Source: a virus | Taxonomy: Duplodnaviria > Caudoviricetes | Virus record (IMG/VR): IMGVR_UViG_3300020045_005812 | Coordinates: 1-30,057 of that record | DNA length: 30,057 nucleotides | Reading direction: 5' to 3' (one strand) | In this document: piece by piece, positions 1 to 30,057 of the stretch | Layout: the number at the start of each line of letters is the position of its first letter | Position numbering within the stretch: position 1 is the first letter of the stretch | Program-made: the position numbers and the translations under genes | The notes under the pieces: generated by a model | What the model was told of the DNA's origin: nothing | What the model saw: only the letters and a program-made list of their open reading frames with translations | Databases searched by the model: none

Positions 1-1
1 A

Positions 2-9
2 CAAATGTA
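2..9 (-). promoter_or_regulatory. Bacteroidota -7 promoter element (TACATTTG) pointing out of the window
   Basis: Matches TAnnTTTG directly downstream of a terminator; the gene it would drive is outside the window. Confidence 0.45.
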
Positions 10-12
10 AAT

Positions 13-41
13 AAAAAAAGCGACACTTTTACATGTCGCTT
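13..41 (-). terminator. Rho-independent terminator
   Basis: Stem AAGCGACA (18-25)/TGTCGCTT (34-41), followed by a T-run on the minus strand, downstream of ORF 97..318. Confidence 0.75.
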
Positions 42-96
42 CAAAAAAAAAAAAGATTTCCCCAAATCTAATCACTAACCTACTAGCGATGTGTTT

Positions 97-318
97 TTAT
101 TCTGCTTTTACGAAATCTACATAATACTCTCCAAATTCAAATTTTGCATCTGGATTTGTTATATGTAATTCTATACTTCCAGAAGGCGTGTATTTTGACC
201 ATTCCTTATTTTCTTCACTATTACCTATTACTGGCAATAGTGTTACCTTTCTGCCTCCATCATTACCAAATTCCGTAATAGAAGAAACGTTAAATTTTGC
301 TCTAATTTTTTGTGACAT
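97..318 (-). CDS. Hypothetical phage protein (73 aa)
   Basis: Clean ORF with A-rich start region, its own promoter and terminator; RAKF...EN..W...TPSGSI.L.ITNP...YYVDF resembles a widespread small phage family of unknown function. Confidence 0.85.
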   Translation of the reverse strand: MSQKIRAKFNVSSITEFGNDGGRKVTLLPVIGNSEENKEWSKYTPSGSIELHITNPDAKFEFGEYYVDFVKAE

Positions 319-341
319 AATAATTATTGTTTTTAGTTGCG

Positions 342-371
342 CTAATATACGAATTAAAAACTATTATTCAA
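342..371 (-). promoter_or_regulatory. Bacteroidota sigma70-type promoter
   Basis: TTG (-33) - 19 nt - TATATTAG (-7, one mismatch to TAnnTTTG), upstream of ATG 318. Confidence 0.6.
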
Positions 372-2284
372 TTGTTTTTTTCTGTCAATTTCTTGTTGAT
401 CCGTGACAGCCTGTGAAACCACAAAAGCCTGTATAGGAGGTTGCTCTTTTTGTTGCTGAGCAATTGCTGTGCTTATTTGGTTTTCGCTGCTAGATTGAAA
501 TCCTACTTGTGCCACGTTTCTTGCCGGTAAAGAACTTGCTGAACCACCACCCACAGACCCGCCCCCGCCTACCGCTTTCAAGGCATCAGAAGTACCTTTT
601 ATGATACTGGCTACGCTTGTGGCTCCTACGGCTACATCTAGCGCAACCAATGGAGCAGAGAACGGAAATCCTTTTGCTAAATCCTTTGTAACAGCCTCAG
701 AAGTATTAGCGACTGCCTTTCCGACACTTGCACCACCTTCTGCTATAATAGCAGCTTTTTGAATAGCTTTATTTTTTCCAGCTAATTTAGAGACGTTCTG
801 AATTAATGCGTCGCCCTGAGAAACTAATAAATCCTGATTGGCTTTTTTTTGGTCTGCCATTTCTTTGTCTCTAGCCATTGCTTTTTCAGCCTCGGCAGCA
901 AAGAAATCGTTACTGTCTTTCTCTCTTTTTATTTCAGCGTTAGTCCTGTCTTCTTCTTCTTTGGTTATCTGTTCGCTTTGAGAAATAATGTTAGCCTGTC
1001 TGTCTTCAAATTCCTTTGTTTGATTAGCGTCAGCCAATTCAATCATTTTCAATCTAAACGCAGCTTCTTCTTGCAAACGTTTTGCATTGGCATCTTTCTG
1101 AGCTTGTAACGCTTTCTCTTGTGCTGCCAGTTCTTTTTCGCAGCCTCGTTTCTAGCATCTGTTTTGGCTTGTTCTAGTGCCACTTCATGATTATTTTGCA
1201 ATGCGATTAAACTATCATATCCAGCAGATACCATTTGTTTGGCTTTTTCTAGGTTTTCTCTAGCGTTCTTTAAAGCGGTAGCGGTAAACTCAGTCGGGTT
1301 ATCCCTATTTTGTTCATAAGCTCGTTGCTCTAATATTAAAGCCTCTGCTCTATAGTTCTTTGCAAGCTGTAGCTCTTGCTTAGCCAATGCGGTTGTTTCT
1401 TTATATATCTGCGCCTCACTTGCCCCAGAAGCTTTCAGCAAATCAAGCTTATGTTTATTCTGTGCAGACAAGTATTTGCTGTTATTTTCGTAAGATTTTG
1501 CCTGTTGGTCTATAGCCTGTGTTAATTGAAGACTAGCAAACCTTAATTTTTCCTCTTCTTTTTCAGCTTCACTAGTCACTTTTATATATGTGTACAGAAT
1601 AGCAACCAAAGCGACTACAGCGGCCGCAATAGCTACAGCCGGATTAGCTAAAAGAGCCGCGTTAAATGACCACGTAGCCACTGTAGCTTCGCCTTCAGCA
1701 ACTGCCAAAGCTTCTGTGGTTCCAATTTCCACTACTTCGGCAGCTGTTTTGGCTTTTTTTGCAGCAGTCAGGACCTCATAAGCATCGGTAACCCCAGCTA
1801 CAGCAGAAGTAACCCCAAGTATAGCTTGAGCTGATCCAATTATAGTATCAAGCGCTTTGCTTTCAATTCCAACGGCTGCCAGCCCATCCTTAACACCTCC
1901 TAAAGCAAGTGCAGCTAATCCAGCCGTTTGTGTTAGCCCTCTAAATTTCTCGTCTGGGTTATAAGATTTTACTAAATCTTTTTGAAACTGCATCTCATCA
2001 CTAATCATAGCAACTTTTTTAGCTGCATCGGTAGCCTGTGCAGAAGTAGCTCCGTATTGTTGCGCTAGTTTTTGCTGGGCTATTGTAGCTTCTTTAAGCT
2101 GTTGCTTGTAGCTTTTGAATTGCTCTTCAGATTTTTTTACCTCCTTAGTGTTAGCAGTTGTTGCTGTGGTACTTTCGGTAATTTTTGTATTTAATTTACC
2201 AATATCACTGGTAGCTTCGTCAGCCCCCTTGTCAGTGACTACTATATCAATATTTTGCCTGATTGGCTCTAATTCGTCTGCCAT
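354..2284 (-). CDS. Tape measure protein, split by a -1 frameshift near 1133-1139 (joined product about 643 aa)
   Basis: ORFs 1049..2284 and 354..1076 are Ala-rich coiled coil with hydrophobic segments. The -1 frame reads through as ...EAAK-KELAAQEKALQAQKDANAKRLQEEAAF. Ends in PIQAFVVSQAVTDQQ and lies next to tail genes. Confidence 0.75.
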
Positions 2285-2288
2285 CTTT

Positions 2289-4484
2289 TTATTTGTTTAA
2301 AAGAGTTAATTTCGTTTTGCCTCCGGTCAAAGGTATATCACTTTCCAATACCGTGTACTTGGTTTCTTTGATTATTATTTCCTGATTATCTTCGAACTTC
2401 TGTATTTGAACATTTGGTAAACTAAGCTCTATTGTATGAATCAATTTTTTACCGCTCAACGTGTCTTCAATGAAAGACTTGAAAGCCTGTACATATAACG
2501 TATTTTGATCCAAAAAATCACCCGACGCAATACTAAAAATAGATGTGATGTAATTTGACACTCCTGTCTTAATTCTATTACTCTTGTGGCTTATTCCGTG
2601 ATATTTACCTATAGATTTCAAAGTCTTGGTATCAGTATCAACAATAGCATAATGTGTCGAAATATTCGAAACCCCATTATAATAAAATACAGGAAGTTCT
2701 TTTACAATCGTGTCGTAAATAAATCTAGTTTCAATATCGTTTAATTTTGCCTCGTTTCCAAATGGATAAAAAGTATTTATTATCGTATCGGAATTTGAAG
2801 CTACTGGACTAAATACTGGCGCAGTAAATTTCGTTTCTATCTTGAACTCTGATTTTGGTTTTCCTATCAATGGATATTTCAACTGTCCATATTCCAAACC
2901 AGTAGCAGTAAGAAAAGCAATATTTTGTTGATACCCACTCGTAGCATGCTTCAGATTATACCCATCATACTTGGTATTTGTTTTCTTAGGCACCTTGGAT
3001 AAATCAGCCCATGGTGTCAAATCATTTTCAATACGCTTTGCTGAATGAGCAATAGTGCCAATAGTTTTTGGCGTGTAATAAAAATCATTTAAAACTTGTT
3101 CTTTGAACTTCTTGTAACCAAACATTGTATAAATGCTTTTTACGAAATCTATCAACTTCATATCTGGCAAACTTTCAAATAAATTTACAGTTGTTGGAGC
3201 GATAGTAGGTTGCACGTTATTAGAAGTACCTTTTGCCCAATCTTCAGCACTCCAATTGAAAATAACGTTTGTATATTTCCATTCTGAAAGAGTTTCTGAA
3301 GAAACAAATATAGATATTAACGGCTTAACAAGTGTACTTGGAACACTAGAACCCTCTGTGTAAAAAACATCTAGTCCAATTTTTATTCTTAATTTTGCGC
3401 TTCCAATTTCTGACCCGCTAGAAATAGAGTAATTAAGTTTTTTCTTTTTCTCTCCTAATGGCGTAACCTCCCAAACCTCTATATTTTTTATATAAGAACC
3501 TATCGCGTCTGTTGCTCCTATCCACGACACGCCACCAGACGACATGTTAAATCCAGTAGATGCAGCTTTCGAAAGCTGTATGTCCATATCAAAAGTAGCA
3601 TCGTGTGCAGACCCACCTCCGTAACCTATGTAGTTAAGTTCAAAAGCATCTATTAAAGGCTTTGGTATAATATCGAAACGCTCTTCTCTGAATGTGTCAA
3701 ACTTCCACGTTGAAAAATCTATTTTTGCTTTAATGCTTTTTACCGATATTTCAGCAGTACACATTGTAGCCAAATCAGTTAATTGAGTTATGTCTCCAAT
3801 ATATGGAGTAGGATCTATTTTTATGTCATACTTTGAATTTATCTTGTCTAAAATATCCGACATAAACACTGCTGGTCTTATCTCTTGTGTCAATAGCACA
3901 TCTTCACTCGTAATTGGTTTTCCAGTAGGGAAATACGCTATGTTATCAGTCGCTAATGCTCTGCTGTCTATTGTAAAAATTCTTTGAGTAGACACTAATG
4001 GAATAAACCAACGAAAACCACCCGAAGCGTTTTGAATGCTTTGCAATGCGTTTTGAATATTTTTTGTTGACCAGCTAATATCTCCTGCCCCATCGTTAAG
4101 CATCGCCAAAGTATCTTCCCCTAGTATTTCGGTTAGATTTTTTTGACCGTCGGAAAACTCCTGTTCAAACAAAGAAGGTTTTCCATTTATCCAAGATGTG
4201 CCTTTTAATGTAACTATACCCTCTTTAAATAATTGACCTCCAAGAAAAAGTTTTGCTTTTTTCTGAATATTTGTTGGTTGGTTTTGCTCGGTATATCCAA
4301 AATAACCATATAACTTTATGTTATTTGACGTGGCTTCGGTGGAAAAGTCATTGGTAAACCCCTTAAATACTGCTGTAATATCCTGTAGATATGTAGTTTT
4401 GGTATTCAAAGTAATTGTTTCATTTATGAAAGTATCAACCAATCCGTATTCTCCAGGCGTATCTTTTTCGATGTATAGATTCAT
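2289..4484 (-). CDS. Putative tail tip/hub structural protein (731 aa)
   Basis: Long beta-rich ORF directly upstream of the tape measure; function inferred from context. Confidence 0.6.
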   Translation of the reverse strand: MNLYIEKDTPGEYGLVDTFINETITLNTKTTYLQDITAVFKGFTNDFSTEATSNNIKLYGYFGYTEQNQPTNIQKKAKLFLGGQLFKEGIVTLKGTSWINGKPSLFEQEFSDGQKNLTEILGEDTLAMLNDGAGDISWSTKNIQNALQSIQNASGGFRWFIPLVSTQRIFTIDSRALATDNIAYFPTGKPITSEDVLLTQEIRPAVFMSDILDKINSKYDIKIDPTPYIGDITQLTDLATMCTAEISVKSIKAKIDFSTWKFDTFREERFDIIPKPLIDAFELNYIGYGGGSAHDATFDMDIQLSKAASTGFNMSSGGVSWIGATDAIGSYIKNIEVWEVTPLGEKKKKLNYSISSGSEIGSAKLRIKIGLDVFYTEGSSVPSTLVKPLISIFVSSETLSEWKYTNVIFNWSAEDWAKGTSNNVQPTIAPTTVNLFESLPDMKLIDFVKSIYTMFGYKKFKEQVLNDFYYTPKTIGTIAHSAKRIENDLTPWADLSKVPKKTNTKYDGYNLKHATSGYQQNIAFLTATGLEYGQLKYPLIGKPKSEFKIETKFTAPVFSPVASNSDTIINTFYPFGNEAKLNDIETRFIYDTIVKELPVFYYNGVSNISTHYAIVDTDTKTLKSIGKYHGISHKSNRIKTGVSNYITSIFSIASGDFLDQNTLYVQAFKSFIEDTLSGKKLIHTIELSLPNVQIQKFEDNQEIIIKETKYTVLESDIPLTGGKTKLTLLNK

Positions 4485-4633
4485 GCTTTCAGATCATTTA
4501 AATAAATTGCAATTTCTTTCAATATTTCGTGCTGACTTTCTTCAACACGAAAAGAAAACATCTTTTTAGTTGATGTTTTCTTTTTATTACCGCCCCTGTT
4601 GTCGGAGCGGTTAGGTTTTAATGTTTGCGCCAT
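4481..4633 (-). CDS. Small basic protein (50 aa), possible ribbon-helix-helix DNA-binding protein; absent from ORF track
   Basis: MAQTLKPNRSDNRGGNKKKTSTKKMFSFRVEESQHEILKEIAIYLNDLKA; starts 1 nt after the previous stop and its TGA overlaps the ATG at 4484. MFSFRV strand followed by a helix is RHH-like. Confidence 0.65.
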   Translation of the reverse strand: MAQTLKPNRSDNRGGNKKKTSTKKMFSFRVEESQHEILKEIAIYLNDLKA

Positions 4634-4634
4634 G

Positions 4635-4817
4635 TTAAATAAATTTACCTTCATGACCGTTATCGCTTACCCATTTTGTTTGATCTGGGTCTTTCCATAC
4701 ATCACACTCAATGGATGATTTTTGAGCGAAGTGCTTTTTTGCTTCCTCTAATGATTTTGCCTGACAGTTAAATTCCATTCTGTGACCTGATTTTTGTTTT
4801 GCTAGATAGTTTTTCAT
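4635..4817 (-). CDS. Hypothetical protein (60 aa)
   Basis: Tightly packed ORF; AKSLEEAKK motif is common in small phage proteins. Confidence 0.7.
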   Translation of the reverse strand: MKNYLAKQKSGHRMEFNCQAKSLEEAKKHFAQKSSIECDVWKDPDQTKWVSDNGHEGKFI

Positions 4818-4828
4818 GATATGACAAA

Positions 4829-5083
4829 TTAAAGGTTAATTGATTGTTTTTTTAATGATTCTAATCTCATTTGTTCGATTCTGTAGTCTGAAATTTCAGG
4901 GTTTAACCTACACATTTCCATCACAGGATTAACCTTTTTGGCTTTGGCATCTATTTTAACCAATTTGTTAACTAATTTAGTTATGCCTCCAAGTCCTAAC
5001 GTTTCAACTTCTACATATTCATAAACTAGTCCTTTTTTGTTTAGTAATTCAAGTGTTGTAATTTCTTTTGCTGTAAGTGTCAT
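4829..5083 (-). CDS. Hypothetical protein (84 aa)
   Basis: First ORF after the promoter at 5120-5127; ACTTATC directly precedes the ATG. Confidence 0.75.
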   Translation of the reverse strand: MTLTAKEITTLELLNKKGLVYEYVEVETLGLGGITKLVNKLVKIDAKAKKVNPVMEMCRLNPEISDYRIEQMRLESLKKQSINL

Positions 5084-5119
5084 GATAAGTTATTTTAATG
5101 TTTTGCTTTATTGCTGAGA

Positions 5120-5127
5120 CAAATATA
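5120..5127 (-). promoter_or_regulatory. Bacteroidota -7 promoter element TATATTTG
   Basis: Exact TAnnTTTG in the intergenic gap, 36 nt upstream of ATG 5083; no clear -33 TTG. Confidence 0.65.
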
Positions 5128-5171
5128 CAACCACTTTTCTAATATCGTATTACATTTTAAAATTTTAACAT

Positions 5172-6329
5172 TTATTTAACTTTTGAGGCTGTTTCTTTGA
5201 ACTTAAAGAAATATGAAATGTCTCTTTTGTCGTTTATGTTTGTCTTCTTTACGAAATCAGTATCAATGCAAGTAACAGGAACTTGTAGATAAGTCGAATA
5301 ATATCCAACGTCGGCAAGCGTTATAGTGTCGCTGTCTATGGTAATGGTTTCATTATCCACCGTGATACTATCATTATCTACAGTTATACCCTGTTGTTCT
5401 ACTGTCCATCTTTGCCCGTAAAAACGAACCAAATATATTTTTGGACTATAAAGCAGTTCCTCGAGTATATCATTCATGCTTTCGTCCATCACGCCAGTGT
5501 TTACTGTATATGTCTGAAATACTTCTTCAATACTCGTGTTTTTGAAATGCGTACTCTCGGTGTTTATCATTGAGCTGTCTCGAAAAGCCTTTTGACTTTC
5601 CTGTCTTTTGATTTCGTCGTTTATAGTTACTTTTCCGGTTGTGGTAATGTATTGAAAAAGTCCTTGTCTATCTAAGTATATAAACAGTAACGGCTCCTTT
5701 ACGCACACCACAGAAGGTGGCACAACTTGACTAGTGACAATAAAGTTATTACTAGTGCGATCAACACCAAAATCAAATTCTTGTTTCGCATAATATGGTA
5801 TGAATTCGGCATATTTTTTTACTGGAGTAGTAGCGACATTGAAACCATTAGCGCCACCGACAAAAGATCCGTAAAAAGGGTTTTGTTCATTTCTCCATCG
5901 ATAACCCAAAGTAGCTACTTTGTCGGCAACATTGATAGCCGTAACGCTTGTAGTTTCATCATACGCATAATAAGAGTACCGGTAAAACAAACACATACCT
6001 TGTACGTAAGGAAGTGACGTGTTATGATAAAGCAACACTGGAAAATCTACATTGTTTAGGTTATCTTTTCGTATTAAATCATTCTTCAAGTAGTCTTGAA
6101 TTTCGAAGGAAACATATTTATCGTCGCTGGAAACCCTATCTTTGTCTAGTACATAGGTGTTTACATTTACTTCTGACAGCGAATCATCAATATCAAAAGT
6201 AACTAATTGCAAACGAATGCGTGTGTTTATTTCTGGTGGCACGTAAGCAGGAAAATCAGTCATTAAATCAATACGTACAACTACTGGGGAATTGCAAAAG
6301 GCTACTTGTGAAATGTCTGTTATGTTCAT
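5172..6329 (-). CDS. Putative tail (distal-tail-like) structural protein (385 aa)
   Basis: Lies between neck/tail-completion genes and the tail tip; contains three IT(V/I)D(N/S) heptad repeats. Confidence 0.55.
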   Translation of the reverse strand: MNITDISQVAFCNSPVVVRIDLMTDFPAYVPPEINTRIRLQLVTFDIDDSLSEVNVNTYVLDKDRVSSDDKYVSFEIQDYLKNDLIRKDNLNNVDFPVLLYHNTSLPYVQGMCLFYRYSYYAYDETTSVTAINVADKVATLGYRWRNEQNPFYGSFVGGANGFNVATTPVKKYAEFIPYYAKQEFDFGVDRTSNNFIVTSQVVPPSVVCVKEPLLFIYLDRQGLFQYITTTGKVTINDEIKRQESQKAFRDSSMINTESTHFKNTSIEEVFQTYTVNTGVMDESMNDILEELLYSPKIYLVRFYGQRWTVEQQGITVDNDSITVDNETITIDSDTITLADVGYYSTYLQVPVTCIDTDFVKKTNINDKRDISYFFKFKETASKVK

Positions 6330-6331
6330 TT

Positions 6332-6664
6332 TTATTTTTTTATTCCTGCATTTTTCAAGATGTTAGTAACTAGATTTTTTGAAATCACATTAATAGATTC
6401 TGGCAAATGTTTCTTTATTGATACTGCTAATTCGTTTGGTTTTTGATATTGTCCGTAATGCAATTGTGATAATGTAAGCTTTTGCGACTTCACACGAAAA
6501 TTTATAGACTTACGCAAAGACCCTCCCTCGTGTATCAGATTTCCATTTTTATCAAACCTATCCTTAGATTTTCTGGATGTTACTCTAGCTTCCTCGTAAA
6601 CGATTTCACCTAGAACTTTTAGTTCGTCCTCAATTATCTTTTTGTTTGGGTTCCTTGCTGGCAT
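6332..6664 (-). CDS. Putative neck/tail-completion protein, HK97 gp10-like paralogue (110 aa)
   Basis: GGSLRKSINF...QLHYGQY parallels the neighbouring DTGALKRSI...QLFYGQY. Confidence 0.55.
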   Translation of the reverse strand: MPARNPNKKIIEDELKVLGEIVYEEARVTSRKSKDRFDKNGNLIHEGGSLRKSINFRVKSQKLTLSQLHYGQYQKPNELAVSIKKHLPESINVISKNLVTNILKNAGIKK

Positions 6665-7034
6665 ATTTTCTACGTTGTTCTAATAATTTTTCAATCAGTG
6701 CTTTTGCTCCCCTGCTGGCGTTTTTTCCTGCCCTAGGCTCTGGAGTTGTGAACGCTCTACCAGAAGCAGCTTTGTACTGTGCTTTCTGGACATTGCCTTC
6801 TTCATCCAGTTCTTCAATAGTATACGGTATTCCTTTCATGTAACGGGCAGCGTTTTGAATTAGCTGGCTATTGTCGTTGTATTGCCCGTAGAATAATTGA
6901 CGGAAAACAATCTGACCACGTGCAACCGTAGAATAGATAGAACGCTTCAATGCTCCGGTATCTACGCGTGCAGTCTTTTTGCTTAACTCCACCACCTTGT
7001 TAGCCAATGCTCTTTCTACCTCTGTTACTGCCAT
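6630..7034 (-). CDS. Putative neck/tail-completion protein, HK97 gp10-like (134 aa)
   Basis: ARVDTGALKRSI matches the (P/R)VDTG.L..SI signature of HK97 gp10-like proteins; basic. Confidence 0.65.
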   Translation of the reverse strand: MAVTEVERALANKVVELSKKTARVDTGALKRSIYSTVARGQIVFRQLFYGQYNDNSQLIQNAARYMKGIPYTIEELDEEGNVQKAQYKAASGRAFTTPEPRAGKNASRGAKALIEKLLEQRRKYASKEPKQKDN

Positions 7035-7036
7035 AG

Positions 7037-7495
7037 TTATTCAGGACATGCACTGCCCTCGTTAGGTATTGATAATATAATATCGAACTCATGCCCGCTT
7101 AAATCGTTCAAATTCTCACGCTCAATCTTAGTCACTTTTGATTTGCTGGAAATCTCAATGCCAGCGGAATTGTACTGACGAAACGAATTAATAAACGACT
7201 GGCAAATATTGAATGTTTCGTTAAAAATATCATCCTTGTTCGTATCAATTTGCAATTTACTATCAGTAGTTCTAGTGTACACATCATTTTGATCCAGTAC
7301 CTTAATATGAAATGAAAACAAAATAACATCTTCCTGTATATCGCTATCTTTATACTCAACGTTTACAATAGGGTAAATCGTTTCTTTGTTCGTATCTACC
7401 AAATCATTGGTTAATGTCGTGATTGTATTCACAAGAGGATCACTCGAAAACTTTCCAAGTACGTAATCTTTTGTTTTTTGATATTCGTTTGCCAT
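7037..7495 (-). CDS. Putative tail terminator/completion protein (152 aa; alternative start 7510)
   Basis: Acidic ~150-aa ORF with a YP(I)VNV motif, adjacent to the gp10-like genes; contextual call. Confidence 0.5.
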   Translation of the reverse strand: MANEYQKTKDYVLGKFSSDPLVNTITTLTNDLVDTNKETIYPIVNVEYKDSDIQEDVILFSFHIKVLDQNDVYTRTTDSKLQIDTNKDDIFNETFNICQSFINSFRQYNSAGIEISSKSKVTKIERENLNDLSGHEFDIILSIPNEGSACPE

Positions 7496-7575
7496 AATTA
7501 AGTCAGTCATTTAGCTTATTATTACTGGTCTAGAATTTCATAATAAGCTAGGTCTTACCATTAACGACCATTATT

Positions 7576-8217
7576 TTACTCTACCGACTCAACGGCTCTT
7601 TTTCTTAATAAATATTCCCCCAACGCTAAATACTCCGATAACTTCATTTCGTTAACATCGTTAAATTTCATTGCATCACCTTTGGCAAGTAAGTAGGTTA
7701 TTTCACTATAAGCCCCGTAATACTCTTGAAACTCCTGCCTTAGTTGTTTTCCTGCGCTATAACCGCCAATCTTTCCAATTATAGGCGGGTTATAAATCCA
7801 CTCATACAGATCCTTAAAATGCGCTACGCTTTGCAAAAACTCGTTTTTAACTTGTTGCGCAAACTGAATCGAAATATTTTTTACTTTCTTTCCAGATAAA
7901 TGATTGTACAAACTTACAATGTCAGCAAGTGCCAAATACGTGTCAGCCGTTATAAAATACTTTGCTGGCATACTTTCAAAATCAAGTTTCATTTTCAGAT
8001 CATAAACGATATTCTGTGATCTCAACTTCATAAACTCATTAATGCATTCTATCCAGCTTCTTTCGTCATTCGGATAGAATGTACTTAGAATAGCTAAAGT
8101 ATAATCTTCGTCACTATTCTTTTCCTGCTCCTTCAGCTGGTTCATCATTTCCGTGAACTTCTCGTAATCGATTTGTTTTAACGGTTTTGATTTCTTCTTT
8201 CGGATAAAGCTTTTCAT
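7576..8217 (-). CDS. Hypothetical protein (213 aa), possibly tail assembly chaperone-like; may be +1-fused to 8114..8305
   Basis: Helical; C-terminal YGAY..ITYLLAKGD..KF..V..M.L.EYL resembles chaperone C-termini (recollection only). Confidence 0.6.
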   Translation of the reverse strand: MKSFIRKKKSKPLKQIDYEKFTEMMNQLKEQEKNSDEDYTLAILSTFYPNDERSWIECINEFMKLRSQNIVYDLKMKLDFESMPAKYFITADTYLALADIVSLYNHLSGKKVKNISIQFAQQVKNEFLQSVAHFKDLYEWIYNPPIIGKIGGYSAGKQLRQEFQEYYGAYSEITYLLAKGDAMKFNDVNEMKLSEYLALGEYLLRKRAVESVE

Positions 8218-8305
8218 ACGTTTGCTTGATAAGTTTTTGACTTGGATCTAATTCTGATTCTGGACTTTCCACAAATGGGAAGTGATTTTTAAATAATGCT
8301 TTCAT
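8114..8305 (-). CDS. Hypothetical protein (63 aa) overlapping the next ORF by 104 nt
   Basis: Strong A-rich start (ATAAAAAAACTATG) 10 nt after the terminase stop. Confidence 0.55.
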   Translation of the reverse strand: MKALFKNHFPFVESPESELDPSQKLIKQTYEKLYPKEEIKTVKTNRLREVHGNDEPAEGAGKE

Positions 8306-8315
8306 AGTTTTTTAT

Positions 8316-9518
8316 TTAATCCAACCCACTAGTATATATCTGCTCAACAACCGCATAACCTCCAGCATCTAACACACCATCAATTCCAAGTGTTTTATCT
8401 GGCAAGCCTTTCTTATACGGTTGTTGTTCTAATGCATCCGTGAAGTTAGGACATTTTGCCAAATTTACAAATAATTTTCCATCTTCAAACGATTTATTTA
8501 CAGATCTTACACGGTTAAGAATTTCGGGGTTTTTTCTTTTTATGTTTACATTGAAATTCCATTGGTCTTCCATAAGAATGTCATAGTCAGATACACCAGC
8601 AGAACGCCTGTTTTTACATGAAGCATCTGGATTAATTTCTATTTCGTTATCTGGATATCGCTCCCGTATTTGCCTACTCATTTCTTTCGTGTCATAAACG
8701 CCTGTGAACTCATCGACTGCGAACATAGCGCCCGAATCAATCACATACACGACTGCACTCATGTCTTGGACGTTAAAATCCATCCCGATATATAAATTCT
8801 CTCTTGGTAATGCTTCACGTGTTGTATTGTGCTTGTCTCTTTGAAAAGCCTTGTAAACAGTTCCGCTTGTAAGATTACAAAATTCACCGTTAATGTATGC
8901 GGTCAATTCTTCTAATGTGTATTGAGCTGCTAACGTGTCAATATAGTCAGGCGGCAAAAATGGATTGTCGCTAGTTTTTGCTTTAATCAAAAGTTTTTCC
9001 GAAGTCCATTCTTTTACAGCGAAATTATAAAGAAAATTAAAACCCTCTGGAGTACTAACCAAGTCAATTGCATTCTTACCGCCTTTTAAGCAAACTTGCC
9101 TGTTACGGGCTATGATCTTATTGAAAACCTTTTTTGCCTTATCCTTTGGCAGAATGTCAATTTCGTCGATTATACTATAGAATGTTTCGTAACCTACAAT
9201 CGTTTCGGGTTTCGTCATGTTACGAAGTAGGATCTTTCCGTACTTGGTAGTGAAAACCTTTTTACTCTCGTTGTATTTGTACTTTATTTTATGGTCGTCA
9301 AAGAACTGTTGAAACCTAGGGACAGCAATATCGTTTATAAGTGGATAGTTTGGAAGATAATAACCAACATTCAACTTTGGCGAAGTAGTCATTAATTTAA
9401 CGACTGCTTTCGTGACAGCACCTTCAGTTTTACCGGATCCAAAGCCAGCAACTAATATTGTGTGCTTTGCATCTGAAAACAAAAAATCTTCTTGGTGAGC
9501 TAATAAACTAAGCTCCAT
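8316..9518 (-). CDS. terL: Terminase large subunit (400 aa)
   Basis: HQ adenine-binding motif, Walker A AGFGSGKT, Walker B IIDEID, coupling motif STP, DNPFLP..YI, nuclease GMDFN and C-terminal DGVLDA. Confidence 0.93.
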   Translation of the reverse strand: MELSLLAHQEDFLFSDAKHTILVAGFGSGKTEGAVTKAVVKLMTTSPKLNVGYYLPNYPLINDIAVPRFQQFFDDHKIKYKYNESKKVFTTKYGKILLRNMTKPETIVGYETFYSIIDEIDILPKDKAKKVFNKIIARNRQVCLKGGKNAIDLVSTPEGFNFLYNFAVKEWTSEKLLIKAKTSDNPFLPPDYIDTLAAQYTLEELTAYINGEFCNLTSGTVYKAFQRDKHNTTREALPRENLYIGMDFNVQDMSAVVYVIDSGAMFAVDEFTGVYDTKEMSRQIRERYPDNEIEINPDASCKNRRSAGVSDYDILMEDQWNFNVNIKRKNPEILNRVRSVNKSFEDGKLFVNLAKCPNFTDALEQQPYKKGLPDKTLGIDGVLDAGGYAVVEQIYTSGLD

Positions 9519-9981
9519 TCGAAATGCGTATTACTTTGATTTCTTGGATATCGTTTGGCGTTTCTTCCTCAACCGTATAAGCCCCGTCCATTTTGTTCAG
9601 TTCCGCAATAGCTGCTTTTCGGTCATTGTAATTTGGGACTACTTCACGCTCTTGTATCACACCATCACAAACAATATATTTGATAAGCGGAATATTTCCT
9701 AACGCCATTTGAGTGAGTATCTCTTTTCGCTCCAAAATGGTCAGGATTTTGCCTGTAAAATTCTCTCGGAAAGCTTCAATTGATATTTCAGCAATTGAAT
9801 TTTGTATAGTGTTTTGAGTTTCGGCATGTTGCTCTAATGCGGTCTTCCAATAACGGTCAAAAGTTCTGTCAGATATTTGCCAACGTTCGACAATTTTTGG
9901 CAAACAGTCTTTTCTGGTAATGCCGTTTGTTAGCAAAACCAGTATCTCACTGACTATATTCTCTTTTGGATTCTTTGACAT
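9508..9981 (-). CDS. terS: Terminase small subunit (157 aa)
   Basis: Immediately upstream of and overlapping terL; N-terminal HTH-like segment and DRKAAIAELNKMDG motif. Start reassigned to ATG 9981 because of the promoter and terminator positions. Confidence 0.7.
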   Translation of the reverse strand: MSKNPKENIVSEILVLLTNGITRKDCLPKIVERWQISDRTFDRYWKTALEQHAETQNTIQNSIAEISIEAFRENFTGKILTILERKEILTQMALGNIPLIKYIVCDGVIQEREVVPNYNDRKAAIAELNKMDGAYTVEEETPNDIQEIKVIRISNGA

Positions 9982-9988
9982 ACTTTGA

Positions 9989-9996
9989 CAAAGATA
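9989..9996 (-). promoter_or_regulatory. Bacteroidota -7 element TATCTTTG for the terS-terL-tail operon
   Basis: Exact TAnnTTTG 7 nt before ATG 9981, implying a near-leaderless mRNA; lies right after a terminator. Confidence 0.65.
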
Positions 9997-10023
9997 AAAA
10001 AAAACCTCCACATTGGGAGGTTT
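9996..10023 (-). terminator. Rho-independent terminator
   Basis: AAACCTCC/GGAGGTTT stem followed by a T9 run on the minus strand, after ORF 10030..10248. Confidence 0.8.
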
Positions 10024-10029
10024 AATTAT

Positions 10030-10248
10030 TTATTGTTTATTTTGAAGTTCTTTTATAAGTTTATCCTGAATCTCTAGTAGCTCTTTATTTCTCTTGATTT
10101 TTACTTTCATGGCGCTATACATGACGTTCATGATTTCGTTTTCCTCTTGTAGTTCGTTATTTCTTTCTTCTTCAAATCGAAGTATTACTTTATACCAAAT
10201 ACACGCTATCAGAAGAAAAACACAGGTTATTAATAAAAATTCGTTCAT
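10030..10248 (-). CDS. Small membrane-anchored coiled-coil protein (72 aa)
   Basis: N-terminal hydrophobic helix, then a charged coiled coil; ATGA overlap with the upstream ORF. Confidence 0.7.
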   Translation of the reverse strand: MNEFLLITCVFLLIACIWYKVILRFEEERNNELQEENEIMNVMYSAMKVKIKRNKELLEIQDKLIKELQNKQ

Positions 10249-10457
10249 AATGAATTGATTGCGGTTACTGTTTGTTTTAATTCTTCTTCTAACGCTATTC
10301 TGCGTAATTCTAACACTTCTCTGCCTCTTGCTTTGGCAGTGTGAATAATTATCGCAATCTCTGCGTTTTCAAATCCTGAGACTAATATCTCGTTTACTAT
10401 CGATTGAGCTTTATCTTCTATGATTTCAGCTCTGCTTTTCTTTTTCCAAAATTTCAT
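10245..10457 (-). CDS. Hypothetical protein (70 aa)
   Basis: ATGA-coupled on both sides. Confidence 0.75.
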   Translation of the reverse strand: MKFWKKKSRAEIIEDKAQSIVNEILVSGFENAEIAIIIHTAKARGREVLELRRIALEEELKQTVTAINSL

Positions 10458-10567
10458 GATTTGTTTTTTTTTAATTCAGTTAATAAGGCAATTACAGGTA
10501 GTATCATTATCCATACAAAAAATGTTGTCCATGGATATTCATTTATAATTTCGAAAAATTCTCTCAT
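10454..10567 (-). CDS. Small single-TM protein (37 aa); absent from ORF track
   Basis: MREFFEIINEYPWTTFFVWIMILPVIALLTELKKNKS; ATGA overlaps at both ends. Confidence 0.7.
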   Translation of the reverse strand: MREFFEIINEYPWTTFFVWIMILPVIALLTELKKNKS

Positions 10568-12300
10568 AATTTCCAAGTTTTTATCAATTCAGTGATTGCA
10601 ACAGATTTTTGTATAGTATTGTCTGGATTAACCAATATATCATTTATAGAATCAGCAGCGTCTTGCAAAGCTTGTGCATAATACTCACGGCATTCGATAT
10701 ATTGTTTTTCTTCCAATACTGATACATGAGCTAAATCTAGCTCGTTTAAGAGCTTATTATCTGGATGAGGTAAACTATACCCAGAATGTTCTTTTACGCT
10801 TGCAAAAACATTGTCAGTATCTTCAGTGTCTAGTTTAGTTATAGAATTATAAACTTGTTCCTGTATTGAATAATTACCTGATGGATCTGGTGTTTTTATT
10901 TCTGAAACTGTAGCGAACGGATTATTTACCGGAACATTTACAGTTATCGCTCCTTCTCCTGCTGGCTCGCTAGGCATTAGTTTTAATAACATTGCTTTTA
11001 ATTCTGCTATCTGCTTTTCTTGTTCTGCAATTTTAGAATCCTGTTCAATCTTCACTGATTCCAAAGCGATAATAATAGCTTTTCCTTGAGTAACCAAGGC
11101 GGTAAAATCTGCATCTGTTTTCTCTTCAATATCTTTTTGAGTGATAACCAAAGAGCCAGCTCTGTAATCGTCAAATTCGCTGTTGTAAGTGAATGGAACT
11201 GCAAATAATTCTTTTACCCTGTTTTGCGCTTGAAGCAATAAACGATTATCCCAATCTTCTATTAGCTTTTTTTGCTTATCATAAGGCTCTCTAGTGAGTT
11301 TTGCAATTGGAACCAGTGCGGTTTTCAACATAGTCTTAAAAGTATTTAAATACTTCGTAGCTGTTGCCTCTACTCCTTTCGACCCATCAATTGCAGTACT
11401 GGCAGATAATAATATAGCAGCCACTTTTTTGGCCTCTGCATACGTTTTTTTATCTTTGATGATTACAACAGGATTTGCTTTTACAATTTCTTCTTGAGCA
11501 ATACGAAGTCCTTGTAACTCGGTAATTTTCTCAGGTGTTAGTTTTTCAAAAATTTGCAATGAAACACTATCGCTTGGTACTTGTACTTGTACTTGTACTT
11601 GTACTGTATCTACAATTATAGCCTGCTGAGGCTGATCTGTATTTACTACCTCTTCATATTTAGGCTTTATGTAATCATCGATGCTGATACCGTCACGAGT
11701 AAAATAAGCTAAATCATCTTTCAACACGTCAACACTACCTTTCTTTCCTTTTGAAATATTATAGTCGTTTAGTTTAGCTATATCTACGTAATTGAATAAC
11801 GGGAACTTATCTTGTAAATACAAAAAGTCCGCATGTCCTAAACCGTAATTTACATTGTTCTCTTCTATAACTCCAAGATCTGACAATGTAAGTTTGTTGG
11901 TCTCTATATGATTTTGAAAACTTGGTAGGTGTGAGGAATCTAAACCCAAATCGACTACTTCTATTTCGTGCCACTTCCCACCATGCGCTACGAGTATAAT
12001 AGATTGGTTTTTAATACCAGATTTTAGAAGGTTAGCTACTTCTACTTGTTCCGTGCCAAATTGCACTAAGATTGATTCTGAAGCCTCAAAGGCTTTTGGT
12101 TTTGATAATTTGTTCATTTGTGATAAGTGTTTATTGATTAATTCCCATTTTGCAAGCCCAGTTTCTAAATCTATCATGTCTTCGAAAACTAAATCAGTTA
12201 CAGCGTGTCCGCATTTAAAATATGCAGTTCCTTTTTCTGAAATATAATTCAGTTCAAAAATACGATCATTATTAGGTTCTGGGTATTTGTATTTTTTCAT
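10564..12300 (-). CDS. Large hypothetical coiled-coil protein (578 aa; possible internal start at 12117)
   Basis: Long ORF with a central helical region loosely reminiscent of DUF1351/Gam-like coiled coils, and a VQ repeat linker. Confidence 0.75.
   Translation of the reverse strand: MKKYKYPEPNNDRIFELNYISEKGTAYFKCGHAVTDLVFEDMIDLETGLAKWELINKHLSQMNKLSKPKAFEASESILVQFGTEQVEVANLLKSGIKNQSIILVAHGGKWHEIEVVDLGLDSSHLPSFQNHIETNKLTLSDLGVIEENNVNYGLGHADFLYLQDKFPLFNYVDIAKLNDYNISKGKKGSVDVLKDDLAYFTRDGISIDDYIKPKYEEVVNTDQPQQAIIVDTVQVQVQVQVPSDSVSLQIFEKLTPEKITELQGLRIAQEEIVKANPVVIIKDKKTYAEAKKVAAILLSASTAIDGSKGVEATATKYLNTFKTMLKTALVPIAKLTREPYDKQKKLIEDWDNRLLLQAQNRVKELFAVPFTYNSEFDDYRAGSLVITQKDIEEKTDADFTALVTQGKAIIIALESVKIEQDSKIAEQEKQIAELKAMLLKLMPSEPAGEGAITVNVPVNNPFATVSEIKTPDPSGNYSIQEQVYNSITKLDTEDTDNVFASVKEHSGYSLPHPDNKLLNELDLAHVSVLEEKQYIECREYYAQALQDAADSINDILVNPDNTIQKSVAITELIKTWKL
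11577..11605. repeat. Hexanucleotide tandem repeat (GTACTT)x4.8 encoding VQVQVQVQV
   Basis: Directly visible; in-frame unit. Confidence 0.9.
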
Positions 12301-12301
12301 A

Positions 12302-12334
12302 CGCAAATATAATACTTATTTTTACGTATGCAAA
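12302..12334 (-). promoter_or_regulatory. Consensus Bacteroidota promoter; contains 27-bp repeat copy 1
   Basis: TTTG - 19 nt - TATATTTG; 12302-12328 is identical to 20266-20292. Confidence 0.85.
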
Positions 12335-12638
12335 TTTATTTTACAGTTATTTACAATTATTTTTACAATTTATTTTACACTTCTTACCCTGTTAAGTACT
12401 GTATATATTATATATTATACATAATTATACATAAATAATAATATAAATAAATAAATAAATAAATAATATATTAAGAGGGGTCTCTAGTGTAAAATATATA
12501 TAAAGGGGTGTGTCAAAGTGTATAAGTGTAAAAAAAATCACGTAACTAATTGAAATTATTATAGTTACGTGATTTTTTAGTGTATAATACAAATGTATAA
12601 TATTTATTTAATGTGTTGATTATGAATTATTTATAAAA
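12335..12638. other. Probable replication origin
   Basis: ~300-bp non-coding, extremely AT-rich gap after the DUF3987 gene. Contains TTTACA repeats facing GTGTA repeats, an (AAAT)n tract and a 17-bp perfect inverted repeat (12532-12548/12562-12578). Confidence 0.55.
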
Positions 12639-13934
12639 TTATACACTTTTCTTCCAATTATAAAGAGTTGCTCTAGTTACGTCCAAGGCTTCGGCAATTT
12701 TACTGTAATTTACTTCTTCTCCAGATTGCAAGATCTTAATAAATGTTTCCTTTGCCGTTTTTCCCTTGTTTGTAGAAATAATATCGACAATCGAACGAGT
12801 CTGTAATGATGATACTTTTACCTTTTGCGCCTGTTTTATAAAATACTCACTCAATTTAAAAGCTTTTAAGACAGTTTTTTTGTTAATCAGTTCTGGTATT
12901 ACCGTAAGTTCAAAATTATTCATTACATGTATTAATAAACAGAATCTAGGTATATACGACTTCTGTTTTGGTAACATCGATTTCATATATTCGTTCTCTT
13001 CATCGGAATTTTGCATTACACTTATTTTATTGTAAACATTTTCCCATTCTTTTTTCGCTTCTCCATCGAAACGAAAAACATTTGATATGATTTCTTCGTC
13101 TGCACTTTTTCGAATATCCATTTTTATAGCCTGGTGAATTTTTTTAACCCAATCATCATAATATTGAATAGCAGTATAATCCATTTCTTTATTGTTGTAC
13201 ATTTCTATCTTGATTTCTGGGCAGCAAAGAAGAATCCTATCAAGAAAACCGTTGCTTTTGTTTTCTTCAGTAGAAAAGCTTTCAAGTATAGCAGGTTGTA
13301 CACCTCCAAGAATTGGAACGAATGGGCGAGCTAAATAAGAATCTCCACTTTTTCGATTCATGCTTACGGCTTTTCCACTCCAAGTGGATAACCAAAAAGG
13401 AAGATCCGAACCATTACTGTAACGGCTCATATTTTTTACCCATCCGTCAAGCTCTTCACGAAACATCGCTACACTGTTTTGATTTTTTGAGTGCAGACTT
13501 ACCAAGGCTTCAATAGTAATATCGTTCACAATAAATTGCTCTGGTTTCGGTTCGTTTTCTTCGTCTCCGTTTACTTCTTCCCATTCTTTATGCTTTCGTG
13601 GGTATTGTGTAATAAGATCGGAATTTATGCGCTCAAATGGACGTGTTGCCATTGCTATACTAGGGGTTTTTCCAACTCCAGCAGATCCGACACAAGCAAC
13701 CCAGATATTAGCATATTCTTTCCAACCAGCCTTTACCTCTATAACGCAAGAGTTTCCAACAAGCGAAGAAATTCCCCAGAGTGCAGAACAACACATATAA
13801 TCGATATTACTGTCCAGCGTGCTGTTTGCTTCTAGGAAATACTTTTGAATTGGTAGAGGGAAGATTGAAATAGGAAAATCAGTGGTTTGTGTTTTCTCTT
13901 CTTGAATCGGGGTTAGTTTTGGTAAATTAATCAT
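12639..13934 (-). CDS. DUF3987/YfjI-family P-loop replication protein with C-terminal HTH (431 aa)
   Basis: FPISIFP N-terminus, Walker A GSAGVGKTP, DITIEAL, REELDGW, GGVQP, NGFLDRIL; C-terminal YSKIAEALDVTRATLYNW HTH. Confidence 0.85.
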   Translation of the reverse strand: MINLPKLTPIQEEKTQTTDFPISIFPLPIQKYFLEANSTLDSNIDYMCCSALWGISSLVGNSCVIEVKAGWKEYANIWVACVGSAGVGKTPSIAMATRPFERINSDLITQYPRKHKEWEEVNGDEENEPKPEQFIVNDITIEALVSLHSKNQNSVAMFREELDGWVKNMSRYSNGSDLPFWLSTWSGKAVSMNRKSGDSYLARPFVPILGGVQPAILESFSTEENKSNGFLDRILLCCPEIKIEMYNNKEMDYTAIQYYDDWVKKIHQAIKMDIRKSADEEIISNVFRFDGEAKKEWENVYNKISVMQNSDEENEYMKSMLPKQKSYIPRFCLLIHVMNNFELTVIPELINKKTVLKAFKLSEYFIKQAQKVKVSSLQTRSIVDIISTNKGKTAKETFIKILQSGEEVNYSKIAEALDVTRATLYNWKKSV

Positions 13935-14322
13935 AATGAGAAAATTTGTTTATAGCTTCCGAAATTTGGTTGCTTATGCTTTCGTCTACTTTTTCTTGAG
14001 ACCATTTTTTAATACTTCCGTTGCTATTATATTCTTTTAGATTAATGGTTTCTTTTAGCCAATAAGCGTGATTTGCAACTGGTTCGGAAAGTTGTTTGTG
14101 GATTTCTTTCTGAGCAAACATAATATCGTTATAGTGTTGTATAGCGTGATTGAATGACATTATGTATAGTTTTGAAAAGAGTTTATGATTTTCAAGATGT
14201 GATTTTTTTTGGTTGTTTATCCACTCGACAATATCATTTATCGCTTGCACTTGTTCGGGCGTGGTTTCTGGATTGTTTTTCACTAGGTTATAAATTTCTA
14301 GCAATGCTATATCGATAGTCAT
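13927..14322 (-). CDS. Hypothetical protein (131 aa)
   Basis: Start reassigned to ATG 14322 (A-rich leader after the upstream stop); overlaps the DUF3987 start. Confidence 0.7.
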   Translation of the reverse strand: MTIDIALLEIYNLVKNNPETTPEQVQAINDIVEWINNQKKSHLENHKLFSKLYIMSFNHAIQHYNDIMFAQKEIHKQLSEPVANHAYWLKETINLKEYNSNGSIKKWSQEKVDESISNQISEAINKFSHYD

Positions 14323-14335
14323 AGTTTTTATTTTT

Positions 14336-14494
14336 TTAACAGTGTATACCTGTGAATTTAGAGACACAAGCATTTAGATATTTTTCATCTGGATAGCATT
14401 TTTTATATATAGTTTTGGCTTGATTTTTAGATTTAGCAAAGACAATGGATCCGTAATTTTCAGACCACACTAATATTTTTCTATCCGTTTTCAT
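14336..14494 (-). CDS. Hypothetical protein (52 aa); absent from ORF track
   Basis: MKTDRKILVWSENYGSIVFAKSKNQAKTIYKKCYPDEKYLNACVSKFTGIHC; ATGA-coupled to the upstream HTH gene. Confidence 0.65.
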   Translation of the reverse strand: MKTDRKILVWSENYGSIVFAKSKNQAKTIYKKCYPDEKYLNACVSKFTGIHC

Positions 14495-14661
14495 AATTTC
14501 CAGTTTTCAATTACGTAAATTTCAGCCGTTTTCCAGCTTTTACTATCTCTCAATCTTTTGTACAGGGTATTCTTTGAAATACCAATCTTCTTACAGACTT
14601 CTTCGTCTGTCATACAGAAGCGCATTTGCTCTACTTTTCTTGTGCAATCGTGGTTTGTCAT
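14491..14661 (-). CDS. Small HTH DNA-binding protein (56 aa); absent from ORF track
   Basis: MTNHDCTRKVEQMRFCMTDEEVCKKIGISKNTLYKRLRDSKSWKTAEIYVIENWKL; TDEEVCKKIGISKNTLYKRL is a classic HTH. Confidence 0.8.
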   Translation of the reverse strand: MTNHDCTRKVEQMRFCMTDEEVCKKIGISKNTLYKRLRDSKSWKTAEIYVIENWKL

Positions 14662-14669
14662 GATATAAT

Positions 14670-14835
14670 TTATAGGTTAAAAACGTGGTCTAATTTGATT
14701 TGGTCGTACCATTGTAATTCTGAAATGTCAATTGTTTTTGATTCCATTCTAATTATAGGTTTTAATTTAGTCACCAAAGTCGTTAATGTTATATTCATTT
14801 TTAGTGATATTATGGTAATAAATTATTTGTCCCAT
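14670..14835 (-). pseudogene. Possible frameshifted small gene (22-aa ORF 14767..14835 plus overlapping 42-aa ORF 14670..14798)
   Basis: Strong A-rich start at 14835 stops after 22 codons; the +1 frame continues to fill the gap to the next gene. Confidence 0.35.
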
Positions 14836-14876
14836 TTTGTTTGTTTTATAAGTTAATTTTCTTTAATAATCCGTCC

Positions 14877-14972
14877 AGCTACTAACATATGATACAAGCT
14901 ATTTGCAGACGATACTCTTTCACAACACGTTCAGTATTGGCAAACATCTTGTATCATCGTCCGTTAGTAGCT
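14877..14972 (-). mobile_element. attC-like palindromic element B
   Basis: AGCTACTAAC-6nt-TGATACAAG-AT-GTTTGC...GCAAAT-AG-CTTGTATCA-3nt-GTTAGTAGCT; begins 1 nt after the stop of ORF 14974..15291. Confidence 0.65.
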
Positions 14973-14973
14973 A

Positions 14974-15291
14974 CTAGACCGTAACTACTAAAAATTCAGA
15001 ATCGAAAAAATCTTCATCTACTATAATTTTTCTATCTCCGTATTTATCAGGAGCAGAAACGATACAGTTTTTTTCTAAACAATCAAGAACTTTATAAGCC
15101 CAATTGTATCCTTTTTTAAATTCAACTTGCAGTTTTGCGCCTCGTACAATTTCTTTCCCTTTTAATGATAGAATTACATTTATTAATTCCTCATCATTTA
15201 CAGGACCAATAGTAGTACCTAAACTAGCATCTACTAACACGTGATTGTGGCTATTGCCAGATTGATCTTTAATTTGATTATTGTTTTGCAT
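14974..15291 (-). CDS. Stand-alone FtsK gamma-like winged-helix protein (105 aa)
   Basis: GAKLQVEFKKGYNWAYKVLDCLEKNCIVSAPDKYGDRKII aligns by eye with the FtsK-gamma pattern LQR.LRIGYNRAAR..E.LE..GIVS.....G.REVL. Confidence 0.75.
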   Translation of the reverse strand: MQNNNQIKDQSGNSHNHVLVDASLGTTIGPVNDEELINVILSLKGKEIVRGAKLQVEFKKGYNWAYKVLDCLEKNCIVSAPDKYGDRKIIVDEDFFDSEFLVVTV

Positions 15292-15362
15292 CTTAAAAAT
15301 TTGTGTTTAATTTAATTAATTGGATTATTTATTGGCAACATCCACAATCACCCAACGTTAGT
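15233..15362 (-). mobile_element. attC-like palindromic element A (loop contains the start codon of the 105-aa ORF)
   Basis: ACTAAC-5nt-GTGATTGTGG-AT-GTTGCCA-[73-nt A-rich loop]-TGGCAAT-AG-CCACAATCAC-2nt-GTTAGT. Confidence 0.65.
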
Positions 15363-15386
15363 TCATTTTTTGCACCAAAATAGTGC

Positions 15387-15416
15387 AAAAGAAAAACCGC
15401 CACTTTCGCAACGGTT
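15387..15416 (-). terminator. Rho-independent terminator
   Basis: AACCGTTGC-GAAA-GTGGCGGTT (G-U pairs form only on the minus strand) followed by TTTCTTTT, after the VRR-NUC gene. Confidence 0.7.
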
Positions 15417-15427
15417 CAACAAATATA

Positions 15428-15853
15428 CTATTCTTTTCCTAATAACCAAGGAATATGAGGATTAATTTTTGTCCAAAATTCATCTACTGATCTTGGCATA
15501 ATATAAACACCTCCGTTTTTCTCTGTTCTTTGCTGCTGTCTTATTTGTGCATCTCGTTGTTTTCCAGCAGCTTCTTTGAATTCTACCCACACGCAACGGC
15601 CTAACACACCGTGTATAAGACAATCAGAAACACCTGAAACCAAACCTAACGATTTTTGTATATCAATGAAATTTGCAATCAATGAACGTATTTTTTCGTG
15701 GTATGCTTTTGGTATCGTGTCAGGAATAGAAATTCCTACGCCATTAATTACTGAGTGCATAAGCAATTGAGGATCGTTGTTTATTGTACAGTACTTCTGA
15801 GTGAACTGGATAAAGCACTGGTTTTGTACGTAGCGTTCGTCTTGTTTTTTCAT
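15428..15853 (-). CDS. VRR-NUC domain nuclease (141 aa)
   Basis: E..VQ N-terminus; GLVSGVSDCLI...VWVEFK...GKQ...Q is the PD-(D/E)xK VRR-NUC pattern. Confidence 0.8.
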   Translation of the reverse strand: MKKQDERYVQNQCFIQFTQKYCTINNDPQLLMHSVINGVGISIPDTIPKAYHEKIRSLIANFIDIQKSLGLVSGVSDCLIHGVLGRCVWVEFKEAAGKQRDAQIRQQQRTEKNGGVYIMPRSVDEFWTKINPHIPWLLGKE

Positions 15854-15862
15854 AATTTATAT

Positions 15863-16717
15863 TTAGAAAGCCTCGCAGGACTCACTGCACGAGTTTAATT
15901 TTTGATATTTAGCAAGCTTTAATATTTCTTTATCTGATAATCTGGACATTTCCGCAATATCATGAGTTGATTTATTTCCTCTATAGAAATTAAAAGGAGG
16001 TTTTAAACCTGTATTTCTAGGGTTAAATAACCCATATTTATCTTGCATTGCAGTCCACCAGTTGAAACTTATTTTATTTCGCCTGTAGTTTCGTATGAGT
16101 CTAGGAAAATCTTTTTTCCAGCAATTATCACAATTGCCTTCGTCATCATGTACTTTTAAATCAAAATGCTGTACCTGCCACCAGTCTATTATCTGTGATT
16201 TAATCATTTCTAAGTAATCCCACCTATTTGAAGAAATTAAAGGGTATATTATACGATCTTTAATATATGTGTTTGAAATTCTGTCAATTTCATCGCTTCT
16301 AATTCCTATTGCAGTATAATATTTTTTAAATTTTATTTGTCTCAAATAAGCTTTTATTGTTCTGTTTTTTAAGATGGTGCTGCAAAACGGTGTGTTAGTT
16401 GAGGGTATTCCAACATGAGCAATCATTTCTTCAAAAGGCTCTCCGTTTCTGCTGGCTGTATAAAAATTTACTATTTTTGGATTTACTTTCCATCCTTTTT
16501 CAGATCCTGCTCTATATTCTACCCAAACAATAGGAATATTAAAATTTATTCCAAACTCGTAAACAAATTTTAAAGTTTCTTCTGATTCTTTTCCAGTATT
16601 AGCAAAAACAACTTTCATATTATATTTTTCTTGGTAATTAATATTGTTCCAAATCCAATATAACATAAATGCAGAAGTTCGCCCACCGCTAAACGATATT
16701 AATAAATTTTCTTTCAT
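15863..16717 (-). CDS. PAPS-reductase-like (PP-loop, Fe-S) protein (284 aa)
   Basis: ISFSGGRTS PP-loop, VFANTGKE, FCS..LK, IGIRSDE, YPL, GNCDNCWKK, C-terminal SCSESC. Confidence 0.85.
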   Translation of the reverse strand: MKENLLISFSGGRTSAFMLYWIWNNINYQEKYNMKVVFANTGKESEETLKFVYEFGINFNIPIVWVEYRAGSEKGWKVNPKIVNFYTASRNGEPFEEMIAHVGIPSTNTPFCSTILKNRTIKAYLRQIKFKKYYTAIGIRSDEIDRISNTYIKDRIIYPLISSNRWDYLEMIKSQIIDWWQVQHFDLKVHDDEGNCDNCWKKDFPRLIRNYRRNKISFNWWTAMQDKYGLFNPRNTGLKPPFNFYRGNKSTHDIAEMSRLSDKEILKLAKYQKLNSCSESCEAF

Positions 16718-18375
16718 AAGTTGTAATGTTTATCAAGCTTCGACTTTATTTTCCCGATAATATAAGCTTTGGTTCGTAATTGCGTACCTTGTAATTCGCT
16801 TCCTTGAATCGAGGCGTAAGGCTCTTTTATAATATTCCTCATGCTGATTTCAAATTTTCCGTTATCCTGAACCCTTGAATAAGTTCCTAGCGTAACACCA
16901 TGCCTAATAAACAATTCCATGATCTGATTTTGAAGTATAGCCCATGCGAAACTTTTTTCACGCCCTACCCGTGTCACGTACTCCACAATTTTTTTGCCAT
17001 TGGGTAACGGTATTTCGTCAACCAATACAGCTACTTCTTCAGAACTTATCTTCACTCGCTCTGTTGGCGGTTTTATCACATGTCCACAAATATAACATTC
17101 GTTATCAGTTCGCATCAATAAACTGCCACATTCAGGACATTCTTTTGTTTGATCCAGTGGCTCTTTTTTTGGTTTCGGCTTTTCGTCAGTACCATAAAAA
17201 ATATTTTTCCAATCATATTCATCTGACCATTTCCCAGAATTACCGTATTTTTCAGCAAAGTATCTCATGTTCCCGCCCCCGTCAATATGTTTAAAATACG
17301 GCTTGTATATGTCTGAACATTTTCTACCAGCACGCCCGACCATCTGTAAATATAATGACAATGATAATGTAGAACGATTTATTATAACCGCCTGTATCGT
17401 TGGTTCGTCAAATCCAGCGGTTAACACATCGCAGTTCAAAAGAATTGCGTCTGGTGTTACTCTGTACCATTCCAAAATAGGATCAACTTCAGACTTCTTT
17501 GTATTTACACTGTCAATCATTCTGATATTTTCGTAACCAGCGTCAATAAAGTCGTTATAACATTTCAAGTTCGTGCTTGTAGAACTATTGAAAATAATAG
17601 TTTTTTCACCAAAACAAATCTGCTCATAATTTTTCACTACATTGAACTCACCGAAATACTGTTCAGTACTTTTTTTATCGAAATCTCCTGTCTTTGCATC
17701 TACTTGAAATTCTGAACGATTAACAGACCCGACTTCATAATTCAGATCACGAACCAATTCACCATCTTGTATGAGTTCGGAAATGCTTTTCCCTATCACG
17801 ATATGCCCGTATGTTTCGCTGTAGTGGAATTTTCTAGTGTATTCGTATGTTTCCAATCTACAGCAAGTCGTAACAGTATCGTGTTCTTTACTGCATACTG
17901 AGCATTTACTGAACGTTACTTTTTTGAGCGAAATAGGTGTAGCAGTTACGGCCAATATTAGTGCGTCTGGAAAATAATTAAAAATATCCTTATGCATATC
18001 CAAATGTGCCTCATCAATCACAATCAAACCAATATCTTTGACGAATAGCGGATTATCTGCCAAACGGTTTTTAATGGTTTGGATCATTGCAACGTATGCG
18101 TTACTGCTGTGCTGTAGTGATTTTTTAGAAGCTATTACGCTTTCGCTTGTAACCCCGATTGTGCGCATAGTTTTAAGCGTTTGCTTTATCAGTTTGTCAC
18201 GATGTGCCAGAACTAAAACACGCTTTCCAGTATTTTTTATAAATTGCTTTGATATAAAAGAAAACATTGCAGTTTTGCCGCCTCCTGTAGCAAGTTGATA
18301 AAGTACACGTTTTTCAGTCTGGAACGCTTGGAAAATTTCGTCAATGTCTTTTTTTTGATATGGGTATGGCTTCAT
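16714..18375 (-). CDS. SF2 DEAH-box helicase with zinc fingers, RadD/YejH-like (553 aa)
   Basis: PYQ motif, LATGGGKT, IDEAH, TATP, LTAGFDEP, QMVGRAGR; CPEC...CYIC and CSVC...CC zinc-binding motifs. Confidence 0.92.
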   Translation of the reverse strand: MKPYPYQKKDIDEIFQAFQTEKRVLYQLATGGGKTAMFSFISKQFIKNTGKRVLVLAHRDKLIKQTLKTMRTIGVTSESVIASKKSLQHSSNAYVAMIQTIKNRLADNPLFVKDIGLIVIDEAHLDMHKDIFNYFPDALILAVTATPISLKKVTFSKCSVCSKEHDTVTTCCRLETYEYTRKFHYSETYGHIVIGKSISELIQDGELVRDLNYEVGSVNRSEFQVDAKTGDFDKKSTEQYFGEFNVVKNYEQICFGEKTIIFNSSTSTNLKCYNDFIDAGYENIRMIDSVNTKKSEVDPILEWYRVTPDAILLNCDVLTAGFDEPTIQAVIINRSTLSLSLYLQMVGRAGRKCSDIYKPYFKHIDGGGNMRYFAEKYGNSGKWSDEYDWKNIFYGTDEKPKPKKEPLDQTKECPECGSLLMRTDNECYICGHVIKPPTERVKISSEEVAVLVDEIPLPNGKKIVEYVTRVGREKSFAWAILQNQIMELFIRHGVTLGTYSRVQDNGKFEISMRNIIKEPYASIQGSELQGTQLRTKAYIIGKIKSKLDKHYNL

Positions 18376-18378
18376 ATT

Positions 18379-18585
18379 TTACACAAAATATTTTATATGA
18401 ATACCGTACCAATAATTCCAGCCTTGTCTGTTATTCTGCATATCAAAACCGCCTATAAGTACACCGTGCGTACTGCATTTATTACCTAAAGACCTACTCA
18501 ATCCTAAAGGTGATTTTCTGAGATTCTCCATCGCTTGCAATCTTTTTTTAAGCGGTAATTTTTGTAAGTGTTCTTTTCTGGTCAT
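18379..18585 (-). CDS. Hypothetical protein (68 aa)
   Basis: Operon-packed ORF; ACTTATC upstream of the start. Confidence 0.7.
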   Translation of the reverse strand: MTRKEHLQKLPLKKRLQAMENLRKSPLGLSRSLGNKCSTHGVLIGGFDMQNNRQGWNYWYGIHIKYFV

Positions 18586-18606
18586 TTTTGATAAGTTTTA
18601 AAATGA

Positions 18607-18828
18607 TTAATAATATTCTTTGTTGAAGCGTTCCAATACCATTTCCATGGACAGTCCATTATTAAAAACACACGGATTGTTGTGTGTGTATCTAGCAAAA
18701 TTAATCGCGTGATCATTTGCTAATTTAGCCGCTGCTTCGGCTTTGCTTCTGTTGCAATATTCGTAATTAATATTTTCAACAACTTCTTTTACAAATTTAG
18801 TTCCTAGTCCTGTTCTTATTTCATTCAT
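18607..18828 (-). CDS. Hypothetical protein (73 aa)
   Basis: Operon-packed ORF. Confidence 0.7.
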   Translation of the reverse strand: MNEIRTGLGTKFVKEVVENINYEYCNRSKAEAAAKLANDHAINFARYTHNNPCVFNNGLSMEMVLERFNKEYY

Positions 18829-18839
18829 ATGATAAATTT

Positions 18840-19292
18840 TTAAAATGGTATATAATCTTCGTGATCTTCTGGTAATTCCGTCACATGCTTGTCGTGACTG
18901 TGATATTTTTCAATATTGGCTAAATTAGAACGTATTTCTATATTCCAAATATGATAACCAAACTCATTTTTTACTCTATCAAGAGTACAGTTCCTGCCTC
19001 GCATACCTTTTTTAATAATATACCCAGTGCGTTGGCAAAATTCCCTAAACTCTTGAAGTGTAATAGTAAATTCTATGCCAACACCGTTACGTCTTTTCTT
19101 CGCGTTGCCTCGGAAATTTACAAACCTATCATAAACAGGATCAACTATACGCCTATGTATATGGTAATGCTTATGACACAAACCTCGTTTCTTTGCGCTA
19201 GGTTTGCTTTTACAGTTATAAGCACAGCAATATATACCTTGTTCTTTTTTGATAGCGGAAACGACGAATTTTAGCGCTTTGGGTACAAACAT
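18840..19292 (-). CDS. Putative HNH-type (beta-beta-alpha) endonuclease with N-terminal Zn finger (150 aa)
   Basis: C...C...GLCHKHY; AKKR.GIEFTIT..EF; TLDRVKNEFGYHIWNI resembles the S.DRIDN..GY...N motif. Start 19292 chosen from the TAATG overlap. Confidence 0.7.
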   Translation of the reverse strand: MFVPKALKFVVSAIKKEQGIYCCAYNCKSKPSAKKRGLCHKHYHIHRRIVDPVYDRFVNFRGNAKKRRNGVGIEFTITLQEFREFCQRTGYIIKKGMRGRNCTLDRVKNEFGYHIWNIEIRSNLANIEKYHSHDKHVTELPEDHEDYIPF

Positions 19293-19537
19293 TATATTTC
19301 GATTTTTATTTCTTTTTGTCCACATGGAGAAAATCCGTACCAAATCAAAAAACGATCTTGATCTTGTGTCCAGATATAGTCTTTATATTCAATGCCAGCT
19401 TTTATTCTAGCAATATCCATATTAGAATATATCTGAACTTTTCCGGCTCCAACGCGTTCAATTTTTAATTCATGAACTATACTTCTTAGTTTAGAAAAAC
19501 TAATCTTGAAGTACTTTAAAGCTTCATTAGCTCTCAT
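19292..19537 (-). CDS. Small DNA-binding protein, MerR/excisionase-like HTH (81 aa)
   Basis: ANEALKYFKISFSKLRSI HTH followed by a wing and YS..DIARIK. Confidence 0.6.
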   Translation of the reverse strand: MRANEALKYFKISFSKLRSIVHELKIERVGAGKVQIYSNMDIARIKAGIEYKDYIWTQDQDRFLIWYGFSPCGQKEIKIEI

Positions 19538-19710
19538 TTTCTCAAAGTTTCAATTGCTTCTTTAATTTTTCTTTCAGTCTCAAAAGATTTAGGCTCTTTT
19601 TTTCGCCAATTGTAAAATGTATCGTTAGGAACTTTCGCTTCTCTCAACACGTCAAAAGGCTTTAATCCTGCCTCTTTTATTTCTTTCTGCAATTCATCAT
19701 GTTTTGTCAT
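19534..19710 (-). CDS. Cro/XRE-like HTH protein (58 aa); absent from ORF track
   Basis: MTKHDELQKEIKEAGLKPFDVLREAKVPNDTFYNWRKKEPKSFETERKLKEAIETLRK; ATGA-coupled on both sides. Confidence 0.75.
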   Translation of the reverse strand: MTKHDELQKEIKEAGLKPFDVLREAKVPNDTFYNWRKKEPKSFETERKIKEAIETLRK

Positions 19711-19874
19711 ACTATTTCTGTTTTATAAGGGATTACTTTTTTATCAGCATATAAATCGGCTGCTTTTCTTTTGGCTTGTTTTTCATCGTCAGCCTCTACT
19801 GTTTCAATTTCTGAATCTTTTTCGCTTTGGCCGTTACTATAATAACGAAACCATACTTGTACATTATATTTCAT
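19707..19874 (-). CDS. Hypothetical protein (55 aa); absent from ORF track
   Basis: MKYNVQVWFRYYSNGQSEKDSEIETVEADDEKQAKRKAADLYADKKVIPYKTEIV; ATGA-coupled on both sides. Confidence 0.75.
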   Translation of the reverse strand: MKYNVQVWFRYYSNGQSEKDSEIETVEADDEKQAKRKAADLYADKKVIPYKTEIV

Positions 19875-20245
19875 GATTTTAATATTTCGAATTTACGTTC
19901 AGGTTTTATTTCTCTAACCACATCGAATTTTCTAAGATTCATTTTTACCGTGTAGCCGTATTTATTTTTGAACGTAACAAATTGATGCCATTCACACGAA
20001 TAAATAGTACAAACCAATGTGCAGAAATGATTTAAAACCTTATACGTATTTCCTGCCGTAGTAGATCTACCTGTCTCTTTAGCTAATATCATACTAGAAG
20101 GCAAGGTTTTTGGTTTATTTTCTAACATTAATTTTCTTTCAGCTGCTAAATCAGATTGTACTTTTAATTTTTCCTTAGTACCTAATGCCATATACCAGTT
20201 AGGCTTCAGATCTTGAATTGTTTTTTTATTGTAAGTTGTTTTCAT
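19871..20245 (-). CDS. Hypothetical protein (124 aa)
   Basis: First gene of the leftward operon; ACTTATC directly precedes the ATG. Confidence 0.8.
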   Translation of the reverse strand: MKTTYNKKTIQDLKPNWYMALGTKEKLKVQSDLAAERKLMLENKPKTLPSSMILAKETGRSTTAGNTYKVLNHFCTLVCTIYSCEWHQFVTFKNKYGYTVKMNLRKFDVVREIKPERKFEILKS

Positions 20246-20265
20246 GATAAGTGATTTTTATATGT

Positions 20266-20292
20266 CGCAAATATAATACTTATTTTTACGTA
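20266..20292 (-). promoter_or_regulatory. Leftward promoter (-7 TATATTTG); 27-bp repeat copy 2
   Basis: Identical to 12302-12328; lies in the divergent intergenic region. Confidence 0.8.
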
Positions 20293-20322
20293 AAAAAGTT
20301 TTTTTATTCAAAAGTTTTGTTT

Positions 20323-20330
20323 TAGGTTTG
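20323..20330 (+). promoter_or_regulatory. Rightward -7 element TAGGTTTG for the recombination operon
   Basis: Exact TAnnTTTG 29 nt before ATG 20360. Confidence 0.7.
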
Positions 20331-20359
20331 CGTCATATTAATTATAAAAAATTTATACA

Positions 20360-20725
20360 ATGGAAGTTATTGGAAAAATTAAGTACAAATCTGGAGATAT
20401 CCAGGTGACAGCAAGTTTTAAAAAATCCGAATTGGTAGTAACCACTGACGAACAATACCCACAACACATTCTTATTGAATTTGCACAGGATAAATGCGAT
20501 TTAGTTGACCCGTATCAGATAGGGGAGCAAGTAAAAGTTTCTATTAATTTACGTGGTCGTGAATGGGTTAATCCACAAGGAGAAACTAGATATTTCAATC
20601 AAATACAAGGCTGGAGAATTGAAAGAGTTGCTGGTGCGCCAACTATTGCGCCAGCGATACCTCCAGCACAGGCTTTCGCACCGTCAACAGATTACAGTAA
20701 CGATCCTGATGATTTGCCGTTTTAA
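20360..20725 (+). CDS. DUF3127-family OB-fold protein, probable ssDNA-binding protein (121 aa)
   Basis: FKK.ELVVTTDEQYPQ.I.IEF.QDK...INLRGREW...YFN.IQGWRIE with an acidic DDLPF tail. Confidence 0.88.
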   Translation: MEVIGKIKYKSGDIQVTASFKKSELVVTTDEQYPQHILIEFAQDKCDLVDPYQIGEQVKVSINLRGREWVNPQGETRYFNQIQGWRIERVAGAPTIAPAIPPAQAFAPSTDYSNDPDDLPF

Positions 20726-20726
20726 T

Positions 20727-21275
20727 ATGGAAATATTAATAACAGACATAGAGACTACTGGATTTCTTCAGCAAGGCGGTAAAATAGTAGAAGTAGGTAT
20801 AGTATCGCTAAACCTACTTACTGGAGAAAAGAAAGTTCTGTTTGACCAAGTTTGCCACGAAAGACCAATCACTAAACAGGAAGTTGAGGAAAGTTGGATA
20901 GTAAAAAACTCAAACCTTACTTTGGAAATCATTCAGAAAAGCAAACAACTATCTCATTACATTCCTTGGCTTAACGAAATCTACAAAGCTTATCCATTGG
21001 GAGGAACTGCATTTAATAATGCTTTCGATAATTCATTTTTGAAAAGCCGTGGTGTTATTTTGAACAAAGAATTGCCGTGTCCAATGAAGCTAATGACCGA
21101 CGTTTGCAAAATTCCAAGTCCAAAAGGGGGTTATAAATGGCCAAACGTAGAAGAAGCTCATAAACATTTTTTTGGTGATGTTGGTTATATTGAAGATCAC
21201 CGAGGTGCTTCGGATGCTTGGCACGAAGCAGACATAGTTTGGGAATTATACAAAATGGGAATATTTAAACTTTAA
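20727..21275 (+). CDS. DEDDh (DnaQ-like) 3'-5' exonuclease (182 aa)
   Basis: ExoI DIETTG, ExoII AFNNAFD, ExoIII HRGASDA; KWPN..E motif. Start reassigned to ATG 20727. Confidence 0.88.
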   Translation: MEILITDIETTGFLQQGGKIVEVGIVSLNLLTGEKKVLFDQVCHERPITKQEVEESWIVKNSNLTLEIIQKSKQLSHYIPWLNEIYKAYPLGGTAFNNAFDNSFLKSRGVILNKELPCPMKLMTDVCKIPSPKGGYKWPNVEEAHKHFFGDVGYIEDHRGASDAWHEADIVWELYKMGIFKL

Positions 21276-21287
21276 TACTTATCAAAA

Positions 21288-21818
21288 ATGGAACAAACAA
21301 GAACGGACTGGAGAAAATTTAGAAAGTCCACGCATTTAGCCAGCGCAGATCTGGAAATCATGCAAACAGAAGGAAGATCAATGATTTTTAGAATCATAGA
21401 AGTAAGGCGTGAATTTCAAATGGTCAACGGTGTAAATACCGAAGGCGAATTTTGTAAGCTTGAAGGCGTTGAAAAGTATTTCAAGCTAAACACTAAAAAC
21501 AAAAAACAGATCGCTGTTTTTGCTGTTAAGAACGGTATTGCACCAGAGGATAAAAACGTTATTGAATACTGGTCAGGCTTGCTATTAGAGCTTTATATTG
21601 ACCATAATGTTAAGTTTGGTAGCGACATTGTTGACGGTATCAGAATTAAGCCATTACAGCCAGTAATTACAAAAATATTACCTGTCTTTCAAGAAGCAAA
21701 CTTTGAGCCAGCACACAAGGCAAAAGCAACGATTGAAACAATAAAAAAACATTATTCAGTAACTCCAGGGATGGAACAGAAATTTATTCAATATGTCAGA
21801 GCAAATACAACAGCGTAG
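21288..21818 (+). CDS. Hypothetical protein, candidate ssDNA-annealing partner of the exonuclease (176 aa)
   Basis: Lies between SSB-like/DnaQ-like genes and overlaps the YqaJ gene; no family recognised with certainty. Confidence 0.7.
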   Translation: MEQTRTDWRKFRKSTHLASADLEIMQTEGRSMIFRIIEVRREFQMVNGVNTEGEFCKLEGVEKYFKLNTKNKKQIAVFAVKNGIAPEDKNVIEYWSGLLLELYIDHNVKFGSDIVDGIRIKPLQPVITKILPVFQEANFEPAHKAKATIETIKKHYSVTPGMEQKFIQYVRANTTA

Positions 21819-22551
21819 CCCAGAATGGCACAAACAGCGTGCGAAAAAATTCACTGCGTCAAAAATCGTCAATCTATGTGCTGGCGGTTCCAGAAAAATG
21901 ACCGAAGAAGAATTAGCGCAGCACAAAATAGATTTTCCGAAATCCAGAAAAACTACTACTTGGGATATTCCTGAAGGATTAAAAACTTATGCGCTTGAAA
22001 AGGCTATAGATTTTTTTGTCAATCCTGATGAAGATTCTTATTTGTCTGAAGCTGTCGAGAAAGGCAAGGAGTTAGAGCCATTGGCTTTTGAAAAATTCAG
22101 GTCGTTAAAGGCTACAGAATTTTTAGAAGTTACAGAAGCTGAATTTATATCAAATGATGATGTAAGCGGGTCTAGTCCAGACGCATTAGTAAGCAATAAT
22201 TCAGTTGCTGAATTCAAATGCCCGAACAAAACAACTTTCTTTAGAATAGTACTGACTGGAGAAATTGAAAAAAAGTATTTCTTTCAAATGCAAAAACAAA
22301 TGAAAGATACTGGAGCTACACAGTGTTATTATTTTCCTTACTACATCCAAGATGGCGAAGAATACTGGCATGAAATTTTAGTCCCTCGTTGCGAAGAAAC
22401 GATAGCTTTGATTGAAGAAAGAATTTTGATTGCTGTAAAATTACGTGATAAATATGTGGAGCAAATAAAAAAGAATGCTCAGTGGTTGCCAAAAAACGTA
22501 AATGAAATAAAAGTTTTTGATCCAACAGTAATAAGTAACGAAGAATTTTAA
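21793..22551 (+). CDS. YqaJ/lambda-exonuclease family recombination nuclease (252 aa)
   Basis: QRSPEW..QR...FTAS, G.ELEP.A, SSPDALV, EFKCP, Y..QMQ.QM. Confidence 0.9.
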   Translation: MSEQIQQRSPEWHKQRAKKFTASKIVNLCAGGSRKMTEEELAQHKIDFPKSRKTTTWDIPEGLKTYALEKAIDFFVNPDEDSYLSEAVEKGKELEPLAFEKFRSLKATEFLEVTEAEFISNDDVSGSSPDALVSNNSVAEFKCPNKTTFFRIVLTGEIEKKYFFQMQKQMKDTGATQCYYFPYYIQDGEEYWHEILVPRCEETIALIEERILIAVKLRDKYVEQIKKNAQWLPKNVNEIKVFDPTVISNEEF

Positions 22552-22559
22552 TATCTTTG
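22552..22559 (+). promoter_or_regulatory. -7 element TATCTTTG with no downstream ORF
   Basis: Exact TAnnTTTG immediately after the YqaJ stop; terminator stem begins 29 nt downstream. Confidence 0.55.
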
Positions 22560-22562
22560 TCA

Positions 22563-22623
22563 GGATAAGTTTTTTTTGGTTAGTATGAAAAATCCCGCTC
22601 ATTGATTTGTAGCGGGATTTTTT
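22563..22623 (+). ncRNA. Candidate small regulatory RNA (~60 nt)
   Basis: Promoter - GATAAGTTTTTTTTGGTTAGT - terminator with no credible ORF; the 5' part is complementary to several start regions. Confidence 0.5.
22588..22623 (+). terminator. Rho-independent terminator, likely bidirectional
   Basis: AAAAATCCCGCT/AGCGGGATTTTT 12-bp stem at the convergence of two operons. Confidence 0.85.
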
Positions 22624-22628
22624 ATTCC

Positions 22629-22654
22629 AAAAATAAACCCGCATTTTGCGGGTT
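22629..22654 (-). terminator. Second rho-independent terminator
   Basis: AACCCGCA-TTT-TGCGGGTT stem with T-rich flanks, downstream of the 22-aa ORF. Confidence 0.75.
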
Positions 22655-22660
22655 ATTTAT

Positions 22661-22729
22661 TTAAAATTCTGACGGAGTTAATTTTTTGCCTCCAAATAAT
22701 TTCCAAGAAATCCAGTTGTAAATTTTCAT
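22661..22729 (-). CDS. Candidate 22-aa peptide MKIYNWISWKLFGGKKLTPSEF
   Basis: A-rich start (TTTAAAAAACAATATCATG), lying between a sigma54-like promoter and a terminator. Confidence 0.5.
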   Translation of the reverse strand: MKIYNWISWKLFGGKKLTPSEF

Positions 22730-22761
22730 GATATTGTTTTTTAAAGTTATATTAATTATAT

Positions 22762-22778
22762 TTCAAATACCGTGCCAA
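22762..22778 (-). promoter_or_regulatory. Sigma54 (-24/-12)-type promoter TTGGCACGGTATTTGAA
   Basis: TGGCACG-N4-TTG(A) with exact GG-N10-G spacing; intergenic; -12 is GA instead of GC. Confidence 0.6.
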
Positions 22779-22779
22779 A

Positions 22780-22935
22780 CTACTTCTTAACCTTGATATT
22801 TAAACTATCTTTTACAGAAATAATTTTTTTTATCCATCTAAGCCAACGCCCAACACGTGTTTTTGGTTCTGAATCTGATATTAATGCACCTCCTACGCTT
22901 ATAATTTCGTCTATTGGTAATTTTTGATTTTTCAT
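22780..22935 (-). CDS. Cationic amphipathic 51-aa protein coupled to the endolysin; absent from ORF track
   Basis: MKNQKLPIDEIISVGGALISDSEPKTRVGRWLRWIKKIISVKDSLNIKVKK; ATGA overlap with the endolysin stop. Confidence 0.7.
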   Translation of the reverse strand: MKNQKLPIDEIISVGGALISDSEPKTRVGRWLRWIKKIISVKDSLNIKVKK

Positions 22936-23366
22936 AATGTAAAATATTGTTTAATTTCTGAATCTCTACGTCCTTTTAATTCTGGGTTTTTAGTCCACAT
23001 AAGAAATGCGTCTTTTATTTTTAGGTCGTTAGGATTAATGTTTACTTTTCGCAATACAGTACTATTTCTAAATCCAGTTATCCCAATATTATAAGCCAAA
23101 GAAACCAAAGCATTAAATTGATTTTGGTTTACTTTTGATTTTAACAGCGAATCTACTTGAAAAGCGAATTTGTCAGCCGTAGCACTTGCTAAATTACCAG
23201 CTTCTTCAATAGTTAATTTTCTGTCCCACATCGTTACTTTTCTGCCATCTAAATAGTAAGTATTACCCATTGCTATAGTTGGCACTCCTTTAGTGTCTAA
23301 ATAAGGCTTTAATCGAAATCCTTCTCTTTGGTGTAGTTCTTTATATCCGTTGCTACTTAATTTCAT
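22932..23366 (-). CDS. Endolysin, GH24 phage lysozyme (144 aa)
   Basis: E-8x-D-5x-T triad (EGFRLKPYLDTKGVPT), NQNQFNALVSLAYNIG, L..RR..E...F. Confidence 0.92.
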   Translation of the reverse strand: MKLSSNGYKELHQREGFRLKPYLDTKGVPTIAMGNTYYLDGRKVTMWDRKLTIEEAGNLASATADKFAFQVDSLLKSKVNQNQFNALVSLAYNIGITGFRNSTVLRKVNINPNDLKIKDAFLMWTKNPELKGRRDSEIKQYFTL

Positions 23367-23376
23367 AATTTATTTT

Positions 23377-23679
23377 TTATTTTGTAAGCAAATAAACAAT
23401 ATAAGCAGAAATAATACCTACAATTGTTTTTATTATGTTTTTACTGAATGTTAGATTTTCTTTTAGTAAAGCTATTTCATCTTCTGTCTTTTCCATTCTA
23501 TCAGAAATGTCTTTAATCCTATGAATCACTCCTATACCACCCGTATATTCACTTCCTACTATAGCCGTCTTTATAAGCCCCATGTCTGTAGATATTGTAC
23601 TGTTACTATCTTTAAGTAATTTTAAATGATGTTCCATTCTTTCGAACCTAGCATCATTTAGTATTTTTTCGCTCTCCAT
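23377..23679 (-). CDS. Coiled-coil protein with C-terminal TM helix, holin/XhlA-like lysis accessory (100 aa)
   Basis: Topology and position directly upstream of the endolysin. Confidence 0.6.
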   Translation of the reverse strand: MESEKILNDARFERMEHHLKLLKDSNSTISTDMGLIKTAIVGSEYTGGIGVIHRIKDISDRMEKTEDEIALLKENLTFSKNIIKTIVGIISAYIVYLLTK

Positions 23680-23996
23680 GCGCAAATGATTAGAGGCATT
23701 AGTACTATAGAGTAATATAAAAAGTAATATACTTCCTCATTTAAAAATCCTATTACAAATCTAAGTATTATACTAAGAAATATTGCAGAAGCAAAAATCT
23801 TTTTATCAGTAGAGTATTTTTTTATAAAAAACATAAAATGCATTAAAGAAAAATAAACTACGAAAGTGTCTATTTTATCTAATAATTTAAAATTGTCATA
23901 ATAAAACTCAGATTTAGTAAAAAATAATGCACAAATCAACCATTGAATTACTATGATTATAGGTAAGTTGCTAATTGATTTGTGCAAAAACTTCAT
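23658..23996 (-). CDS. Integral membrane protein, ~4 TM (112 aa)
   Basis: Four hydrophobic segments; very AT-rich; TAATG-coupled to the upstream holin-like gene. Confidence 0.7.
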   Translation of the reverse strand: MKFLHKSISNLPIIIVIQWLICALFFTKSEFYYDNFKLLDKIDTFVVYFSLMHFMFFIKKYSTDKKIFASAIFLSIILRFVIGFLNEEVYYFLYYSIVLMPLIICAWRAKKY

Positions 23997-24253
23997 TATG
24001 GTCTTGGATCTCTTGGTTTTGGCAATCCGATATCAGATAAAGATTTTATCTCTTTTTGTTCTGTAAAAAAGTTTTTAACCAAATAAGCTACTCCACCAGC
24101 AATAGCTGCTAATCCAATACTTTTCCAATCTAAAGTAAATACTCCAGATTCTAATGATTGTTGAATTATTACTATTGCAGGAGTTAAAATAGACATCAAT
24201 AGTCCTTTTAAAATATCCTTAAAATCTAAACTTAAAAAATTACTTGTTTTCAT
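23996..24253 (-). CDS. Putative holin, 2 TM (85 aa)
   Basis: Two hydrophobic helices and a charged C-terminal tail, within the lysis cassette. Confidence 0.65.
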   Translation of the reverse strand: MKTSNFLSLDFKDILKGLLMSILTPAIVIIQQSLESGVFTLDWKSIGLAAIAGGVAYLVKNFFTEQKEIKSLSDIGLPKPRDPRP

Positions 24254-24276
24254 ATTTATTTGTGTTTAATTGTTAA

Positions 24277-26895
24277 TTATGGGTAAACTCTTATTTCTAG
24301 TACCGCACTATTAAGTCTTGAATCTGTTGGTGTCCCGCTATCATAAGAACCGTATGTAACGGTATTTACGTTTGTGAAATACGCCCTGTTGTGCAATATC
24401 TCTGTGCCTCCAATATTAGATCCTATACTAAGTGTAGCCGTGGTTTTGCCTGATACAAACGCGTTTGTAAAACCACAAGAAAATACCCCAGGAGCTGTTC
24501 TATTATGAGAAACAGTACTTCCTAATGTGTTCTCCAAGACTGTAACAACAGGTGCAGAAGTTCCTGTTTGCGATATTAAAGCGGTGTACTTCTTAGGCAA
24601 AACGCCTAACTGCCCTAAAGTTACAGCGTGGTTTGCAGTTGTCGCAGGTATAGTTATTACGTTTCCGGTAAATGCGGCATTCCCATTTCTATAAATATCT
24701 AATAAATTAGTCCCAAACCTTGAAAATCTAAAAGCTACAGTTGTTAATGTAGAAAAATCAGTGTTATCGTTCTCTCTTACGTTAAAAATCATATCTGAAC
24801 TAGCATTACTGTCATTAGCGGCTGATATAAATGTAAGTCCTGTGGAGTCATTGGACTTACCAACTAATGTAGGGATCCCAAGACTACTACTTCCGTTCCC
24901 GAAATCGAAAGACCCATTAAATTGACTTGGAATACTCAAAGTCGCTGTAAATCCAGTGTTTACACTTAATTTTTTAACAACATTTAACGGTTGCTCATTT
25001 GTGTCTGTGAATCCAACAGGCGGAGATCCTGACCACTCAGTAGAAGAGAATAGGCAACTAGAAATACCAGTAAAAACACTCGGAGTCATAGTAAATTTGC
25101 AATTTTTAAAGTTTGTGTTTGTACTTGTAGTTATAGATATATTTATAGAACTAATATTACAATTTAAAAACTGGTTATTGCCCGATCCACTTATGTATAT
25201 ATCGTTGTTCAATATCTGAACTCCGTTAAATAATTGTCCGTCCCCAAGACTCACTACATCTACGCCTTTGTCTATATTGTGATTAATACTACCTCCGGAA
25301 ATTGTAGAGTGGCCAGGATTCGCTCCTGTCGTGTAATACATTCCAGTTCTATTTCTCTCAAAAGTAGAATTAGAAAAAGGATTATTTCCACCTATATCAT
25401 ACACACCATACTCCCCCCCATAAGCTTTAATATTTGAAAATGAATTATACTCTCCCCTTTCGGCTAAAAAATATCCTATATAGCACGAATCAGCGTAGCA
25501 ATTAGAAATAATTGTATTACCTTCATTATTTACGTTTTTGTTAGAGGCTATTTTTATTCCTGCTCCTCCTAAATTGAAAAAAGACACATTTGAAATCCTT
25601 ACATTTTTATAAACGGTTATATCCACAACACCTTCAAGGTTTATACCTATTTGAAAAGGTCTTGTAGTAATGTAATTAGTTACTGATCCTCTGCCGTTAC
25701 CTTCAAGTCTAATACCATCTACAACTATATCATTTGCTTTTATGTCAAAAATAGGTAGATTAGACGTAGTACTTATCTTTCCATTGCCAATTATAGTAGT
25801 TTTATTAGATATAGTAATTGTCCCAGAGGTATAATAATTACCATTAAATAATACCATTTTACCCGAATTTATAGCGTTTTGAATGGGTGTTTTATCATCA
25901 GCAATACCGTCTGCTGCTGCGCCAAATTCTTCTGGTGTTGTATGTGTCGATTTTGAATTTAAAGCATTTAAAGCATCTGTAGTCGTAGTCCCTGCAACAT
26001 TTGAAAGATTCTGAACAGCAGTAGTGTTCAACGGCACAGGAACGTCTATATATGAGTTATAAGAATTACCAAGATATAGACTTTCAGTTATACTTGCCCC
26101 TGTTGTGCCTACTTTTTCAGCCGATATATGATAACGAACTCTTTCTCCTATATTTATTGTGAACGGAAATTCTATTGATGCACTAACGGGTACATTTGTA
26201 ACACTTCCGTCTGCTAATGTCAAGACTCCGCTGTCTAGTGTAGTTATTACAGTTACGCCTAAATCACCTACAATTGCTCCAGATATTCCAGACGCTATTG
26301 GAGTTCCTGCGTTATTGCATCTATACACCTCAACCGTAAATCGTTGTTGTGCGCTATTTGGAGTAGTACTTACAGATAAGTTTCCTGCGTAAACTCCTTT
26401 AGGGAAAGTAGTATTAGAGACATAAGCGTCTCCTATTAAGTCTTGTGTGAAGTATTTCTTTTCGTTATCGTTATTAATAACGCTAGGTACAGGTAAGGCA
26501 CTTGCTGTAGCTCCTTTATTTACAAAATTAGTTCTATAAAAAGTTCCTGCTGTAATTGTAGTCTGATCCGCGGTGAACCAGAGTCGTGTAGTAATTCCAG
26601 CTGTTGTAGATACAATGTTCCCTAAAGCATCATCAACGCCTTGAAAATACCCTTTAATATTATTCGTTACAGGAGTGAAATGAGTTACTGGAGGAATAAC
26701 ATCTAATGATATATTTTCGCCATTTATCTTGCCTAGAACTCCAGTATTACTCATGGTAGTAATATTATCGGACGTTGTCACTGTTTGTGGGTTTGTTATT
26801 AACAATCCCTCTACAGGGGTTTCAGATCCGTTAGCTGTCTGGCTATGCATCGTAAATGTTACGAATGCAAGTAATAGGAATATTAGTTTTTTCAT
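24277..26895 (-). CDS. Tailspike/depolymerase-like protein with right-handed beta-helix and N-terminal signal peptide (872 aa)
   Basis: PEEFGAAADGIADDKTPIQNAINSG is the pectate_lyase_3-type entry motif, followed by Asn/Gly-rich beta-helix rungs; MKKLIFLLLAFVTFTMHS-Q N-terminus. Confidence 0.75.
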   Translation of the reverse strand: MKKLIFLLLAFVTFTMHSQTANGSETPVEGLLITNPQTVTTSDNITTMSNTGVLGKINGENISLDVIPPVTHFTPVTNNIKGYFQGVDDALGNIVSTTAGITTRLWFTADQTTITAGTFYRTNFVNKGATASALPVPSVINNDNEKKYFTQDLIGDAYVSNTTFPKGVYAGNLSVSTTPNSAQQRFTVEVYRCNNAGTPIASGISGAIVGDLGVTVITTLDSGVLTLADGSVTNVPVSASIEFPFTINIGERVRYHISAEKVGTTGASITESLYLGNSYNSYIDVPVPLNTTAVQNLSNVAGTTTTDALNALNSKSTHTTPEEFGAAADGIADDKTPIQNAINSGKMVLFNGNYYTSGTITISNKTTIIGNGKISTTSNLPIFDIKANDIVVDGIRLEGNGRGSVTNYITTRPFQIGINLEGVVDITVYKNVRISNVSFFNLGGAGIKIASNKNVNNEGNTIISNCYADSCYIGYFLAERGEYNSFSNIKAYGGEYGVYDIGGNNPFSNSTFERNRTGMYYTTGANPGHSTISGGSINHNIDKGVDVVSLGDGQLFNGVQILNNDIYISGSGNNQFLNCNISSINISITTSTNTNFKNCKFTMTPSVFTGISSCLFSSTEWSGSPPVGFTDTNEQPLNVVKKLSVNTGFTATLSIPSQFNGSFDFGNGSSSLGIPTLVGKSNDSTGLTFISAANDSNASSDMIFNVRENDNTDFSTLTTVAFRFSRFGTNLLDIYRNGNAAFTGNVITIPATTANHAVTLGQLGVLPKKYTALISQTGTSAPVVTVLENTLGSTVSHNRTAPGVFSCGFTNAFVSGKTTATLSIGSNIGGTEILHNRAYFTNVNTVTYGSYDSGTPTDSRLNSAVLEIRVYP

Positions 26896-27494
26896 TGTAT
26901 AAAAAGAGTTATTAAGTTACCCGCAATAGTTACGGTTTTCAAAGTTACAACATTTCCAGTTTGTGTAAAAGTATAATTTTTAGTAACATTAGAAGCATCT
27001 GCTGGTAATTGTATTGCTTGATTTATAAATCCAAATACAGCTATTTTTCCTGCTGGTATTGCAAAATTTTGGTTAGGACTTGCGAGTATAGGGAAGAAGT
27101 AAGGCTGTAGCTGCACACCGCTTAACGGAGTCCAATACCCAGCAATTCTAACTTGTGGCTCTGCTGAATCTGCGTCAGTCACAAAAGCCTGTATTCCGTC
27201 ACCGTCATTGAAGAAATCACTTGTATTTTCTGGCTTGTTTTTTATGAAATCAACTTCTCCAGAATCTCCTTGATCCCAATCAGCCTGCACTTGTCCATCT
27301 TCTGCAAGTCCTGCCAGCTTGTCTTTCTCTATCTGTGTAAAATTAGTATCACTCAACCCTTTACCGACAACTTTATCAACCTTATTCGAGTAAAGTTCAT
27401 TGAAATTGCTTTCAGCTTTTATCTGTGAAGCTCTGAGCGTATCGCCAGTACCATCGTTAGGAGCAGACCCGTAATTTATATGTTGCTGTGCCAT
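26892..27494 (-). CDS. Virion fibre/collar-type structural protein (200 aa)
   Basis: INYGSAPNDGTGDTLR...K...NFNELY N-terminal motif, KVDKV.GKGLS and QADWDQ....DFIKNKP fibre motifs. Confidence 0.7.
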   Translation of the reverse strand: MAQQHINYGSAPNDGTGDTLRASQIKAESNFNELYSNKVDKVVGKGLSDTNFTQIEKDKLAGLAEDGQVQADWDQGDSGEVDFIKNKPENTSDFFNDGDGIQAFVTDADSAEPQVRIAGYWTPLSGVQLQPYFFPILASPNQNFAIPAGKIAVFGFINQAIQLPADASNVTKNYTFTQTGNVVTLKTVTIAGNLITLFIQ

Positions 27495-27967
27495 TAATAG
27501 AAGTCATTAAAATTAGTTTCTTCTTCACTTTTTTTGCAATTACCCCATTCTGGAAGCGTTGAATTTTCCATGTACTTTCTGAAATTGCTTTCCACAGATA
27601 TAGCCATAGATCTATATTCTTCGGATAGCTGAACTGTTTTTTGCGAAGGTTGCCAACGGTCAGAAGTTAAGATGTTATTCCCTGTATTGCTTACTTTGGT
27701 TTCGTTCAGCAATATAAAATAATGAGCAGTGAAATAAACGCACATTTTTAAAATGTATTTATCAAAAATTTTCAAATACTCATCAGTCAATGCTGTATCG
27801 TTGTCAAGATCATTATATATTTTATCGTACAAAGCCACTCCCAAAACTCTTTCAATATCAATTGTCTGCGCATCCTCTATACGTGGTAATATTAAATCAT
27901 TGTCAGTATCTCCATTTATAGTGGTTAATTCTTTTACGTTTTCAGGTGTTATAAATAATTGTATCAT
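27494..27967 (-). CDS. Putative head-tail adaptor (157 aa)
   Basis: Directly downstream of the portal; helical, I.DAQ.IDI..VLG..LY pattern. Confidence 0.6.
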   Translation of the reverse strand: MIQLFITPENVKELTTINGDTDNDLILPRIEDAQTIDIERVLGVALYDKIYNDLDNDTALTDEYLKIFDKYILKMCVYFTAHYFILLNETKVSNTGNNILTSDRWQPSQKTVQLSEEYRSMAISVESNFRKYMENSTLPEWGNCKKSEEETNFNDFY

Positions 27968-29343
27968 ACTGTTTTAGGTGTTTCTGGTTTTGCTTCTTCT
28001 GGATTCCCTAAAAGCTCTATAGCTTCTTCTGTAGTTTTTCCGTAAAACTGTTTAAAAATAGCTATCGCACTGGCTTTTGATGTAGTTCCGTCAAGGAATG
28101 ATTTCTGAATATCCAATACAAGTGTTGCGCCTCCTACAGTTCCGCTTAATTCTGCCTGTGATTTAGCTTTTATTGCCTCTGCGCTTTCGTCTACAATTAC
28201 CCCGCCTTCATCTTCTACTTGTTTTTCTCTGAATTCCTCAAAGTCTACAAATTCCAGTTTAACCGCTGGATCAATTAGTTTAAATAATTTTGTCAAACCA
28301 TCTAAAACAACTTTTCGAAGCGGGTTTATATTTCGTCTGTATAAATCTTTGGTAGCTACTATTCTTTCGTCTGCATTGCTAGAAAATCCACTAGAATCAC
28401 TTGATCCAGAATAAAGGATTTTAGGCACTGAATGACCGACTATAATTTTTCTTTCACACTCTTCAGCGAAAAATACATTTTGTTGATTTAAATTAGGCGT
28501 CTCTACCTGATCTATCGTTGTTGCGTCTAAAGCGTCGGAGTTATAAGATACGACTACATGATGCTTTGGAGAACCTCCTGTATAGTCTTTCTTTATCGCT
28601 TCAGCTTTTTTCTTTTTCACATCTTCAGAAGCGGCTCCTTGTTTTCCTCCGTTGAAATTTATTACTGTTGTAATTTTATTTTCAAACTGGAAATGTGTTT
28701 TTGTGTTTTGGCCTAGGAATCCTTCAGCGATACAGTAATTAATACAGCTGAAGTAATCAGGTAAAGGAAAGAATTTGTTTTTTGTAATTCTTTGCACAAT
28801 AACAATTTCTACACCTCCCTGATATGTGCCGTCGAATTTTTTACAAGACACTGGTGTGTAAGTCCCAGATTGTGCCCAATCCCATGAATACCAATAACCA
28901 ACGACTTTTGGATGTACTGTTCTGCAATCCAATTCAACAGCAAAATTTTCAATAGGAATATATTCAAATTTCAATAGCTTTCTGTCTTTTTCACTATCAT
29001 TCCAAATAGCCTGTAACGCATAGCCTCCCATCATTTTTGTGTCCAAACAAATAAGCTCTTGATCGTCTGGACTGATATATTTTGAAATATCTAAATCAGA
29101 ACCAACATTTACAATACCATCAGCATACATGAAGTTTACAAAAGAACTTATAATACTTTGGTTTGTCGGACTATCGTCGTAAGCGTCACGGAGTGTTTTG
29201 TAGTTCGAGTTATTAAATCCGTTAGTAACAGCATTTACCCCGTTTTGGGTCATTAATGGGTTTATGTCGATAGGTTGCCATGCTGACATTTTTACAACTT
29301 CCTCACTAAATGAGTAAACATTTTCTATATTACCTACTTCCAT
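27964..29343 (-). CDS. Portal protein (459 aa)
   Basis: Size; SPTNQSII, GGYALQ.IW, FPLPDY, KI..GHSVP.IL and INPLR motifs typical of portals. Confidence 0.8.
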   Translation of the reverse strand: MEVGNIENVYSFSEEVVKMSAWQPIDINPLMTQNGVNAVTNGFNNSNYKTLRDAYDDSPTNQSIISSFVNFMYADGIVNVGSDLDISKYISPDDQELICLDTKMMGGYALQAIWNDSEKDRKLLKFEYIPIENFAVELDCRTVHPKVVGYWYSWDWAQSGTYTPVSCKKFDGTYQGGVEIVIVQRITKNKFFPLPDYFSCINYCIAEGFLGQNTKTHFQFENKITTVINFNGGKQGAASEDVKKKKAEAIKKDYTGGSPKHHVVVSYNSDALDATTIDQVETPNLNQQNVFFAEECERKIIVGHSVPKILYSGSSDSSGFSSNADERIVATKDLYRRNINPLRKVVLDGLTKLFKLIDPAVKLEFVDFEEFREKQVEDEGGVIVDESAEAIKAKSQAELSGTVGGATLVLDIQKSFLDGTTSKASAIAIFKQFYGKTTEEAIELLGNPEEAKPETPKTV

Positions 29344-29639
29344 CTTTTTGTGTTTTGCGATTGGTTAGTGTAGTCTTGTATATCGGTATCATTTGCAACG
29401 AAAATCAATTTCCCTTTATAAACGATTTCGGAATTTCTTGTTAATTTAAATGAATAGGTAGTTCCCTGTACGAATCCAGTAGTTTCTTCAATGGTAACGA
29501 CTATCGTGTTTTTTACTATTTCCCAAGTCATAGAAATCATTAATCCATCATCTAAAGTGAAAATTAAATCATCTGTGATCTCTGGGTAAAATCTAGGAAC
29601 TAATTTTATGACAGGAATAGCTTCAGTAACTACTTTCAT
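29334..29639 (-). CDS. Hypothetical structural protein (101 aa)
   Basis: Overlaps the portal start; start reassigned to ATG 29639, downstream of the terminator. Confidence 0.65.
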   Translation of the reverse strand: MKVVTEAIPVIKLVPRFYPEITDDLIFTLDDGLMISMTWEIVKNTIVVTIEETTGFVQGTTYSFKLTRNSEIVYKGKLIFVANDTDIQDYTNQSQNTKRWK

Positions 29640-29652
29640 TTGTATTTTTATT

Positions 29653-29680
29653 AAAAAAGGGCGCAATGATACGCCCTTTT
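29653..29680 (-). terminator. Rho-independent terminator
   Basis: AAAAGGGCG/CGCCCTTTT stem with a T-run, after the tail-tube-like gene. Confidence 0.85.
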
Positions 29681-29701
29681 ATTTATAATCTAAAGCACGC
29701 A

Positions 29702-30055
29702 TTAATATGCCATTGTAGAGCCTAACACTTGCGCTACAGCAGGAGCAGTAAGCCAGAATTTACGGAAAGAATCTGCTTCGTCTGTGTCTATTGTGATAGT
29801 TACACCGTTCAAATCCCCGTCCTGTCCTCCTGTAGTATCTACGGCAGTAGAAACCATGCATCCAAATTGTGAACCAATAGCGAAAAAATCACCATTTTTC
29901 ATTTCTAAGATTGCAACAAACTCAGTTTTAGTCAATTGGTCAACAATATCAGATAAAACCGTATTGTCTAATCCTGTTGCAGAAACTAATACTAAAGGCA
30001 ATTGTCCTTTTCTACCTCCTGAACGTGTGTCCATGTTGTTAGTAAGAGTATCGGT
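29702..30055 (-). CDS. Probable major tail tube protein, 5'-truncated by the window
   Basis: Frame is open to the window edge; AILE.KNG.FFAIG...G.....TTGG..GDLNGVTITI..DE pattern; followed by a terminator, as expected for an abundant virion protein. Confidence 0.55.
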   Translation of the reverse strand, partial: TDTLTNNMDTRSGGRKGQLPLVLVSATGLDNTVLSDIVDQLTKTEFVAILEMKNGDFFAIGSQFGCMVSTAVDTTGGQDGDLNGVTITIDTDEADSFRKFWLTAPAVAQVLGSTMAY

Positions 30056-30057
30056 GT

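Follow-up and report, generated by a model that had tools for sequence, protein, structure and literature searches.

The window analyzed here, a 30,057-nucleotide stretch of viral DNA, is an 88% complete phage contig with genes for terminase, portal, lysozyme, and helicase, and the host is of the Flavobacterium type. On its minus strand, two hairpins bracket a single gene. Hairpin A (15233..15362) belongs to a long class, extends over 126 nt from TAAC at 15360 to GTTA at 15235 with the long arm first, and has an A+T-rich loop that contains a translation start. Hairpin B (14877..14972) belongs to a short class (84 nt, TAAC at 14966 to GTTA at 14883) and to the next cassette. Between them lies a gene body, or core (14963..15238, minus strand; 276 bp), that runs from GTT to AAC, has a terminal inverted repeat matching at nine of ten positions, and contains no in-frame ATG, GTG, or TTG. 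The 105-aa ORF (14974..15291, minus strand) joins an 18-codon leader from hairpin A to a stand-alone FtsK gamma-like winged helix. The body of another cassette, a truncated one, starts at 14833..14887 (minus strand), and no matching end repeat was found for it before the next phage gene; its leader is common with bodies in the loci L241 (90%) and L015 (84%). This 55-nt leader (window 14833-14887; L241 9636-9692; L015 4461-4517) heads unrelated genes, which makes it a third kind of module boundary, located inside bodies. The window is an orphan array remnant with two hairpins, one whole cassette, one truncated cassette, and no recombinase.

Hairpins A and B are genuine and are the only two such sites of the contig. 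They are the two best TAAC..GTTA stems in the window (score 17; next best 12; best of 100 Markov simulations 16), and a stricter detector gave a single match in four and two matches in none of 200 simulated windows. A covariance model trained on 41 hairpins taken from other phages, with the window and four recombinase loci carrying close relatives of A left out, recovered both as matches to the family hairpin (A, E 2.5e-16; B, E 3.2e-6; these E-values are rough) and nothing else in the window below E 0.8. Their folding z-scores range from -2.4 to -6.4. The outer left flank of A has no T at -8 and is not a core end, so A is the distal edge of the remnant; this body-end T is likewise missing at the outer flank of seven of 13 distal-most hairpins, compared with none of 115 internal ones.

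Much of an earlier note on this DNA was reproduced, namely, the coordinates and stems of both hairpins, the left arm that is 3 nt longer, the 73-nt interior of A, the start of B 1 nt after the stop codon, the G-to-G distance of 352 bp (15238 to 14886), and the 54 nt, or 18 codons, from ATG to G. What it described as an AT/AG mismatch is actually a single A.G mismatch followed by a T-A pair and a G.T wobble. Its use of end complementarity (8 versus 6 nt) to place the crossover fails: over 10 nt, the counts are 8 for the ends of A, 9 for the right end of A with the left end of B, and 10 for the ends of B, and among 261 internal hairpins the flanks in place were not more complementary than shuffled flanks. 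The same comparison ruled out the perfect 10-nt ends of B as a sign of target preference.

The cassette gene resembles the gamma domain of FtsK in its winged-helix fold and its GYN..A..++..LE motif, but it stands alone, lacks the motor, and is 20-24% identical. The 105-aa ORF matched Pfam PF09397 with E 9.9e-6 and 25.6 bits (below the curated cut-off of 30.6) and PDB 2j5p in a profile search (E 0.0011), and the best fold match was E. coli FtsK gamma (E 7.5e-4). Residues 1-15 have pLDDT values below 50, and the hairpin-derived leader is predicted to be disordered. Among 401 Flavobacterium genomes, one (L291) has a homologue of this cargo, free-standing and with its own ATG. Given this homologue and the predicted disorder, the leader is likely a start device rather than a functional domain. 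A metagenome scan with the cargo alignment confirmed none of 82 candidates. Our guess is that the cargo might compete with the host FtsK for KOPS DNA or XerD. A methyltransferase-like family also occurs both free-standing with its own ATG (L001 7643-8329) and as a hairpin-led cassette body (L003 5001-5753). Such pairs of free-standing and cassette forms, in this family as in the cargo (L291), may be a record of cassette birth.

The cassette occupies a variable slot (14656..15370, minus strand) that has a VRR-NUC-like nuclease gene on one side and an HTH gene on the other. Two close relatives, L001 and L002, are colinear with the window at 74-95% and carry in this slot a DNA methylase-like gene pair and an HNH-like gene, respectively, with no hairpins; the gene names given here were read from translations rather than from library matches. 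Homology with the relatives breaks off at 15371 or 15385, 10 nt short of A, and picks up again near 14655, about 230 nt past B. The expected empty allele with breakpoints at G^TTA was not seen in L001 and L002, in which the entire slot is swapped and the breaks are not at the cores.

Just upstream of A, a TAnnTTTG box (15420-15427, minus strand), which we take to be the Bacteroidota -7 consensus, is followed by a stem-loop with a T run (15386-15416), and both are kept in L001 and L002 despite the other genes in the slot. With these elements, the slot may be a hotspot in which incoming genes are ready to be expressed; by itself, the box motif is common (61 in the window). Elsewhere in the window, a PAPS-reductase-like gene (15863-16717) lies in an operon in which L001 and L002 have other genes, and its family occurs as cassette cargo in L018. 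The two copies of a 65-nt direct repeat (12277-12341 and 20241-20305) lie in divergent gaps that look like promoters, and behind the DUF3987 gene an A+T-rich gap (12348-12631) contains nested inverted repeats and is perhaps an origin.

Hairpins A and B are members of a large array family that is found in phages of Bacteroidota as well as in chromosomes of Flavobacteriaceae. The cassette-shuffling system with non-canonical spacing proposed in the earlier note is supported by these arrays and by base-exact exchanges within them; further gene-flanking copies, for which that note had proposed a scan, are present in both groups, and a tyrosine recombinase, though not an IntI, adjoins related arrays. 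Relatives of A that are 82-85% identical precede at least four unrelated gene bodies. In L003, a phage unrelated to that of the window, the match is confined to TAAC at 15360 through GTTA at 15235 (83%); the A-like leader there sits on a DNA methyltransferase, after which come a half-site and a tyrosine recombinase of 267 aa (L003 5814-6617).

A recombinase query returned 47 viral loci, and 42 of these had a usable start (five partial matches were left out; two pairs are near-duplicates). Around the recombinase of these 42 loci, 152 hairpins in the same orientation were found in 231 kb upstream and none in 331 kb downstream. A half-site occurs about 55 nt before the recombinase ATG in 37 of the 42, and a half-site is present in all eight of the chromosomal regions. 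Relatives of the window thus have an attI-type half-site beside the recombinase gene; in the window, none was found beside A or B. In the chromosomal regions (L283-L290), the half-sites lie 39-125 nt after the recombinase stop codon. A flanking palindrome of about 20 nt, not the same from one genome to the next, often accompanies them and is possibly an accessory binding site or an operator. Another locus (L040 2396-4018) has a truncated recombinase and then three hairpins on the opposite strand.

Inverted end repeats of 8-10 nt were found in 137 of 148 array intervals in the 42 viral loci. At the body ends the sequence is T-N6-TAAC, of which the short arm carries a degenerate version 4 nt ahead of GTT. 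The hairpins have YAAC..GTTR cores and covarying stems in register, with spacers of 4 nt and 6-8 nt; outside the core, the alternation of purine and pyrimidine classes is not conserved, and equal spacers with extrahelical bases were not found. Structure is kept over sequence, as the earlier note had held for A and B: stems vary widely and pairing is kept at most positions. A pattern for one subfamily found 123 viral stretches (about 320 estimated). Among the 80 pattern loci with full flanks, 67 have at least two hairpins and seven have a recombinase within 2.5 kb, so orphan clusters like that of the window look common. A scan with the 16-nt half-site was rejected as mostly chance, with a hairpin or recombinase in just 21 of 65 new loci. 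The 141 ORFs of phage cargo include 10 DNA methyltransferases and two Mom-like proteins, a cargo that would suit counter-defence.

Recombinase homologues (about 40-46% identity) are present in 64 of 151 Flavobacteriaceae genomes, with a hairpin just downstream of the recombinase in 17 of 29 loci inspected. Eight longer chromosomal regions contain 103 hairpins, and 89 of their 96 genes have the classical gene-then-site direction; in phage arrays, 406 of 420 bodies come after their own hairpin in the sense direction. The strand that presents the long arm first carries the genes in phages, and in chromosomes it is the other strand, so the structure is tied to DNA rather than to mRNA. On this strand, G.T exceeds A.C by 909 to 349 in the phage set and 301 to 46 in the chromosomal set, counts that are partly built in, as the detector requires a G behind AAC, a T ahead of GTT, and an offset of 2-5 nt, and its scoring favours G.T over A.C.

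These strand relations bear on the reading that the hairpins act as RNA, in processing, stability, or translational control, and that the genes move by homologous or illegitimate recombination. Both A and B fold well as RNA, and the ribosome-loading region is enclosed by the long hairpins, as such a role would have it. The same asymmetric structure, however, lies on the non-transcribed strand in chromosomal arrays, the breaks are base-exact between unrelated sequences, and bodies have 10-nt end repeats that pair only in a circle. Rfam had no match at A or B up to E 1 and none in six array loci at the gathering score. We would give this reading hardly any weight.

In the preferred reading, the main cassette unit is hairpin A plus the gene body (14964..15357, minus strand; 394 bp), inserted and excised with TAA^C at both ends. 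The earlier note had instead proposed a 352-bp unit (14886..15237, minus strand) composed of the body and hairpin B and cut at G^TT. Both pair counts and contig neighbours argue that the travelling unit is the upstream hairpin with its gene. Among 1811 pairs of similar hairpins, the downstream flank alone was common in 72, the upstream flank alone in one, both in none, and neither in 1738; neither flank was common in 60 of 67 pairs with at least 95% identity. When bodies were shared (23 pairs), the upstream hairpin was kept in 10 and the downstream hairpin in none, against a background of about 1%; the hairpin and body pairs in these counts are not independent. Clustering of shared cores (threshold 0.78; 19 clusters) gave upstream hairpins kept in eight, changed in nine, and mixed in two, and downstream hairpins kept in none. 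What follows one particular unit is the half-site in L049 but a hairpin in L184. In a chromosomal array, 11 pairs of repeated units (eight identical) keep the hairpin on the long-arm side among new neighbours, although such repeated units could be assembly errors. In the array L287 (G111), four short units each occur two or three times in shuffled order.

Direct evidence also exists for the cassette boundaries of the window itself, modest remnant as it is. A contig of sequencing run X2 matches 14963-15287 with 11 differences in 325 nt, keeps the right part of A, and continues at the other end into 27 other letters; a contig of run X3 has no differences over 14961-15051 and then enters another hairpin. 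Contigs of runs X1, X4, and X6 span the junction of A and the body. Because contigs keep A and change neighbour at 14963 or 14961, the unit extends from 15357 to 14964. No contig that carries the body together with B was found among the matches from the runs searched, and no joints or circles were found in seven runs, all of them available as contigs, a type of data from which rare forms are lost.

A reading in which the gene and the downstream hairpin B form the unit has the start codon borrowed from the upstream neighbour each time the unit inserts. It gains from exact leader swaps at GTT, in which bodies 95-96% identical have unrelated upstream hairpins, from four cargo homologues that carry other leaders and switch at the junction leucine, and from one 110-nt contig that joins the body of the window to another right arm, which is a hint at most given its 21 loose letters. 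The pair and cluster counts above run against it, as no downstream hairpin was kept; so do the half-site beside the recombinase, which joins at TAA^C and has no right arm, and the contigs of X1, X2, X4, and X6, in which A stays with the body and B is absent. We consider it unlikely that the 352-bp segment is the main unit. As for the G^TT crossover itself, it does not hold as the usual break and does hold as a second route, with upstream hairpins changed in nine of the 19 shared-core clusters; since exact exchange at GTT occurs in this way, a 352-bp circle is possible as a minor excision product. A cut within the right arm, at its inner box 5 nt ahead of GTT, was considered and rejected, as swapped pairs differ there and identical hairpins agree when inspected by eye.

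The same exchanges bear on the origin of start codons. The claim that hairpin A supplies the start codon and N-terminus agrees with the start-less body and the in-frame ATG in A. The idea of translational fusion stands in so far as the start codon comes from A and leaders are swapped at GTT; this swap is the less frequent of the two kinds of exchange. Among 319 long hairpins, 164 start the downstream ORF in frame (64.6 +- 6.2 in permutations, maximum 83), and an in-frame ATG is present in the hairpin for 121 of 122 start-less bodies that lie behind long hairpins. The fusions of hairpin to body use two of the three frames.

The earlier note had seen no recombinase in the window, and indeed none was found in this contig or in two partial relatives. 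The recombinase of related arrays carries the catalytic motifs, and its closest solved structure is XerA. Its alignment with VchIntIA is in two pieces, with 35 residues in place of 83 across the insertion, and the distance from KGxKxR to HxxRH is 59-65 residues in 35 phage and 28 chromosomal copies, compared with about 107 in VchIntIA. The TIGR02249 model gives it 137 bits in two stretches (cut-off 265), and model positions of about 180-240 are skipped in chromosomal homologues. As far as its sequence tells, this recombinase has no IntI-specific additional domain (I2 helix) and is not an IntI. In the accessible part of one structural account, the I2 helix is described as enabling IntI to dock extrahelical bases (PMC7790495). 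The array family provides the best TIGR02249 match in all four array genomes, and may therefore be a sister of IntI; in G111, G145, and G124, the best match of the genome is the array-adjacent copy. In 12 records from isolated phages, the closest integrases are just 34-35% identical.

Could the hairpins be an ordinary integrase-less attC cluster served by a classical host IntI? The YAAC..GTTR cores, the folding, and the array layout would fit, as would the published phage attC clusters, in which IntI1 recombined five of six tested sites according to the accessible part of the report (PMC9892861). By the same account, the sole tested site that IntI1 did not recombine is P12002L_attC1, which has the geometry of the window family; moreover, the enzyme adjacent to related arrays has no IntI insertion, and no TIGR02249 match exceeded the cut-off in any of the five genomes searched, four of them picked for long arrays. 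A host IntI is very unlikely as the explanation. Another proposal is that the junction of hairpin and body is a plain double-strand site, Xer-like with a 6-bp overlap, at which folding plays no role. The resemblance of the enzyme to XerA and XerD, its lack of the helix by which IntI handles single strands, and the order of box, 4-nt spacer, and box in the short arm and half-site are all in line with this proposal. Double-strand exchange normally needs a conserved overlap between partners, however, and the overlap region is not conserved here, and pairing is kept at most positions in stems of widely varying sequence. We find this proposal close to negligible.

The reading that we prefer, and regard as quite probable, is that A and B are the orphan remnant of a family of asymmetric-hairpin cassettes, likely placed in trans by a non-IntI tyrosine recombinase acting on a folded strand. 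That a non-IntI recombinase runs this integron-like system is likely; the enzyme is linked to the hairpins by position only. Comparison of the arrays indicates that units are exchanged exactly at AA^C on the long-arm-first strand, that a conserved half-site next to the recombinase gene closes the arrays, that phage genes are flipped relative to the chromosomal layout with the hairpin upstream and start codons provided by long hairpins, and that upstream hairpins are also replaced exactly at GTT. Mechanistically, the recombinase, provided here in trans, would bind two inverted boxes of the T-N6-WAAC type on the folded strand, and one strand would be exchanged at AA^C of the folded long-arm-first strand, as the break positions and pairing suggest. 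The junction may then be resolved by replication, as in integrons. Circles of hairpin plus body could enter at a half-site or at a chance TAAC, as the missing body-end T in the outer flank of A would suggest for the window. An occasional cut at G^TT in the fold of the opposite strand might free the body with the downstream hairpin as a circle of the 352-bp type, and re-insertion of this circle at AA^C would give the body a new leader. Such re-entry would account for downstream linkage never being seen while upstream hairpins change.

Several observations sit less easily with this preferred reading. The lack of a common flank in 60 of 67 near-identical hairpin pairs is more than a rare side reaction suggests, and some other cassette-making process could be the alternative. 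The contig and its two partial relatives have no recombinase, only seven of the 80 pattern loci have one within 2.5 kb, and no exact empty site is present in L001 or L002. More tentatively, as a proposal that we find slightly harder to believe than to doubt, a second integron-like lineage with no I2 helix may span Bacteroidota and their phages, with hairpins cut at either end and phages building genes from start-less bodies and interchangeable hairpin-encoded starts. If this were true, either-end cutting would expose a working route to cassette creation, which is still unexplained for integrons, and single-strand hairpin recombination would occur without the helix thought to enable it. Leader swapping offers a direct way to test how cassettes are born.

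Among known systems, integrons (IntI, attI, and attC), especially sedentary chromosomal arrays, are the most similar in having tandem cassettes, imperfect hairpins with YAAC..GTTR cores, homogeneous repeats (122-127 nt), one half-site beside a tyrosine recombinase gene, and exact exchange at G^TT/AA^C with one preferred strand. The window family differs in that its enzyme has no IntI additional domain, its end repeats are 10 nt, and its hairpins have their extra 2-4 nt in the spacer that borders the cut end, not as single flipped-out stem bases. Spacers of attC sites are equal, at 5 nt. Their two extrahelical stem bases lie about 6 nt apart, as given in the accessible part of PMC3053210. The genes of the phage form are flipped and face the recombinase, with their starts inside the hairpin, and the order of a gene followed by its own site is found in chromosomal arrays but not in the window or phage arrays. 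A recombinase in cis is absent from the window contig but present in related arrays.

The phage CALINs of Qi et al. (2023; PMC9892861) are similar as integrase-less hairpin clusters in a Bacteroidota phage with methyltransferase cargo. Polaribacter phage P12002L (L116) contains at least five hairpins of the window family, attC1 among them; a further hairpin at 14503 faces the opposite way, and the published attC2 at 29242 resembles a half-site after a body end rather than a full hairpin of this family. In the accessible part of that paper, the clusters are treated as ordinary attC sites, no cognate enzyme is named, attC1 is inactive with IntI1, and there is no mention of flipped genes, hairpin-borne start codons, or two-ended exchange. 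The inverted-integrase integrons of Treponema (PMC4889954, as far as its accessible part goes) resemble the chromosomal form, in which recombinase gene and cassettes share one orientation, but they have a true IntI, whereas the phage form of the window family has its array upstream of the recombinase.

Surveys of integrons identify the enzyme through its IntI domain and list hardly any integrons from Bacteroidetes (accessible parts of PMC9024848 and PMC4889954), and the IntegronFinder papers, in their accessible parts, set aside recombinases with no such domain. In the open-access literature searched, we found no prior account of a system of hairpins and a non-IntI recombinase. Should the enzyme recombine folded strands, there are ways of doing so other than the I2 helix. 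The system works like an integron and departs from integrons in its enzyme and site geometry, and is thus a variant rather than a member.

Follow-up and report, generated by a model that had tools for sequence, protein, structure and literature searches.

DapZ is an Hfq-dependent enterobacterial small RNA located in a 3' UTR, where it shares the terminator of the upstream operon but is transcribed from its own internal promoter, and it carries a G/U-rich seed. In the Bacteroidota, GibS of Bacteroides thetaiotaomicron is a trans-acting 145-nt host RNA with a non-canonical promoter, an unstructured 5' seed region of 30-50 nt and a terminator; its 5' part pairs at the start regions of mRNAs lacking a Shine-Dalgarno (SD) sequence and represses them, with two metabolic targets shown in the available part of that report (PMC7366714). 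Among phages, c4 of P1 and P7 and sar of P22 block translation of phage mRNA near the ribosome-binding site; according to the portion of the source consulted, both act on antirepressor mRNA in temperate phages, c4 by way of loop sequences (PMC12197685). The SAS of the Cluster K mycobacteriophages is a private, asymmetric 13-bp tag with an SD core, found a few bases before mostly non-structural genes of different families and absent from the host; some genomes have a single copy in reverse orientation, and the accessible text names no partner for it (PMC3203893).

The locus described here lies in a 30-kb phage contig of ~35% GC (30,057 nt, analyzed over its whole length and referred to below as the window) and combines aspects of these systems. 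Like GibS, the unit has a conserved, single-stranded 5' seed complementary to start regions, as judged from its sequence, and a terminator; it differs in being phage-borne, in its predicted length of ~60 nt, in a conserved seed of only ~10 nt and in that its targets share a private tag. It resembles c4 and sar as a phage RNA that would block translation of phage mRNA, but its seed is a free 5' end and its targets are many, unrelated and led by a recombinase; comparison of the window with Rfam gave no match to the c4 or sar families, and none of the tagged genes scanned is named an antirepressor. The tag recalls SAS as a private, one-orientation sequence before unrelated genes, whereas it is 7-10 nt long, is unrelated to the SD sequence, does not follow the 13-bp SD-core consensus and has its reverse copy within a promoter-terminator unit. 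Rfam comparison indicated no sequence relation to DapZ. A search of the literature, with most subscription papers outside its scope, returned no such RNA for a Bacteroidota phage. We consider it likely that the unit is a gene for a trans-acting small RNA with a 5' seed that represses translation of the tagged phage genes. This is the core of what the preliminary description proposed (a discrete RNA, a 5' seed, several start-region targets and a translational block), and at the level of sequence three lines of evidence support it: the unit is conserved, unit and tag occur together, and their variation is compatible with G·U pairing.

The window contains terminase, portal, lysis, helicase and recombination genes. 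Its portal protein is 44% identical to homologs named from Flavobacterium genomes and 24% identical to that of a Nonlabens phage, and several of its genes are preceded by TAnnTTTG boxes; based on these three features, the host is likely a Flavobacterium or a relative. A short rightward recombination operon, which encodes a DUF3127 ssb, an exonuclease, a 176-aa protein and a YqaJ exonuclease, has its end at 22551, where it meets the convergent lysis genes, and the unit is placed in that junction. Judging by its position in the operon, the 176-aa protein is likely an ssDNA-annealing or -binding protein. Its structure model has a pLDDT of 89.7, and a PDB fold search produced no matches at E<=0.001 and only weak OB-fold/RPA rows; searches of Pfam, the ESM Atlas and the PDB yielded no name, and the BFVD matches at E<=0.001 were all to uncharacterised phage proteins. 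Searches of five contigs, two of them complete, turned up no tyrosine integrase, no resolvase-type recombinase and no S24 repressor, exonuclease and portal alignments recovered no prophage relatives in genome contigs, and the unit-bearing phages are probably virulent as judged by gene content. A 22-codon ORF, 22729-22661 (-), ends beside the second hairpin of the junction, and similar small ORFs were read by eye after the hairpin behind the recombination operon in G013 and G005.

The TATCTTTG box begins directly after the stop codon of the exonuclease gene. In F. psychrophilum the TAnnTTTG box is placed at -12 to -5 in the consulted part of PMC9723704, and the predicted +1 is therefore 22564, the G of GATAAG and first base of the seed. 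As the preliminary description had it, box, seed and terminator follow one another here with no credible ORF, and in relatives no ORF stands behind the tag copy. By these sequence features the unit would have its own promoter and intrinsic terminator and be non-coding; a minus-strand ORF (22441-22644) crosses it. Folding leaves 22562-22584 unpaired, such that 21 unpaired nucleotides of the predicted RNA precede a hairpin of -21.2 kcal/mol (z -4.80). Rfam 15 had no match in the window at the gathering threshold, the best sub-threshold match reaching 39.6 bits (cut-off 54) on the minus strand over the hairpins. Coordinates are collected in Table 1.

Table 1. Positions of the unit, the neighboring operon genes and the putative target tags in the window, with one class of leader seen in family members.
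Feature	Position	Strand	Remarks
TAnnTTTG sigma-A-type box, TATCTTTG	22552..22559	+	predicted -12..-5; no TTG at -33
Small RNA, predicted ~60 nt	22564..22623	+	from box spacing and terminator
5' seed, GATAAGTTTT	22564..22573	+	complement of (A)AAACTTATC; unpaired, mean probability 0.93
Linker, U/G-rich	22574..22584	+	unpaired; possible second pairing with TAATCA upstream of tag
Intrinsic-terminator-like hairpin and U-tract	22585..22625	+	usable in both directions; other hairpins in relatives
Second terminator-like hairpin	22636..22654		late-gene side
YqaJ-like exonuclease gene, last of operon	21793..22551	+	PF09588, E 1.1e-14; PHROGs
176-aa protein gene, phrog_21613	21288..21818	+	occupies position of RecT or Sak4 in relatives
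Tag	21277..21283	+	4 nt before ATG 21288 of 176-aa gene; most constant target position
Tag	20246..20252	-	directly before ATG 20245, first gene behind TAnnTTTG box at 20275
Wobble variant, ATTTATC	18831..18837	-	before ATG 18828; missed by preliminary description
Tag	18590..18596	-	before ATG 18585; 10-nt perfect pairing
Tag	12122..12128	-	before ATG 12117, true start of 517-aa gene
Tag	8228..8234	-	10 nt before ATG 8217; doubtful
Tag	5084..5090	-	directly before ATG 5083; inserted tail-region gene with own TAnnTTTG box at 5127
GTGTGAAG-type leaders in family members	L205 6575, L211 6842, L213 6724, L214 1870, L216 6541, L220 6652, L222 6950	+ (all)	

The unit was found in 25 contigs, 21 of them distinct, belonging to both siphovirus-like and contractile-tail phages; conservation counts over the 25 are partly circular because some copies were found by pattern, and one pattern scan took in 43 of the 64 parts of the collection. 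Eleven copies, including that of the window, were recovered without the box pattern (by protein homology, gene position or tag), and these keep TA..TTT, the seed and a hairpin, with changes in the spacer, the hairpin and the upstream gene. In six contigs identified by exonuclease or portal homology (L007, L040, L041, L039, L191 and L206), the unit lies directly behind the last gene of the operon; the operon genes of L206 differ, with a Sak4-like gene first. Across relatives found in this manner, TAnnTTTG, the 4-nt spacer and GATARGTTTT are fixed, and the nn, the spacer bases and the hairpin vary. A search with the tag alone gave 61 loci, among them L310 and phages with a tail sheath, a different head module and a related early module. 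The unit predicted at the end of the recombination operon of these tag-found contractile-tail contigs was present in three of three (G172, G173 and L338); here the box reads TAnnTTTA and is followed by a spacer of 5 nt, a combination that occurs in 17 of the 25 units and is not the textbook box. In G172 (L344/L345) and G173 (L346/L347), TAnnTTTAC stands before 4/49 and 3/37 genes, respectively, mostly structural; this sequence, which also heads the units of both contigs, could represent either a variant promoter or one for late genes. Seed nucleotides 1-9 (GATARGTTT) are shared by all 21 distinct units, a partly circular count, and variation begins at nucleotide 11. The upstream gene is co-directional and 0-141 nt away in all 24 contigs that have one, and a convergent gene faces the unit in 25 of 25.

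Comparable units outside these phages were sought with little return. Among 151 genomes of the family of G019, nine matched box plus seed, against nine control matches, and none of 27 further matches in genome contigs showed the full box-seed-terminator arrangement by eye; both sets were dismissed as chance. A blastn search of GenBank phages with the unit gave short matches only (best E 0.1 among the matches listed). Flavobacterium phage FCV-1 has a RecT homolog, and in the 30 of its 46 kb that were covered none of 48 starts is tagged and no unit is present; a U/G-rich stretch with a hairpin between its late and early genes (L556, 12711-12790 (+)) resembles an anti-leader unit.

ACTTATC occurs 12 times in the window: six copies precede an ATG, one is the antisense copy in the unit and five are elsewhere. 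The six sites reported before start codons are all where they were placed, at 0, 10, 4, 4, 0 and 4 nt from an ATG in order of ascending coordinate, and the perfect pairing reported for the sites at 18590 (10 nt) and 8228 (11 nt) was confirmed. The extended match between 22558-22576 and 5078-5096 is correct at 17 of 19 positions, but six of the 19 lie upstream of the predicted +1. The site at 8228 is present as described, but its role as a target is doubtful because 8228-8234 also codes for Leu-Ile in an overlapping ORF, 8305-8114, that 13 of 14 readable relatives share. This frame and the one that it overlaps, 8217-7576 (both on the minus strand), each look conserved in 13 of the 14, with the peptide NRLREVH in one and QIDYEKF in the other, and G014 has the long frame only; the arrangement could reflect dual coding or a frameshift product. 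The start at 12117, listed previously as internal, is a genuine gene start, as orthologs of the 517-aa gene begin at that ATG and carry the tag in four relatives (G001, G002, G003 and G016). A 61-codon, leaderless-looking stretch, 12300-12117 (-), is fused in frame to this gene in the window. The leader of the gene starting at 20245 is kept ahead of different genes in four relatives.

The tag is enriched at starts in the window, in agreement with the preliminary description. It is found in the -20 to -1 region of 5 of 42 curated starts (first in-frame ATGs with 12117 uncounted, on a list drawn up after the motif was seen), for a binomial P of 5.6e-7 against coding-strand 20-mers, and it is the top 7-mer with at least two G/C in leaders. 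In 3000 leader shuffles, any 7-mer with at least two G/C reached five starts once and at least four in 16, the figure of 16/3000 being the one that applies, with four starts, if 8217 is dropped. When the starts of the window were ranked by duplex with nucleotides 1-22 of the predicted RNA, the tagged ones came at 1, 2, 9, 10, 11 and 12 of 48, mixed with untagged ones.

The presence of the tag follows the presence of the unit. ACTTATC was found in 50 of 681 distinct leaders from the 25 unit contigs as opposed to none of 328 in 11 sister contigs that have related portals and no unit (two complete, the rest fragments); because of kinship among the unit contigs and the common ancestry of their early modules, these counts are not independent. 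Another count gave 34/275 versus 0/386 tagged leaders; among its contigs was G001, a tagged contig that breaks off short of the site of the unit. No tag was seen at 290 mechanically called starts in 400 kb of sequence taken from five host-family genomes. Of 174 ACTTATC sites in 85 distant exonuclease loci, four stand before an ORF, compared with 21 of 37 sites in five family sequences. A search with only box and seed returned 119 loci, of which the 16 with a terminator (two known before, six 622-bp pieces, and the unrelated and untagged L418 among them) had 12 tags at 219 starts and the 103 without one had none at 1322; the new family loci of more than 5 kb from this search were tagged in seven of seven cases. 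When negative sequences were scanned with a loose unit pattern, 5 of 96 gave a match, which on visual inspection fell within a reading frame in every case. Three unrelated contigs, G018, L418 and L485, have box, seed and hairpin but no ACTTATC-tagged start. In G018 (L248, 1082(+)) the box, GATAAGTTTT and a terminator are accompanied by AACTATC, one base off the seed complement, at 3 of 29 starts; the G018 record looks like a palindromic assembly.

The 55 tagged genes represent 28 protein families, with the tag 0-5 nt before the ATG in 51 of them. Those with names include RecT, Sak4, primase, RNase H and three DNA methyltransferases, one of which has its tag at an internal in-frame ATG, and most are unnamed early or inserted genes. 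A small tail-region gene is also tagged in G172 (26892-27224), G176 (29349-29648) and G183 (4779-5078), and the targets are therefore not early genes only; in G172 and G183 it belongs to phrog_21320, and in G172, where it lies between the tube and tape-measure positions, it is likely a tail chaperone. The most constant target, overlooked as such in the preliminary description, is the annealing-position gene of the operon ahead of the unit, in the window the gene at 21288. Located by BLAST, this gene is tagged in 21 of 21 unit contigs (19 exact, one ATTTATC and one ACCTATC) as compared to none of 64 homologs elsewhere, the latter from partial loci, and the tag at this position spans RecT, Sak4 and phrog_21613. 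In L310 the gene of the 176-aa family bears the sole tag among 27 starts, and its 82%-identical ortholog in G012 is untagged. L530 and L354 are exceptions: the former has an untagged RecT-like gene and the tag on the preceding gene, and in the latter the position of RecT is occupied by an unnamed gene, which bears the tag.

Variation in seed and tag is compatible with pairing. Within seed nucleotides 1-9 the only change is A5G, in 8 of 25 contigs, which still pairs with ACTTATC by G·U. Of the 21 possible one-mismatch tags, ATTTATC alone is enriched (11 vs 0, p 0.013 uncorrected), and its changed base forms a G·U pair with seed G6. This argument is weakened since C-to-T is a common mutation. 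CCTATC leaders occur at 4/244 starts with a G seed and 1/486 with an A seed (p 0.045), and at the primase gene the leader has CTATC in a related pair of G-seed contigs as against ACTTATC in a pair with the A seed, yet G178 has an A seed and ACCTATC at RecT. With few events, related genomes and this one counter-example, the compensatory signal is weak. An A at -3 of the tag (53/54) faces seed U10, and conservation fades beyond on both sides. The suggestion that GGUUAGU targets ACUAACC-containing leaders did not hold: CTAACC or TAACC lies upstream of none of 49 tagged leaders, and ACTAACC is in none of 290 host-family leaders. TAATCA is found upstream of the tag in 9 of 49 tagged leaders versus 17 of 605, and a second contact of GGUUA or GAUUA with this sequence is possible. 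Beyond the seed, units show no preference for the leader of their own annealing gene (mean -13.9 vs -13.7 kcal/mol). Pairing through the seed would give a short, A/U-rich duplex; Bacteroides has no obvious Hfq or ProQ, and longer seeds may be needed there, as stated in the part of PMC7366714 consulted.

Other promoter-to-terminator units were observed outside the tagged family. In the 85 distant loci, U-rich anti-start units exist, with seeds that match generic leaders; the best distant seed/tag cases, L163, L176 and L180, have three starts each (uncorrected). The units at L176 939(+) and L180 8771(+) have a free part that mirrors AACGAAAA, a motif present at 3 of 25 local starts for the first and 3 of 22 for the second, against a background of 0.5%, and these are possibly another seed/tag pair. 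In sister phages that lack the GATAAG unit, other TAnnTTTG-to-terminator units begin with TCATAAT, the mirror of ATTATGA starts (G014:17827(-), L234; G015:7059(-), L244; G005:14440(-), L236; G008:16028(-), L251). AAATTATG is present in 11 of 62 G014 starts and 6 of 274 tagged-clade starts, which is suggestive of a pairing of these TTCATAAT units with AAATTATG, a generic motif with a background of 7%. Promoter-to-hairpin leaders with a shared GTGTGAAG..GCAC-like element precede the head-protease gene of family members (Table 1), and in G002 (L227, 6580-7983 (-)) an XkdF-like head protease is fused to a NUDIX domain.

The location of the unit allows for an action in cis, with the seed as the 3' end of the recombination-operon mRNA folding back on the tag of the annealing gene, no free small RNA and secondary roles for the other tags. 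The close co-directional gene upstream in 24 of 24 contigs (0-141 nt), a constant target within the same operon and the lone annealing-position tag of L310 among its 27 starts are all as this would predict. We nevertheless think it unlikely, since the distance from box to seed is fixed while the spacer bases vary, and five of the six tags of the window are on opposite-strand transcripts that would need pairing in trans. The unit could also be the relic leader of a lost minus-strand gene, its TAnnTTTG box a chance product of the first codons. Its reverse strand does read as leader-like, and in L293 and L300 a tagged leader with a real gene behind it comes after a hairpin, so that the unit may have arisen from such a leader; but it has been kept while upstream genes, hairpins and tail types differ, making a present-day relic very improbable. 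A minus-strand gene at this place was rejected, as an ATG lies within 14 nt of the tag copy in only 2 of 21 distinct units, giving one and four codons.

A further reading makes the tag the site of a phage protein (an RNA-binding regulator or a DNA-binding protein at an operator) or a translation enhancer, and the unit a reversed site or other-strand decoy. The Cluster K mycobacteriophages offer a precedent, having private start tags with one reversed site in some genomes, in the available text of PMC3203893, and a tag that tracks a clade could equally track a clade-specific protein. Yet on the seed strand the reverse copy is equipped with a terminator and with a box at transcription-start spacing, and it is set apart from the late transcript by hairpins. 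In eight contigs it reads ACCTATC where the tags are mostly ACTTATC (14 vs 2), a difference that G·U pairing allows but that would not be expected of a shared protein site; the tag is also absent from host-family starts and has no match to the anti-SD CCUCC. We thus regard a protein site or enhancer as quite improbable. Finally, a real RNA might pair with the tags and stabilize, process or activate the messages, possibly with a protein partner, as the sequence evidence speaks to pairing and not to its sign, and the tagged genes include some needed early, such as RecT and primase. A position of 0-5 nt from the ATG in 51 of 55 tagged genes, inside the ribosome footprint, and the finding that low structure favors initiation in F. 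johnsoniae, in the consulted portion of PMC8710568, argue against such an outcome, to which we give a low probability.

In the preferred reading, that of a trans-acting repressor, host sigma-A polymerase would transcribe the unit from 22564, although processing from the 3' end of the operon would also be possible. The unpaired 5' end, GAUAAGUUUU, of the ~60-nt RNA would then pair in trans with ACTTATC, which this phage carries 0-10 nt ahead of six of its start codons, and a duplex at -13 to -1 would likely block ribosome loading and thereby initiation. Repression is the expected outcome because Bacteroidia seldom make use of SD pairing; they initiate on unstructured leaders, relying on low structure and A-rich sequence instead (PMC8710568, in the part available). 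The RNA would accumulate during infection and cap or switch off the annealing-protein gene along with a changing set of early and inserted genes, timing being the weakest step of this proposal. Since the five contigs searched have no integrase, resolvase or S24 repressor, it would act as a damper or timer of the lytic cycle rather than in lysogenic immunity. More tentatively, and with less than even confidence, the unit may be a protein-free master switch, with a single 60-nt RNA, encoded where the recombination operon ends, shutting down a regulon whose members are marked by a tag of 7-10 nt. Such a circuit would be exchanged between siphovirus-like and contractile-tail phages as part of the early module and hold whichever annealing protein is present (RecT, Sak4 or the unnamed family), new genes would join by gaining the tag, and sister phages would use other seed/tag pairs.

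If the proposal is correct, these phages would have a small RNA with a regulon of their own genes in a phylum that lacks SD pairing and an obvious Hfq, and phage recombination genes would be under RNA-level control in the lytic cycle. It offers a testable answer to the purpose of private start tags such as SAS, and the unit would provide a minimal 60-nt scaffold for translational knock-down in Flavobacterium.
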